Notes: generated from the sequence alone by a model not told the origin. 64,000 bases of DNA from Candidatus Hermodarchaeota archaeon (GCA_048885925.1 JBHLLG010000001.1:35105-99104); one strand, 5' to 3'. Counted from the stretch's first letter, positions 1-64,000 are shown. A program made the numbers and translations.

Positions 1-687
1 TTTTGTAATATAATAATTTAAATTTTTTATATGATTATTTTGCCGCTTAGCATTTAAAACAGTATTAATAATTGACTTTTCTAATTCTAAGCCTGTATTC
101 CAAGGCATTTGAACAATATGTTTCTTGGGATTCATTAAAAAGGCACTTTTTTTTTGGTTTTTGACTAAAGTATAAAAATATGAAACTGTAGGAAAGACAT
201 AGCTACTATATCGAACAATTTTCAAACTTCTTGTGTTTTTATACACATCAGGCATGATTTCATCGAGAACTTTATTTATATAGTCTAAATTGACTTTATC
301 TTTTTCTTCTATAATAAGATATAATGGGTAATTAAATAATTTTGCATGAATTAGCCCAGAAACACACCTGAATCCAAGAATATCAATAAATCTCTGTAAA
401 TTTATTTGATCTAGATCCTCTACATAACTATCTTCTTTATGTGTTCCTTCAGTAGAACTTGAAATCGATAAATCTATCTTTTCATATCCAAGAATTCTTC
501 CCTCTACATCTAAAAATACAACAAATACATGATTTTGACATACGGCACCTTGAGGAACTTGTACTTTTATATGGCCGTATTTCTTTCGAGAAAATAATTG
601 TTCAGGGACACGTATAACCTTTTCTTCACCACACTGTGGACACGCTACATCTATTGATTTATATAGTACTTGCAAAATCAACCCCAT
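1..687 (-). CDS. Hypothetical protein with an N-terminal CPxCG zinc-ribbon-like motif; the 3' end runs off the window (absent from the ORF track)
   Basis: Manual translation from ATG at 687 gives MGLILQVLYKSIDVACPQCGEEKVIRVPEQLF...GAVCQNHVFVVFLDVEGRILGYEKIDL...; the frame is still open at base 1. Confidence 0.8.
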   Translation of the reverse strand, partial: MGLILQVLYKSIDVACPQCGEEKVIRVPEQLFSRKKYGHIKVQVPQGAVCQNHVFVVFLDVEGRILGYEKIDLSISSSTEGTHKEDSYVEDLDQINLQRFIDILGFRCVSGLIHAKLFNYPLYLIIEEKDKVNLDYINKVLDEIMPDVYKNTRSLKIVRYSSYVFPTVSYFYTLVKNQKKSAFLMNPKKHIVQMPWNTGLELEKSIINTVLNAKRQNNHIKNLNYYITK

Positions 688-986
688 TAAAATTAGTAAA
701 TACGAAAAAATGTATGCAACTCATGAAAATATACAAATATAAATTTAACTTAATTATCAATTTTTGTTCTTTTTAGGAGAAATACATTTTAACTTTAATC
801 ATAAATTATTCTAAAAAGAATGAAATATAATAATTCCCATATTATAAAGGAAATATATCGTATCTTCGGTTTTTTGTATAAATCTAATGAAAATCTGTAT
901 ATAAAACATTAATTTAAAAACCTTAAAATTGAAATTGAGATGAAATTTCGAAATAATAAAATCCTTATTTGAGGAGAACTTAACTA

Positions 987-1511
987 TTATCTATTTTCTT
1001 CTTTCTCGTGGTGGAGCATAACAACAATACCCAATATCAAAATTGCCATATCATCTGAAACATCAGGCTGTATTTTCACTCCATATGTCCCTTTAATTTT
1101 AAACAGTTTTTTACTTATCTCAGCAATTTCTTTTCCTTCTTGTAATATTTTGTACTTTAAAGCCCAAATATTCCCTTTCATGGTAAATATTTTCTTTTCA
1201 TTAGGATCTTCGAACCAATAATTTGGTTTAACTGATACTAATTTTCTTTTTAATTTACCAATCAATTTACTATCGTCATCTTCCCCTCCATCATAAAATT
1301 TGTAAGAAGAACGCATTTAAACTATTTTTTCATAAACTGTTATTATCGGATTTTCTTGAAGATCTCTCAAACGATAAATATTTCCAATTTTTATAATCTT
1401 TCCTTGAAAATAACCGAGTTCTTCTCTATTAGGAGTCATTACCTTAACTTTATCTCTAAAAGATACTAATTTTTCTTGTAACAAAAATTCTCTTTGCTTT
1501 TTAAGTTCCAT
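987..1511 (-). pseudogene. LURP-one-related/scramblase (Tubby C-terminal-like) protein interrupted by an in-frame TAA
   Basis: ORFs 1317..1511 and 987..1316 are in the same frame, separated only by TAA (..YEKIV*MRSSY..). Together they give a typical LURP-one pattern (QEKLVSFRDK...MKGNIWALKYKI...EIAEISKKLFKIKGTYGVKI...AILILGIVV). Confidence 0.75.
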
Positions 1512-1627
1512 AAAAATGATAAGCTCTTTTTCTAATTGAAATTTTATTAAATTATTTTAATTCGAGTTTAAAAGTTTAAACAAATGGATAAATATTAAAA
1601 AAAATAAAAAAGTAAAAAAATCGGGAT

Positions 1628-3487
1628 TTATCCTTTAATTGTTTTTCCCTCTTTAAGTTTATCTTTATCTTTTTCTTGAAGTTCACGTCTTTGAACTTTA
1701 CCTGTAGCACTAACTGGCATCTTTCTGACGAATTCAATGTATTTAGGACTTTTCCACTTTGCCATGTTTTCTCTTGCCCATTCTTTTAATTGTTCACTAT
1801 TGATATCACGATCAGCTTTAAATCCCTTTTTAAGTGTAACCCATGCTTTAACGGCCTCTCCAGTCATTTCATCAGGGATTCCTGCAACTGCAACCTCATC
1901 AACAGCCTCGTGATGACCAAGTAACTCTTCTACTTCTTTTGGGAATACAGAATGACCAGAAACCTTTATTAAAGATTTTTTACGATCTCTTATCTCAACC
2001 CAACCATATTCATCCATAAACCCTATATCACCTGTAAGTAACCACCGTTTCCCACTCCAATATTTAAGATTATCTTCTTGTTCTTTTTGTATTCCTAGAT
2101 ATCCTAACATAATATGGGGACCTGCTAGACAAATTTCTCCAGTATTTTCGATTCCAAAACCTCCTCTCTCTTTAGTTCCATCACAAATAGGACCTGCCTC
2201 AAAACTATCAGAAGGAAATATAGCCCAATCTGCACCTGGAATTGGCAATCCTAGTTTTCCATCCTTAGTTGGCCCCCAAAAAGGAGCAATACTATGTACA
2301 GGTGAACTCTCCGTTAAACCATAACCAGCGCGTATTGGGCAAAATACTGACTCAAAAGGCTCTTGTACATAAGAATGTAATGGACCTGCTCCTTGTGTGG
2401 CATATTTTAGTTTCTTCCAAAAATCAAATTTCTTTTTAAATTCATCAATACCCATTTCTTGTACAAAATCTGTAAACCTTTTAAACCACATTTCGACACC
2501 GGTATATATCATTCCTTCTGGAGCATCGATTCTATTTACTGCTTCGCATAAAACATCATCTGAGGGTGGTTTTGGGAAGAGAAGCATAACCATTCCTATT
2601 CCAAGAGCAGCATTCATGACACATGTCATACCAAAACTATGAAAAAAGGGTATAATACCTAAAGTCACCACACCAGCTCCTATACCTGCCCAAGGTTTAA
2701 TCATATGTAGATTAGCACATAAATTAGCATGTGAAAGCATCGCAACTTTAGGTAGTCCAGTTGTACCACCAGTCATGAGATATATAGCAGGATCTGTCCA
2801 TGGATCTATCTCAACTTTAATGTCTTCTGGTTCGGTTTCCTTTATAATCTTATCCATCCAATACACTTTATAATGCTCTGTTTCATTTGGTATTTTGTCT
2901 CTAGCATTTGGAATGCCCAATTTCTCAATAGTGCCCTCATCAGCTGTCAGGAAATCCACAAAATTAGATGGTATTACAAATTTTACCTCCGTTTTTGGAA
3001 GAATGTCTTTAGGACCTGCAATATATAACATATCCATCATAACAAAAACTTTTGCTTTAGTCATAGTTAAAGAATGTAAAAGCTCCATCGGTCTATAGGT
3101 AGGATTGATCCCTTGTGCTATTGCACCAATATATTGACACCCCATATAAGCAACTACAAAATTGATCGAATTTGGTAGATCGATTCCAACAACATCGCCC
3201 TTTCTAATCCCTAGATTTTTATAGAGAAAAGTCCCAAATCTTTTGGCATATTCAAATAAGGTTCTTAGCTTTACACGTTCTATGTAAGGTCCATAGACAA
3301 ATATACATATATCATTATCCCATGTCCCATATAAATCTGCAGATTTCAAAAAATTTTCCCACAATGGTAAAATTTCCACATTTTCAACATCTTTTAATTG
3401 TTTCGGTACACCTTCAGGCCAATAACCTCCAGTAAACCAAACTTTATTTTCATCTACTAAAAATTCTGGATCATTTAAACTCGGCAT
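1628..3487 (-). CDS. Long-chain fatty acid--CoA ligase (AMP-binding family)
   Basis: TGGTTGLPK, GYGLTE, TGD, RKKSLIKVSG and ATGKVQRR motifs are intact. Confidence 0.9.
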   Translation of the reverse strand: MPSLNDPEFLVDENKVWFTGGYWPEGVPKQLKDVENVEILPLWENFLKSADLYGTWDNDICIFVYGPYIERVKLRTLFEYAKRFGTFLYKNLGIRKGDVVGIDLPNSINFVVAYMGCQYIGAIAQGINPTYRPMELLHSLTMTKAKVFVMMDMLYIAGPKDILPKTEVKFVIPSNFVDFLTADEGTIEKLGIPNARDKIPNETEHYKVYWMDKIIKETEPEDIKVEIDPWTDPAIYLMTGGTTGLPKVAMLSHANLCANLHMIKPWAGIGAGVVTLGIIPFFHSFGMTCVMNAALGIGMVMLLFPKPPSDDVLCEAVNRIDAPEGMIYTGVEMWFKRFTDFVQEMGIDEFKKKFDFWKKLKYATQGAGPLHSYVQEPFESVFCPIRAGYGLTESSPVHSIAPFWGPTKDGKLGLPIPGADWAIFPSDSFEAGPICDGTKERGGFGIENTGEICLAGPHIMLGYLGIQKEQEDNLKYWSGKRWLLTGDIGFMDEYGWVEIRDRKKSLIKVSGHSVFPKEVEELLGHHEAVDEVAVAGIPDEMTGEAVKAWVTLKKGFKADRDINSEQLKEWARENMAKWKSPKYIEFVRKMPVSATGKVQRRELQEKDKDKLKEGKTIKG

Positions 3488-3629
3488 AATAATCTCATTT
3501 TTTCTATCTTCTTTAATATCTTTTAGTAAAAAATTTGTTAAAACCTTATTTATTATAATAAGATTGATTTGTTATTATATAATAATTTAACTTGATTTAA
3601 GTATTAATTCATCTCAATATAATTTACAT

Positions 3630-4496
3630 TTGGGTAAAATGGGTTTTAAAGATAAAGTTAAGGAACGATTAAAAGGAGAATTAACCGAGAAAGAATTCTC
3701 ATTGCTCCCTCGAGGTTTTCAAACCTTAGGACAGGTTATGTTGTTAAAACTAAATCCAAAACTTTTTGAAAAGAAAGAGCTTATTGGAAAGATTTGTTTA
3801 GAAATTTTTCCTAATTTTAAATCGATATACATTAATAAAGGTAAAATAACAGGAACTTTTAGAGAACCAGAAAATATTGAATTCATTGCAGGAATAAAAA
3901 ATCCTATTGTAGAACATAAAGAGCATGATGTAATTTATCGATTTGACATAACAAAAATCATGTTTAGTAAAGGAAATGTCAATGAAAGAAAATATCTCAC
4001 CACTCTTATAAAAAAAAGTGAAATTATAGTTGATATGTTTGCTGGGATTGGATATTTTTCATTACCGATTGCTAAACATTCTCCTGCGGCAAAAATATAT
4101 AGTATTGAGCTTAATCCCGAATCTTATAACTTTTTAATTGAAAATATTAAGATAAATCATTTAGAAGATAAAATTGTGCCTATCAATGGTGATTGCAAAG
4201 TTGAAGTTATAAAACTTAGTGAATCTGGGATTAGAGCAAATAGAGTAATCATGGGTATATTTCCAGCGCCAAAAGAATATATTACTGAGGCGTTAACCTT
4301 AGTAAATAATAATGGAACAGTATTTCATTATGAAGGGGTGGTTGAAAAAGATAATTATATTGACTTATTTGAAGAATTTAACGAAATCGCTCTTAATGAA
4401 AGCTATAAATGCGAGTTAAAATCGCATAGATTTGTAAAAAGTTATGGACCAAATTTATATCATGTAGTTTTAGATATTCTAGTTCTAAAAATGTAG
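3630..4496 (+). CDS. Trm5/TYW2 (Taw2-like) class I SAM-dependent tRNA-modifying enzyme
   Basis: FDITKIMFSKGNVNER, VDMFAGIGYFS, IELNP; TTG start. Confidence 0.85.
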   Translation: MGKMGFKDKVKERLKGELTEKEFSLLPRGFQTLGQVMLLKLNPKLFEKKELIGKICLEIFPNFKSIYINKGKITGTFREPENIEFIAGIKNPIVEHKEHDVIYRFDITKIMFSKGNVNERKYLTTLIKKSEIIVDMFAGIGYFSLPIAKHSPAAKIYSIELNPESYNFLIENIKINHLEDKIVPINGDCKVEVIKLSESGIRANRVIMGIFPAPKEYITEALTLVNNNGTVFHYEGVVEKDNYIDLFEEFNEIALNESYKCELKSHRFVKSYGPNLYHVVLDILVLKM

Positions 4497-4595
4497 ATAA
4501 TTTTATTTATAAAATTGAAGAAATATATCTTATAAGGAAGTAAAAAGAGTGTAGCTATTATTATTTAAATTAATAATTTATGAGAGTGAGTTAAA

Positions 4596-5855
4596 TTGAT
4601 AGTTAACGCTGTTATTGGTTTAGATTATAGTCATAATAATATTTTAACATTAGAATCTTCTAGTTTTGGTGAATTTACTCAATTTTTATTCACTTCAGGA
4701 TATAAATTGGGCAAAATTGAAGCTGGTTTTTACTCTTTAGATAACTTAAAAAAATATAACATAATTATCCTTTCTACACCAAAAAATATTAATTTGAACC
4801 CAAAAGAGATAGAAGTTCTTGATAGTTATGTGAAAAACGGTGGTAGCCTTTTAATAATCAGTTCTAGCGGAGGAGATTACTCCAATAATACAAACTTAAA
4901 TGAATTAACACGAAAATTTGGATTTGAATTTGTATTTGATGAGATTTTTGATTCTGTGAACTATGTGAATCTTCAGAGAAGACCAATTTTAACAAAATTT
5001 AAACCTCATGTAATAACTGAACAAATAAAAAAAATTGTATTTTCTAGTTCATGTTCGATTAAAATCTTGGATTTTATCGAAGATGAAAAAAATGTAAAAA
5101 TAGATTGGTTAGTAAAATCAGGTTTAAATAGCTGGCATAAGTATTATAATGGAGAACAATGGATTGAAGACGATAGTCCTAAAATTCCTTTAATGGTTGT
5201 TGTTGATTATTATAAAGGAAAAGTAGTAGGATTTGGTAATCTCAGTATATTTTCATCTTTAGCCCGTGAATATGGTTTTTCTGCTTTAGATAATGATATC
5301 TTAATAGCTAATATTTTAAGTTTTTTAATAGGAAGTCTAGATTCAGAAGGAAAAGCCATAACAGTCGAACTAAATCTGGATTTATATCATTGGGCAGAAC
5401 AAATTGTTAATAAAGAGAAATGGGAAAGTATTTCAGATTTTATTAATGTAAGTTTAAAATATTTCAAAGATAATTATAACGAAATTATTAAAGAAATCCA
5501 ACAATTAAAATCAGAGAAATTGGAGAAGAGAAAAGAATATGAAAAAGCAAAAAAGGAAGAGATAAAAAAAGAAGTAAATAATGATAAGATTCTTGAAAAA
5601 CTTCCTGTTGTTGAACCAAAGAAAGAGGATCTTGTAGATATCATGAGTGCTTTAGAAGAGATTACAGGAGAGAAGTATGAGTTCTCTATAGAGTTAGATG
5701 AGGAAACATCAGAAGAACCTGAGGATAAGTCATTATTAGATTATGATGACGATGATATACTTGAATTTGAAGAAAAATTTCCTAAAAAAGCAATTTGGCA
5801 GGGAAAAGAAACAAAAGCGTTTAAAAGATGGTTAAAAGAAAAAAATAAGGAATAA
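4596..5855 (+). CDS. GIFT (GldG/IFT52-like) domain protein with an RHH-like segment and an acidic C-terminal tail
   Basis: IIILSTP...EIEVLDSYVKNGGSLLIISSSGGD...TNLNELTRKFG, YKGKVVGFG, DNDILIANIL; no signal peptide. Confidence 0.65.
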   Translation: MIVNAVIGLDYSHNNILTLESSSFGEFTQFLFTSGYKLGKIEAGFYSLDNLKKYNIIILSTPKNINLNPKEIEVLDSYVKNGGSLLIISSSGGDYSNNTNLNELTRKFGFEFVFDEIFDSVNYVNLQRRPILTKFKPHVITEQIKKIVFSSSCSIKILDFIEDEKNVKIDWLVKSGLNSWHKYYNGEQWIEDDSPKIPLMVVVDYYKGKVVGFGNLSIFSSLAREYGFSALDNDILIANILSFLIGSLDSEGKAITVELNLDLYHWAEQIVNKEKWESISDFINVSLKYFKDNYNEIIKEIQQLKSEKLEKRKEYEKAKKEEIKKEVNNDKILEKLPVVEPKKEDLVDIMSALEEITGEKYEFSIELDEETSEEPEDKSLLDYDDDDILEFEEKFPKKAIWQGKETKAFKRWLKEKNKE

Positions 5856-5933
5856 TCTTATATTCTTTTATGTTCCCAAAAAAGATATTGAATCTTATAT
5901 ATATTATTCCTTAAGAATAAATTTATTTTAATT

Positions 5934-7340
5934 ATGGAAAGATTTTTATTTGTACTAGGATCCAATTGGCAATTATCTTTAGCAGAATTAGATAATTATT
6001 TAAAATATTCTCAAAATAAGGGAAAGATAATAGATTATTCTGCTAATATAGCAATAGTAGAATTTGAAAAATTGCATTTGAATAAATATTATGTTAATAA
6101 ACTTATGGAAATTCAATTTATTTTAGGTGGATGTCAAAAAATTGCACGAATTCATGATTTTATTGATAACAATACTATCCAAGAAGCATTTCCAGCTGAA
6201 ATTCACCAATTTAAATATGTGAAACGTACGAGAGAGAAGATTTTGAGTATTTTAGATAATGCTCTCGTTGGAGAAGAGAAGATCTTTCCAAATGTTTTTG
6301 AAAGTATGTTTTATGCTGTTTCTATATACCCCAATCTTTATGATGATAAATATTACACTGAAATTTTAGTAAAGCATTTTTTATCATTTTTAAATAAAGA
6401 GATAATGGAATTACTTATGCAAAGGGGAGCAAAAAAAGCATTATATTATCAATATCCTGAAGAAAATATAAAATCAGGATACTTAAATCCAATCTTTCCT
6501 CATCATATAATTACATATGACCTATTAAAAGAAAATAGAGCAGAAATTATCTTTGGTTTTACAGAGGAAGGAGTATACATTGCTAGAACATTCACTACAG
6601 ATGATCCAAATTTTAAGAAGCAAATTGATGAAGAAAGACCATTTAAAGAATTTAAAAGTGCTATTTCACCAAAATTATCACAGATAATGTTAAATTTTTT
6701 AAACTTATTTGAGAATAGAGAGAATAAAAAAATCCTTGATCCATTTGTTGGGAATGGTACTATCATACTATTTGCTCTAGTCCAAGATTTCCAAATTTAT
6801 GCAACTGATATTGATGAAATTAAAGTTCAGAACACAATACGTAACATAAATTGGCTACAAAATTTATTAGAAGAAGAAATACCTCCACTTATAAATAAAA
6901 GAATAATTAAACATGATGCAAGAAATTTATCTCGTATGTTTGAAGATTATTTTTTTGATGGAATTTGCACTGAACCTGATTTAGGTCCTTTTTTCACGGA
7001 AAAACCCTATTATATTCAGGCTAAAGAATTAATAGATACAAAATTAGAGCCATTATACGATGAATTCTTCAGAGAGGCTTATAAAATTCTAAAACCAAAT
7101 AGTAGAATAACATTTATATCTCCGATTATTAGCATAGTAGATGGAAACGATATTCAGGTAAATATTGAGAAATTAGCTTTAAAAAATAAATTGAAAATTG
7201 TTCCATTTTTGGATCTCAATAGAATTGTCAACAAATCTAATCAAAAACTAAAATTTCGTAAACAAAACGTAAAAACGATGATTGATGCGAAAAAGGAGCA
7301 GATTATAAAGAGAAAATTATATATTTTAGAAAAAAAATGA
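5934..7340 (+). CDS. Trm11/TrmG10-like tRNA m2G methyltransferase
   Basis: ISPKLSQIMLN, ILDPFVGNGTI, TDID, DGICTEPDLG. Confidence 0.75.
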   Translation: MERFLFVLGSNWQLSLAELDNYLKYSQNKGKIIDYSANIAIVEFEKLHLNKYYVNKLMEIQFILGGCQKIARIHDFIDNNTIQEAFPAEIHQFKYVKRTREKILSILDNALVGEEKIFPNVFESMFYAVSIYPNLYDDKYYTEILVKHFLSFLNKEIMELLMQRGAKKALYYQYPEENIKSGYLNPIFPHHIITYDLLKENRAEIIFGFTEEGVYIARTFTTDDPNFKKQIDEERPFKEFKSAISPKLSQIMLNFLNLFENRENKKILDPFVGNGTIILFALVQDFQIYATDIDEIKVQNTIRNINWLQNLLEEEIPPLINKRIIKHDARNLSRMFEDYFFDGICTEPDLGPFFTEKPYYIQAKELIDTKLEPLYDEFFREAYKILKPNSRITFISPIISIVDGNDIQVNIEKLALKNKLKIVPFLDLNRIVNKSNQKLKFRKQNVKTMIDAKKEQIIKRKLYILEKK

Positions 7341-7343
7341 AAC

Positions 7344-8021
7344 ATGACGAATTACAAAGAATTATTAGATAAAATTGAAACTCAATTGGAGGGAGAAGCT
7401 CACTTAGACGAATTAGCAAGGGAAAAGCAGGATCCTTTTAAAATTCTAATATCTACAATATTATCAGCAAGAACCAGAGATGCAAATACAAGAATTGCAA
7501 CTGATAGATTATTTTCTAAATATAGAACTCTGAAATCCATTGCTGAAGCAGATGTTGAAGAAATTGAACAACTCATCAAATCTTCGGGATTCTATAAGGT
7601 TAAAGCTTCGCGTATAATAGAAGTATCAAAGCAATTAATTGAAAAATATAATAGTAAAGTTCCCGATCAATATGAAGATTTGGTAAATCTACCAGGTGTT
7701 GGAAGTAAAACTGCAAATTGTGTATTGGTTTATGCTTTTAAAGTGCCAGCAATACCCGTAGATACACATGTGCATAGAATATCGAATAGATTAAGATGGG
7801 TGAAATCGAAAAGTCCACTACAAACAGAAAAAGCATTAAAAGAGAAAATCCCGAAGGAACTTTGGTTACAAATAAATAGGTTATTTGTTACATTCGGACA
7901 ACAAATTTGTTTGCCGATTCGGCCAAAATGTGATACTTGTATAATTGCAGAGACTTGTCCGAAGGACTTTTCTATGGAATTAACAATTAAAAATAAAAAA
8001 AAAAAAGGAAAATTAGCCTAA
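7344..8021 (+). CDS. nth: Endonuclease III (HhH-GPD glycosylase with 4Fe-4S cluster)
   Basis: LPGVGSKTA, VDTHVHRI, C-x6-C-x2-C-x5-C. Confidence 0.95.
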   Translation: MTNYKELLDKIETQLEGEAHLDELAREKQDPFKILISTILSARTRDANTRIATDRLFSKYRTLKSIAEADVEEIEQLIKSSGFYKVKASRIIEVSKQLIEKYNSKVPDQYEDLVNLPGVGSKTANCVLVYAFKVPAIPVDTHVHRISNRLRWVKSKSPLQTEKALKEKIPKELWLQINRLFVTFGQQICLPIRPKCDTCIIAETCPKDFSMELTIKNKKKKGKLA

Positions 8022-8065
8022 TTGCTTTAATAAAATCCTATTTGAATCTTTTTTTCAAAACTATT

Positions 8066-8653
8066 TCAATAAGTAAGTCTATGTTTTCTTTTGTGAATAT
8101 AGAAGATATAACCGAAAAAAAATCCACCTAATAAACCAAATATATGAGCCCAATAATTAATACCGGGCATAAATGATGTAATTATAAAAAAAGCTAAATA
8201 AAATAGCGAAAAAAGTAAAAGAGGGGGATAATCAGTAGCTATAATTAAAAAGGCTACTCCAATTAAGCCAAAAATAGCTCCAGAAGCACCTAAACTAATA
8301 GTGTCTAATGGGAGAAGTAATAATGTAAATAGATTACCAATTAAACCAGATAAAAAATAGATTAGTAAAAATTGTATTTTTGAAATATCATGATTATTTT
8401 CCACTGTAGCTCCAAATAGTAAAAGTGCAATCATATTTGAAAATATATGAATGGGATCAAAATGAATAAAAAGAGATGTAATAAGCCTCCAAATTTCATA
8501 TTTATATATAATATTTCTATTAATTTGCACAAATAAAAAGAAAGCATCATCAGGCAGAATAAAAGTGAACAAAAAAAAACACATTACATTAATAAAGATT
8601 AAAGTTAACGTAACTTTAGCATCTTTTAGATCTTCAATATTTAAAACCATCAT
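8066..8653 (-). CDS. Rhomboid intramembrane serine protease
   Basis: WRLITSLFIH, HIFSNM, GASG, AHIFG; multiple TM helices. Confidence 0.92.
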   Translation of the reverse strand: MMVLNIEDLKDAKVTLTLIFINVMCFFLFTFILPDDAFFLFVQINRNIIYKYEIWRLITSLFIHFDPIHIFSNMIALLLFGATVENNHDISKIQFLLIYFLSGLIGNLFTLLLLPLDTISLGASGAIFGLIGVAFLIIATDYPPLLLFSLFYLAFFIITSFMPGINYWAHIFGLLGGFFFGYIFYIHKRKHRLTY

Positions 8654-8749
8654 ATGAGAAGTTCTTTATTGAAATAATTAATAATTATTATAATAAAGTA
8701 TAATAAGATGTTTTTATATTATTTTGTTAACAAAAAAAGTTGATATAGT

Positions 8750-9973
8750 TTGGACAGAAACGAAAGATTTCAAGAAAAATTAAGATTAAAAAAAAAGAGG
8801 TTAATAGATGCCTTAATTTTAAATGAAATCTTAAAAGATAAACGATTAATAGAAGCTTTTATGGATGTTCCCTTAGAGAAATTTATTCCAGAGAAGCTTA
8901 TAAATTATGTAAAACTATATGAAGATGTACCTAATTTATTTTATTATGATGAGCAGAATCCTCATAATTATAGAACTATTTCTGCCCCCCATATGATAAC
9001 TATAATGCTTCAAGGTCTTAGCTTAAACGAGAATGACGATTTATTAATTTTAGGGGCAAAAAGTGGTTACATTGCTGCTTTAGCGCGTAAGTTAACATCT
9101 AAGGGAGAAATAGTAATAATAGAAGCAAATTCAGACATAGCGAAAATAACGTTGGATAATTTAAAGAATCTAAGATTAGATGAAAATATTTCTATTATTG
9201 TTAAAAATCCTCTTGATGGGATGACAGAATTAAGCCCATGGCAGAAAATTTTGGTAACTGGTGCAATCGAAGAATCAAAAATTCATCCCCTATTACTGCA
9301 ACTTGATGAAAATGGAGGAGTTCTATTTGCTCCTATTGGGCAAGAATATATCCAAATGTATACTCAGATCTTAAGACAAGATAATGAGTTTTTTGGAAAG
9401 AAACAATTACAAGTAAAATTTTCTCCGTTAATTACACAAATTGAACTGAATGAACTAGAATTAATTACTGATATCGATGAGTTAGGGAGTATAGAGATCT
9501 CTAATCAAAATGAAAAATCTTTGAACAATTTTGCAAGAAGAATCAATATAAAATATACTTCAAATATACTTGATGATCTAGGTTCAGAATCACATTTTGA
9601 ATTAGATTCTATAGATAAAAAACAACAAGAATTAGTATTAGCATATTTGATGAGTATTGAACTGCTCTTTAAAAATTTGAAAAAAGAGGAAAATATTAAT
9701 AAGTGTTTTTCAATCGTAGAAAGTATTGAAACTAAACTTGATGATCTAAAAAAATATAAGAAATTATTTCAAATTAAGATAAAAAGAATGCAAAATATAT
9801 TAAATCAAATAAGATCGTATAATATTATAAGGAAAGAATTAGAAAAAAAGAATGTATCGGACACAGAGATTATTGAAAAAAAAATTGAAATAATTAATAA
9901 ACAAATTGAACAGGTAAATATTTTTTTAGATATTCTCAAAGAAGATATAATTCGAGTTAAAAGTTTATATTGA
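8750..9973 (+). CDS. Protein-L-isoaspartate O-methyltransferase-like protein with a long C-terminal helical extension
   Basis: AFMDVPLEKF, TISAPHM, GAKSGYIAAL, ILVTGA, GGVLFAPIG. Confidence 0.75.
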   Translation: MDRNERFQEKLRLKKKRLIDALILNEILKDKRLIEAFMDVPLEKFIPEKLINYVKLYEDVPNLFYYDEQNPHNYRTISAPHMITIMLQGLSLNENDDLLILGAKSGYIAALARKLTSKGEIVIIEANSDIAKITLDNLKNLRLDENISIIVKNPLDGMTELSPWQKILVTGAIEESKIHPLLLQLDENGGVLFAPIGQEYIQMYTQILRQDNEFFGKKQLQVKFSPLITQIELNELELITDIDELGSIEISNQNEKSLNNFARRINIKYTSNILDDLGSESHFELDSIDKKQQELVLAYLMSIELLFKNLKKEENINKCFSIVESIETKLDDLKKYKKLFQIKIKRMQNILNQIRSYNIIRKELEKKNVSDTEIIEKKIEIINKQIEQVNIFLDILKEDIIRVKSLY

Positions 9974-10008
9974 AAACCCTTGATTTTACTTTTGATTTAA
10001 TCTTATTT

Positions 10009-10527
10009 TTAACGATTAAGAAAGCTTAATACAGCTTTCATGAAATCAGGCAAATCGCTCGGCATACGTGATGTAATCAAATTATTGTCTATTACAACTG
10101 GGGAATCCTCAAAAATAGCCCCTGCATTTACCATATCATCTTTTATAGCAAAATAACTTGTTGCCTTTCGATTATCTATGATTTTAGCTGATATTAAAAC
10201 CCATCCAGCATGACAGATAGCTCCAACTAATTTTCCTTTTTCATTAATTTTAGCTACAAAATTCAAGATATCTTTTTCTCTTCTTAGATAATCTGGATTT
10301 TTTGTGCCTCCAGGAATAATAACACCATCATAATCATTAGGGTTTGCTTCTCTTATCAGCTTATCAGGTTTAATAGGATATCCGTGTTTTCCTATTATTT
10401 CTCTCCTGTGTAAACTAATTAGTTCAGTTTCATATCCCGCTTCAATTAATCTAAGTCGGGGATAGTGAAGTTCTAAATCCTCATATCCATCAGTTGCAAC
10501 AATAGCTATTCTTTTCTTCATTTTCAA
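10009..10527 (-). CDS. pfpI: PfpI/DJ-1 family type 1 glutamine amidotransferase-like protein
   Basis: GYEDLEL, IIPGG, AICHA, VVIDNNLITSR. Confidence 0.9.
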   Translation of the reverse strand: MKMKKRIAIVATDGYEDLELHYPRLRLIEAGYETELISLHRREIIGKHGYPIKPDKLIREANPNDYDGVIIPGGTKNPDYLRREKDILNFVAKINEKGKLVGAICHAGWVLISAKIIDNRKATSYFAIKDDMVNAGAIFEDSPVVIDNNLITSRMPSDLPDFMKAVLSFLNR

Positions 10528-10654
10528 ATACCTCCTTAACTTATTTTAATAATCTTTGATAATTTTGAATTTATTAACAGATTCACTTTTATATTAGAGA
10601 GTTTTCCCTTTTTATTTTATAGGTTATAGAATATTTATGAATTTAATAATAGCT

Positions 10655-11293
10655 CTAATTCATATTTAAAAAGCCCACATACACAATAACAATAGTTATA
10701 ATTATTAAAAGAATATTTAGTGGAGTTGGTATAATACGATTTGGAGCTTTTTCTTTATAATCTTCATATTTTTTACCATATTTCGGAATTAACATTAATT
10801 TTTCTTCAATTATAGCATTTATTTCTAAGATGATGAACATTAAGGGGCTAAGTATCAATGATATTAATGAATCTGAGATAATGGCTGCTCCTAAGAAAAT
10901 AATCCCCCAAGCTGAATACCTAGGATGTCTTATTAACCTAAAAATTCCATGAGTAATTAATTTAGAGTTGTTGGCGTCTGTAGGTTTAACCCTATACATT
11001 TGTCTTGCTCTTTTAGAAAAGTTTATACCGACAATTATGAATAAAATTCCAAGTAATGTAAAATAGATCCAATAATCTTGAAAATAACTATAATTATTAG
11101 GAAAAAATAATCGTAAAAAGCTTGAATTAATAATGGGTATTGGAACTATGGATAATGTCCATATTATTGGAAATAGTTTATTGAATAGTCTTACTATTTT
11201 TATTTCTTTGTTTTTTATTCTGAGAAATAACAGCCAATATACAATAAGATTGATCATGAAGATCAAGAATAAAATGATACTTATTGCTAACAT
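10655..11293 (-). CDS. Isoprenylcysteine carboxyl methyltransferase (ICMT/PEMT) family membrane protein
   Basis: KLITHGIFRLIRHPRY, EEKL...KYGKKYEDYK; TM-rich. Confidence 0.85.
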   Translation of the reverse strand: MLAISIILFLIFMINLIVYWLLFLRIKNKEIKIVRLFNKLFPIIWTLSIVPIPIINSSFLRLFFPNNYSYFQDYWIYFTLLGILFIIVGINFSKRARQMYRVKPTDANNSKLITHGIFRLIRHPRYSAWGIIFLGAAIISDSLISLILSPLMFIILEINAIIEEKLMLIPKYGKKYEDYKEKAPNRIIPTPLNILLIIITIVIVYVGFLNMN

Positions 11294-11367
11294 TTTATTA
11301 ATTGAAGGGAAATTAAAACTATTATAATGAATCTTTAATAGATTTTATAATTTCTGGTCTTTAGTTA

Positions 11368-12444
11368 TCAATATTTTCCATATTTATTTACAGCTTTCAT
11401 GAAAGTTCTTACATTTTTAAGCGGTATCTCCTTAAAAATTACTGTGCTTGGGCCGATAATAAAATGTTTATTTTCCTTTAAAATATTCATGAGTTCTTTT
11501 ACATGACTTTCAACTTGCTCTTTATTTCCATAAGGAAGGATATAACTAACATCCCCAAATCCAATAATCACAAAATCGGGAAAATTATCATTAATATATT
11601 TAGGATCAGCACCTCCCTCCCAACCTTGCAAACCTTGAAAGCCTGCCTGCTGAAAAGAAGAAATTAATTCTGTTGGATCACCATCAGTATGGATCTGAGG
11701 AATCATATTAGAATCCCGGATGATTGAATTAATTTCCTTATAATAAGGTAAAAAATCTTGGTTCCATCTATCTTTTGATATCATGGATCTCCCCTTAAAA
11801 GCAACATCATCTAATATTGTAACAACTTTTCCTCTTTCTCCTGTAGCATCTATTAAACCTTCAATATTTAACTTTGTTAATTCAGCATAGAACTTAATTA
11901 ATTTTTTGTAAAGTGGAGTATTTTTCCGAAAATTTCGACTGAAATTAGCCATTCCCATCCCCTTCCATACCCTATCAAATATACCGTCTATTGTTAATAC
12001 TGGAAAAATAAATGGAGCTAACTCTTCATACTGCTTTATAATCTTTTTTATATTTTTGCTATTATCAATTTGTTTTAAGTTTGCCCATAGTTGATTTAAT
12101 ATTTCAATGGAATCGATATATCCTCCTTCATAATAACTTGATTTATGTTTTATTGATTGCCCATTTTCCTTAATTGAAACCAATTTTCTGTTATCCTCAT
12201 AAATCTTAATCAGTTTAATTTTGAAACTTGATGGAAAGGGAGCAAAGACTGAGTCAAATCCTAATATGAAAGGTATATCAAAATATGGATTATTGAGCAA
12301 TAAGCCATTATAATTAAGTAAAATTTTCTCTTTATATTTTAAAATAAATTCATCTCTTATATATTGGACATGAGTTGGAACTTCTTCCAACATTTTTCTC
12401 ATTTTATAGTCAAAAACTGCCAGATATCGATCTCTAGCATTCAT
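11368..12444 (-). CDS. Uroporphyrinogen decarboxylase/MtaA-CmuA family TIM-barrel protein
   Basis: MNARDRY, LDDVAFKG, HTDG, GDV...LPYG, HFIIGPS. Confidence 0.8.
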   Translation of the reverse strand: MNARDRYLAVFDYKMRKMLEEVPTHVQYIRDEFILKYKEKILLNYNGLLLNNPYFDIPFILGFDSVFAPFPSSFKIKLIKIYEDNRKLVSIKENGQSIKHKSSYYEGGYIDSIEILNQLWANLKQIDNSKNIKKIIKQYEELAPFIFPVLTIDGIFDRVWKGMGMANFSRNFRKNTPLYKKLIKFYAELTKLNIEGLIDATGERGKVVTILDDVAFKGRSMISKDRWNQDFLPYYKEINSIIRDSNMIPQIHTDGDPTELISSFQQAGFQGLQGWEGGADPKYINDNFPDFVIIGFGDVSYILPYGNKEQVESHVKELMNILKENKHFIIGPSTVIFKEIPLKNVRTFMKAVNKYGKY

Positions 12445-12555
12445 TATTTTGTTTAATAGTTTAATTTTAATCTCTTTTTGTTAAATTCAATAATTATTTC
12501 GGATTAACATACATTTAAAACTTAAGTCTTAATTTAAGAATATTATACAAAGATA

Positions 12556-12927
12556 ATGATGTTTAAAATGGAAGAGGAAGAAGAAGGAAATAAATTAAGC
12601 AAGCAAGAACTAGAGTTATTCTATGAAGTGTTGTTTAAAAGGATACTGGACATAATGAAAAAACCAGAAATGGAACAAGACCCTTTTGGAGAAATGATAA
12701 ATAGACTTTCTGTATTATCGGGGATCTTTAGTTTTAGAGCTATGACTTCTTTGATTCCTGAGTTAATCGCAGCTGCTGTAAAGTATGGAATGATGATCGA
12801 ACAAGCATATGAAGAAGAACAATTAAATTTAGATGAAGATATACAAGGTTTTGATGAAGAGGGAGGGATACGAAAACGTATTTCTAAAATTCAGGAAGAT
12901 GTTGATAAATTAAATATTTATTTATAG
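12556..12927 (+). CDS. Hypothetical acidic helical protein
   Basis: 123 aa ORF in a gap between minus-strand genes; no recognised motif. Confidence 0.65.
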   Translation: MMFKMEEEEEGNKLSKQELELFYEVLFKRILDIMKKPEMEQDPFGEMINRLSVLSGIFSFRAMTSLIPELIAAAVKYGMMIEQAYEEEQLNLDEDIQGFDEEGGIRKRISKIQEDVDKLNIYL

Positions 12928-13026
12928 AACTAAATTTCACTTAGGTAATTTTTTTTATTTTCTAATAATGGACTAGTTCTAATAAAAAGGAAAAAAATGA
13001 ATTAGTTTTAAATAAATATATAAAAA

Positions 13027-15144
13027 TTACTGATATTTGCTTTTAAAATCCTTTAATTTGTTCATTACTTGATCATATAAGGGGCCAACAATGATCTTTT
13101 CTCCAAGAGCTTTTAACTCTTTTGCGTAGGCTAAAATTTGGTGAAGAACTGGTCCAGGTGGAAATTGATCTCTTTTACTTTCTAACAAATTTCCTAAAAC
13201 TTCACTTTTTGGAGCTCGATCAACAACCTTATATAAATCAATAAATAAATCATGTAATTTTCCTGCTTGAGAACTAGCAACGTGAGCTTTTGGAACCTCT
13301 GTACTAGTAGAGGCGCCTCCAGACATACCTGTTGCTTCAGAACTTCCTCGACCTAGAACCAGAACTTGGGGTTCAGACCTAGGATAATCACCAGTACCAG
13401 AACAATTATAGTTAATACTTATTGAAGAACCTCCTTTTACTTCTGGAATTTTTATCTGTAATTCAGATTCATCACCTGTTTGTATAACTTCATGTGTTGC
13501 CCTTGGAGGTGGAGTAAATTCTGTTAAACTAAATCCAGAAGGTATGAGATCTTTAACAATTAAATTTTCTAATTCCACATCTCCTTTGTTTTCTACTCTA
13601 ACAGAAATGCTGAATTCACCTTCATTCAGTCCTGGTTTAATACTTTTAAGTGTTTTAAGTTTACGTTTTACATATCTAACCTTTAACTCAGGCTCTACTT
13701 CTGAAACTCTTCGAAGAGATTTACCTTCTATAGGGCTGTTAATTTCTATTTTCAATGGTGTCATATATTGAGTTTCTGAGGGTGGACGTGGATTTCTTGC
13801 CAATAAGGGATATGAAACAATCAGCTTTTTATTAGGAAGAAATTCATTTGAAAGATTAAATAACTCAACATAAATCTTATGCATTTTAGAGAAATCTTGA
13901 TCACCCGGATCTATTAGTATTTTTTGAATATATTCATTTCTAGAACTTATATCAGCTTCTCCTAAATTGATTTTAATTTCCTTAACTAATGGAGGTACAA
14001 AATCAGCTGGAATTTCATCTAATAAAAAGCATTTTTCAATATTAGAAGACCCATTGTTTAGAATATTATTTGTTATTGTCATTTTTGTATTAGCATAGGC
14101 ATCTACTTCTGCAGGATCTATTAACTTTTCAACAGAAGCACTTAAAACAGTGTATAGAGAAGATTCTTTCGTTATTTCACCTACAACTCTTGGAATTATA
14201 ACATATAATGGTGTAAATCCAATTTCAGAGCTCAATTCTGGAATATCTTTTGCTTCTACCTGAAAACTAAAATACCATGAGTCCTCTGGATTTAAAACCC
14301 TATCAGGAGTCTGGGAAACTACCGTTTCAGTACCAGTTGTAATTTTTTGTGAGACTTTTATATCTTCAAGCTTTACTTGAAATTCAGACTCGTTAATAAA
14401 TTCAATATTACAATCCCACATTCCTGGTTGAGATCCTTCATCTCGATCGATCCCACTCATAGAATCTGTGTCTCCACGAACTTCTGGATTTATCATGGTT
14501 AATTTATAATTATTAATCATATAAGTCACATTTAAAATACCAAGTGCTTGTTCACTCCTTTCTTTTATATTAACCGTAAAATAGATTTCTAATTCAGCCT
14601 TATTGTTTCCCTCTAATGAAGTAACATCCCAAGATAAAATTCTTTTTCCTTCCTCTTCTTTCAATGTGGCTTCACCTAAGCTAGGTTTTCGGAACTCGAT
14701 TTCTTGAATAAATTTAGGTATCTCCCTAGTTACTTTAATATCTAAAATAGGTAAATTTAAAGGATTATTTAGAACAATTTTTAGGCTACATTTATTATCG
14801 CTTTGAAAATGGAATGTATTATTTACTATTCCAGGGAGAGAAACATCCGTATCAAAGATTTCTTCGATATTTAAACTTGGTCCTTTTAAATCTTTAATTT
14901 CATATTCTTGTATAAATTCTTGAGTAGGATTTAGAGCTCCAACAGTTAATTCTTTTGTCCCGATAGATGTATTCACAGTTTCTTTAAGATTACAAATCAA
15001 ATTCCATAGTCTACTTCTCTGTGAAGGATTTTTTATGACTAATTTTCCATTTCCAGTAATATTTTTTAAATTCGATAAACCATCTAGAATTATTTTTTCA
15101 TAGTCTGTGATATCTACAACTATATTTTGCAACATTGTTATCAA
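13027..15144 (-). CDS. Large cytoplasmic multi-beta-sandwich (Ig/DUF11-like repeat) protein with a C-terminal helical domain
   Basis: Repeated 'I.l.N.....I..I.V.D.IP..F' units (LKIVLNNPLNLPILDIKVTREIP; ISVRVENKGDVELENLIVKDLIPSGF); no signal peptide. Confidence 0.7.
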   Translation of the reverse strand: MITMLQNIVVDITDYEKIILDGLSNLKNITGNGKLVIKNPSQRSRLWNLICNLKETVNTSIGTKELTVGALNPTQEFIQEYEIKDLKGPSLNIEEIFDTDVSLPGIVNNTFHFQSDNKCSLKIVLNNPLNLPILDIKVTREIPKFIQEIEFRKPSLGEATLKEEEGKRILSWDVTSLEGNNKAELEIYFTVNIKERSEQALGILNVTYMINNYKLTMINPEVRGDTDSMSGIDRDEGSQPGMWDCNIEFINESEFQVKLEDIKVSQKITTGTETVVSQTPDRVLNPEDSWYFSFQVEAKDIPELSSEIGFTPLYVIIPRVVGEITKESSLYTVLSASVEKLIDPAEVDAYANTKMTITNNILNNGSSNIEKCFLLDEIPADFVPPLVKEIKINLGEADISSRNEYIQKILIDPGDQDFSKMHKIYVELFNLSNEFLPNKKLIVSYPLLARNPRPPSETQYMTPLKIEINSPIEGKSLRRVSEVEPELKVRYVKRKLKTLKSIKPGLNEGEFSISVRVENKGDVELENLIVKDLIPSGFSLTEFTPPPRATHEVIQTGDESELQIKIPEVKGGSSISINYNCSGTGDYPRSEPQVLVLGRGSSEATGMSGGASTSTEVPKAHVASSQAGKLHDLFIDLYKVVDRAPKSEVLGNLLESKRDQFPPGPVLHQILAYAKELKALGEKIIVGPLYDQVMNKLKDFKSKYQ

Positions 15145-15331
15145 TTTTTTTTAATTCTTAATAAATTTAGTTTATATAAAATTTGTTATAACAAATTTTT
15201 TCTAAATAATAAAAAAATAATAAAGTGGATATTTAAATATCTTTTTAGATAAAAAGATATTTTAAATACAATTCTTAAATGATAATCAATTTGACCAATA
15301 AAGATTAGGGATATCATAAAATAAAATAATT

Positions 15332-16144
15332 GTGGTTAAAATAAGATTTTGGAATATTGTAGAAAATTATAATAATTTAATGAGTTCTGCAATCGAGGGA
15401 CCAAATTGTAAAATTGTTTGTAATGGTGATTGCTGTTCAATTACAATCGATGTCCCCAAAATTTTAGCAAAAGAATACATTAAACGAGGATTTGCTACCA
15501 AGGATGATTTCATAAGAAGTAATGTTTTTAGTTTTAAATTAAGATTCGACGAAAATAAACGAAAATGTTTCCTATTTGATAAATCTATTAATGGATGTAT
15601 AGTTCATAATTCAGGTATCAAACCTCCACAATGTTGGATTTATCCTACTAATTTTTCAAATCCAGAAAATAAGGATATAAGTTGTAAAAAAGTTAATGGT
15701 TGGAAAATAATAGATACACAAAAAACTAAAGAAGCTGAAAAATTATTAAACTACTATGTTTTTTTATGCCAGCTCGAGGCCAAAAAAGAAATCAAACAGG
15801 TTCAGAATAGATTATCGATAAGCATATTTGAAAATTCTTTAAAAACGATATTAAAAAGCACTATTCCTCATCAATTGGCTGGATTTAAAGATACATGGGA
15901 TAGGATAACAATTCTCTTAGCACAAGGTATATCCTTACAAATAGAAAAATTTTGTAAAAAATATAATAAAACATGCGATTATATTAAGAATCATAACTTT
16001 TTAGATTGTCAATCCATTTGTGAAAAAGTATCACAAGGATTATTAGAATTTCTAGAACAAAAATTATATAAATATATACAAAAACATCCAAATGGTGAAG
16101 GAGAATATCCCTTATTTAAATTAGATGAATTAGATCATAGCTAA
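15332..16144 (+). CDS. YkgJ-like cysteine-cluster (Fe-S/Zn) protein
   Basis: CxxxCxGDCC, CFLFD...GCIVH...KPPQCWIYP. Confidence 0.7.
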   Translation: MVKIRFWNIVENYNNLMSSAIEGPNCKIVCNGDCCSITIDVPKILAKEYIKRGFATKDDFIRSNVFSFKLRFDENKRKCFLFDKSINGCIVHNSGIKPPQCWIYPTNFSNPENKDISCKKVNGWKIIDTQKTKEAEKLLNYYVFLCQLEAKKEIKQVQNRLSISIFENSLKTILKSTIPHQLAGFKDTWDRITILLAQGISLQIEKFCKKYNKTCDYIKNHNFLDCQSICEKVSQGLLEFLEQKLYKYIQKHPNGEGEYPLFKLDELDHS

Positions 16145-16299
16145 TTAATATTTTTTTATTCAAATTAGGAAATAATTATTTTTATTTAAAGTTTTATTGA
16201 TTTTATAAAAGAAGATATAATGCGTATTCTCTACGTAATATACCAGCTTAAATAATATTTGGATCATTATTCAAATAATATTCAAATAATATCACCCCT

Positions 16300-16677
16300 T
16301 TGTATTCAATGTCATTAGGAAATAAAAGTCTAATAGAATTAACGAGAAATGTTTTTTCCGAAAAATATGATTTTATTAATGGTCCAATACAATATAAAGG
16401 AAAATCAGGCAAGTTCTGGACTTTTGATGCAATTGTGAAAAATAAAAGTAATGCATTTGGGATCTTTATTCGTGATTGGAAAAGAGAAATTTCAATCACA
16501 CAATTAAGGCAACTTCATAAAGCCTGCCTTGATACAAAATTAGTAGGGGGAATCATGATTTGTAATGTTATTACAGACTTTTCTCGTGAATACAGCTCAC
16601 AGTTTGGAATTCAATTACTCTCAAAAGGCCATCTTATATCAACATTACGAAGAAGGAGAGTTCAAGACGATTTTTAA
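16300..16677 (+). CDS. Small Mrr-like PD-(D/E)XK restriction-endonuclease-fold protein
   Basis: GKSGKFWTFDAIV, GGIMICN...FS...FGIQLL pattern; alternative ATG at 16309. Confidence 0.6.
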   Translation: MYSMSLGNKSLIELTRNVFSEKYDFINGPIQYKGKSGKFWTFDAIVKNKSNAFGIFIRDWKREISITQLRQLHKACLDTKLVGGIMICNVITDFSREYSSQFGIQLLSKGHLISTLRRRRVQDDF

Positions 16678-16892
16678 AGTCACTCTTTCTAATTTACTTT
16701 TTTACAAAAATAAATTTGTTTTATTGTAATTTTATATATTTAAAAGTTTGACTTTATATGAATAAGGGATTTTCTATTCTTAGAATTCTTAAAATATCTT
16801 TAAATTCATAGATTTAAAACGTTAAAAATTTATAAGGGAATAAGATAGAATATTATAATAAAATACAAAGAAGAAATTCAATCGTTTCAATT

Positions 16893-17186
16893 TTGATATT
16901 TGTTTACCAATTTAAGGAAGAATTACAAGATTTTGAAGAAATCGAAGTAAAAGAAAATGTACCCTTATTTGAATTATTAAATTCAGATAAAATTCTCCTT
17001 TTTGTAAATCAACATGATCAGAAAGTTTGGATGTGGGAGGGAGCAAATACAAATCCAAGAATGAAGTTTATAGCAGCACAAGCAGCTCCACATGTAAGAG
17101 ATAAGCATGATATAACTTTTACTATTACATCTGTTGATGAAAACAATGAGACTGCTGCTTTTAAAATACTGGTAGGACTCATTTAA
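16893..17186 (+). CDS. Single-domain gelsolin-like protein
   Basis: LLNSDKILLFV...KVWMWEGANTNPRMKFIAAQAA...VDENNETAAF matches the gelsolin repeat consensus (L.S.D..ILD...vwvW.G....E..E...F). Confidence 0.8.
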   Translation: MIFVYQFKEELQDFEEIEVKENVPLFELLNSDKILLFVNQHDQKVWMWEGANTNPRMKFIAAQAAPHVRDKHDITFTITSVDENNETAAFKILVGLI

Positions 17187-17446
17187 CAGTTTGTTAGAAA
17201 ATCGAATAATAGATTCAATGTGAATCTCAAAATTTATTAAATAACCTCTCTTAGATCATTTTTTAGTTTAAAATTTCAAAATATAATTAATTTGATTAGA
17301 ATCATCTTATTATAATATTTGAAGATTCAACATTTTTAATAAAAAGAAATATAATAAAAATAAAGAAAAAAAACATTTCAGATTCCTCGGCCTAGAACAA
17401 ACGGTTTTTGAAAAATTCTAAAGTTAATTAAAAATGCAATAAAATT

Positions 17447-19582
17447 TTGAGCGATAAGAAAGATAAAAAAGAAGAAGAATACATATTCGAATTTTATGAT
17501 AACGATTATGTCGTATCATTAGAGGATAAATCATCAATTCCAAAAGAAAAATATAAGGACATAAATTTTATCGAAGATTTAAATGAAGAACAACTTCAGA
17601 TTGTTAATAATATCAATGGTCCAATGTTAGTAATTGCAGGTGCCGGAAGTGGTAAAACAAGAACTATTGTTTATTCCGTCGCAAAGTTGTTACTTTCTGG
17701 GATAAGACCTAGTGAGATCATGTTAGTTACTTTTACAAATAAAGCAGCGAACGAAATGATTAAACGAGTAGAAACTCTTCTTGGAAAACGTCCAAAAGGA
17801 ATATGGGCAGGAACATTTCATTCTATAGCTAATCGTTTTATCCGTAGATATGCTCAAATGTTAGGTTTAAAAACTAACTATACTATAATGGATGAAACAG
17901 ATGCAAAAACATTAATGAAACTCGCAATTGAAAAAGCAAATGTAAAAGAAATTGAAGTTCGTTTTCCAAGTTCGAGAATGGCAAAAGATGTTTTATCTTA
18001 TTCCATCAATTGTAATAAGTTAATTCGAGATGTTATATTATGGAAGTATAACCAATTTGATAGTGAAATAATTATTAAAAAGTTAGAAGAAGTATTTAAG
18101 ATTTACAAAAAAAAGAAGGCTCAAGATAATTTGGTAGATTTTGATGATTTATTAATATACTGGAATCTGTTATTGGATGAACGAGCAGTTGCTCAATTAA
18201 TTGCTAAGAATATAAAATATATTCTTGTAGATGAATATCAAGATACAAACTACATACAAGATGAGATAATCTATAAAATTGTAAAACAAAATCCAGGACA
18301 TAACATTATGGCAGTAGGTGATGACGCTCAAAGTATATATGCATTCAGAGGAGCTAATTTTCAAAATATTCTGAATTTTGAATCAAAACATAAGGATTGT
18401 TCGAGGTATAAAATAACTTATAACTATAGAAGTGTTCCTGAAATTTTAGATTTGGCAAACGACTCAATAGAACATAATAAAAATCAATTTAAGAAGTCAA
18501 TGCGCACCACTCGCCCTAAAGGAATATTACCATTCCAAGTTAATTTGGGAGATGATACGGATCAAGCAAGATTTATAGCAAATCAAATTTTAAAATTAAG
18601 ATCAAATGGATTTACTTTAAATGAAATGGCGATACTAATTCGAGCAGGATCTCATTCACTTAAAATAGAGCTTGAATTAAAAGCTAGAAATATACCATAT
18701 GAAGTTCGAGCTGGAGTTGCATTTTTCGAAAGAGCTCATATAAAAGATATATTAGCTCATTTAAAGATAATTGAGAATCCACATGATGAAGTTTCATGGT
18801 TTAGAATCTTTTCAATTATTCATGGGATTGGAACTTCCTCTGGTTCAAAAATTTTTGAAGCAATTTCAAATATAGAATATCCAATTGATTCTTTAATCAA
18901 TAAAATGTTTTATGCTGAAAAATTAAAGAATTCTCGGATTTCTAACGAAGGTTTAAAAAATTTAATCTCTTATGCAAAAAAATTGATAGATTTTAATCCT
19001 GAAGATAATCCTTCAGAAGTAATCAAAAATTTAATTGATATCTTAGAAGATCATTTAAAATCTAAATTTGATAATTGGCAAGAACGTGTAGAAGATATAA
19101 TTCAATTAAGTGTATATGCTCAAAATTTCCCAACAATTAGAAGATTCTTAGAAAATTTAAGTTTAAATTTATCTTCTTTAGAGTCTAAAACCGTGCTTTC
19201 AGCTGATCAAACCGAAGAAGAAAAACCATTAATATTATCTACAATACATAGAGCAAAAGGGCTTGAATGGCGAGTTGTATTTATTCCTATGTTATATGAA
19301 GGAGCATTCCCATCAAGTAGAAGTATAGATGATCCAGATGCTTTAGAGGAGGAACGTAGAGTTTTTTATGTTGCATTAACACGAGCTAAAGATCAGCTAT
19401 ACCTTATAACTCCCTCTCTTAAAAATACATATCGGGGTCCACAAATTGTAAAACCATCCCAATTTGTCTCTGAATTAAATCCAAAAGTATATAAAAAATC
19501 TTCAGTCCAATTCAAATCTAAGAAAGAAAAAGGGAAAGTTGATAAAAAAGATTTATTCAAATCAGCAATAGATCTTTTATAG
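17447..19582 (+). CDS. uvrD: UvrD/PcrA/Rep SF1A DNA helicase
   Basis: AGAGSGKT, TFTNKAA, GTFHS, VDEYQDTN, VGDDAQSIYAFRGA, NYRS, TIHRAKGLEW, EEERRVFYVALTRA. Confidence 0.95.
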   Translation: MSDKKDKKEEEYIFEFYDNDYVVSLEDKSSIPKEKYKDINFIEDLNEEQLQIVNNINGPMLVIAGAGSGKTRTIVYSVAKLLLSGIRPSEIMLVTFTNKAANEMIKRVETLLGKRPKGIWAGTFHSIANRFIRRYAQMLGLKTNYTIMDETDAKTLMKLAIEKANVKEIEVRFPSSRMAKDVLSYSINCNKLIRDVILWKYNQFDSEIIIKKLEEVFKIYKKKKAQDNLVDFDDLLIYWNLLLDERAVAQLIAKNIKYILVDEYQDTNYIQDEIIYKIVKQNPGHNIMAVGDDAQSIYAFRGANFQNILNFESKHKDCSRYKITYNYRSVPEILDLANDSIEHNKNQFKKSMRTTRPKGILPFQVNLGDDTDQARFIANQILKLRSNGFTLNEMAILIRAGSHSLKIELELKARNIPYEVRAGVAFFERAHIKDILAHLKIIENPHDEVSWFRIFSIIHGIGTSSGSKIFEAISNIEYPIDSLINKMFYAEKLKNSRISNEGLKNLISYAKKLIDFNPEDNPSEVIKNLIDILEDHLKSKFDNWQERVEDIIQLSVYAQNFPTIRRFLENLSLNLSSLESKTVLSADQTEEEKPLILSTIHRAKGLEWRVVFIPMLYEGAFPSSRSIDDPDALEEERRVFYVALTRAKDQLYLITPSLKNTYRGPQIVKPSQFVSELNPKVYKKSSVQFKSKKEKGKVDKKDLFKSAIDLL

Positions 19583-19737
19583 ACTACAAAATTAACTAAG
19601 TCTTTGAACTTTATATAATAAAACCGTTATAACATTCAAAAAACAATAAACGAATATAATTTTGTATTAATATAATTTTTTATTTATTTAGAGTGAATAA
19701 TAATATTAAATAATAAGAAGTAAGAGTAAAGATAAAA

Positions 19738-21486
19738 ATGATAATTAGAATAAATTCTCTCGAAAGTACAATAGAGATTTTTTATGAAAAATATATCCAT
19801 CTTCATGGTTTCATAAAACTAGAAGCTAAAGATGAAAAAGAAAAGAAAGAATATACAATAATTATTCAAATTTTAAATGAACAAACAATCTCCGATTATG
19901 TTTTAACACGCCAGAAGTTAAAAAATGTAAAAATTACAGATTATATTACAGCTGAATTAGAGACCGAATTACAATATGTAATTCAAGGACGTCCAATTAT
20001 TTGTACAGAATTAGATACAAAATTAAACAAAAAGACTGATCATACGATAAATGTATTTTTTATTATTGAGGATTTGATGGAAAAGGAGATATTAAAACCT
20101 CATTCTATGAAAATTTCAGAAACTCAAGATGATAGATCAGCATATTTAAAAAAAATCTTTAATCCAGAAGGAATTTTCATGGGAAAATTAGCATCAGAAG
20201 AAAGAGTTAATGTGTTTTTTCCCTATAAATATTTAATGTATCATTTTTTTATAGCCGGGGCGACAGGGATGGGAAAATCAAACTTAAATCAAGTTTTTAT
20301 AGATGGATTACTCCAACATAATGCGGAAGTAATTCTGAAGGGTAAGGGAACGAAAACTTCAATGTTAGCAATAGATATGCATGATGAATATGCACTTGGT
20401 TGTATAAAGCATGGTGTTAATGATATATGTAAAGCAACTCAGTATAATAAGAATCTATTTGGAAAATGGTTTTATCTTTACCCAAATAAAGGAATTCCTC
20501 CTGCTGAAATAAAAAGTATGGCAGAGCCCTGTATTATTAATTATCAAGAAATTAAACCAGAAGATCTTTTTGCAACAGGATCTTTTAATGATCTACAAGT
20601 AGGAGCGATTTATTCGGCTTATAGAAGTGATTCTGAAAATTATATAGAGAATTTGTTATCCGATGGCTATAGGCCACCAGGAGGTCATGATGATAAAACT
20701 ATGGCAGCAATTAGGAGAAGAATGCATTGGTTAGAATTTTCTGATATGTTTCAATCCTATGCAAGTAGTAAATTACCAAAAATTGTAAAGAAATTAGAGA
20801 AAGGTGGTTTGATCATATTTAACTCTTCAATGATATCTGATTTAGAACAATTTTTATTCAATAGTGTTTTAGCAAGAACACTATTTGATATCAGAAAATC
20901 TCTTAAATCATCAACAGACCTGCCAATGTTGGAGAAAAAATTTGAACAAACTTTACCTAAGAATTTCTTTAACAATTATAAAGCTAATGTTAAAAATATC
21001 TATGTAAAAACAGGTAATTCGATAAAAGAACCAACAGAGATGCCAATAATTATTTTCACTATTGAAGAAGCTCCAAGTATTTTACGGCCAGAGTTGATGA
21101 AGTATAACAATGTATTTAAGGATATATCACGCCAAGGCAGAAAATTTAATTTAGGTTTAGAAGTTATATCCCAACAATACTCCCCTATTGATGATACTAT
21201 TTTATCAAATATGAATACAGTGATTAACCTCCCTTTAAGATCTGATACAGAAAAAGCTATTGCTGCTAAAATATTAGGTGGTGGTATTCAATATAGTGAT
21301 CTTGAATCATTAACTGGAACGAGAGGAATTGCTTTAATCTCTGGTATTTGGCTCACTAATTTTCAGAAATTAAAAATTCCATTATATGATGATTATTTTA
21401 ACTTAGTCTCAAAAAAATTCTATGAAGAATTCGCAAAAAAGATGGCATCTCAAGGTAATAAACCCCCTCCAACAGGATTACCATAA
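19738..21486 (+). CDS. herA: HerA helicase/translocase (FtsK-HerA family)
   Basis: HFFIAGATGMGKS, IDMHDEY, IEEAP, RQGRKFNLGL..ISQ; adjacent to nurA/mre11/rad50. Confidence 0.88.
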   Translation: MIIRINSLESTIEIFYEKYIHLHGFIKLEAKDEKEKKEYTIIIQILNEQTISDYVLTRQKLKNVKITDYITAELETELQYVIQGRPIICTELDTKLNKKTDHTINVFFIIEDLMEKEILKPHSMKISETQDDRSAYLKKIFNPEGIFMGKLASEERVNVFFPYKYLMYHFFIAGATGMGKSNLNQVFIDGLLQHNAEVILKGKGTKTSMLAIDMHDEYALGCIKHGVNDICKATQYNKNLFGKWFYLYPNKGIPPAEIKSMAEPCIINYQEIKPEDLFATGSFNDLQVGAIYSAYRSDSENYIENLLSDGYRPPGGHDDKTMAAIRRRMHWLEFSDMFQSYASSKLPKIVKKLEKGGLIIFNSSMISDLEQFLFNSVLARTLFDIRKSLKSSTDLPMLEKKFEQTLPKNFFNNYKANVKNIYVKTGNSIKEPTEMPIIIFTIEEAPSILRPELMKYNNVFKDISRQGRKFNLGLEVISQQYSPIDDTILSNMNTVINLPLRSDTEKAIAAKILGGGIQYSDLESLTGTRGIALISGIWLTNFQKLKIPLYDDYFNLVSKKFYEEFAKKMASQGNKPPPTGLP

Positions 21487-21512
21487 TAAATTATATAAAT
21501 GTTTGAAGGTGA

Positions 21513-22718
21513 ATGAATATTTCTTTCAATTTTGAATTAATATCTCTGGAAAAATCTTTTGAAGGAAGACCTGAAAGATCAATAGATGATGAAGTTAAAA
21601 AGTTTAAAGAATATATTCAAGAGAGAAGAGTTAAGTGGACAGAAGAAGAAAAGATTGAATTAGAAACAGATAAATTTGACAATGATGAGAGCCTTAAAAA
21701 TACAAATTCCTTATTTGCTGAAATGCCATATAAAATAATTCAAGGTGAATTAAAGGATTTTATCAATGACGATTACAAAATTGTTGGTTTTGACGAGAGT
21801 TCCAATACATTTAGTGGTACCTATGCCAAATTGGCGTCTTTCAAGTTTGGAGAGTGTCAAATCATGCTTAAAAATGGTAAATATGATAAACAGAAAATTA
21901 TGTATAAACCTATAACTGCTTATATCGAAGACAATGAACATAAGCTCATCATCTATAAAACCGTAATTGAAAATTTTATAAAAGCTATAAAGGAAGAGTT
22001 TTATAGAGATAATTTAAAGGATAAGGTAGATAAGCTTATTAATTGGTATGAATCTACCTACAAACAAAAAATAGAAGATCACGTCAATGCTCATGATTTC
22101 TATTATCCCACCTTAGGACATGTTATAGATAGAATAAGAACTGCTGATGAAATTTTAAAAAGCCTTATTAGAATTAAGGATGAAAGTGATTGGGGAAAAA
22201 ACAAAAATGTTGTATTCCTTGGGGATGGAATACAAATGTTCCGCCAACATATTTTTCCTCCTGGGGCTTTCACTGAATTTTTTTATAGATTTATTGAAAC
22301 TTATGATATAAAATATTATAGTTTTTCAAAAACATGTCGTTTACGTGATGCTCAAGGGAATTTTATATTACCTATATGGGCAGAAATCTTGGATAAGCAA
22401 AATTTTTTAGTTGAATTACCTGATCTATCAATCTATACTAAAAGTAAAGCTTATATCACAAAATTACAGGAAGAAAGTTCTGCTCTTAGATTTGATATTT
22501 GTGATTATTTAGATACTAAAGATGCAATTTATGCTCTTAAAAACTTAATTCCTTATTCTCCACGAGGATACCCCTTGAGTTTAAGTGGTGCGCATGAAGC
22601 TAGCACATTATTAGTATCAGAATATAACAAATTAGAGACTGCTTTTTTAGAACTTCAATTTAATAAAAAAACCGAGAAATATGCTCAAGAATGGAGGAAA
22701 AAAGTTTTAGGAGGATAA
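21513..22718 (+). CDS. nurA: NurA-family 5'-3' nuclease
   Basis: VGFDESS, FLGDG, FSKT, GYPLSLSGAHE; gene context. Confidence 0.8.
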   Translation: MNISFNFELISLEKSFEGRPERSIDDEVKKFKEYIQERRVKWTEEEKIELETDKFDNDESLKNTNSLFAEMPYKIIQGELKDFINDDYKIVGFDESSNTFSGTYAKLASFKFGECQIMLKNGKYDKQKIMYKPITAYIEDNEHKLIIYKTVIENFIKAIKEEFYRDNLKDKVDKLINWYESTYKQKIEDHVNAHDFYYPTLGHVIDRIRTADEILKSLIRIKDESDWGKNKNVVFLGDGIQMFRQHIFPPGAFTEFFYRFIETYDIKYYSFSKTCRLRDAQGNFILPIWAEILDKQNFLVELPDLSIYTKSKAYITKLQEESSALRFDICDYLDTKDAIYALKNLIPYSPRGYPLSLSGAHEASTLLVSEYNKLETAFLELQFNKKTEKYAQEWRKKVLGG

Positions 22719-22761
22719 ATAATATTCATTATTAGAAAAGATAAAAATAAAGGTATTTAAA

Positions 22762-24072
22762 ATGGTTAAGATAATTCATACGGCTGATACGCATCTTGGT
22801 TATAGAGCAAGAAGAGGGACTATTAATAAATGGGCAATTGAAAATTATTCAAAACCATTTGAACAAGATATTTATGATGCATTTTTACAAATAATTGATG
22901 AAATTTCTCACAGGAATGATATTGATTTTTTAGTTCATTGTGGGGATTTATTTCATCATCCATCCAATTTGAGTTCTTATCCTCCTCTTGAACCTGCGAG
23001 GAGAGTTTTAAAACAAGGTTTAGATATGTTCTTTAATGTTACAAATAATCAAGTTCCATTTATATATATAGAAGGAAATCATGGTATATTTAGGGGATAT
23101 GAATATACTCCTATTGAATCTCATATAAATAAAGAACAATATCCTAATTTATTTTACTTCAAAGAGAGAGATTTATTAGAAGCAATTAAGTTAAATAAAT
23201 CTTTATCCTTAGAATTTCCGGATAAGAAAGTTAAATTTTATTTATTTCCTTATTTTGAGTTCAAAACATTCGAAACTTATAAATCAGCTTATGATAATTG
23301 GATAAAGAATCAACAACCTAATATTAATGATGGATATATCAATATTGCTGTAGCTCATGGTTCTATAGGTGATGAAACTTTACATAATAAGGTTAATTCC
23401 GATGATTTTGGATATGATTATGTTGCTTTAGGTCATGAGCATGGATTAAAGCAATTATCAAGAAATCATTTCTATTCCGGAAGTTTATTACCTATGAACT
23501 TTAAAGAAAGATATGAAAATCAAAGCTATTTGATTGTTGAAATTGATGGAAATACTAAAAAATTGACTATTGAGAAGCGATTCACAGATAACTTATTAGA
23601 AAGACCTTTTGAGATTATACAAATTGATACTAATCCAAAACAATCCACAAAAGACTTGGAAAACCAAATTTATAGGGAATTAGATAAATTCATAACAAAA
23701 GAAGGTTTTAATTCGAAAACATCTGCGAGGCTAAAATTAAGTTTTGTAGGCGAAATAACATATGAGAAAAATTGGCAGATAAATGAGCTAATATCTAAAA
23801 TAAGAAGGGATTGTTTTTCTCAACCTGAAAAATATAACATATTACAATTAATCTGGAAAATATCTGATATATCTGAAAATTTTGAGCATGATATAAGTGC
23901 AGGAATGATCCAAGATTATATCTTGGAAAAACCTGATGATGAATTTAAGGAATTTGTGCAAGAAAAATTAAGAGAAGATAAAACTCAATACAATTTAGAT
24001 AAATTAAGCGAATTTGGTATGAAAGCAATTAAAAAAGCACTAAAAATAATGGAGAAGGAGAAAGAGGTTTGA
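22762..24072 (+). CDS. mre11: Mre11/SbcD metallophosphoesterase nuclease
   Basis: HTADTHLG, HCGDLF, GNH, AHG, YVALGHEH, YSGS. Confidence 0.92.
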   Translation: MVKIIHTADTHLGYRARRGTINKWAIENYSKPFEQDIYDAFLQIIDEISHRNDIDFLVHCGDLFHHPSNLSSYPPLEPARRVLKQGLDMFFNVTNNQVPFIYIEGNHGIFRGYEYTPIESHINKEQYPNLFYFKERDLLEAIKLNKSLSLEFPDKKVKFYLFPYFEFKTFETYKSAYDNWIKNQQPNINDGYINIAVAHGSIGDETLHNKVNSDDFGYDYVALGHEHGLKQLSRNHFYSGSLLPMNFKERYENQSYLIVEIDGNTKKLTIEKRFTDNLLERPFEIIQIDTNPKQSTKDLENQIYRELDKFITKEGFNSKTSARLKLSFVGEITYEKNWQINELISKIRRDCFSQPEKYNILQLIWKISDISENFEHDISAGMIQDYILEKPDDEFKEFVQEKLREDKTQYNLDKLSEFGMKAIKKALKIMEKEKEV

Positions 24073-24079
24073 AAAAATC

Positions 24080-26176
24080 ATGCTAATCACCAAAATAACT
24101 TTTAAGAATTTTATGGGGTATAAACAATTGAATTTACCAAGAGGAAATGATGAGTTACCTGAAGGTCTAATATTAATAAGTGGTAAAAATTCACATGGAA
24201 AATCAACAATTTTAGAAGGATTATTATTCACATTTTTTGGTCCCAAAGTTTTCAAAGGGCGAAATGCTGCTTCGTTTATAACCTATGGTGCTCAAGATAA
24301 AGCGGAAATTTTTATTTATTTTACTCTAGATAAAGAGAAGTACTATATTTATCGAAAATGGGGAAGAACTGGAAGTGTCTCTACTAAATTATTCCAACTT
24401 AATAAAAATAAGAATATTTATCAAGAAGTTAAACAATTTGATGTAGAAGATTTTTTTGAAATTTCAGCTGAGCAAGCGTTAAGTACTGTATTTGTAAGGC
24501 AAGGTGAAGTAGAAGAGTTAGCTAATAAAAAAGGAGCTGAATTAAGAGATATGATTATTGATTTGTTTAGATTGAATATAATTGATGATGCCCTTTCTTA
24601 TTTAGATAATGACTCAAAAGCAAAAAGACATGAAAAAGAGAAATTCGAAAAGTTAAGAGTACCAATCGAGAGAATCGATGAAGATATTGACCGTATTAGA
24701 AAGGAAAATGTTCAATTAGAAAAGGCATTAACAGAAAAAAAAAATAAAAAACAGGATTTTGAACAAAGAATTAGAAATTTCCCCTCTAATGAGTTAATTT
24801 TAGAATTGGAAAATTTATATAATCAAAATGACATTATAAAGAATAAATTTTTATCATATAAAAAAGACTTTAAAACCAAATTTAAGAATACTGATCTACA
24901 GATAGAAGATTTTGATTCCCAAGATACAATTAAGAATAAAATAAAAAAACTTAATAAGGTTCAAAAAAATGTAGAAGAGAAATTAAATGAATTAGATAAG
25001 AAAAGGCAAGCCACGTTTAAAGGCTTAGGAAAAACTAAGGGGAGAGTTGAAGAGATTAAAAAAACCATAAATAAAATGGAAAGAAGTTTAAAATTTACTA
25101 AGAGAGTAGAAGGAAGGGAAATTGCTCAATGTCCTACTTGCCAGAATGAATTAACAAAGGAGCATTATGATGAAATGATCAACAATTACAATAAAGATAT
25201 TAAGATAAATCAAGAGAAAATTAATTCTATCTCCAAAATAATATCTGATTTTGATATTGAAATTAGCTCAATTCAAAAAGAATTAGACAATATAAAAAAA
25301 AACATCACAATTCACCAAGGATTGAAGGAGGATTTTGAAAATTATAAGAAATATGAGTCAGAATTAAAGAAAATAGAAAATGAATTAAACAATTTCCTTT
25401 CAAAAAATAGAACTAAGTTTTTAGATTCAAGTTTAGAAGGCGTTAAAAAATTGTCAATTGAAAAAGAAAAATTATCAACAGAATTAAGATCGATAAATGA
25501 TGAATTAAATGAAAAACAAGAGAAAATGAAGAAAAATCAAGGTAGGACGGAACAATTACAACATGAAATTCAGAAAATGAAAGAGTTAGCAAAAAAGATA
25601 GCGGAACATGAAGTAGATATTGATCATATTAATAAAGCAAAGGAATTTGTACGTAGATTTGTAACTGAATACATGGTAGTAAAACGCCTAGTCAAAAATA
25701 TTGCTTTAACCACCAATAAATATATTAAAGATTTTACTACAGGACAATACAGCGATCTATTACTTGATTTAAGTGGAACTAGAAAAACAGGTTTATCTCT
25801 AAAAATTAGAGATAATTTTAATGGTGAGTATGAATCCACGGAAGTTTTATCGGGAGGTGATTGCACTGCTTTAGGGATCGCTTTACGTCTAGCCATATCA
25901 GAATTAATGAGTTCAATTCGACCTACAAAAGAATCACCGAAAAGAAACCCTAAAATTGACTTTCTCCTATTAGATGAGCCCCTAGCTGCATTAGATGAAA
26001 CTCGAAGAGAAAGAATACTTAAACACCTAATAAAATCAAGGTCATTTTCTCAAATATTCCTTATAACTCATACTGCCATTCCCCAAGATATTCCTGCTAA
26101 TAAAATAGTTGTTGAAAAGGATTTAAGTACAGGAATTAGCCATGCAAGATTTGAAAAACCTACACTAAAAATCTAA
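24080..26176 (+). CDS. rad50: Rad50/SbcC SMC-like ATPase
   Basis: GKNSHGKST, RQGE, CPTC zinc hook, LSGG, LLDEP, ITH; coiled coils. Confidence 0.92.
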   Translation: MLITKITFKNFMGYKQLNLPRGNDELPEGLILISGKNSHGKSTILEGLLFTFFGPKVFKGRNAASFITYGAQDKAEIFIYFTLDKEKYYIYRKWGRTGSVSTKLFQLNKNKNIYQEVKQFDVEDFFEISAEQALSTVFVRQGEVEELANKKGAELRDMIIDLFRLNIIDDALSYLDNDSKAKRHEKEKFEKLRVPIERIDEDIDRIRKENVQLEKALTEKKNKKQDFEQRIRNFPSNELILELENLYNQNDIIKNKFLSYKKDFKTKFKNTDLQIEDFDSQDTIKNKIKKLNKVQKNVEEKLNELDKKRQATFKGLGKTKGRVEEIKKTINKMERSLKFTKRVEGREIAQCPTCQNELTKEHYDEMINNYNKDIKINQEKINSISKIISDFDIEISSIQKELDNIKKNITIHQGLKEDFENYKKYESELKKIENELNNFLSKNRTKFLDSSLEGVKKLSIEKEKLSTELRSINDELNEKQEKMKKNQGRTEQLQHEIQKMKELAKKIAEHEVDIDHINKAKEFVRRFVTEYMVVKRLVKNIALTTNKYIKDFTTGQYSDLLLDLSGTRKTGLSLKIRDNFNGEYESTEVLSGGDCTALGIALRLAISELMSSIRPTKESPKRNPKIDFLLLDEPLAALDETRRERILKHLIKSRSFSQIFLITHTAIPQDIPANKIVVEKDLSTGISHARFEKPTLKI

Positions 26177-26237
26177 GCATAAAAGATTCTCAACAAGAAA
26201 TATAAAATAAAAAAAAATGATTTTTAAGCAAGAAAAT

Positions 26238-26447
26238 TTACAAATCTCTTGCTTTTACGGTCTTTCGGTTGTTTGCTTGCGCTCGTTTTACAGCGTTATC
26301 AAGCATTTCCATAATAATTTTATTTAAATCGTCCCCATCAAGGACTCCGCTACTTGTATTACAACCTTTCCCTTTAATATATTCCCTTACCTTTGACTTT
26401 ACAAACAAGGGTTCTGTTTTACCAGATGAAGCCGCTTTTTTTGCCAT
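26238..26447 (-). CDS. Histone-fold protein of the short alpha3-truncated face-to-face type
   Basis: LFVKSKVREYIK...LNKIIMEMLDNAVKRAQANNRKTVKARDL; ends right after the RxTxxxxD clamp. Confidence 0.85.
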   Translation of the reverse strand: MAKKAASSGKTEPLFVKSKVREYIKGKGCNTSSGVLDGDDLNKIIMEMLDNAVKRAQANNRKTVKARDL

Positions 26448-26868
26448 TTGAATCTTCCTCTTTTACAATTTTTTTAATAATTTTATTTAAAATCGGATTT
26501 AAAATTATTTTTAATTATTTTTTTGTTAATTATTATTTTTCTAACTGTATTATTAAATGTTTCTGATTTTAACGAAAATTCTTGGATTCCTCTTTATCCT
26601 ACGATAAAATTGAATAAAATTCACATTTTGATATTGTAAAAATGTTTATTAACAAGCAAATACCTCCTAAATTAATAACTCATTAATATATATCTTTCTG
26701 TTCTTCCTTCAAAAATGCAAATTTCTTCGATAAGTTTTGTATATCTAATTTTTTATCTAAATTTATCAGAAATCCAAAACCATCTATCTCAATTTGAAGG
26801 ATATAAAATAATAAAAAAAAGAAAGGTTGTGTTATTTTAGTTCAGTGCAGAAGAGTTAATTTCAAAGT

Positions 26869-27153
26869 TTATTTTGGAGGAGCCAGTACAATTTCAATGC
26901 TAGAAACATTGTTATTTTGCCCATTTTCTCCTTCTAATTGTTCTGTGCTTAGTTTGATGTCCTTATATTCTGTACCTTTTAAGAATCGATTTCGCAAAAT
27001 TTCACACACATCAACGGCATGAGAAATAGCTCTTCCTCTAGCTTTTACAGTACATTCTTCGCCTTTATTAAGGATCATCATGGTTGCCATCACATAATTC
27101 ATAGTAGGACGGCGCCCGACAAATACAGCGTTTTCTTCTTTACTTTTGCTCAT
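26869..27153 (-). CDS. albA: Alba DNA/RNA-binding chromatin protein
   Basis: VFVGRRPTMNYV, VKARGRAISHAVDV, VSSIEIVL. Confidence 0.95.
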   Translation of the reverse strand: MSKSKEENAVFVGRRPTMNYVMATMMILNKGEECTVKARGRAISHAVDVCEILRNRFLKGTEYKDIKLSTEQLEGENGQNNNVSSIEIVLAPPK

Positions 27154-27404
27154 CTTTATTTTCCTCTTTAGTTTTATTTTTTTATTGTATTTCTTTATTT
27201 TTTTGTTATTTTGTGTTTATGTATTATGTATTCAATTTTACGTAATTTAATTTTAAAATTACGATAATAACATTTTGTTGAAATTTTAGAAATGTTTTAA
27301 ATTTTATTATCAGATTAATAGGGAATTTTAATTTTCTAAAACGATCTTAATCAGGTGGAACATTTACTAAAAGTAATAAAGAAAAAAAATTGAAATTTAA
27401 AAAA

Positions 27405-27635
27405 TTATATACCCTTAAATTTTATAGCTAGAAAAAATAGAAACCATGAAAGAAATAGTACAATAAAAGCAATAAGCAACCATGTTTGGAAAGGGCTAAA
27501 ATCAAAAAGTGTAAATGTAGGTAATAGAGTGTCGCTCCAGAATAAAACTCCTTGGTCTAATATAATGAATAATCCAAATAGCCATAAAAGACAGGTTATT
27601 ACTACAATAAATTTACTTGGTGGAGTCCATGCCAT
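27405..27635 (-). CDS. Small two-TM membrane protein
   Basis: 76 aa with two hydrophobic helices. Confidence 0.65.
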   Translation of the reverse strand: MAWTPPSKFIVVITCLLWLFGLFIILDQGVLFWSDTLLPTFTLFDFSPFQTWLLIAFIVLFLSWFLFFLAIKFKGI

Positions 27636-27753
27636 GTTTTCTCACGTTTTTTTTTACCTTTTCTTAATTTGTAATTTAAAAGATTAGAATAATTTAAAAT
27701 ATAATAAAATAAGATAAACTCCTTTTTAAAGAATGTAGATAAAAATTTAGAAT

Positions 27754-28464
27754 TCAAGATTCAAATTCTTCATGTTTAGTATAATCTAATTTAATTTCTT
27801 CTACTTTATCATCTTCTAAATATTTTTGATCAAATATTTCTCGATGCTTTTCTTTTTTTTTATCTTTATCATTTTCATCCTTTTTTACTATATCCCATAT
27901 AATACTAACTATAAGCAAACCAGAAACAATAACTAAAAGTGGGATAAGTAATCCAGAATCTGTAAGTACAATTTTTACCCACCCAATATATGGGATCCTT
28001 CCTACAACAACTCCCAGAATATGGTCTTCTGGAACCCAAGCTTCGTCAGGAAACGGATTCGCATCTCCTTTTGTAAGAAAAAACCAACCATTATCATACA
28101 TTTTATCAACAACTCTATGAACAATTGGGTCACCAGGAGCATGTATCCAAATCCCATGAGCGTTAAAGACAATAATATCACCTTCCTTTCCTTCAATTGT
28201 GCCATTCTTAATTGTAGCAGGATTTTTTCCTTTCAGAAACAATAAATCACCTTTGAGCAAATTTGGCTCCATGGAACCAGAGACAACCACCACCATGGGT
28301 GTTTTTGTATTTAGAGTTATTTGCATGATAAAATAGATCAAAAAAGAGCCAGAAAACGCAAAAATTATAAGTATAACTGCAATAATTATTTTTCTTTTTG
28401 AAGATTCTTGTTTTTTCTTTGCCTTTTTCTTACTAAAAGTCTTTTTTAAATCTACTTTTTCCAT
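27754..28464 (-). CDS. sec11: Signal peptidase I, archaeal/eukaryotic Sec11 type
   Basis: VVVVSGSMEP, GDIIVF, PIVHRV, TKGDAN, RIPYIGW. Confidence 0.93.
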   Translation of the reverse strand: MEKVDLKKTFSKKKAKKKQESSKRKIIIAVILIIFAFSGSFLIYFIMQITLNTKTPMVVVVSGSMEPNLLKGDLLFLKGKNPATIKNGTIEGKEGDIIVFNAHGIWIHAPGDPIVHRVVDKMYDNGWFFLTKGDANPFPDEAWVPEDHILGVVVGRIPYIGWVKIVLTDSGLLIPLLVIVSGLLIVSIIWDIVKKDENDKDKKKEKHREIFDQKYLEDDKVEEIKLDYTKHEEFES

Positions 28465-28681
28465 AACAAAAAAACCAGATATCCTATGTTCAAAATAAAT
28501 AAAATTAAGAATAAAAATTTTCTTAAAAAGGGGAATGAAATATGGATTGTTGAAATTTTTAAGAAAATAAATATGAATGTGAGTATATCATAAGAGTAAC
28601 ATTTTAAATTTAAAAAATCTAGAATAAAATTATCCAATTAGAATGAACAAATAGAGGATTATTAGGGTTAAGGATATTAAA

Positions 28682-29479
28682 ATGGTTGAAAGAAATCATT
28701 CATTAGAATTACGAGATAAAAATTTTAATGATGTTCAAAAAATAATGGAAAACGTTTTAGAAAAAAGCTTTTCTTTAACAACTGCCTCTAAAAGATTGGG
28801 AAGTTCATTACTCAGAATAAGTTATTATGATAGTAAATTTGAAAATGAACCACAAAAAGATAATAGAATTACAATTTTACAGGAACCCAATAATAGAGTT
28901 TATATTCAAATAAAGGGAAAATTGATGGATTCTCAAATAGGAAGATTATGGGATGAACTTGAGAAAAATTTAAATAATTCCACATATAAACCAAAAATAG
29001 TAAAGCTTTTGCCATCAAAAGAGGAAATCGTTCAAGTGATCAAGGATCTTATTGATAGTAGGGGGTATATCGTAAAGAAAGAAGAGGTTCAGACATTTAT
29101 AGAGAATTTTGTAAAAGAGTATAATAGATTACCAAAAAAAGATGAATATGATTCTATTGTAAAGGGTTACATTATAATGACAAACGAAAGAACCAGCTTC
29201 GATTCTAATACTACAAGCATAATCAATAGTGAATATAATAATAACTTACCAGAACCTTATAGAGAATCGCAATCCGCTGATAAATCACTCGAATCTTCTG
29301 GAAGTGATGTCTTACCTGTAAAAGAAAATATTGGGCGAAAAAAGTGTCCGATTTGTGGAAATGATGGATTAATTCACGAAATGGATGATAAAAGTGTGAT
29401 TTTATTTAATTCTTCGCCTAAAATCTTTGCGAAGAAAAATTGTTGTACACAATGTGGACATGAGTGGAGAGATCATTAA
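28682..29479 (+). CDS. Hypothetical protein with a C-terminal zinc ribbon
   Basis: CPICG...CTQCGHEW at the C terminus. Confidence 0.7.
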   Translation: MVERNHSLELRDKNFNDVQKIMENVLEKSFSLTTASKRLGSSLLRISYYDSKFENEPQKDNRITILQEPNNRVYIQIKGKLMDSQIGRLWDELEKNLNNSTYKPKIVKLLPSKEEIVQVIKDLIDSRGYIVKKEEVQTFIENFVKEYNRLPKKDEYDSIVKGYIIMTNERTSFDSNTTSIINSEYNNNLPEPYRESQSADKSLESSGSDVLPVKENIGRKKCPICGNDGLIHEMDDKSVILFNSSPKIFAKKNCCTQCGHEWRDH

Positions 29480-29624
29480 ATTTATAGAAAATTATTTTTG
29501 TTATTAATCAAAAATTTATGATTAAATCTCAGAATATTCTAAAAAAAATAATTTTATATATTACATTATTTAAAATACTGATTAATTACTTTTGTAATTT
29601 TTAAAAATTCGAGCTGAATTAAAA

Positions 29625-30590
29625 ATGGAAGATCACGCAATTATTTATAATCCTGAGGCGGGTAAGGGAAAGGGAGCGATAAAAGATATTCATTTTATGG
29701 AAAAATGTCTTAAAGAATTAAATGTTCCTTATAAGTTATTTGAAACGGAGTATATGGGACATGCTACAGAACTGGGTAGACAATTAGCCAAGGATGGATA
29801 TAGAGTAATAGGGGCTGGAGGAGATGGCACTTGCAATGAAGTTATGAATGGAGTTATTACCTCTAATACCAATGCGTTATGTGGATTCATTCCTATGGGA
29901 TCTGGAAATGATATTCCTGCCGCTATAGGGATCCGTCCCGACATAAAGAGAGCATGCGAGATAATTGCTGAAGGAAATACTAGTAAATCAGATATAGGCT
30001 ATGCAAAAACAGATACTGGAATTGAACGGTTTTTTTTAGGTATTGGAAGTCAAGGATTTGATGCAGATGTAACTTACCGATTTAATAAAGCAAAAAGAGG
30101 AAAAAGCTATGTCACTCAGACACTAAAAGCCCTATTACCTTGGAAGAATAAGCAAATCAAAGCAACTATGGATAATGATGTTTATGAAGGATATGCTAAT
30201 TGTTTGGCTTGTGCAAATGGACCAAGTTATGGGGGTTTTATGTATATATGTCAAAGAGCGCAGGTGAATGATGGTCTTTTTCATGTAAATATTGTAGATA
30301 TAGGTAAATTTAAGTTACTTAAACACTTTAATCGAATGTATAAAGCTACTCTTTTACCTCATCCAAATATCTATGAATACACGAGTAAGAAAGTTAGAGT
30401 CGAAATGTTGAATTCTGATGAACCAAAACCGTATTTATGTCAAGTTGATGGAGAGATTTTAGATTCACTACCTGTTAATTATGAATGTCTTAAAGATGGA
30501 TATGAATTTATTCGCCCTAAGATAGATGAAGTAGCAGAAGCATTTAAAAAAGAACATGGAAGATATTTTTGGGAATGTAATTATGACTAA
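29625..30590 (+). CDS. Diacylglycerol kinase/YegS family lipid kinase
   Basis: NPEAGKG, GGDGT.NEV, PMGSGND, QVDGE. Confidence 0.92.
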   Translation: MEDHAIIYNPEAGKGKGAIKDIHFMEKCLKELNVPYKLFETEYMGHATELGRQLAKDGYRVIGAGGDGTCNEVMNGVITSNTNALCGFIPMGSGNDIPAAIGIRPDIKRACEIIAEGNTSKSDIGYAKTDTGIERFFLGIGSQGFDADVTYRFNKAKRGKSYVTQTLKALLPWKNKQIKATMDNDVYEGYANCLACANGPSYGGFMYICQRAQVNDGLFHVNIVDIGKFKLLKHFNRMYKATLLPHPNIYEYTSKKVRVEMLNSDEPKPYLCQVDGEILDSLPVNYECLKDGYEFIRPKIDEVAEAFKKEHGRYFWECNYD

Positions 30591-30605
30591 TACTTTTTTT
30601 AATGA

Positions 30606-31241
30606 TTGAGAATATTTATGCCAGATTGGGATGCAATATTTTCTGAAAAAGGAAAAGTATTCTTAGAACCTCATCCAGAATTGGAGCGGATAATTAAAAT
30701 CTTTCATGAGAGAGGTGTAAAACGGATTTTAGATCTTGGATGCGGAACAGGCAGGCATTTGATATTTCTATCAAAAAAAGGATTTAAAGTCTACGGAATG
30801 GATGCTTCGCCTAAGGCTTTACAAATTGCACGAGAATGGCTTAAGGAAGAAAATCTAGAAGTAGAGGTAGTTTTGAATAGAATGGAACATCAATTTCCAT
30901 ATAAAGATTGTTTTTTTGATGCCATTATATCAATACAAGTAATTCATCATAATCTAATGAAAGATATCATATTTACAGTTAATGAAATCAGCAGAATTTT
31001 AAAACCTAAAGGGATAATATTTATTACATTCCCAAAATTAGAAGGGTCTTCGAGATTAGAGGAGTGGGAATTAAAAGAAATAGAGAAAGGGACTTACATT
31101 CCTCAAGCTGGCAAAGAGAAGGGATTACTCCATCATTTTTTTACTATCGAAGAAATTCATCAAGTATTTAGTTCTTATAATCTTTTAGAGATTTCTTTGG
31201 ATAGGGCAAATCATAGAGCAATTTTAGGAATAAAGAAATAA
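30606..31241 (+). CDS. Class I SAM-dependent methyltransferase
   Basis: ILDLGCGTGRH, FDAIIS, RILKPKG. Confidence 0.9.
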   Translation: MRIFMPDWDAIFSEKGKVFLEPHPELERIIKIFHERGVKRILDLGCGTGRHLIFLSKKGFKVYGMDASPKALQIAREWLKEENLEVEVVLNRMEHQFPYKDCFFDAIISIQVIHHNLMKDIIFTVNEISRILKPKGIIFITFPKLEGSSRLEEWELKEIEKGTYIPQAGKEKGLLHHFFTIEEIHQVFSSYNLLEISLDRANHRAILGIKK

Positions 31242-31257
31242 CCTAAAAAGAGTCTAA

Positions 31258-32421
31258 TTAAGAATTCTCCACTTTTTCTATAAAAGGTTTCTTTATAATT
31301 ATTAATATTACTATAGTGATTGCAATGATTATAATAATTGAAATAATAGATATTAAGAATTCTAAAGAGGGTTTATTAATATCCTTAACCCAAGGATAAT
31401 TACCTTTATAGAGATTATTTGGATCTTCAAAAAAGTTATTATAGATAAATTGCTCAACTGTTTTTCCTGTTGTTTCAAGACTAATATCTGAAATATGAGA
31501 AATATTATCTTGAATAGTATGATGATAAGGCCAATTTGGATTATCCCAAAAATTTATAATTAAGTCTGCTGCAGGGATTCCTTCATCTACAAACACCTTA
31601 TGATCATCTAATATGGATCTTCTTTCTGCATTTGATGGAAATTGAGAAGTATAACTTAATTTCCTTCCAATTAAAAACAACTCATCTAATAATGAGGATG
31701 TAGAATATTGTTCATTAATAAATTGAAGGTTAATTCCTCCAACCATATCTAATAAAATCATACAATCAAAATCTTCTATAGCTGAATCATAAAAACTATT
31801 AATTTCATTTACAAATACTTGAGATCCTTCGCACCAATCCCATCCATCGATACCATTCGCATTATCTCTTCCTTGATCTTCAGCATCAAAAAATAAAAAC
31901 CATATTTGGCATGATAAATTATCTTTTTGAGAGTATAAAGTTCTTGCAAGCTCAATAAGTACAGCACTTCCACTTGCTGCATCATTAGCACCTGGAACTG
32001 GATTATTTCTATTTGTTAGTATTGGATCTTTTGTTGCTTTAGCACGAGAATCATAATGTGCTCCCAATATAATTATATTTTGCTTATCCTCGTTTAATTT
32101 AAATAAAACATTTTGGCATTCTATTGAAAGAACAGTAAAATTATGTAGGATATAAGTAAAATTAATATTTATCTCTTTAAATTTTGAGATAAAATAATTG
32201 GCACAATTTGCCCTTTCTGGAGTCCCTGGAATTCGAAAACCAATATTTAATTGATCTTCAATATATGAAAAAGCATTTTCACCATTAAATTGTAGATCTA
32301 TCTCATAATTTTGGATTCTAAGATTATTAGATGGTAAAAATAAATAGATAATAGAAAAGATTATTGTTGAAAAAAATGTTAATAAAATTAAGATTTTATA
32401 TCTTTTTCTTATAAAACTCAC
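31258..32421 (-). CDS. Membrane-anchored M28 peptidase/glutaminyl-cyclase-like zinc enzyme
   Basis: GAHYDS, GANDAASG, FFDAED, LLDMVG, DDH, HHT; N- and C-terminal TM segments. Confidence 0.85.
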   Translation of the reverse strand: MSFIRKRYKILILLTFFSTIIFSIIYLFLPSNNLRIQNYEIDLQFNGENAFSYIEDQLNIGFRIPGTPERANCANYFISKFKEININFTYILHNFTVLSIECQNVLFKLNEDKQNIIILGAHYDSRAKATKDPILTNRNNPVPGANDAASGSAVLIELARTLYSQKDNLSCQIWFLFFDAEDQGRDNANGIDGWDWCEGSQVFVNEINSFYDSAIEDFDCMILLDMVGGINLQFINEQYSTSSLLDELFLIGRKLSYTSQFPSNAERRSILDDHKVFVDEGIPAADLIINFWDNPNWPYHHTIQDNISHISDISLETTGKTVEQFIYNNFFEDPNNLYKGNYPWVKDINKPSLEFLISIISIIIIIAITIVILIIIKKPFIEKVENS

Positions 32422-32496
32422 CGAATTATGAAAAAAATTAATTGAGATTTTATCCTTATTGGGTTTAAAATTAAATAATAAAAATATATTTAAATG

Positions 32497-32925
32497 TTAG
32501 AGAGTCTTAAAGCCAAGATCGACCCTTATTTCTCCTCCCTTTAATTCCGTCTCTAAAAATGTAGCTTGTACTGGAGTATTTATTTTAATATTATCTGGTT
32601 TAGTTTCATCAACGCCAATTAATTGTCCCGAAATCATTGGACCTTCTTCAAGTTCTATTACGGAAAAGCAATAAGGCTTTTTCATCGAATATCCTTTATT
32701 CACCATAAATGTAGTTCCTACACCAATACAAGAAAAAGCTGCGATTTTACCTTTACCTGACATTTCAATCCATTCCACATCAGTTGAGCTACATTTTATA
32801 CATAATTTTCTTGGAGGAACGTCAACTGCTCCACATTTTTTACACTTAGAGCCCATCAACTTCTTATTGTTAATAAATTCCAAATAATTTTGAATTGTAA
32901 TTTCTTTTTCTTCTGACACTTTCAT
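32497..32925 (-). CDS. DUF35 Zn-ribbon/OB-fold thiolase partner
   Basis: CKKCG...PPRKLCIKC, VIELEEG; directly downstream of the thiolase. Confidence 0.9.
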   Translation of the reverse strand: MKVSEEKEITIQNYLEFINNKKLMGSKCKKCGAVDVPPRKLCIKCSSTDVEWIEMSGKGKIAAFSCIGVGTTFMVNKGYSMKKPYCFSVIELEEGPMISGQLIGVDETKPDNIKINTPVQATFLETELKGGEIRVDLGFKTL

Positions 32926-32938
32926 TTTTCACCTTTTT

Positions 32939-34198
32939 TTACTTTTCATAAGTTGTAACCACACAAGTGGCTCCAGATCCTCCTAAATTATGAGTTAGTG
33001 CTTTTTCAACATCAAATTTAACTTGTCTATTTCTTTCAGCAATACCGCGCATTTGTTTAAAAATTTCAACGGCCATAGCGGCTCCTGTTGCACCAACCGG
33101 ATGCCCCTTTGATTTTAATCCTCCTGACGTATTAATTGGTTTAATCCCATCCCTTTTAGTTTCTCCATTTTTAATTGCTTCAGCTGCTTTACCTTTTTCA
33201 TAGAAACCTAAATCTTCTAGTGCAATTAGTTCTGCAATAGTAAAACAATCATGAACTTCAGCAATTTGTATATCCTTAGGCTTTAAACCAGACATATGAT
33301 AAGCTTGTCTAGCTGCTTCTCGAGCCGCTATAAATCCCGTAAGTTCTCCTCTATCATGTAATGAAAGAGCAGCACTCCCTTGTCCCGTTCCAGTTATCCA
33401 AATTGGTGTGTCAGTGAATCTCTTAGCAACATCTTTTGCTGCCAAAAATATACAAGCAGCACCATCAGTTACTAATGAACAATCAAATAATCTAAGTGGA
33501 GAGGCAATAATTGGATTTGATGTACTATTAAGAAAGTCCATTTCATCTTTCCAATCAGGAAGTTCTCCTCCTTGAGCTTCTAACTTCTTAATCTTACTTG
33601 TCATTATATCTTTTATACTTTGTTGCATTTGTGCATATGGATTTTCTTTTCCATTCTCATGATTCTTTATAGCAATTCTTTTCAAGTCATCGTGAGTTGT
33701 ACCAAATTTATGAAAGTGTGCTGAAGCAACCACTGCATATAAACCCGGAAAAGTAGCTCCTGCGGGATATTCAAATAAATTATCAGAAGCAGTTGCTAAT
33801 GTATCAGTTACAAGAGTAGTAGATACCTCAGTCATACATTCAACACCACTTATCGCCACAACATCATGAACTCCCGATGCAATAGCTAATATTCCCTGAC
33901 GAAATGCTACCCCGCTACTAGCACAAGCACCTTCAAATCTAGCTGCTGGCTTAGGAGTTAATCCTACTAAATCAGCCATTTGGGGACCTAAATGTCCTTG
34001 GTGATTAAACAAGTCTGAGGAGTAATTTCCTACATAACATGCATCTATATCTTTAGGCTCAATACCATTATCAACTCTATTTACCGCATCAATCCATGCA
34101 TCAACCCACATATCAGGATTACGTTTAAGAGGAAAATTTTGACCAAACTTACTCATTCCGGCACCAATTATAGCAATACTTCGAGCTAATTTACCCAT
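32939..34198 (-). CDS. Archaeal-type (SCP-x-like) acetyl-CoA acetyltransferase/thiolase
   Basis: EGACASSG, EVHDCF, NTSGGLKSKGHPVGATG, HNLGG. Confidence 0.93.
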   Translation of the reverse strand: MGKLARSIAIIGAGMSKFGQNFPLKRNPDMWVDAWIDAVNRVDNGIEPKDIDACYVGNYSSDLFNHQGHLGPQMADLVGLTPKPAARFEGACASSGVAFRQGILAIASGVHDVVAISGVECMTEVSTTLVTDTLATASDNLFEYPAGATFPGLYAVVASAHFHKFGTTHDDLKRIAIKNHENGKENPYAQMQQSIKDIMTSKIKKLEAQGGELPDWKDEMDFLNSTSNPIIASPLRLFDCSLVTDGAACIFLAAKDVAKRFTDTPIWITGTGQGSAALSLHDRGELTGFIAAREAARQAYHMSGLKPKDIQIAEVHDCFTIAELIALEDLGFYEKGKAAEAIKNGETKRDGIKPINTSGGLKSKGHPVGATGAAMAVEIFKQMRGIAERNRQVKFDVEKALTHNLGGSGATCVVTTYEK

Positions 34199-34300
34199 AA
34201 TTTCACCATTCTTTAATTTTAATTTATTTTTATTTTGAAAATTAATGAATTGAATTATCTAAAAATTATATTTCTTATCATTTTCCTAAAAAAATTACAT

Positions 34301-35521
34301 TTAATCCTGAAAAAATTTCAGAAGATAAATAAGCTCTATTATTACTCCTATTATACTTAAAATGAACGGTGCAATATAATGAATATTTTCAACAAGTAAT
34401 CCCCCTATTATCCCAGTTGGTAATAAGCCAATACCTCTAAAGAAAGATATTACCCCATAGGATTCAGCTTTCTGATTCTCACCTAAATTAGTTAACATTA
34501 TTTGTTCTGCAGGTACAAAAGTGACTAGGGATAGCGCTAATAGAATATATCCAATGCTAATAGTAATTAATATTGTATTGCGAATATTGTTCATCCATAA
34601 AATTACAGATAAGATATTCATTAAGAAGAATCCCATTCCAAAAAATTGGCTCAAAATTAAGGTGCGTCTCTTACCAATTTTATCTGTTATACCTCCCGCA
34701 GGAATTTGGAAAATAGCATTTGTTATATTAAACCATAACATTACGAAAGCAATGTGTTCTTTCGATATTTTGTAATAATCATTTAACCCACCAGAATAAA
34801 TTGAAAGAGAAATACTATAAACAAATATGTCTAAAATAAAGAATATTAAAATTATTCTTAATGATTTAACTTTAAAAATCTTAACCCAGATATTTTCTTT
34901 TTCTCTTTTAATATTATTACTCTGAATTTTTTTATTTTCAATGGATTGAGAGTGACCAGAAATGAAAAATATGAAAACTAACAATTCAAAAAATAATAAA
35001 ATAATAAAAAATGTAAAATAAAACCTAGATTCGAGACCTTCTCCAAGCATTATGAATAATGTTCCACCTATATTTCCACCAAAATATGAAAAAAACATAA
35101 ATCCAAATATCAATCCCTTAGATTTATTACTATTTTCGCTTACTAAAAATTGAGTATTTAGATTAATCATTGAAAAACCTAAAAAGTATAGAATTATCCC
35201 AAAAATCGCATATTGTAAACTATTTGTGTTAGCAATTATTAAAAACAAAAGTCCAATAATATAAATTGGAATGCTTAAAATTAGAACGTATTTACGATTA
35301 TTTCTATCAGAAAATTTACCAATCAAAGGCATAGGTAAAAATTGCATCGCTATTCCGATTGAGATAAATAAACCAGTCAAAAAAATCGAATTTGTAAGTT
35401 CTAGAAGATATGGTTGATAAACAACCATAAAAATACCCGTACCAAATCCATGGATTAACCTAGTTATTGCTAAAGCTATTAAATTTCTACGCTTAATTTT
35501 CTCTAGATTATTAAAAGTCAT
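34301..35521 (-). CDS. MFS transporter
   Basis: About 12 TM helices; GKFSDRNNRK and GGITDKIGKRR motif A. Confidence 0.88.
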   Translation of the reverse strand: MTFNNLEKIKRRNLIALAITRLIHGFGTGIFMVVYQPYLLELTNSIFLTGLFISIGIAMQFLPMPLIGKFSDRNNRKYVLILSIPIYIIGLLFLIIANTNSLQYAIFGIILYFLGFSMINLNTQFLVSENSNKSKGLIFGFMFFSYFGGNIGGTLFIMLGEGLESRFYFTFFIILLFFELLVFIFFISGHSQSIENKKIQSNNIKREKENIWVKIFKVKSLRIILIFFILDIFVYSISLSIYSGGLNDYYKISKEHIAFVMLWFNITNAIFQIPAGGITDKIGKRRTLILSQFFGMGFFLMNILSVILWMNNIRNTILITISIGYILLALSLVTFVPAEQIMLTNLGENQKAESYGVISFFRGIGLLPTGIIGGLLVENIHYIAPFILSIIGVIIELIYLLKFFQD

Positions 35522-35654
35522 TAAATTAAAAAGTAAAATCTATTCTCTTAAATATCGAATAATTTGAAAAATATATCATTAAACATGAATTTTCTGTTTT
35601 TATAAAGTCAGAAAAACCGATTTTTCAATTTAGAAAAATTCGAAATTTTGTTTC

Positions 35655-35999
35655 TTATTCTTCTTGTTCCTTCATTTTTTTAAGTATGTTTAACGCTTTA
35701 CTATATCTTTTACTAGTACTTGCTCTTTCATTGAGACCTTTACATGGGAAATCTTGGCATTGATAACAATAATCTAATTTTTTATCTTTTATACAACAAT
35801 CTCTAATCCAACATTCAGTAGTCCAACATTCCGAAATTTCACCCCTACATGTGCTACAATGAAAATCATTAGAGCTTACATTCTCCCACATTCCTTTAAA
35901 TATTCTAACTAATTTATGGTTAACTCTCTGATTATATGGCGCTAAATAGATCATACATTTACCACAGTCTAAACCACAGGGAGCAATAATATTTTTCAT
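35655..35999 (-). CDS. DUF3795 cysteine-rich protein
   Basis: IAPCGLDCGKC, CSTCRG, CWIRDCC, YCYQCQDFPC. Confidence 0.85.
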   Translation of the reverse strand: MKNIIAPCGLDCGKCMIYLAPYNQRVNHKLVRIFKGMWENVSSNDFHCSTCRGEISECWTTECWIRDCCIKDKKLDYCYQCQDFPCKGLNERASTSKRYSKALNILKKMKEQEE

Positions 36000-36033
36000 T
36001 TTAAGTATTATCTCTTTATTAAATTAAAATAAA

Positions 36034-36576
36034 TTAATATTCTATTCCATATCTAGATGTAATTCCTTGTGAGGAGTAATAATGCTTTATCATCCTCATT
36101 TCAGTTACAAGATCAGCAAGTTCTTTTATTTTAGGGTGCATATTTGGTCCACCTGTTAGTATTAGCTCAACTTTTTCAGGTTTATTTTTTATGAGTTCCA
36201 AAACGGGCTCTACAGAGATTACATTCATAGAGATAGCAACACCAACTTCATCAAGTATAACAATGTCATATTCATCACTCATAATAATTTCTTTTGCAAA
36301 TTCTAATGCTTTTTGACCCTCTGCTAAGTCAAATTCATTAGGCTCAGCTATAAGTTCTGGGCTACCAAACTGTTTTAGTTCAAAGTTTGAAATATTCTTA
36401 ATAGCTTCAACTTCACCATATTTATAGTTACCTTTCATAAATTGAATCATATAAACTTTAAAGCCATGTCCTGTAGCGCGTACTCCTTGCCCTATGGCGG
36501 CAGTTGTTTTACCTTTTCCTCGTCCAAAATATACTTGAACTAAACCTTGTTTTAGTCTTTTTCTTGTCGTATTCAT
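36034..36576 (-). CDS. cobO: Cob(I)yrinic acid a,c-diamide adenosyltransferase (CobA/CobO/BtuR)
   Basis: GRGKGKTTAAIG, QFMKG, ILDE, ELILTG, ADLVTEM..IKH. Confidence 0.92.
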   Translation of the reverse strand: MNTTRKRLKQGLVQVYFGRGKGKTTAAIGQGVRATGHGFKVYMIQFMKGNYKYGEVEAIKNISNFELKQFGSPELIAEPNEFDLAEGQKALEFAKEIIMSDEYDIVILDEVGVAISMNVISVEPVLELIKNKPEKVELILTGGPNMHPKIKELADLVTEMRMIKHYYSSQGITSRYGIEY

Positions 36577-36657
36577 CTTTTTCTAAAGTATTAATTTATT
36601 ATATTTTGAAATACTATATCATTTAATTACTTTTTATTACTAAAGATATGTGATTCC

Positions 36658-37425
36658 ATGGGTAAGTATGAGAAATTAGATAATCAATTGAATAAATATC
36701 TTAGGTTAGCCACTTTTCCAGTTGCGGTAAAATTATTAGAAGATCCAAAAGAATTAGAAAAAATAAAATTTCTTAAAAAACCAGAAAATGAAATGGTTAT
36801 ATGCCAAATTTTCAGTTTTGCGAGATATTATGGGTGGACAATGGGTTGTAGCAAAGAAGATAATTTGTGTCCACTCGCAAATATTTCTTTAGGATTTGAA
36901 GAGTCTCATAAGTTATTTGAAGAAGGTGCCTTTTTTTTAGGAAGATATAATGAAACTAAGGATGCTGCGAAAAAAACTACACAATCCATACCTAAAATTC
37001 CATTTGGGAAATATAATGCCGTTCTTTCAGGAGCTTTACATCGTATTGATTATGATCCCGATTTAATTCTAATATGGGGCAATTCTGCACAAATTATGAG
37101 AATAATTCAAGGCTATTTGTGGAAAAAAGGAGGAAGGATTTCGATGTCTACTTTTTGTGATGGTGTATGTGCAGATACTATATCAAATGCTATGCTTACA
37201 GGTGATTTACAAATTGCTTTCCCTTGTCTTGGTGATCGTCGTTATGGAAATGCAACAGATAGTGACTTAATAGCATCAATACCATTTGGCATTATAGATG
37301 AAATTTTACAAGGTATGGTAGAAACCCATAAAGCAGGTACAAGATATCCAATACCGTATCAAATTTCGAAACCAGAATATTTTGTAGAATTGAAAAAACA
37401 ATTAGACAAAGTAAAAAAAAATTAA
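36658..37425 (+). CDS. DUF169 family protein
   Basis: FPVAVKL, ICQ...AR, DPDLILIWGNSAQIMRI, PCLGDRRYG. Confidence 0.85.
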   Translation: MGKYEKLDNQLNKYLRLATFPVAVKLLEDPKELEKIKFLKKPENEMVICQIFSFARYYGWTMGCSKEDNLCPLANISLGFEESHKLFEEGAFFLGRYNETKDAAKKTTQSIPKIPFGKYNAVLSGALHRIDYDPDLILIWGNSAQIMRIIQGYLWKKGGRISMSTFCDGVCADTISNAMLTGDLQIAFPCLGDRRYGNATDSDLIASIPFGIIDEILQGMVETHKAGTRYPIPYQISKPEYFVELKKQLDKVKKN

Positions 37426-37494
37426 TTCAAAATTACCAACTAGTTTATGCCAGAAAAGGTAATTATAACAATAGCCACTTTATTTTAATATATT

Positions 37495-37953
37495 TTATTT
37501 CTTACTCTTATATAATCCAATTATTTCAGCAGACATTATGGCGTGATCTTCCATTTCTTCATAGAAATTCTTTTTATTAACACCTTTTACTTTTTCAACA
37601 TCTAATGCATAAACCTTGAATTTATATCTATGTGTGCCACTTGGGGGCGCTGGACCCCCATAACCAGATTTACCAAAGTCAGTTTGTAACTGATCACCCT
37701 GAATTGGGCCTCCTTGAGGGAGTTCAGTTACATTTTTTGGAATATTGACAACAAGCCAATGGATCCAATCGCCTGCAGGAGCATCTGGGTCATTACACGA
37801 AATAGCGAAACTCTTAATGGTTGCAGGTGCTTTTTCCCACTTCAGATGAGGCGATTTATTTCCTCCTCGCAATGAAAATTTACTATCTAATAATTGGTTA
37901 TGTTTAAAATCATTACTTGTTAGTTTCATAGAGATAATTAGGATCAGTTTCAT
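37495..37953 (-). CDS. YbhB/YbcL Raf kinase inhibitor-like (PEBP) protein
   Basis: NKSPHLKW, DPDAP..DWIHW, GYGGPAPPSGTHRY.F.VYALD. Confidence 0.92.
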   Translation of the reverse strand: MKLILIISMKLTSNDFKHNQLLDSKFSLRGGNKSPHLKWEKAPATIKSFAISCNDPDAPAGDWIHWLVVNIPKNVTELPQGGPIQGDQLQTDFGKSGYGGPAPPSGTHRYKFKVYALDVEKVKGVNKKNFYEEMEDHAIMSAEIIGLYKSKK

Positions 37954-38094
37954 ATTTAATTATTTGTTTATGTTATTTTATTTAATCAAAAAGACACTAA
38001 TACTATGGAAATCTCAATTTCATACAAAATAATTTTATTTATAAAATTCATATGGATTAATTAAGATTCAAATTCAAGAAAAGGTAGTTGAAAA

Positions 38095-39465
38095 TTGAAT
38101 AATTTTTTAGAAATTTACTCAACAAATGTTAAAAATGGTATTCAGATTGAATTTCAAGGATTTCAATATCCTATTATTTATGAAGAAAAAATATGGAATT
38201 TAACACCGAATCAAACATGTGAGGCTTTAAAAGATAATTTAGTTCTTGCAACAACGATGCATTTACCATTAATATATAATAAGAAGAAAATTATTTATCA
38301 TTCAGGAAGACCTTTACTAGAACCATATTTTTTACAAAATTTTTTGCGAGATATTCCTTCTTGTACTGAAGTTGACGGTCTTAATACAGATGATATAATT
38401 CATCATTTTCTGAGTACAGAATTCCAATTTGTTAATCCAGAAATATTGGTTCCCTCTGATAAAACAGTTGAAGGAGCATATAAAGCTTTAGTAGGAATGA
38501 GTTTTGGGAAAGATAGTCTCTTGACTTATGCTGTAGCAGATGAGATTAACTTAGACCCAGAAATCATATATGTAGTAGAACAAAGCTTAACATATGAAGA
38601 AAAACATAAAAAAGATTTAGCAAACGAGTTCAAAAAAGAATTCGGAAAAGAGTTACATGTTCTTACTCATGAAACTGGAAAACTAAGGGATTATAATTAT
38701 TTAAATTTACCAAAATCTGAATTTGGGTGGGGTTTACAAAATACGGAATATGCCCTTGAGTTTATTCCTTTTGCTTATGCATTCAGCGGAAAATATATCT
38801 TTTTTGGTAATGAACAAACAACTGCAGCTTCTTATATGGATAATTCAAATAGATGGTTAATTTATCCCGCTTATGACCAATCCCATCAATGGACAGTACA
38901 TATAAATCAAATAACGCAAATGTTCTCTGGTCATTCAGTAAATACAGGAAGCTTGATTGAACCTCTAATGGATATGATGATACAACGTATTCTTGCTAAT
39001 CGTTATCCAGAAATTGCAAAATATCAGATGAGTTGTTTTACTGAAAATGAATTTGGTAAAGACTATCATTGGTGTCACCATTGTTCTGTTTGTGCGAAAA
39101 TGTATTTATTATGCGTTGGGAGTGGTATAGATCCTAAATCAATTGGATTAAAAAACGATATGTTAAGAAAAGAATTTAAAGCTTTTTATACGTTATTTGG
39201 AGGTAAATCAAATCTCACATATGCTAATACAGAAATAGCGAGGGATGAACAATTATTTGCTTTTTATAGTGCCACCAAAAAAGGAGTTAAGGGTGATTTA
39301 ATTGACGAGTTTAAAAATAAAGGGTTACTTGAAGAAGCTAAAAGTCGAGAAGATGAGCTTTTCAATAAATTTTGCTCTATTTATGAGCCAATTTCGCTTC
39401 CTAAGGAATTGAAAAATGAAGTTATGTCCATTTATAAAGAAGAATTATCATTATTTGAATTATAA
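38095..39465 (+). CDS. MurL-like PP-loop adenylating enzyme (putative peptide/amino-acid epimerase)
   Basis: SFGKDS PP-loop, FGNE, SLIEPL...MSC and WCHHCSVCAKMYL parallel the MurL motifs GGGKDS, SNE, SLLRP...SCN and WCGxCPKC. Confidence 0.65.
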   Translation: MNNFLEIYSTNVKNGIQIEFQGFQYPIIYEEKIWNLTPNQTCEALKDNLVLATTMHLPLIYNKKKIIYHSGRPLLEPYFLQNFLRDIPSCTEVDGLNTDDIIHHFLSTEFQFVNPEILVPSDKTVEGAYKALVGMSFGKDSLLTYAVADEINLDPEIIYVVEQSLTYEEKHKKDLANEFKKEFGKELHVLTHETGKLRDYNYLNLPKSEFGWGLQNTEYALEFIPFAYAFSGKYIFFGNEQTTAASYMDNSNRWLIYPAYDQSHQWTVHINQITQMFSGHSVNTGSLIEPLMDMMIQRILANRYPEIAKYQMSCFTENEFGKDYHWCHHCSVCAKMYLLCVGSGIDPKSIGLKNDMLRKEFKAFYTLFGGKSNLTYANTEIARDEQLFAFYSATKKGVKGDLIDEFKNKGLLEEAKSREDELFNKFCSIYEPISLPKELKNEVMSIYKEELSLFEL

Positions 39466-39532
39466 AATTTACAATTAAATAGATCCTAAACATTTTATTA
39501 TTAATCTGTTTTAATTAAAATTTGAAAACAAA

Positions 39533-40528
39533 ATGAAGATAGCAGTTGTATTAAACACAAGAAGAGAAGATACCGAATTTCAAATCGAATATGATCCTCC
39601 TCATACGATTCAATTAATAAAACATGGTATTGAACAAACTGGACATGATTATGAATTTATTGAAGCTGATGAAAATGTTTTTGAAAATTTGAAAAGAGTT
39701 AAACCTGATTTAGTTTTCAACAGATCTGAAGGAATAAGAGGAGAAAGTCGTGAATCTCATGTACCATCAATGTTGGAGATGTTAAAGATCCCTTATGTAG
39801 GTTCTAATGTACTCACAACAGCGATTGGGTTAAATAAAACATGGGCAAAAAAATGTTTAGCATATCATAAAATCTTAACTCCAAGATTTATTGCAGTTTC
39901 AGACGTTAGAGATATTGCCAATTTTGATTTAAGCTTCCCTGTAATTTTAAAACCAAATGAAGAGGGTTCTTCAATGGGAATAAATGAAGACAATGTTGTT
40001 TTTGATATCGAAAATTTAAAAATTAAACTTAAAAATTTATTAGAGACTTATCACCAATCGATCTTAGTTGAACAATTTATTCAAGGACGTGAATTTAGTA
40101 TAGGATTATTAGGAAGACCCAGCGAAGATCCAGAAGTATTATCAATTCTAGAAATAGATTATTCAAAACTACCTAAGGAAATAGGGAATGTATTTGGACA
40201 AAGAGCAAAAACTATGTATGATTCATTAGATCATTATATCTGCCCAGCTAAAATTCTAAAAGATTTAAGGAAAAGATTAAAGACAATCTCAATAAATATT
40301 TGGAAACATTTAGATATAAGAGATTTTGGGAGGATAGACTTTAGAATGAATACAAAAAATCAAATTTACTTTCTGGAGATAAATCCCCTCCCTGGAATGG
40401 ATTTTGACCTTGAGAATAATGATTTTTCATTTTATCCATATATGGCAATGAAATCTGGATATAGTTATGATCAATTAATACAGCGAATTTTAGAGTCCGC
40501 CTGTTATCGTTATGGTCTTAAATTATAA
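39533..40528 (+). CDS. D-Ala-D-Ala ligase-like ATP-grasp enzyme (non-canonical Ddl subfamily)
   Basis: VFNRSEG...RESHVP.MLE...IPYVGS, KPNEEGSSMGI, EQFIQGREF, RIDFR, LEINPLPG; lacks the HGxxGEDG motif of canonical Ddl. Confidence 0.85.
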   Translation: MKIAVVLNTRREDTEFQIEYDPPHTIQLIKHGIEQTGHDYEFIEADENVFENLKRVKPDLVFNRSEGIRGESRESHVPSMLEMLKIPYVGSNVLTTAIGLNKTWAKKCLAYHKILTPRFIAVSDVRDIANFDLSFPVILKPNEEGSSMGINEDNVVFDIENLKIKLKNLLETYHQSILVEQFIQGREFSIGLLGRPSEDPEVLSILEIDYSKLPKEIGNVFGQRAKTMYDSLDHYICPAKILKDLRKRLKTISINIWKHLDIRDFGRIDFRMNTKNQIYFLEINPLPGMDFDLENNDFSFYPYMAMKSGYSYDQLIQRILESACYRYGLKL

Positions 40529-40555
40529 TTAATTTAATACTTTCTAAAGAGATAT

Positions 40556-41092
40556 ATGAATTTAAAATTAAATCCATTAAATTTGAAAAAAAATCCTTCT
40601 ATTTGGAGCTCTTTAAAGAGAGAATTGAGTAAAAAATTGAATTCTACAATAAAATTAATTTTTCCTGAAATTTGGGATAATAAATATTATGAATGGTTCC
40701 AAAATGTTGAAAATATAGCATTTCGAGAAGAATTAAGGTACTCTTTTAAAGAAGTAGAAAATAGATTACGCAATGATAATCTTGTTTTTTTATTCATTTT
40801 GTCAAATAATAAACCTGAAGCTATTCTTTTAGGTTATTCTTTTCCTGATGATAATTTAAAAGTTTTTTTCTTAGATACTATTGCTATTAAAAAGTATGGG
40901 AAAGGGATTGGGATTTTAGTACTAAAATGGTTTATTGAATGGTTGAAAAAAGAGAATTATGAGTTTATACGTGTAGAGACGGAGGAGATGGATGAGAAAA
41001 ATATTTTATTATATAATTTTTACAAAAAACTAGGATTTAAACTTAAGGAGAGAAATGATAAGGGAAATTTAACAATGATATTAGAATTATAA
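40556..41092 (+). CDS. GNAT family N-acetyltransferase
   Basis: FFLDTIAI..YGKGIG..., NFYKKLGF. Confidence 0.8.
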   Translation: MNLKLNPLNLKKNPSIWSSLKRELSKKLNSTIKLIFPEIWDNKYYEWFQNVENIAFREELRYSFKEVENRLRNDNLVFLFILSNNKPEAILLGYSFPDDNLKVFFLDTIAIKKYGKGIGILVLKWFIEWLKKENYEFIRVETEEMDEKNILLYNFYKKLGFKLKERNDKGNLTMILEL

Positions 41093-41138
41093 GTTCATTT
41101 ATAACATTTTAATCAAATTAAAATCAAAATTTCATAAT

Positions 41139-42098
41139 TTACTTGAAATCCCTTCCTGTTAGGATTGCTACATAATTTCCTTTTAAAATAACTCTACCCT
41201 TTTTTAAATTTGATAAAACAGCTAAAGTACTTGTAGCTGCAGGTAAGGCATTTAAGCCTTGTTCTTCTCTTAAAATTCTAGATAATTCGATCATTTTTGT
41301 ATCAGATGCATAATCTGCAAATCCATTAGATTCATAAAGTGAATCTAATGCTTCTTGACCATCATAGGAATGCCAGTTTGTTAAAGGTTCATTAACTTTA
41401 CTTTCCCTAATTTCATCTGGAGATAAATCTAAGACTATCTTATTATTTAATTTATATGATTTAATAATAGGATTTCCCTTTCTAGTACTTGTAGCTATTA
41501 TTTTAGGTATTTTTGATATTTTTTTATCTTCAAATAGCTTTTTAAAACCTCTATGAATTCCTGTTAAAGTTGTTCCATTACCAACGGGACAAAAAACATA
41601 ATCTGGAGCTCTTCTCAGATTTCTATATAATTCTAAGGAGATTTTACTATATGCAAGAAAAGACAATTCTTTGACTCGAGGTATACCTGGATTTGCATTA
41701 TAATAATCCTGATCCTCTGCAACTTCAGACGACAAGGCAACAGCATCCTCATAATGACCATCAATATAGTGAATATGAGCATTAGCTTGATATAAATAAT
41801 TGATTCTATTTTTCGCTGGATGGTAATTTGTCGGGATAAATACATGAGTTTCTAACCCATAATTTTTTGCAACATATGCTAATGCAGCCCCAAAATTACC
41901 ACAGGTGGCTGTTGTTATAACCTTATATTTGTTTTTAAAAGCATCTTCAATTAAAGCTAATGCAATTCGATCTTTTTGAGTGCCAGTTGGATTACTCCCT
42001 TCAAATTTTAAATAAAGTCTTTCGCATCCTAATAAATTAGCAAGGTTTTTTGCCTCAGTAAATGTTGTATTTCCTATTAGCTTTTTAAGTTCAAACAT
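41139..42098 (-). CDS. Fold-type II PLP enzyme, threonine synthase-like
   Basis: LYLKFEGSNPTGTQKDR (PLP lysine), ATCGNFG, PVGNGTT, ILTG. Confidence 0.85.
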   Translation of the reverse strand: MFELKKLIGNTTFTEAKNLANLLGCERLYLKFEGSNPTGTQKDRIALALIEDAFKNKYKVITTATCGNFGAALAYVAKNYGLETHVFIPTNYHPAKNRINYLYQANAHIHYIDGHYEDAVALSSEVAEDQDYYNANPGIPRVKELSFLAYSKISLELYRNLRRAPDYVFCPVGNGTTLTGIHRGFKKLFEDKKISKIPKIIATSTRKGNPIIKSYKLNNKIVLDLSPDEIRESKVNEPLTNWHSYDGQEALDSLYESNGFADYASDTKMIELSRILREEQGLNALPAATSTLAVLSNLKKGRVILKGNYVAILTGRDFK

Positions 42099-42195
42099 TA
42101 TTTAAGGCTGATAACCACCAATCAAATATGTATTCTATAATAATATAAAATTTAGTATTAATTCTTAATGTTTTTGAATTAATACTTATTTGGAT

Positions 42196-43434
42196 TTAAA
42201 GATATTCTTTTTTAATTTTTGATTTTAAAGCGAGAAATACAATTAGAATTCCAAAGATCAGATATAGAAAGTTAATATTGATCATAACTAAAATTCCAAT
42301 TAATGGATATAGAATGGCTTTTATTATTCCAGATATTACATTTATAGTACTTAAAATTGTAGCTCTGTTATTTTCTTTTATCTGTCTATTAATTCCATTT
42401 GTAAATATTATATACCTTGACAATCCTAACCCAATTACTAATAAAAATAGAAATATAATTACTGGAGCAAAGTTTATTATTGCAATTAAAATATATCCTA
42501 TTCCAGGAACAATAGTGTTTACTAAAAGTAATTTTCTTTTATCTGTATCATTACTTGTTAAGTGTGGAATTAAATTTAAAAATGTAAATTGTGAAAGAGT
42601 TAAACCAGCATCGATAAATCCAAAATAGAAGAGAGGAATACTGAATTCAATAAGAATGTAATATTGATAGGTATATACAAGAAAAATTATAATTATTTCA
42701 ATTATTATCTTTTCAAATACTAAAATCTTAAGAATTTTATTCTTCCAAAGTAATTTAAATCCTGAGTTTACAATTTGAGCGCTGCTTTTCTTAGTATCGC
42801 CTACTCCACTAATTTTATGGATAGTAAATGTAATAATTAAACATATTAAATAAGGTATAATCATTAAGAAGACTACCATTCTAATTGATATTAAATTGGC
42901 AATAATGGAACCTAATGGAGCCGACATTACTATCCCTAGTAAAAACATTCCATCATTCCTAGCCATAATTTTCATAATTAGGCTTTCTTTACCAACTTTT
43001 CTAAGATTTTCATATATTATCGCTTCATTGGTTCCAGAAATTAAAGCGTTACTAAACGCAAATAAAGTTTCTCCTACAATAAATAATAATTTGTTTGGAG
43101 CAAATCCATACACAAAGGGAATTAAAAGATACGATATTCCTGCTAATGTAAGCGCAAATTTCTTACTAAAACGATCTGCTATTATACCACATGGAATTTC
43201 GAAGATAATTACTATGATAGCATAATAACTTTGTAATAACATAAATTCAAAAAAGGTGAATCCCCCATAGATTAAATAAAAAGGAATTAAAATGCCTGAA
43301 ATGAGAGAAAATCCTATAAAGAAATTAAAGAAGTATAATTTAATGAGATTTGATTTAAATTTAGATCTTTGAATCTTGTTCTTTTCAATTATTACCAAAT
43401 TTCTTTCAGAATTACTTTCTTGGAACAAGCTCAC
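42196..43434 (-). CDS. MFS transporter
   Basis: FEIPCGIIADRFSKK, SGTNEAIIYE, RATILS; about 12 TMs. Confidence 0.88.
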   Translation of the reverse strand: MSLFQESNSERNLVIIEKNKIQRSKFKSNLIKLYFFNFFIGFSLISGILIPFYLIYGGFTFFEFMLLQSYYAIIVIIFEIPCGIIADRFSKKFALTLAGISYLLIPFVYGFAPNKLLFIVGETLFAFSNALISGTNEAIIYENLRKVGKESLIMKIMARNDGMFLLGIVMSAPLGSIIANLISIRMVVFLMIIPYLICLIITFTIHKISGVGDTKKSSAQIVNSGFKLLWKNKILKILVFEKIIIEIIIIFLVYTYQYYILIEFSIPLFYFGFIDAGLTLSQFTFLNLIPHLTSNDTDKRKLLLVNTIVPGIGYILIAIINFAPVIIFLFLLVIGLGLSRYIIFTNGINRQIKENNRATILSTINVISGIIKAILYPLIGILVMININFLYLIFGILIVFLALKSKIKKEYL

Positions 43435-44602
43435 TTAGATCACCTTTTAACAAATTAAATTTTCCTATTTTATTTATTTACAGTTCTGATTACCTTCTTT
43501 TGGTTATTAAATTAATACAAATATTGATAGAGTGAAATCTCAAGCATTTTGAGATTTACTAGTTATTATAAAATCTTTTTTCTAGACATTATTAATTTTA
43601 ATAATGATAGCAAAAAGTATAAGCCATTGAAATTTGAGGCTTAAAGTCATATACTACTCATTTTGGGAGATTTTATATCATCTAACTGAAAATTTATAAC
43701 TCCATGAAAGTTATAATTTTTGTATATTGCCTCAACAGGCAATTCCATACTTGAGAGGTCTTTGATCATATGAAAATCCACCTAAGTAATACTCTTATAA
43801 TATATTTATTATTAACAATAATATTCCTATATAATATTTAATAAGGGCGCAGATATTTAAATTTTTGTATTCTTATTGATATGTAGAGGCATTTAGCCCT
43901 TAAAGGGCACTTTTAGAATCAATAAATCCGAAAAGAATCCTTTTTATATTTTATAAGTTGGTTAGATTTGTAATTATAATCCTAATTATTTTTAAATTAA
44001 TACAAGCTTTATAATATTGAATTAAATCCATAAAGACTTCTTAAAATCGCAATAAAATTTTTAGATTTAACTAAAAATCTTCGAGATTAGGAGTTTGGCT
44101 CTAATCCTAATTATCATGGAGTTAAAGTCAAAATTCCAATACTTGTGATATAAAAGTGAAAAAAATAAATGGAAGAAATTCATGTACTAAAATTAAAGAT
44201 AATTCTAGCATTTCGAATCATTTATTTTTTCATAATTAAGAAATTCTACATTAACTCTGAATCAATAGTTTAAGAGAAAACAAAATGAATTTTGAATAAC
44301 CTTCAAAAAAATAAATACTTCTTCTCACTCATTTCATTATAAATTTTCAACTAATCGCTTACTACATAATAAAAAAGTTAGATTATTAATTAAATTCCAT
44401 CAATAAGTGAGAAATTGTATCTATATTCATAATTGAAAGATTATATGAATCTTGAATTGAGTTTTCAGATAAAATTGTCAGATCTAATTTTTTTATTTTG
44501 ATATTTATTAGAATTTTTAATGTAGCAATAATTGATTCTAAATATAATTCGAATTTAATCATTATTCAAATGGGGAGAACATAAATTCGATCAAGTAAAT
44601 TA

Positions 44603-45445
44603 ATGTCTTTAGAAGAAGCTATATCTACTTATGTTCAAAATGGAGACTTGGTTGGTATTGGTGGACTATCTTTTTGGAGAAAATCAATTAGTGCTTGTAG
44701 AGAAATTATAAGGCAAAATAAAAAAGACTTAGCAATTTGTACTTTTGTGGGTGGATTTGAAGTTGATATGTTAATCGCAGGAAGATGCGTCTCTGAAGTG
44801 AGATCTTGTTTTGTTGGAATGGAAATTTTTGGTATGGCTCCACATTATCGAAAAGCTGTTGAATCTGGTTCGATTAAAATATCTGAAGAAAGCGAAGCGA
44901 CTATTGCTTTAGGGTTAAGAGCATCCTATTTAAAAGTACCTTTCATGCCCTTAAAAGGTCTTATCGGGACAGATATGCCAAAAGTTAGAAATGATATTAA
45001 GCAAATTGAAGATCCTCTTGGTTCGGGAACTCAAGTAATGGTAGTGCCTAAGATAGATTTAGATGTAGCAATAATTCATGTACCCTATGCAGATGAATTT
45101 GGTAATGGTAATATTACTGGTGCTGTATGGATGGATGCGGATATGGGAAAAACTGCGAAAAAAACAATTATAACATGTGAAAAATTAGTGGAAACAGAAG
45201 ACATTCGCTATTTACCAGGGAAGGCACAATTACCTTTACAAACTACTAGTGCTGTTGTTAAATTACCCTTTGGAGCTCACCCAACTTCATGTTTTCCTAT
45301 TTATACATTTGATCCACTTCATATTCAATGTTATTTAAAATCTAATTTTGAAGATTATAGAAAAAAGTTCATAACAAATAAAACAGATATTCAATATCTG
45401 GAAGAAAGTGGTGGAATACAAACAATATTTAACGTTTTATTATAG
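44603..45445 (+). CDS. CoA-transferase subunit A (glutaconate CoA-transferase GctA-like)
   Basis: MSLEEAI...VGIGG, DVAIIHVPYADEFGN, IITCEKLV, PFGAHPTSC. Confidence 0.9.
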   Translation: MSLEEAISTYVQNGDLVGIGGLSFWRKSISACREIIRQNKKDLAICTFVGGFEVDMLIAGRCVSEVRSCFVGMEIFGMAPHYRKAVESGSIKISEESEATIALGLRASYLKVPFMPLKGLIGTDMPKVRNDIKQIEDPLGSGTQVMVVPKIDLDVAIIHVPYADEFGNGNITGAVWMDADMGKTAKKTIITCEKLVETEDIRYLPGKAQLPLQTTSAVVKLPFGAHPTSCFPIYTFDPLHIQCYLKSNFEDYRKKFITNKTDIQYLEESGGIQTIFNVLL

Positions 45446-45457
45446 GAGGAGAACATA

Positions 45458-46336
45458 ATGAGTGAACAATCAAAGGATTATACTATAGATGAAATGATGA
45501 CTATTTTAATGGCTCGAGAAGTTAAAAATGATGATGTTATGATAGTTGGTGTTGCAACTCCTATGGTTTGGGCTGCATTTACTTTAGCAAAATTAACTCA
45601 TGCACCTGATGCAATATATCATTATATTATGGGAAACACTTTCGTGATGGAACCACGCCGAGTTTCTTTATTATATCTTGAAATGAATACCGCAAGAGCT
45701 TATCGATTTCAGGATAGTGTGGAATGTACATTAGAATCCCTCCCTTCTGATAAGTTGACTACCATTGAATTTTTTAGACCCGCTCAAATTGATCAATATG
45801 GGAATAGTAATAATATCTGCATAGGAGATTGGAATAAACCAAAAATTAGACTTCCTGGAGCTGCGGGAATACTTGATTTCAGTATGTTTTATGCTCGTGG
45901 ATCTTTCCTTTATACGCCTAGACATGATAAAAGGACCTTTGTACCAACTGAAAAACTTGATTTTATATCGGGAGTAGGGTTCCCAGAAGGTAAACCTTCT
46001 ATATGTGGAGGGGCTGGTCCTCAATGCGTAATTACTAACTTAGCATATTTGGATTTTGAAAATAAAAGAAAAATAATGAGGTTAAAAACAATTCATCCTA
46101 GTATTAACCTTGAAACTATAAAAGAATCTACGGGATTTGAACTAATTATCCCAGATAGACTTAATCAGACTGCACCTCCTACAGTAAAAGAAATCAAACT
46201 ATTAAGAGAAAAAGTAGATCCCCTAGAAATAAGAAAGTTAGAAGTCCTTGCTGGCAAAGAACGGGAAGAATTATTAAGTTATGTTATAGAAAAAGAATTA
46301 GCAATGGAAAATAGATTTCCTAAATTATTATTATAG
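45458..46336 (+). CDS. CoA-transferase subunit B (GctB-like)
   Basis: AQIDQYGNSN, RLPGAAG, DFISGVG, VITNLA, TGFEL; GGAGG ribosome-binding site upstream. Confidence 0.9.
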   Translation: MSEQSKDYTIDEMMTILMAREVKNDDVMIVGVATPMVWAAFTLAKLTHAPDAIYHYIMGNTFVMEPRRVSLLYLEMNTARAYRFQDSVECTLESLPSDKLTTIEFFRPAQIDQYGNSNNICIGDWNKPKIRLPGAAGILDFSMFYARGSFLYTPRHDKRTFVPTEKLDFISGVGFPEGKPSICGGAGPQCVITNLAYLDFENKRKIMRLKTIHPSINLETIKESTGFELIIPDRLNQTAPPTVKEIKLLREKVDPLEIRKLEVLAGKEREELLSYVIEKELAMENRFPKLLL

Positions 46337-46418
46337 CTAATAAAACTTAAAATAGCTTTTACAATAAGATTGTGTTAAAAATTAGAAGTTTTAAAAAAGA
46401 TTTTATTATTGTTAATTT

Positions 46419-46456
46419 TATTTACTATAAAACAAAATAATGTACTATAGTAAACA
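46419..46456. promoter_or_regulatory. Candidate operator upstream of the AbrB-like fusion gene
   Basis: Perfect palindrome TACTATAGTA at 46443-46452 and a related TTTACTATAAAACA at 46421-46434, 20-50 nt before ATG 46475. Confidence 0.35.
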
Positions 46457-46474
46457 TATTTTTAATTAATTGTT

Positions 46475-48289
46475 ATGAAAACAGCAAAAGGTAGAATTTC
46501 AGAAAAGAAATCAGGTAATCGTGGATATAAAAGCTGTTGGGTTTACATTCCAAGTAGTATATCTAAAAATGATTATTTTCCATTTAAGGATAAGGAAGTA
46601 GTCTCAATAGAGTTGAATGGAGATCAATTAATAATTAGTAAAAATTATGATCTTTATCAAATAACGAAAAGATATGGTTTAGATGACGCAACCTTGTCAA
46701 ATTTAGTAGAAAAAAAAGCATTTATTAATAAAGATCTGCCTTTTATTTACTTTGAAGATGAGCTTTTTTCTTATTCTGACACAAATAAAAATTCGAACAA
46801 GATTGCTAATGGACTTTTAAATTTAATTAGTAAGTTAAAATTAAATAACCCAAAAATAGCACTATTACTCCCAAATTGTCCTGATTTTATTTTTTGTTGG
46901 CTTGGTATAGCAAAAACTAGAAGCGTGCTAGTAGCAATAAATTATTTATTGTCAGAAGGTAGTTTGGAGTATATTTTGAAAAAAAGTAATACAGAGATAT
47001 TAATAATTGATTATAATTATCTTCCTAAAATTCAAAAAATTTATACTAAACTAACACAGATAAAGAAAATTATTATTTATCATCCTCCGAGTGATTTTAA
47101 ATTTAAGGATAATTTTATTGATTTTCAAGAGATTTTATTTGATAATGATAAAAATCCTTATATCAATATTCAAAATTTTAATCCATTAGAAATCTGCTAT
47201 ACTTCAGGTGCTACAGGAAAACCTAAGTGTGTTTTGTATAGGAATTATTTTACCTTATCAGGAATAAGTATAGGAAGTGAATTGGAAGATATTGGTTTCA
47301 GTCGAATTTCTCAGAAAATATATTGTTCTTTACCTCTAGCTCACACTTTTACACGTTATTTAGCAATAATCCCTGCATTATATTATAATGGTTCGATAAT
47401 AATAGCTAAAGAATTTAATAAATCAATATTTTGGGATGATATTAATAGATATAAGCCAGATTCCTTTATCTATAACGGTAAATTTTTATTAGCTTTAGTT
47501 AATCAACAACCAAGGAATTCAGATAGAAAACATTCGTTAAAATATGCCTTTGGATTTGGTGCTTTAAAATCAGTATGGGAAGCATTTGAAAGAAGATTCG
47601 GTTTACCAATTTTCGAAGTATGGGCAGTAGTAGAAGGGATAGGAATTACAATGAATACAATAGGTTCTAAAGGAGGCAAAATTGGTTCTATAGGAAAACC
47701 AGTGAAGGGTTATGAGTTAAAAATTGTTGATACCAATGGAAGAGAATTACCTCCAGGAAGAAATAATATTGGTGAAATTGTATCAAGGACAAAGCTTCCT
47801 TTTGAATTAGAATATTACAATTTACAAGAATTAATATCCATGAAAATAACCCAAAACAGATGGGTTCACACTGGTGATTTCGGTTATAAAGATAATGAAG
47901 ATTTTATCTACTATCTAGGTAGACAAATAGATATGATTCTTAGAGGGGATGAAACTTTTTTTTCAACAGATATTGAAAAAATAGCCGATTCACACCCAGG
48001 AGTCGCTGAATGTGCTGCATTTGAAGTATCTATTGAAAATTCAACAAAAAAGGAGATAAAAATATGTGTTGTGGTCAAAGAAGATATGGAATTGAAGTAT
48101 AATGACTTCCATTACTACCTTAAGGAGAATTTGGCATACTTTATGGTCCCAAGGTTTATAGAATTTAAAGAAGAATTACCAAAAAATCTGAATGAATTAG
48201 TTCAAAAATTTATTTTAAAAGAAGAATGGGAAGACAAAAGTTTAAGAAAAAATACTTTTGACACTATTGAGCAAAAATTTTTAGATTAA
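46475..48289 (+). CDS. AbrB/MazE-like N-terminal domain fused to a CaiC-like acyl-CoA ligase domain with degenerate motifs
   Basis: N-terminus YKSCWVYIPSSI...FPFKDKEVVSIELNGDQLIISK; ligase motifs YTSGATGKPK and HTGDFG. Confidence 0.75.
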   Translation: MKTAKGRISEKKSGNRGYKSCWVYIPSSISKNDYFPFKDKEVVSIELNGDQLIISKNYDLYQITKRYGLDDATLSNLVEKKAFINKDLPFIYFEDELFSYSDTNKNSNKIANGLLNLISKLKLNNPKIALLLPNCPDFIFCWLGIAKTRSVLVAINYLLSEGSLEYILKKSNTEILIIDYNYLPKIQKIYTKLTQIKKIIIYHPPSDFKFKDNFIDFQEILFDNDKNPYINIQNFNPLEICYTSGATGKPKCVLYRNYFTLSGISIGSELEDIGFSRISQKIYCSLPLAHTFTRYLAIIPALYYNGSIIIAKEFNKSIFWDDINRYKPDSFIYNGKFLLALVNQQPRNSDRKHSLKYAFGFGALKSVWEAFERRFGLPIFEVWAVVEGIGITMNTIGSKGGKIGSIGKPVKGYELKIVDTNGRELPPGRNNIGEIVSRTKLPFELEYYNLQELISMKITQNRWVHTGDFGYKDNEDFIYYLGRQIDMILRGDETFFSTDIEKIADSHPGVAECAAFEVSIENSTKKEIKICVVVKEDMELKYNDFHYYLKENLAYFMVPRFIEFKEELPKNLNELVQKFILKEEWEDKSLRKNTFDTIEQKFLD

Positions 48290-48327
48290 GGATACAAAAA
48301 ACCACAATAAATATAATTACTATGAGA

Positions 48328-49074
48328 TCAATTTGTTATGCTTTCTATATTGGGGTATAATTCTATCTTTCGACCTTTTTCTTTAAGATAGATTAAATCA
48401 TTCTCTGATAATTTATCAATATGATATTTTATTGTGTTGCGTGATAGGTTTAGAATTCGAGAGATTTTAGAAGAATTAATTCCAGGATTTTTTTGAATAA
48501 TTTCTAAAACTTTTTCAGTTGTCTCTGACTTTGTGGGTAAATTCTTGAAATGTTCAATTGATTCAATAGAGGAAGTAATTGGAAAATATATTGTATATTG
48601 GCCATAGTTTTCTTTTTTTATAATATGGTTCTTCAATAAGACATCTAAATGCCATTGTAATTGTCCTTTCTGTAAATCGCAATTTCGCAATAATTCATTT
48701 TGATGTATTCCAGGATTTTTAAGAATTTCTCTTAATATATTCAAACGATTTTCATTTTCAAATATATCAGTAAGAGTTAAATAAGAACTTCCTTTTTTTA
48801 TAAAGGGTCTTTTTATAATATATCCTCTATACTCTTTTAAAGTAAGTACTTCAAAAACAGTAATTAAAGAAATGATTGTGATTAAAATACAAATAATAAT
48901 TACTTCTATAGAAAAAATTCTTTCACGACCAAATACATCATCTTTGAAAGTTATAACTTGATATAGAATAACCGAGAGTAAGATAAGAGAAAAGATTATC
49001 AGTAAAAATTTCATTCCAAAAATTAAATAAAATTTTTTAACTCCCATTTTGCTCATTAGTTTTTTTATAACCAT
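48328..49074 (-). CDS. Membrane-anchored transcription regulator: two TM helices plus tandem winged-HTH domains
   Basis: Two N-terminal hydrophobic helices; ILKNPGIHQNELLR...QLQWHLDVL and IQKNPGINSSKISRILNLSRNTIKYHIDKL. Confidence 0.85.
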   Translation of the reverse strand: MVIKKLMSKMGVKKFYLIFGMKFLLIIFSLILLSVILYQVITFKDDVFGRERIFSIEVIIICILITIISLITVFEVLTLKEYRGYIIKRPFIKKGSSYLTLTDIFENENRLNILREILKNPGIHQNELLRNCDLQKGQLQWHLDVLLKNHIIKKENYGQYTIYFPITSSIESIEHFKNLPTKSETTEKVLEIIQKNPGINSSKISRILNLSRNTIKYHIDKLSENDLIYLKEKGRKIELYPNIESITN

Positions 49075-49083
49075 TAAATAGTA

Positions 49084-49674
49084 TTATTTTTCAGTTTTAT
49101 TTCTTTTTACCTTTAAAAAAGGAAACATAAAAGGTACATTATCAACATAATCTAAGAATTTATCTCCATATTTAGCTTTTAAGGCATACTCTTCTATCTT
49201 AGCTAATATTATGTAAGCTAAAACTTCGCCAATCCAGATATAAAATATGATGGTATACCCATTAATATTAAATGGATCAAAATTGACAATGGGATACGTT
49301 TGAAATACCACCAAAGTTAATCCAAATGTCATAAGAATGAAGGCCATATATTGAGGATGTCTGACATATTTGTATGGTCCTTTTTGAATTAATTGTTTTC
49401 TATGAATTAATTGATAGATTAATGAGTAGAAAAATAAAATGAATCCAAATATAACAAAATAGATTCCATGAGTATTAACCAAAAACAGAATATCATATTT
49501 TAGAATTCCAGGATTTTGAAAGTAGTAGCCTAAATAAGTTAAAAATGGTACGCTCATTATTCCATGCCAAATTGCCGTACAAGGTACATATTGAAAAATT
49601 GGTACTAAAAACGAAGAAATACTTGTAGAAATAGAAGTAATTTTACTTTTAATCTTCTGCTTATTAGGATTCAT
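49084..49674 (-). CDS. ICMT/PEMT-family membrane methyltransferase
   Basis: LIQKGPYKYVRHPQY, EEYALKAKYGDKFLDY. Confidence 0.85.
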   Translation of the reverse strand: MNPNKQKIKSKITSISTSISSFLVPIFQYVPCTAIWHGIMSVPFLTYLGYYFQNPGILKYDILFLVNTHGIYFVIFGFILFFYSLIYQLIHRKQLIQKGPYKYVRHPQYMAFILMTFGLTLVVFQTYPIVNFDPFNINGYTIIFYIWIGEVLAYIILAKIEEYALKAKYGDKFLDYVDNVPFMFPFLKVKRNKTEK

Positions 49675-49732
49675 TATCGCTATCTTTTACTTTTTAACTC
49701 TCGTTATAAAATAAGAAAAAAATCTATAAATA

Positions 49733-49762
49733 AAGATTTAAGGTGCACTTTTCGAACAATTT
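49733..49762 (-). promoter_or_regulatory. Shared upstream motif, copy 1 (AAGATTTAAGGTGCACTTTTCGAACAATTT on the + strand)
   Basis: 26/30 identical to 51426-51455; about 60 nt upstream of the 49674 start, next to a TATA-like tract. Confidence 0.65.
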
Positions 49763-49763
49763 A

Positions 49764-51371
49764 TTATAGAGGAATAGAAAACTCTGAGGATCCATCATGA
49801 AAGTTTTGATCTATCAATGGTGGTTTCTTCTTCATTACTTTCCTTAATGTAATTAAAGTTGTAATTAGTAATATAATTAAAATTTCGTAGAATATTAAAT
49901 TTGGAATAATATTTTCTTTAGTTATATTTTTAATGGTAATCTCAATATATATAAATGGCCCAACTCCATTTTCGGAGGGTAAAGGTGGCGTTTGGTTGAA
50001 TATATAACTGGTTATGATATACGCTTCATCAATTTCAGAACCAATGAATTTTTCATTAATTAATGTATTCCCCTCATTACTCAGGTTCTGATATACATGC
50101 CAACCCATAGTATCATGAAAAGCAATAGAGAAACCTATTGTATTATTTTGATCTTTTTTAATCTCTAAGGCAAAATTATTTGGAAGTGATTTAATTTTGT
50201 GAACATGAAAGCCATAGTAATGAAGCTTAACTTTATCTTTAATGAGTGGAAAATTAACAGAAGTGTAATTAGTAACACGAGCATCTAGATTTTCAAAACC
50301 ATAGAGGTTGTTCATAAAACCAATCTCATCTAAAGTTAATGCTGTAATCCAATTCAAATATAATTCATTGAATGAGATATCATTACCTGTACTATATAAA
50401 ACATTTTCAATCCCATAAGCTCCATCAGCAGGTTCCATTATTAAATTTCGAAGAACCTCTAATCCATAATGTTCAGCAATATAGAACGCAAACAAATAAG
50501 CACTTCCATAATCAATAGAATTTAACATATTCCAATAGAGAAGAGAATCTCCAGGATGACTAAGAAAGAGTTTTGTCTGTGGACTAAGGTTGTTATATGG
50601 AGTTAAATAATTTGCATAGAAAACTGCATATTCCGCTAAAGCTTCAAGAGTAAAATGAGGTTCATCCATTTCATTGTTAAACCAAATAAGATGATGAAAC
50701 TCATGGGCAATCGTTGGTATCCATGTCTTATAATAGATGTGGAACATCTCGCAGAGGTTAGAATATTCTAACTCTAACTCATTTCTCTGATCATAATAAC
50801 TTATGGGGTTACTTGAAAGTAAAATTATAATTCTTGGATCACCATCTATATCACCTAAAGTTCCATTGGGATGTCCAGCTAAATTAATAATCCTGGGATA
50901 AATTATATTGTCGAATTCATCACAAATATCTTCCGCTTTTTTAATTGCAGCATATTCTCCTATTTCTGCTATACAATAATCTTCCATATATATATAGCAA
51001 TTCTCTCCTACTGAGATTAATGTAGCATTCATTTTATAATATGACCAATCATTAAAGTCCCACATCCAAAAAGCTCGTTGATTGTACTTAATAAAAAAAG
51101 TTTTATTTAGAATTGAATCTTGAACTTTTATGTAAGGTTCATATAGAAAATCAGGTTGAGGAATGATATAATATTGTGAAGTATCATTCATTTTTGGGGA
51201 GATTTTAAAGTTTGTTGGTTCCAATTCTTGGTTTATTTGAGAATTTTGAGAAGATATATTTCTCGTGAAAATACAATTTGAAGTGAAGATACATGAGACC
51301 AAAAAAAAGAGGAGACCTAAATTAACAATATAATGCTTTTTAGAATGCAGTATAGTAGAGTTTAATTTCAT
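49764..51371 (-). CDS. Secreted, C-terminally membrane-anchored zinc metalloprotease (M30/hyicolysin-like)
   Basis: N-terminal signal/TM, GDIDGDPRIIIL, AHEFHHLI...LEALAE (HEXXH+E), DYGSAYLF, C-terminal TM. Confidence 0.8.
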   Translation of the reverse strand: MKLNSTILHSKKHYIVNLGLLFFLVSCIFTSNCIFTRNISSQNSQINQELEPTNFKISPKMNDTSQYYIIPQPDFLYEPYIKVQDSILNKTFFIKYNQRAFWMWDFNDWSYYKMNATLISVGENCYIYMEDYCIAEIGEYAAIKKAEDICDEFDNIIYPRIINLAGHPNGTLGDIDGDPRIIILLSSNPISYYDQRNELELEYSNLCEMFHIYYKTWIPTIAHEFHHLIWFNNEMDEPHFTLEALAEYAVFYANYLTPYNNLSPQTKLFLSHPGDSLLYWNMLNSIDYGSAYLFAFYIAEHYGLEVLRNLIMEPADGAYGIENVLYSTGNDISFNELYLNWITALTLDEIGFMNNLYGFENLDARVTNYTSVNFPLIKDKVKLHYYGFHVHKIKSLPNNFALEIKKDQNNTIGFSIAFHDTMGWHVYQNLSNEGNTLINEKFIGSEIDEAYIITSYIFNQTPPLPSENGVGPFIYIEITIKNITKENIIPNLIFYEILIILLITTLITLRKVMKKKPPLIDQNFHDGSSEFSIPL

Positions 51372-51425
51372 GTTTAATTCGTAGAACTACTTTTTTATAG
51401 CTATTATCTAAAAAAATTTTAATAT

Positions 51426-51455
51426 AAGCTTTAAGGTGCACTTATAGAACATTTT
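51426..51455 (-). promoter_or_regulatory. Shared upstream motif, copy 2 (AAGCTTTAAGGTGCACTTATAGAACATTTT on the + strand)
   Basis: 26/30 identical to 49733-49762; about 55-60 nt upstream of the 51371 start. Confidence 0.65.
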
Positions 51456-51509
51456 AAAAATTCTAAGGTAGTTACAATATTAATAAAAAACATATTATAA
51501 AGAGTTATT

Positions 51510-52295
51510 ATGCCGAAAGAAAAGGTTAAAGATATTGAAATGTATTATGAATTGTCCGGAGAAGGTGAAAATTTACTTCTTATCCATGGTTTAGGTTCAA
51601 GTACACGCGATTGGGAATTCCAAGTTCCTAAATTTTCTCAAAACTATCAAGTTATTACTATTGATCTTCGAGGTCATGGAAAAACAGATAAACCTAAAGG
51701 ACCTTATACAATGGAAATATTTGCTGAAGATATTGCGGAATTACTAAAAAAATTAGGTATAAAATCAATACATGTTTTAGGGATCTCCATAGGAGGAGGT
51801 ATTGCTTTTCAGTTTGCTGTTAATTATCCTGATTTAGTAAAAAGCCTAATAGTCGTAAACGCTGGTATTGAAATACCCATGGATTCATTTAAGATGAAAT
51901 TAGAGGCTTTTAAACGTACATTTATAGTAAAATTAGTAGGAATGAAAAAGATGGGTAAGGTTCTTGCAACTAGATTATTCATTAAACCTGAACAAGAGGA
52001 ATTACGGGAAAAATTAATTGAAAGGTGGTCAGAAAATGATAAAAAAGCTTATCTTTCATCAATGCGGGCCTTAATTGGATGGAGTATCCGTGATAAACTT
52101 GATAAAATTACCTTTCCAACACTAATCATTGGATCAGACGAAGATTATGCACCATCCTCTGTTAAAAAAGAATATACAGCATTACTTCGCAATGCGAGGT
52201 TTATTGAGATCGAAGACGCTAGACATGCTGTTCCATTTGAGAAACCTGAAGAATTTAATGAAATCGTCATGAAATTTTTATTAGAACAATCTTAA
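51510..52295 (+). CDS. Alpha/beta hydrolase (PcaD-like)
   Basis: LLIHGLG, DLRGHG, GISIGG nucleophile elbow, D...H triad. Confidence 0.9.
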   Translation: MPKEKVKDIEMYYELSGEGENLLLIHGLGSSTRDWEFQVPKFSQNYQVITIDLRGHGKTDKPKGPYTMEIFAEDIAELLKKLGIKSIHVLGISIGGGIAFQFAVNYPDLVKSLIVVNAGIEIPMDSFKMKLEAFKRTFIVKLVGMKKMGKVLATRLFIKPEQEELREKLIERWSENDKKAYLSSMRALIGWSIRDKLDKITFPTLIIGSDEDYAPSSVKKEYTALLRNARFIEIEDARHAVPFEKPEEFNEIVMKFLLEQS

Positions 52296-52350
52296 ATGCT
52301 AAATTTAATAATTTAATTTTGATCTATATATATTTATGTGAGAATTTAAG

Positions 52351-53592
52351 ATGGTACAATCGTTTAAGATTCCTTGGGCAGCATGGTATGGTGATAAAGA
52401 TTTTATTCTGGAATTTCCAGATTCTTGGGATGTAAAAGTATTTGATATGAAAGGTGCTGATGAGTTTTCACAGAATCAAATTGAAAAGGCCATTAATAAC
52501 CCAATTGGAACTCCATCACTTATTGAACTGGCTAAAGGAAAGCAAAAGGTTGTTATCGTTGTTGAAGATATTTCAAGACCTACTCCAATGGAGAATATCT
52601 TAAATATTATTATAAATCAATTAAATTCAGTGGGCATTGAGGATGATAGAATTACTATTATTTATGCTCTTGGTTCACACCGCCCATTAAACCGAAGGGA
52701 CTCTATAAAAAAATTAGGACTAAGTATAGTAGATAGGTTTAACATCGAAAATCATCATCCATATGAAAATCTAATATATTTAGGTGAATCTCAAATGGGA
52801 ACCCCTATCTACTTGAATAAAACTTATTACGAAGCTGATCTAAAAATTGCAGTTGGAACCGTAGTTCCACATCCTTTAGCAGGATATGGTGGTGGAGCTA
52901 AAATTATTTTACCAGGGCTTTGTGGAATCCAAACCCTTGAAGCAAATCATAGAGCTGGTGTTAAGGGTAATGCAGGTGGAATAGGTTTTGTAACAGAATT
53001 GAGAAAGGACATTGAAGATGTTTGTAAAAAAGTTGGACTCGATTTTTCGATTAATATAGTATCTACAATGAGAAGAGGAATTGCAGGGATTTATGCGGGA
53101 CATTTTATTAATGCACATAGGAAAGCAATGGAAATTGGTAAAGAAGTATATTCAACTGAAATACCGCCCAATTTAAATTTAGATATCAGTTTTTTTAATC
53201 TATATCCTGAGGATACCGAATTTTCTCAAGCAATTAAAGGATTTAATTTCTATTCTAGTAGCCTTATGAAAAGAGATGGAGCAATTATTTTTCTTACAGC
53301 AGCTAGTGAAGGAAGGGGATTTCATTCATTGCAAGGTGAAACGGGAGGAAAATTGTATCAAAACTGGGGTGATTCGATTAAAATTAAATGGATCTTGAAG
53401 AACAAAAGATTTGGAATCTTTTCTCCTAATTTAAATAAAGCAGATGTTCTTCATTTTTATCCTGAAAGAACAATCTTTAAAAATGATTTCAAGGATATGG
53501 TAAAAGAGCTTGAAAGTATTTATGGGAAATTTCCAAAAGTTGGTATCTTTCCTTGCAGTATTCAATTACCAAAAGAGAACCCAAAAATGTAA
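52351..53592 (+). CDS. LarA family nickel-pincer 2-hydroxyacid racemase/epimerase
   Basis: NPIGTPSL, VEDISRPTP, ALGSHRP, VPHPLAGYGGGAKIILPG. Confidence 0.88.
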   Translation: MVQSFKIPWAAWYGDKDFILEFPDSWDVKVFDMKGADEFSQNQIEKAINNPIGTPSLIELAKGKQKVVIVVEDISRPTPMENILNIIINQLNSVGIEDDRITIIYALGSHRPLNRRDSIKKLGLSIVDRFNIENHHPYENLIYLGESQMGTPIYLNKTYYEADLKIAVGTVVPHPLAGYGGGAKIILPGLCGIQTLEANHRAGVKGNAGGIGFVTELRKDIEDVCKKVGLDFSINIVSTMRRGIAGIYAGHFINAHRKAMEIGKEVYSTEIPPNLNLDISFFNLYPEDTEFSQAIKGFNFYSSSLMKRDGAIIFLTAASEGRGFHSLQGETGGKLYQNWGDSIKIKWILKNKRFGIFSPNLNKADVLHFYPERTIFKNDFKDMVKELESIYGKFPKVGIFPCSIQLPKENPKM

Positions 53593-53646
53593 AAAGATTA
53601 AATTGAAAAATATAGTAGAATAATTATTTCTTATTTTCTTCAATAT

Positions 53647-55317
53647 TTAAAACTCAAGAATCGCCCCTTTTGCGGCAGAAGAAACGAGTTTTTTGTATTT
53701 TAAAAGTGCTTTGTTTTTAATATCTTTTTCAAGTGGTTTCCATTTTTTTAATCGTTCTTGTAGGTCATTATTAGAAATTTCTACATCAAGATTTCTGTTG
53801 GGAATGTCAATATTAATTAAATCACCATCTTTAATTACAGCAATTGGTCCACCTACATAAGCTTCTGGGCTTATATGACCAATACATGGACCAGAAGTAG
53901 CACCTGAAAAACGACCATCAGTAACTAATGCAACAAGATCTAAATCACGCTTTCTAACTAGAGTCATTGTAATAGCTAACATTTCAGGCATTCCTGGACC
54001 CCCCTTTGGACCTTCATACCTAATTATTATTACTGAACCATTTGAAACTTGATTTGAAGTTAAGGCATCTATAGCTTCTTGTTCACCATTAAAGCATATT
54101 GCAGGCCCCTTAAACTTTAACATTTTTTGATTATTTACAGCTGATTGCTTTATTACTGCTCCTTCTGGTGCTAAATTACCTTTTAAAATAACAGTCCCCC
54201 CTTCTAGAAAAATCGGGTTGTTTAATGGTCTAATTACCTTTTCATCTAAAACTTTAATTTTTCTAATAGATTCTCCAATTTTTTTTCCAGAAACAGTTAA
54301 ACAATCTAAATGAAGAAAATCTTTTAATCTACTTAAAACCGCAGGGACTCCTCCTGCATTGTACAAATCTACAATACCGTAATCTCCCGATGGAACAACA
54401 TTTACTATTGTTGGTATCTTTTTACTATATTCGTTAAAAAGTGCCAAATCAAGATTAATTCCCATCTCATTCGCAATTGCAGGTAAATGTAAAGTCGAAT
54501 TAGTAGATCCTCCAATTGCTAAATCAACCATTATAACGTTTTCTAAAGATTTTTTCGTCATAATTTGAGATGGAGTTATATCTTTTTCTAAAAGCTCAAT
54601 AATTTTTCTTCCCGAATTTTTAGCGATCATATATTTCATTTGAGTCATTGCTGGAATCGTTGCAGCATTTGGTAAAGTCATTCCAAAAGCTTCCATTAAA
54701 CACTGAGTAGTGTTAGCTGTGCCCATTAATTCACAAGCACCATATGTTGCACACGAATGGCAACCGATAATATGAGTAGGATCAGTATAATTTTTCTGGG
54801 CAATTCCTTTATAACCTGTCATGAATCTTATTTCGTATAAATTCGGTCCACCTGGTACGCAAATTGTTGGAATATCAAGTCGAACTGCCGCCATTAAAAT
54901 TGCAGGATTTATTTTATCACAGCTAGAAATTGTGACCATAGCATCAAATTTATGAGCCTCTATCATTAATTCAATTGAGTCTGCAATTACTTCTCTCTGA
55001 GGCAAAATGTTACGCATACCTTCAAATCCCATCGCAATTCCATCACAAGGAGCAACTGTGCAGAACTCAAAAGGCACCCCACCTGCTTCAATAACTCCAT
55101 ATTTTACGGCTTCTGAAAGGATTCTTAAATGTTTATGGCCAGGATTAATTTCATTCCAAGTATTTACAACTGCAATGAATGGCTTATTTTCAATCTCTTC
55201 GTTATCAAGTCCTAATCCTTTCAATAATCCCAATTTTCCATATTTCATTGGTGTTTTTTTAATCCCTTCAAAAATACTTTTACTTCTCTTTTTTAAATCA
55301 ACTTCTTCATTAGTCAT
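53647..55317 (-). CDS. ilvD: IlvD/Edd family dihydroxy-acid dehydratase
   Basis: NPGHKHL, CDG, CDKINP, MGTANT, GGSTN, GPKGGPGMPEM, TDGRFSG, GHISPEA. Confidence 0.92.
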   Translation of the reverse strand: MTNEEVDLKKRSKSIFEGIKKTPMKYGKLGLLKGLGLDNEEIENKPFIAVVNTWNEINPGHKHLRILSEAVKYGVIEAGGVPFEFCTVAPCDGIAMGFEGMRNILPQREVIADSIELMIEAHKFDAMVTISSCDKINPAILMAAVRLDIPTICVPGGPNLYEIRFMTGYKGIAQKNYTDPTHIIGCHSCATYGACELMGTANTTQCLMEAFGMTLPNAATIPAMTQMKYMIAKNSGRKIIELLEKDITPSQIMTKKSLENVIMVDLAIGGSTNSTLHLPAIANEMGINLDLALFNEYSKKIPTIVNVVPSGDYGIVDLYNAGGVPAVLSRLKDFLHLDCLTVSGKKIGESIRKIKVLDEKVIRPLNNPIFLEGGTVILKGNLAPEGAVIKQSAVNNQKMLKFKGPAICFNGEQEAIDALTSNQVSNGSVIIIRYEGPKGGPGMPEMLAITMTLVRKRDLDLVALVTDGRFSGATSGPCIGHISPEAYVGGPIAVIKDGDLINIDIPNRNLDVEISNNDLQERLKKWKPLEKDIKNKALLKYKKLVSSAAKGAILEF

Positions 55318-55426
55318 ATTTTTTCAGACATTTTCAAAAATTTATTATTATGCAATATAAATTGTTTTAAATTATATCTCTATTCATGTACTTTTCCATC
55401 AAATAGTCAAATTGAAAGAAGAAAAC

Positions 55427-56221
55427 TTACTTGATTCTTATTTTATCAAAAGTGTTTTTTATTAATTTATTTATAGCTAAAACACTTTTTGATTTTTCAG
55501 GGATAGTAATTATAGGTTTACCTTCTAACTCAAATTCTGTTATTATGTCATCTTCTGGGACTTCTATCCACAGAGGTAAATTTAGTTCTTTAAGTTTTTT
55601 TTTAATATGATTTATATCTCCTTTAGCTCTATTTAGGACAACGCCTAATTCTTTATAATTAGTAAACTTTTTTGCACTTTCGCGTATAGCAACAGCAGTT
55701 TCAATGCTCCTAATTGAGATATCTGAAACAATTAAAACTATGTCAACAGATTCTATAACCATTCGATTAATTTGTTCAAGTCCCGCTTCACAATCAATTA
55801 AAACTATATCAAAATCTTTAGAAATTGAACCAATCACCTTTCTTAAGAGAGTATTTGAAGGACAGAAACAACCAGGTCCCTCAGGTTGTCCTATAGAGAA
55901 TAAGCTAAATTCCTTACTTTCAGTTATTGCATTATATACTTCTAAATCAATATTTTCTGCTACTTTCTCGAAATCTGTTGCTTTGGTCAGAATTTCATCA
56001 ATAACTTCTACTCTTAGTTTCTCGAGACTTTTTTCTGGGATTAAATTTACTATATGGCTCAAGTGTGGATGAGTTGGGTCAGCATCTATTAATAACATTT
56101 TAAATTTATATGATTTTGAAATACCTTTCGCTAAGAGAGCTGTTATAACCGTTTTACCAGAACCTCCCTTTCCTACAACTGAAATTGTCAATGGTTTATC
56201 AAAATGAATTACATTTTTCAT
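55427..56221 (-). CDS. cooC: CooC/AcsF-type nickel-insertion ATPase
   Basis: GKGGSGKT, IDADP, GCFC, DCEAGLE. Confidence 0.88.
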   Translation of the reverse strand: MKNVIHFDKPLTISVVGKGGSGKTVITALLAKGISKSYKFKMLLIDADPTHPHLSHIVNLIPEKSLEKLRVEVIDEILTKATDFEKVAENIDLEVYNAITESKEFSLFSIGQPEGPGCFCPSNTLLRKVIGSISKDFDIVLIDCEAGLEQINRMVIESVDIVLIVSDISIRSIETAVAIRESAKKFTNYKELGVVLNRAKGDINHIKKKLKELNLPLWIEVPEDDIITEFELEGKPIITIPEKSKSVLAINKLIKNTFDKIRIK

Positions 56222-56248
56222 CTTAAAAGTACCAAATATCCTTTTATG

Positions 56249-57031
56249 TTATTTCGCAATTTTTTCTCTTTCAACTAAGACTTGTTTAATTCCATAACAT
56301 TCTTGTTGATATGGACAAATCTCACATCCCCAATCGTATTCACAATCGATTCTTTTTTTCCACTCTTCTACTTTTTTTATCCATTTTTTATTTTGAGCAA
56401 TACTAATTTTAGAAGAAATTTCTATAATTTCATCAATTAAAGCGGGATAAGAATTTATAAAAAAAATCTCCATAGATCCAATTAAATCATTAAATCTTTG
56501 CTTATATAAATAGAAAATTGCATTTCCTAAAAATTCAAACGAAAAATATGGTCTTATGGTCTTACTTGTTCGACACCAAAATTTTCTTGGAACAGTTCTT
56601 ATTAAAAATCCCTCAACACCATTTGATATAAGATTAAATTGTTTTAAAGATTCAAAATCCTTTTCGTTAAAATTTTTTGTCCCAATTAAGATTATGATTC
56701 CAAAATCGGTAGATAAATCCAATATTTCCTTACTTTCTAGTCCAATTAGTGTAATTCTCCCGTCCTTTATGTGATTAATGAAATCTAGGTCTGAAGAGGG
56801 ATAAACTAAAGAAAAAGACTTTCTCTTGACACCTCCTAATTCAAGTGAAGTTTCATCTTCAAGAATTATATCTTTGTGCTTATCTAATTCAACTTTGATT
56901 TTCAAATGTTCAAAAAATTTGAGAGGATTTGGATTTTTTTCATAAATGATTACATTTTTCCCTTTTTGAGATTCAGAGTTTATTAAGTTTCTTAAATCAT
57001 CAAGAAATTCTAAAAATAATTTAATTTTCAT
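56249..57031 (-). CDS. Short acetyl-CoA synthase beta-subunit (CdhC/AcsB) domain-like protein with a C-terminal Cys cluster
   Basis: IILEDETSLELGG...SFSLV, DGRITLIG, GFLIRTVP..FWCR, CEYDWGCEICPYQQEC. Confidence 0.6.
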   Translation of the reverse strand: MKIKLFLEFLDDLRNLINSESQKGKNVIIYEKNPNPLKFFEHLKIKVELDKHKDIILEDETSLELGGVKRKSFSLVYPSSDLDFINHIKDGRITLIGLESKEILDLSTDFGIIILIGTKNFNEKDFESLKQFNLISNGVEGFLIRTVPRKFWCRTSKTIRPYFSFEFLGNAIFYLYKQRFNDLIGSMEIFFINSYPALIDEIIEISSKISIAQNKKWIKKVEEWKKRIDCEYDWGCEICPYQQECYGIKQVLVEREKIAK

Positions 57032-57083
57032 ATAATTTCAATTATAGATCTATAAGAATAATAAAAATAGAAGATTAATAGTT

Positions 57084-58355
57084 TTAACTCTTAATTGCTT
57101 TATGTACTAATTCTGACAAATCATAAGTTTTTATTTCATTGTTTTTAATATTAGCCTTGAATTGGTTTAAACAGAAAGGGCAGCAAGATATCAATGCATC
57201 AGCAGTTGTTTCTTTCGCTTCTTTAATTCTTTCATTTGCAGCAAAACTAGATAAATCTTTAAATGCTGACCTCACACCTCCCCCAGAACCACAACACCAA
57301 GCATTATGTCTGTTTCTTGGCATTTCTATCAATTCTATTCCAGGAATATTTTTCAATACATCTCTTGGAGGTTCATAAATCCCCATGTGGCGTCCAATAT
57401 GGCAAGGATCGTGATAGGTTATTTTCATTTCTAAATTGTTCTTAAATTCTAACTTATTATTATTTAATTTCTCTAATAAAAACTCGGGTAAATGAAGTAC
57501 CTCAATACCGTGATCTAGTCCAAACTTATTAGGATATGTGTCTTTCAAGGTTCGATAGCAACCAGCACAAGAAGTAATAATCTTTTCAATTCCTTCCTTT
57601 TTGAAAATTTCTATATTATTTTCAGCAATCTTTTTTGCTTGATTAGCCTGCCCAGTCATATATACTGGAGATCCACAACAACGCTCATCCTTTAAAATTT
57701 TAAAATCAATTTGAATTAAATTTAATATTTCAGCTGTAGCCTTAGCTATGTCTTGTTCTCTATAACTGGTTGTGCAACCCACAAAGTAAGCTAATTTTGC
57801 ATTTTGATTTTGTTTAATATTGGATGTCAGCCAATTTTTGCGATCTTTATGCTTTCCTATATAAGGATTATATTCTAACGAAATATGCTCTGAATATTGT
57901 CTTTGTTCTGGCATGGGTCCTAGCCCTTTTTGAACAGCTTCTTCTCTCATTGCCATTAGCCATTCTCCTGCATAATGATGAATTTCAGGGATTTGACATT
58001 GTTGAGTACAAGCTAAGCATAGCGAACATTGATAAAATATTCTTGATAGATTTTCAGTCCAATTCAAACGATCCGAAGAAACTGCCCATGAGAGTAGATT
58101 TTTCCCTCCTAAATAGTAAGCTTCGAATTTTCCGTATTCTCCAGAGGGACAAACGCGATACCAACCTTCTTCTTGAAAACCAGTCCTACAAGTTCCACAT
58201 TTTCCACATTGATAAAGAATATCTTTATAATATTCTAAAGTTTTATTTCTTTCTAATGAAATTCGATCTGCAAATATATCTAATTCAGTTATTCCTGTAC
58301 CTTTAATATATTTCAAATTCTTTTCTTTTTCCAAATCAATTACCTCCAATTCCAT
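57084..58355 (-). CDS. Fe-S oxidoreductase with CCG domains (GlcF/HdrD-like)
   Basis: CGKCGTC, CSLCLACTQQC, YFVGC, CCGSP, TYHDPCH, CCGSGGG. Confidence 0.9.
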   Translation of the reverse strand: MELEVIDLEKEKNLKYIKGTGITELDIFADRISLERNKTLEYYKDILYQCGKCGTCRTGFQEEGWYRVCPSGEYGKFEAYYLGGKNLLSWAVSSDRLNWTENLSRIFYQCSLCLACTQQCQIPEIHHYAGEWLMAMREEAVQKGLGPMPEQRQYSEHISLEYNPYIGKHKDRKNWLTSNIKQNQNAKLAYFVGCTTSYREQDIAKATAEILNLIQIDFKILKDERCCGSPVYMTGQANQAKKIAENNIEIFKKEGIEKIITSCAGCYRTLKDTYPNKFGLDHGIEVLHLPEFLLEKLNNNKLEFKNNLEMKITYHDPCHIGRHMGIYEPPRDVLKNIPGIELIEMPRNRHNAWCCGSGGGVRSAFKDLSSFAANERIKEAKETTADALISCCPFCLNQFKANIKNNEIKTYDLSELVHKAIKS

Positions 58356-59811
58356 GACCCGGATTCATTATTCCATTAGGATCGAGAAGATTTTTAAGTT
58401 TTTCAATCAATTTAGTTGTAGCAGGATGGGTTTTACTTTTGTAATGTTCTACTACCCATAATGGGGCTTTATACATTATAGCACCATCTAACTGTTGGAC
58501 TGCATCATGAATTTCTTTTAATACTAGTCTTGCTTTTTTAATATCCTCGGGATCATTTTTATTAAAACAGACGTTTGTGCGAGCAACACAATAATGACCT
58601 CCAAACAGAATTCTACTGTAAAATTGAGGTGGTTTACCGTGCTTAAGACAAACTTCTCTTGATAAATTATAATATTTTACGATATCGCGTGTAGAACAAT
58701 AAGATCCGATCCATTCACCCCCCCCACCTCGTGCAAAATTCCAACAACCCCATCCTTGAAAAGGAGTCTGACCACCTGTAGCGGGAGTTAAATTCGCAAA
58801 AATACCTCTCATATCTTTTGGAAAGGTTTTTAATTGAATATCAGAAGGTAAAGGATCTATTTTGTATTCTCTACAAATAGATTCAATAGCTTTACATTGT
58901 GCTTTATGTTGATCTTCTGTGAAGGCTTGAGTAGTTATAAGTCCTAAGAAATCTGGGAGACCTAAAGCAACTGGATCAATAGCTACATTTTTTTCAGAAA
59001 AGCCTTGCATAGCTTGTGTCCATCCCATATTAAGGAAAACAAGATCACAGATTCCTAAACCAGCTTTTGAAAGTTTAAGCATCATAGGGACTCCAATTTC
59101 TACTTTGGAGCCAATAGGCATGTAATCAGTTCGATAAGGTAATTTGGGCCATAATTTAATAGCACCTTTGGTGACTATTCCTGTTGCTCCTTCCCACCCT
59201 ATAAACAATCCAGCTAAATCAGGTAATGGTTGTCTCCCATACCAATGATTTGAAAGACTACAAGAACCTACCTTTATTAATTCACCAGAACCTAACACAA
59301 CTTCCATTCCATTTATAAATTCTGCTCCAGTTCCACCTATCATTCCAAGATCAAACATCCCATAACACAAACAAGAAGGAATGACACCAGTCCCTGGAGG
59401 TGAAAAAGTAATTCCTGCTCTAAAATTAGGATGATACTTATCTAAATATCCTTTTAAATCCGCCCAAGTAATTCCTCCTTCTACGACAATATACATATCA
59501 TCTTCATTTACTTCAAGTACTCGATTCATGCGCCTTAAATCAACAACGATACCTCCTTTTCGAGGGTTTGCAATAGAACCGAAATTTATTCCAGAAACCC
59601 AAGGCACTATCGGAATTTTATATTTATTTGCAATTTTAACAATCTCTTGAACCTCTTCGGCAGCTTTTGGCATAATTGCAATATCACAATGACCTTCAGG
59701 TTCTGCAGTTATAAAGTCATAATGATAGAGAAATTGTATCTCAGGTTCATCTGAAACATATTTATTTCCAACGATTTGTTCTAATTCTGCTATAACTTTA
59801 CGTTCAATCAT
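58336..59811 (-). CDS. FAD-binding 2-hydroxyacid oxidoreductase (GlcD/D-lactate dehydrogenase-like)
   Basis: P..AEEVQEIVKIAN, GGIVVDLRRMN, DLAGLFIGWEGATGIVT, DPNGIMNPG; overlaps the downstream gene by 20 nt. Confidence 0.88.
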   Translation of the reverse strand: MIERKVIAELEQIVGNKYVSDEPEIQFLYHYDFITAEPEGHCDIAIMPKAAEEVQEIVKIANKYKIPIVPWVSGINFGSIANPRKGGIVVDLRRMNRVLEVNEDDMYIVVEGGITWADLKGYLDKYHPNFRAGITFSPPGTGVIPSCLCYGMFDLGMIGGTGAEFINGMEVVLGSGELIKVGSCSLSNHWYGRQPLPDLAGLFIGWEGATGIVTKGAIKLWPKLPYRTDYMPIGSKVEIGVPMMLKLSKAGLGICDLVFLNMGWTQAMQGFSEKNVAIDPVALGLPDFLGLITTQAFTEDQHKAQCKAIESICREYKIDPLPSDIQLKTFPKDMRGIFANLTPATGGQTPFQGWGCWNFARGGGGEWIGSYCSTRDIVKYYNLSREVCLKHGKPPQFYSRILFGGHYCVARTNVCFNKNDPEDIKKARLVLKEIHDAVQQLDGAIMYKAPLWVVEHYKSKTHPATTKLIEKLKNLLDPNGIMNPGHGIGGN

Positions 59812-59911
59812 TTTTGGAAACCTTATTCAAATTAAATTAATTCATTTTTTATGAAGATAATTTGTTATAATAATTATTATATTTAAAATACTTATATTTA
59901 TAATTTTAAAC

Positions 59912-61201
59912 TCACATAAGAGTTTGAGCGAATAGTTTAATTTTTTCTTTCATAACCTTCAAGGGGGTAAAACGTTTATCTCCAACATCAAATTCAATAA
60001 GAAGCATTGGAATTCCCAATTCATCCATAAGAGCTTCTCTTAATAATTGTGGAAATGATCCAAATTGTTTACATGCTAAGCTTTGAGTATAAATAAAACA
60101 ATCAGCACTAAATTCTTTTGCCATTCTTAGACAATCTTCGAGTGTGGTATAATAAAAATCAGTAGATTGTTTAACCATTGGCCACCCCATCGATTTTTTC
60201 GCCATATCATAAAACATTTTATCTAAATCTGATTTAGTATTAATTGGATCAGAAAAGTTATAATTAAAAATATCAAAGAGGATACTCATACCTAATTCTC
60301 TATCTAACCATTCACAAAGAGAAATATCGAAGTAAGTAACCATATAAGGCCAAATAGATCTTATCTTTTCTTCTCCACCATAATGCTCTTTTGCTTTATA
60401 TCTTTTTTTTGTGATTTTAAGCATTTCCTCATAAAAAGATAAATTTTCATATGTTCCAGAAATTTGAATGGATATCCCCGCAGAGACTGCATTATACATA
60501 TTTGAAATAGGACTAGGTATTGCTTTTGTTAATTCAAATATTTCTAATCTAATCTGTTGCACTTGATTTTCTATTTCAATAAATTTTTTCATTTTTTCAA
60601 AATCTGGTACTTGTCCAATGATTTTTCCAAGATCAATTAAACCATTTTTGATCTGCTCACCATGATATCTAAAACTACTTTCATCTTTTCGAAAAGGCAT
60701 ATCTGCAATAATTAAAGGAATCTTTTTCTCATACATGAAGAAAGGATATGAAGCACATGTATTATCACAAGGTCCAGTTGGGATAAAAATTGCATCAAAT
60801 TTGAAAAGATCATCTAATGTCATCCCCATTGGACCTTTTTGAGCTGTACAAGTATGAAATGGATGCCCCCAATTTTCCATTAAATCATAATATTTTTCAA
60901 TACCATTCAATAACATAGTTGCTAAATAGTATCCCGTTCCTTCAAGACATACAGGCATACAGTCAAAACATGAAAGATATTCAGCAGGAAGGGCAAAATG
61001 ATATCCAACTATTGGAATGCCATCTCTTGCCTTTTTAAGACTTCTTTCCAAAGCAGATCTCACTTTTTCTAAACCAATCCTCAATACAGGCATCCCATTT
61101 TCTGGAAGAATTCCCTTAACTAATTGTTCTGTTGTTGAGACAGCTTCATATAGCATCCTGACTGGTATTACTCTATTCTCTTGATTATAAGGTTCTCCCA
61201 T
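59912..61201 (-). CDS. 2-hydroxyacyl-CoA dehydratase subunit (HgdA/FldB-like)
   Basis: HTC...KG, PCD, ACKQF, IPMLLIEFDVGD. Confidence 0.82.
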   Translation of the reverse strand: MGEPYNQENRVIPVRMLYEAVSTTEQLVKGILPENGMPVLRIGLEKVRSALERSLKKARDGIPIVGYHFALPAEYLSCFDCMPVCLEGTGYYLATMLLNGIEKYYDLMENWGHPFHTCTAQKGPMGMTLDDLFKFDAIFIPTGPCDNTCASYPFFMYEKKIPLIIADMPFRKDESSFRYHGEQIKNGLIDLGKIIGQVPDFEKMKKFIEIENQVQQIRLEIFELTKAIPSPISNMYNAVSAGISIQISGTYENLSFYEEMLKITKKRYKAKEHYGGEEKIRSIWPYMVTYFDISLCEWLDRELGMSILFDIFNYNFSDPINTKSDLDKMFYDMAKKSMGWPMVKQSTDFYYTTLEDCLRMAKEFSADCFIYTQSLACKQFGSFPQLLREALMDELGIPMLLIEFDVGDKRFTPLKVMKEKIKLFAQTLM

Positions 61202-61237
61202 TCTCTTTCACATCTTTTTTAATTAAATTTTTATGAT

Positions 61238-62389
61238 TTATGATATCATTTCAACAAAAGCCTCTATCCTAGTCTGTAACCTTTTTGTATCTACTTGAAA
61301 AAATTCTCTATCGATATTTAGAATCGGTATATCTAATTCTTTTAATTCATGTGCTAACATCATATTGTCACAGCCTACTAAATCACAGTTATTGATTCTT
61401 TGCAATATTATTCCATCAATATTTGCTCTTTTAATCTCATTTTTCATAAATTCTAACCTTCTAATATGATCATTCATCATTCTCGGGCATGACACTCTGT
61501 AATAAAGCCTTTTCGCAATACATTCTAATAGATTATTACTATTGTTGATTATTACATCATCTAAGAAATTACGGGTTCCAAAACATAAGAAATCTGATAT
61601 TATTATAGCGCCAGATTTCTCTATAAGCTTAGTGAAAGTAATGTCATCAATTTCGCTCCCAATTAATATTATTCTCTTTGCATCAGTTTTTATTCCTTCA
61701 CTTTCTTTTAAAATATTAAAAATTCTACTTAATTCCTTATTAGCAAGATCTTTCGGAACTGAGGCATTTGCTATTGACAATTTTAAAGCTTCAGTTCCAT
61801 TTAATTTAGGAGAGTCTAAAATCTGTAATTCATGAATACATCTTAAAAGTTTCCGATTCATATTGTGAAGTTCTATGGATGATCGAAGTTTCACTTCTGT
61901 AATTGACTTTTTGATGAAATTTTTCTCAATATTCTCTCTGAATTCTTTAATCTCTTTTTTATACCATTCAAAACCTTCATCTGTTATAACATGGGGCATA
62001 GAGAGATAAAATCTTGGAACTTGTTTTATAAAATTCTCTCGTTTGAACACTTTTAAATCGAATAATTCAAACATTCTACGAGAATGATCACATGAATTAC
62101 ACACGAATAGAGCATCTAAAAAATCATAAATACCTCTTAAAGCCATATCCAATGTTGCTCTAATAAATGAACAAGTAAATCTGACCATATAAATATCAGC
62201 TAAATCAGTATGTTCATGTCCAGTTGCTCTAATTCTAAAAGGTAATAAATCAGCTGCGTACAATAATTCTTCAGGAATATAAGTACAATAGTGACCTATA
62301 ACCATCTTGTTATTCTCTTGCCATTCAGTTATATATGGATTGATTATCGTGTGTGAAATATTCAAAAAGGGATCATTTTCTAAACTCAT
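61238..62389 (-). CDS. 2-hydroxyacyl-CoA dehydratase subunit (HgdB/FldC-like)
   Basis: CTYIPEELLYAA, CSF, NSCD..RR, CFGTR, CPRM, TRIEAFVEMI. Confidence 0.88.
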   Translation of the reverse strand: MSLENDPFLNISHTIINPYITEWQENNKMVIGHYCTYIPEELLYAADLLPFRIRATGHEHTDLADIYMVRFTCSFIRATLDMALRGIYDFLDALFVCNSCDHSRRMFELFDLKVFKRENFIKQVPRFYLSMPHVITDEGFEWYKKEIKEFRENIEKNFIKKSITEVKLRSSIELHNMNRKLLRCIHELQILDSPKLNGTEALKLSIANASVPKDLANKELSRIFNILKESEGIKTDAKRIILIGSEIDDITFTKLIEKSGAIIISDFLCFGTRNFLDDVIINNSNNLLECIAKRLYYRVSCPRMMNDHIRRLEFMKNEIKRANIDGIILQRINNCDLVGCDNMMLAHELKELDIPILNIDREFFQVDTKRLQTRIEAFVEMIS

Positions 62390-62398
62390 TTAAGAACC

Positions 62399-62884
62399 TC
62401 AATTATTTTTATAAATAATATGCTTGCCTATCATTATGGTTCTCGCCCATTTTAGTGCACTAAAATATGATCCCTTAATTTTTATTTTTCGAGGAATAAT
62501 GTACTTTAATAATTTGATTAGTCCAAAAAGATTACTTTTAGAACGTATAATCTTACTAAATACTTTAAGAATTTTATCTTCTTTAACAGCTATAGTAACT
62601 TTAGAGACAGGATTCTTAGCTTTTTCAACATAACAATCAAAATTATTTCTATCTCTAGTTAAAATAAAAGTAAGATATTCATCCAATTCTTTAAAATAAA
62701 TTTCAATTTTCTGTCCTTCACACTTCCCAATTTTCTTAAAAGTGTCATCAGAGCCAAATAAATCAACTAACATTTTAGCTAATCTAGCTAATGTAAGAAC
62801 TTTTGTTTCTTTTATTAAATTACTTGCTCTTATCGTTCTATCCTCAGTTTCTATTTCTTCTGTTTGGCTAATAAGGAGCACCAA
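62399..62884 (-). CDS. SCP2-like (sterol carrier) domain protein
   Basis: KNPVSKVTI...LKYIIPRKIKIKGS resembles the SCP2 C-terminus; TTG start. Confidence 0.55.
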   Translation of the reverse strand: MVLLISQTEEIETEDRTIRASNLIKETKVLTLARLAKMLVDLFGSDDTFKKIGKCEGQKIEIYFKELDEYLTFILTRDRNNFDCYVEKAKNPVSKVTIAVKEDKILKVFSKIIRSKSNLFGLIKLLKYIIPRKIKIKGSYFSALKWARTIMIGKHIIYKNN

Positions 62885-63015
62885 TAATATAAATTTTCGA
62901 TAATTATAATTTGAAATTTCAAATTATTTAAAAATTCTTTTTAAACTTTAAAATATCTTAATATAATAAGGTAAAACATGATTTAATGAAAATAAAAAAT
63001 TTGAATTAAGAAAAT

Positions 63016-63993
63016 TCACTTATTCTTTTTTATTTCAAAATTCACATCTTCGAATTTATTATGAATTGTACGATAAATTTTAAACTTACCATCATCTACA
63101 GCATGTTTGACAATTTCATTAATCTCGTTTTCATTAATGAAACTTTCTGAAATTAGTTTTTCAATTTTTGAGTAAATAAGTTCCTTGATCTTGTATGTAA
63201 ATCTACTTTTTTTTTTCTCATTAATCGCATCTGATAATTCAATATGTTCCTTATGATCCCATATATTTTGGATAAGTTCATCAACACCCTCTCCAGAAAT
63301 GGCATCAGTCATAGAAACAGGTGGTCGCCATCCACTTTGGAAGATAGTATCATCAAGCATCATTTCAACTTGCACCGCAATATCTTCTCCACCCAGATCT
63401 TTCTTATTGATAATATAAATATCTCCGATTTCAATTAATCCAGCTTTTTGCATCTGTATAGCATCACCATAACCAGGTACTAATACAACAACAACAGTAT
63501 AAGCAAGATTATAAATATCGAATTCAGATTGTCCAACACCAACCGTCTCAATTATTATAATATCCATTCCATACGCTTCATACAATAAACTAATGTCAAA
63601 AACTGCTCTTGAAATTCCTCCTTTATATCCCCTTGAAGCAAGACTTCGCATAAATACATTGGGATGTAATGAGATGTTTGTCATGCGAACTCTATCGCCA
63701 AGAAAGGCACCACCACTAAAAGGTGATGTTGGATCAATACATATAATACCTAAACTTTTTCCATCATCTAACAACTTTTTACAAATTGCTCCAGTTAGAG
63801 TACTTTTTCCAACTCCAGGAGAACCCGTAATTCCAATAATATAGGAATCGTGTTTTATATCTTCAAAATGCTTAAAAATCTCATGAGCTTTTTCTGGTTC
63901 ATTTTCTATTATTGTAATTAATTTAGCTAAGGCAATTTTATCCTTCTTTTTAAAATTGGTAATTAGTGTATTTATGTCATATCCAGTTTTCAA
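63016..63993 (-). CDS. meaB: MeaB/ArgK methylmalonyl-CoA mutase-associated GTPase
   Basis: GITGSPGVGKST, DPTSPFSGGAFLGDRVRM, ETVGVGQSE, GDAIQMQKAG. Confidence 0.93.
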   Translation of the reverse strand: MKTGYDINTLITNFKKKDKIALAKLITIIENEPEKAHEIFKHFEDIKHDSYIIGITGSPGVGKSTLTGAICKKLLDDGKSLGIICIDPTSPFSGGAFLGDRVRMTNISLHPNVFMRSLASRGYKGGISRAVFDISLLYEAYGMDIIIIETVGVGQSEFDIYNLAYTVVVVLVPGYGDAIQMQKAGLIEIGDIYIINKKDLGGEDIAVQVEMMLDDTIFQSGWRPPVSMTDAISGEGVDELIQNIWDHKEHIELSDAINEKKKSRFTYKIKELIYSKIEKLISESFINENEINEIVKHAVDDGKFKIYRTIHNKFEDVNFEIKKNK

Positions 63994-64000
63994 ATAAAAG

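Follow-up and report, generated by a model that had tools for sequence, protein, structure and literature searches.

ToxR, TcpP and CadC each combine an N-terminal OmpR/PhoB-type winged helix-turn-helix (wHTH), one transmembrane (TM) helix and a periplasmic sensor domain. They are the prototypes of the class of transmembrane transcription regulators (TTRs) as defined by Demey et al. 2023, whose members join one or more predicted TM regions to a DNA-binding domain, likewise predicted, in one polypeptide and are expected to act from the membrane (PMC10269533). That survey counts 1,384 archaeal TTRs and finds two TM regions in 17% of all TTRs; neither Asgard archaea nor Lokiarchaeota are mentioned in its text, as distinct from its supplementary tables, which may hold the family described here (PMC10269533). 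In the archaeon Sulfolobus acidocaldarius the membrane-bound one-component regulators ArnR and ArnR1, with two TM helices, activate cell-surface-structure genes through conserved boxes in the target promoters; in ArnR the HTH is N-terminal, the TM helices are C-terminal, and a HAMP-like and a sensing domain are present (PMC6396743). Archaeal activators are described as typically binding just upstream of the BRE, and the EarA sites and the ara-box, both required for the activation of archaeal promoters, occupy the position immediately upstream of BRE/TATA (PMC5512572), while TrmBL1 is described as activating from upstream of BRE/TATA and repressing from downstream (PMC4706686). Our literature searches found no Asgard transcription factor with a described binding site or regulon, and no work on Asgard promoters or regulators of the present kind or on archaeal TTR operators; HVO_0163 appeared in an unrelated context only. 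Here we describe a locus in which two copies of a conserved element are probably the operator of an adjacent 248-aa transmembrane regulator, which would control its own operon and a set of cargo promoters.

The locus lies in a stretch of 64,000 nucleotides (the window), from an archaeal genome of 3,897,362 bases with 29% G+C. The features in window coordinates are as follows.

48328..49074, minus strand: open reading frame of the predicted transmembrane transcription regulator, 248 aa
49084..49674, minus strand: membrane methyltransferase-like protein of the ICMT/PEMT family, 196 aa, encoded first in the operon
49724..49734, minus strand: TATA-like box directly 3' of site A, TTTATTTATAG
49738..49757, minus strand: site A, predicted operator/UAS of the ICMT-like/regulator operon, GTTCGAAAAGTGCACCTTAA
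49764..51371, minus strand: M30-like (lugdulysin/hyicolysin-type) zinc metallopeptidase, 535 aa, cargo gene
51417..51427, minus strand: TATA-like box directly 3' of site B, TTATATTAAAA, with spacing as at site A
51431..51450, minus strand: site B, predicted operator/UAS of the protease gene, GTTCTATAAGTGCACCTTAA
51510..52295, plus strand: alpha/beta-hydrolase gene (PF00561, 2.2e-33), divergent from site B

A sequence-only reading of the window had taken the last gene of the operon to encode two TM helices and tandem wHTH domains, and hydropathy, Pfam and an AlphaFold model all agree. At the N-terminus two TM helices make up a hairpin (residues 23-41 and 53-71 by hydropathy, with Kyte-Doolittle means of 2.78 and 2.96), which precedes two winged-helix domains, predicted to be cytoplasmic, at about residues 100-165 and 180-245. 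Because both ends are basic, with five K+R ahead of TM1 and six past TM2, the charge distribution fits an N-in/C-in topology. Pfam places PF24266 (5.8e-21) and PF13412 (1.6e-20) on two stretches each, with further matches to MarR, HTH_20 and HTH_5, and there are PDB profile matches to wHTH regulators. The AlphaFold model (pLDDT 69.7) shows the helical hairpin (residues 12-47 and 53-93) and two wHTH domains, consistent with the Pfam assignment; its pTM of 0.38 makes the geometry between domains unreliable, and Foldseek returns weak matches only, to tandem-winged-helix and MarR/ArsR structures. Across 17 regulator orthologues the recognition helices, QKGQLQWHLDVLL and SRNT(I/V)KYHIDKL, are invariant, while the TM region and loop vary. 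Pfam detects no HAMP or sensor domain and no Trans_reg_C match in the protein.

Judged by these sequence features, a TM region and a DNA-binding domain, both predicted, within one polypeptide that is expected to act from the membrane, the module belongs to the known TTR class, in a new variant form. The kinship with ToxR and CadC suggested by the sequence-only reading holds at the level of the class and fails at the level of layout: the DNA-binding domains are C-terminal, tandem and ArsR/MarR-like, there are two TM helices in place of one, and no outside domain is present. The idea of an envelope sensor finds no support, the outside loop being variable and about 12 residues long. ArnR shares two TM helices with the regulator, but the domain order is opposite, the HAMP-like and sensing domains have no counterpart here, and the present regulator is predicted to target genes of surface enzymes and beta-propeller proteins besides its own operon, whereas the targets of ArnR are pili (PMC6396743). 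With released factors of the SREBP/ATF6 type only the idea of a membrane-tethered DNA-binding domain is shared; proteolytic release of the regulator would be speculative, and a cell without a nucleus does not require it.

The partner gene lies directly upstream, its stop codon separated from the regulator start by the 9-nt gap (49075-49083) reported earlier. Its product scores above the family cut-offs for PF04140 (30.4 bits, cut-off 24) and PF04191 (29 bits, cut-off 25), and is close in length to the Methanosarcina acetivorans ICMT (PDB 4a2n; 194 vs 196 aa), to which it aligns at the RHPxY and C-terminal EE..L..(F/Y)GD..Y motifs in a weak match (E only 0.021). The aligned residues, GPYKYVRHPQY and C-terminal EE..L..YGD..Y..V.F.FP, are invariant in 18 ICMT-like orthologues, and the RHPQY and EE..L..YGD region may correspond to the SAM-contacting residues of the solved archaeal ICMT. 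The protein is paired with a predicted transcription factor: the ICMT-like gene adjoins the regulator in 16 of 19 loci, and two genomes carry an in-frame fusion of the two (G016, 431 aa; G002, 432 aa). This pair is the invariant core of the module. A predicted methyltransferase-regulator complex scored 0.01 against a mark of 0.32, which gives no verdict and is silent either way. Co-encoded membrane partners are familiar from ToxS and TcpH (PMC13042144, PMC11323476), but unlike the ToxR-type partners this one is an enzyme-like ICMT-family protein and is sometimes fused to its regulator. Literature searches returned no pairing or fusion of an ICMT with a transcription factor, and nothing that treats ICMT together with Asgard archaea.

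The two sites were first recognized as a near-identical 30-mer with an exact 14-bp core, about 60 nt upstream of both genes and just ahead of a TATA-like tract on the coding strand, and every element of this description was recovered at the places given. The exact 14-mer TTTAAGGTGCACTT occurs at 49737-49750 and 51430-51443 (plus strand) and has only these two copies in the genome; on the coding (minus) strand the two 30-mers differ at four positions (26/30 identical). Counted from its near edge, the ATG of the ICMT-like gene (49674) is 62 nt away and that of the HExxH gene (51371) 58 nt, and each copy is followed by its TATA-like box. Measured from its 5' end, site A lies 83 nt from the ATG within a wider conserved block at 49727-49760, and the end of the motif (TTAAAT) fills the BRE position. 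Site B, 79 nt from the protease ATG within a block at 51420-51453, sits in a 138-nt divergent intergenic region common to the protease and alpha/beta-hydrolase genes. In a weight-matrix scan of 7.78 million genome positions, site A ranked best (47.9 bits) and site B second (37.5 bits), and no other position exceeded 12 bits; the motif is therefore not randomly placed. An Rfam scan of 48000-52000 placed nothing at the two sites and gave one sub-threshold match inside the regulator gene, taken as chance. Run without intron handling, aragorn found 12 tRNA genes, too few for an organism-specific BRE/TATA consensus. Among the 20 public runs listed as containing this stretch, none is an RNA run.

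Compared across genomes, the element reads TGTTCnAnAAGTGSACCTTAAA, is about 22 bp long and non-palindromic, and directly abuts the TATA box. The 20-nt search pattern selected its own sites, so the information content inside the pattern is inflated; outside it, 62 sites conserve TTTAWAAA at positions 23-30, counted from the start of the motif, and on the 5' side conservation is lost (about 0.1 bit per position). A TATA box at such a fixed distance is what an archaeal promoter with an upstream activating site would show, its transcription start being expected some 25 nt beyond. Spacing to the gene is narrow, the ATG falling 82-85 nt from the motif start in 21 of 29 sites that precede an ICMT-like gene. 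A palindromic reading of the site was considered and rejected: the GTGCAC hexamer noted earlier is itself a palindrome, but it varies to GTGGAC or GTGTAC among sites and the whole site is asymmetric.

The element travels with the regulator. Of 19 loci chosen by protein homology alone, 17 carry the motif upstream of the regulator and on its strand, at fixed spacing before the ICMT-like/2TM-tandem-wHTH operon, and the two loci without it are a contig end and a gene fragment. The 30 genomes of the genus hold 51 motif matches against 1 for a reversed control pattern; 80 genomes of the order hold 60 against 6 for the control, and all 60 fall in family f1 (34 of 60 genomes bearing the motif, against 0 of 14, 0 of 1 and 0 of 4 in f2, f3 and f4). 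The range of the motif thus takes in four genera of a single Promethearchaeota family, made up of uncultured Asgard archaea of the Loki type, and none of the 19 genomes from three sister families. A regulator orthologue is found in 25 of the 30 genus genomes, 24 of which have the motif with at most one mismatch and the 25th with two. Among 43 family genomes of other genera, 17 have both motif and orthologue, 9 the orthologue only, 1 the motif only and 16 neither; 14 of the 17 carry the motif 660-1340 nt upstream of the regulator, with both on one strand. Where the orthologue occurs without the motif, a diverged site (17-40 bits) is present at the expected place in four of seven genomes examined, while G057 and G095, which have the orthologue, show no upstream site above 10 bits. 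The motif occurs once each without a detected orthologue in the genus genomes G005, G017 (79% complete) and G018 (92% complete), and also in G072, from another genus; G005 is a relic in which the operon is deleted and the leftover site lacks one conserved G. Because these genomes are kin, the co-occurrence counts overstate their independence. Lying ahead of the regulator's operon and accompanying the regulator across genomes, the site has both features expected of an autoregulated local regulon.

The protease gene shows how variable the remainder of the predicted regulon is. The 535-aa protein carries a signal anchor near its N-terminus (18-36) and a TM anchor near its C-terminus (491-509), both by hydropathy, with a C-terminal beta-sandwich. 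Pfam gave no match, with noise only at E values up to 10, and a single-sequence PDB search returned none; the family emerged only when a profile built from 32 homologues matched PDB 7bb8 over about 270 residues (E 9.9e-15). Its structural model (pLDDT 80.5) also matches 7bb8_A in Foldseek (E 2.7e-14, TM 0.63). H223, E224, H227, E243 and Y288 are invariant in the 32 sequences, so that the HExxH motif, third-ligand Glu and catalytic-site Tyr of lugdulysin, the M30 enzyme of Staphylococcus lugdunensis (7bb8), are all conserved. The archaeal protein differs in its signal anchor, extra beta-sandwich and TM anchor. An Atlas look-up named it 'Peptidase M6-like'; profile and fold point to M30 instead. 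All 227 homologues are unnamed Asgard proteins.

An orthologue of this protease is present in just 5 of the 30 genus genomes, always directly upstream of the operon, and is preceded by the motif in four of four evaluable cases. Elsewhere the motif precedes genes for beta-propeller surface proteins (LVIVD and SBBP), for small membrane proteins and for a radical-SAM module. The protease is accordingly one among several interchangeable cargo genes, and the earlier pairing of protease and methyltransferase as joint targets has to be divided: the ICMT-like/wHTH pair is the constant part and the protease merely an exchangeable one. The suggested check, whether the motif precedes genes for secreted proteins, shows a cargo that consists for the most part of cell-surface proteins; the radical-SAM enzyme is no surface protein.

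We propose that the regulator itself, and not another protein, recognizes the roughly 22-bp site, acting from the membrane. The half-sites TGTTC and GTGSAC, a helical turn apart, would each be read by one of the two wHTH domains. We count in favor of the proposal as a whole that invariant DNA-reading helices appear to match an invariant site while the membrane part varies. Because the site directly abuts BRE/TATA, the bound factor would control TFB/TBP recruitment. The regulator would thereby govern its own operon, the ICMT-like membrane methyltransferase included, together with one to three further promoters, usually just upstream, that drive interchangeable cargo; in the present genome this cargo is the surface-anchored M30-like zinc protease. 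A self-controlled switch of this kind is very probable, because the conserved site precedes both the regulator's own gene and a changing set of genes, most of them for surface proteins. The core of the sequence-only reading, a membrane-anchored wHTH factor with one cis-element common to its own operon and the protease gene, has thus come through the computational tests intact. The further suggestion of an activator fares less firmly: the position of the site immediately upstream of BRE/TATA, its one basis, tips the balance somewhat towards activation over repression. The geometry is that of the EarA sites and the ara-box, which differ in being read by soluble factors, in their unrelated sequences and in the organisms concerned (PMC5512572). 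Our best guess is that the signal would come by way of the membrane or of the partner methyltransferase rather than by the tiny outer loop.

The same protein and site could also serve a repressor that, sitting beside or across the BRE, blocks TFB/TBP at promoters of intrinsic strength until a membrane- or methyltransferase-linked signal releases it, which we hold to be rather unlikely. The conserved block and BRE/TATA are continuous, the TATA box comes close to consensus, the ArsR/MarR-like folds matching the wHTH domains are mostly those of repressors, and archaeal repressors hindering promoter binding by TFB/TBP are described as common (PMC5512572). Yet the specific part, TGTTC...GTGSAC, lies wholly upstream of the BRE, which the available accounts give as the typical activator position (PMC5512572, PMC4706686), and the characterized membrane-bound regulators ArnR and ArnR1 are activators (PMC6396743). 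A near-consensus TATA would also suit a strong promoter under repression. An improbable alternative leaves the wHTH protein a passenger and gives the element to another reader, be it a soluble regulator or a TFB paralogue using it as an extended BRE. The 3' part of the motif does fill the BRE position, and since some ten TFB paralogues are encoded (20 cyclin-repeat matches in 10 open frames), a dedicated basal factor could read the BRE-proximal part; G017, G018 and G072, moreover, keep the motif without a detected orthologue. The conserved part nevertheless extends about 15 bp past a BRE, the motif stands before the regulator's operon in nearly all of the homology-chosen loci, its phyletic range follows the regulator orthologue, and contig C1, which carries the window, has no TFB match, so that none is linked.

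That the repeats are recombination sites bounding exchangeable cassettes, with no regulatory role, is very improbable. Cargo does differ between species and is flanked by direct copies of the element, and the nearest relative, G001, is without the protease cassette and retains a single site whose upstream flank is that of site B, with identity in 47 of 63 aligned columns, and whose downstream flank is that of site A, with identity in 46 of 63. Against this, each copy has its own TATA at fixed spacing and mostly a start codon 57-104 nt further on, the mapped loci contain no recombinase gene, and recombination between promoter repeats would give rise to this pattern incidentally. A chance resemblance, or a promoter duplicated locally and recently, has a practically negligible claim. 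An in-window shuffle test at up to two mismatches found 2 matches against 0.91 expected, with 24 of 100 shuffles reaching 2, and is uninformative by itself; the two exact copies, with no other site above 12 bits in 3.9 Mb, speak against coincidence. Recent local duplication, named at the outset as one outcome that would refute the proposal, is excluded because the element is kept in four genera before unrelated genes, with diverging flanks.

Returning to the operator reading, a more specific version would make the ICMT-like enzyme the sensing half, the state of its lipid or prenylated-carboxylate substrate controlling the tethered DNA-binding tail. We consider this improbable. If the enzyme did sense, the module would be comparable in function to eukaryotic membrane-tethered lipid-sensing factors, with the switch driving a set of surface proteins that are rapidly exchanged. 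No major concept is changed by the locus, since regulators of the membrane-bound one-component kind are known and widespread. Its interest lies in the enzyme-like membrane protein with which an archaeal transmembrane regulator is obligately paired and occasionally fused, and in one predicted operator whose reuse apparently brings different surface-protein genes under common control. Regulator, predicted site, promoter geometry and small regulon can all be written down from sequence alone. The Loki-type lineage, moreover, has a wider family of membrane-anchored tandem-wHTH factors.

The gene divergent from site B may widen the set of targets. An orthologue of the alpha/beta hydrolase is the divergent neighbor at 8 of 63 unique motif sites, with its start exactly 44 nt away in five of them, and the hydrolase is a possible additional target outside the established module.

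The regulator is encoded in the window G000:C1:35105-99104 (genome of 3.9 Mb, 29% G+C, 181 contigs), where three minus-strand genes lie head to tail, in the order HExxH protein, ICMT-like protein and regulator.

Genes of the locus (window coordinates)
49764-51371, minus strand, HExxH protein (M30-like protease), 535 aa
49084-49674, minus strand, ICMT/PEMT-family membrane protein, 196 aa
48328-49074, minus strand, regulator, 248 aa, starting 9 nt past the ICMT-like stop
51510-52295, plus strand, alpha/beta-hydrolase gene, divergent from the protease promoter

The upstream neighbours in the window are an AMP-binding acyl-CoA ligase gene and two further genes. The regulator begins with a pair of hydrophobic helices joined by an outer loop of ~12 residues and continues into two winged-helix (wHTH) domains. 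As basic residues precede TM1 and succeed TM2, both ends, and hence the DNA-binding domains, are predicted to be cytoplasmic.

A predicted operator, TGTTCnAnAAGTGSACCTTAAA, precedes both the ICMT-like gene (site A) and the protease gene (site B). The coding-strand sites, AAATTGTTCGAAAAGTGCACCTTAAATCTTTATTTATAG and AAAATGTTCTATAAGTGCACCTTAAAGCTTATATTAAAA, are identical at 26 of 30 positions and continue directly into a TATA-like box, confirming the near-identical 30-mer upstream of TATA-like tracts described in the sequence-only reading. They share a 14-mer (49737-49750 and 51430-51443) with no third copy in the genome. Shuffling the window is a weak test, as 24 of 100 shuffles reached two matches at up to 2 mismatches. 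The decisive test is a genome scan with a weight matrix derived from related sites, in which the two score 47.9 and 37.5 bits and everything else among 7.78 million positions scores at most 12; the motif is not randomly distributed, which the earlier reading had named as counter-evidence.

Conservation of the motif was gauged in 19 loci of the same genus chosen solely by homology to the regulator. The ICMT-like gene lies directly 5' of the regulator in 16, and the motif is found upstream on the same strand in 17; of the two exceptions, one is a contig end and the other a gene fragment. The block from TGTTC to the TATA box is conserved and the DNA 5' of it is unrelated among species; TTTAWAAA at positions 23-30 is conserved as well, though it lay outside every search pattern. 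At up to 1 mismatch, a degenerate 20-mer matches 51 times in the 30 genus genomes (27 of them with a match), where the reversed control matches once; across 80 genomes of the order the figures are 60 and 6. All 60 fall within one family, f1 (genus g1, 16 of 17 genomes; g14, 14/26; g13, 3/4; g12, 1/4; other f1 genera, 0/9), and the same scan found none in three sister families (0/14, 0/1 and 0/4 genomes). In many species a conserved, motif-free block precedes the module (L072:1290-5285; also loci L073, L075, L076, L079, L081, L083 and L087), with genes for methylmalonyl-CoA mutase and its B12-binding subunit, for a MeaB GTPase and for a ferredoxin-nitroreductase.

Motif and regulator largely occur together, in counts that are descriptive and carry no test because the genomes are kin. 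Of the 30 genus genomes, 25 contain a regulator orthologue. In 24 of these the motif is found with no more than 1 mismatch, and in the last, G040, it stands in the correct place with 2. The other five genomes have no orthologue; G004 and G020 have no motif either, and G005, G017 and G018 each retain one site. No orthologue was detected in G017 (79% complete) or G018 (92% complete), and the lone sites of these two precede a radical-SAM gene and a gene for a small membrane protein. The G005 locus (L057; G005:C8:65138-68157) preserves the module as a relic. Its ICMT-like gene and regulator are deleted; it keeps the alpha/beta-hydrolase gene, a motif in which a conserved G has become A, and the gene for a 122-aa membrane protein that usually lies downstream. 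Across the family's other genera, 43 genomes divide into 17 with both, 9 with the orthologue alone, 1 with the motif alone and 16 with neither; where both are present, the distance from the motif to the regulator downstream of it is 660-1340 nt in 14 of the 17. Seven of the 9 orthologue-only genomes were inspected: four show, where it would be expected, a diverged site scoring 17-40 bits, two have no site above 10 bits, and one ends at a contig edge.

The genes behind the motif are diverse.

First open reading frame 3' of 63 unique sites (loci fetched via regulator or motif, hence a selected sample)
ICMT-like gene, 29
LVIVD-repeat protein, 11
Radical-SAM/SPASM enzyme, 4
Regulator itself, 3
M30-like protease, 3
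SBBP beta-propeller protein, 3
Multi-TM protein of ~175 aa, 3
83-aa membrane protein, 2
122-aa membrane protein, 1 (the G005 relic)
No frame of at least 60 aa within 25-260 nt, 4 (one at a contig end)

The LVIVD and SBBP proteins and the protease each have a hydrophobic segment at the N-terminus and, at the C-terminus, a TM helix with a basic tail behind it. A second cargo module with the same motif (L078:1965-6260; L032, L038, L046, L039, L058), which may be a peptide-modification unit, combines a radical-SAM/SPASM enzyme and a membrane peptide of 83-109 aa with a 380-444-aa protein whose methyltransferase and TPR matches are weak; at L078 it continues into the ICMT-like/regulator pair. At 8 of the 63 sites (window 51372-51509 with 51510-52295; L063, L064, L065, L056, L057, L067, L020) the gene diverging from the motif encodes an alpha/beta-hydrolase orthologue (76-89% identical), and in five of them its start codon is exactly 44 nt from the motif. 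Such sites are flanked on both sides by divergent TATA-like tracts and may act in both directions. Two sites without a frame of at least 60 aa (L044:1501-1640, L055:1501-1700) have a common string, CATTTCCATTTCCATAT, ~45-60 nt downstream, and could control a small RNA or small ORF; at L055 a weaker second site follows after a further 123 nt.

The protease gene is truly accessory: it is present in 5 of the 30 genus genomes, always directly 5' of the operon of ICMT-like gene and regulator, and is accompanied by the motif in all 4 cases that could be evaluated; the same arrangement recurs in another genus. It is a homologue of lugdulysin (M30), with a profile match at E 9.9e-15 and a fold match at E 2.7e-14 (model pLDDT 80.5). 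H223, E224, H227, E243 and Y288 are invariant across 32 sequences, and its 227 homologues in the database are all unnamed Asgard proteins. The nearest relative, G001 (L013), has no protease cassette and a single site, with an upstream flank of site B type (window 51372-51509) and a downstream flank of site A type (49675-49763), as would be expected if cassettes were lost or gained through recombination between repeated promoter units.

The ICMT-like protein scores above Pfam cut-offs. Its alignment to the Methanosarcina ICMT structure is weak (E 0.021) and covers GPYKYVRHPQY and, at the C-terminus, EE..L..YGD, both invariant among 18 orthologues. In-frame fusions to the regulator occur in G016 (431 aa; L025:2013-3305, minus strand) and G002 (432 aa; contig C10, L022), and are compatible with the predicted topology, which places the enzyme C-terminus and regulator N-terminus in the cytoplasm. 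The existence and fit of these fusions argue for functional, and probably physical, coupling of the two proteins. Both fusion genomes have a second, free-standing ICMT-like gene just upstream, and a 430-aa database protein, P0220, has the same domain set as the fusions. As the regulator's outer loop is short and variable among orthologues, input through the membrane itself or the methyltransferase is likelier than through the loop.

The motif is asymmetric, with the centres of TGTTC and GTGSAC ~10 bp apart, a spacing that would suit a single polypeptide whose two wHTH domains read successive major grooves. Distant 2TM-tandem-wHTH orthologues in a sister family (30-46% identity; L088:5899, L089:5894, L091, L090, L092) have no ICMT-like neighbour; upstream of their genes TGTTCnAAAA and CCTTAA plus TATA are kept and the core hexamer differs. 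Of their two recognition helices, that of wHTH2 is invariant and that of wHTH1 more variable. This pattern is at most a hint as to which domain may read which half.

The specific part of the motif sits just upstream of the BRE position, where archaeal activators usually bind (PMC5512572) and from where TrmBL1 activates (PMC4706686). Because of this match in position, we lean toward the predicted regulator acting as an activator at its sites. The activator type proposed in the sequence-only reading thus keeps the support of site position, but a bound factor that represses these promoters is also compatible with that position and with the TATA box, as the motif touches the BRE and the box is near consensus. 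Room must also be left for a dedicated basal factor reading the element, given ~10 TFB (TFIIB-family) paralogues in G000 (20 cyclin-repeat matches; 10 open frames of ~300 aa, on contigs C2, C3, C9, C15, C24, C44, C74, C79, C106 and C116).

By its predicted architecture, the regulator is a transmembrane transcription regulator as defined by Demey et al. 2023 (PMC10269533). The architecture differs from the ArnR type and also from the ToxR/CadC type. New here are the Asgard lineage, an exact site and predicted regulon, a partner that resembles an enzyme and is fused in some cases, and one predicted operator-promoter unit reused before interchangeable cargo genes. G000 holds 8 matches to the regulator, itself included, 3 with predicted TM helices. 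A 418-aa paralogue (G000:C70:9107-9667, minus strand), conserved across the order with orthologues in all 40 genomes searched, has a ToxR/CadC-like topology, in which a signal/TM segment is followed by ~190 aa of outside domain, another TM helix and tandem wHTH domains as in the regulator.
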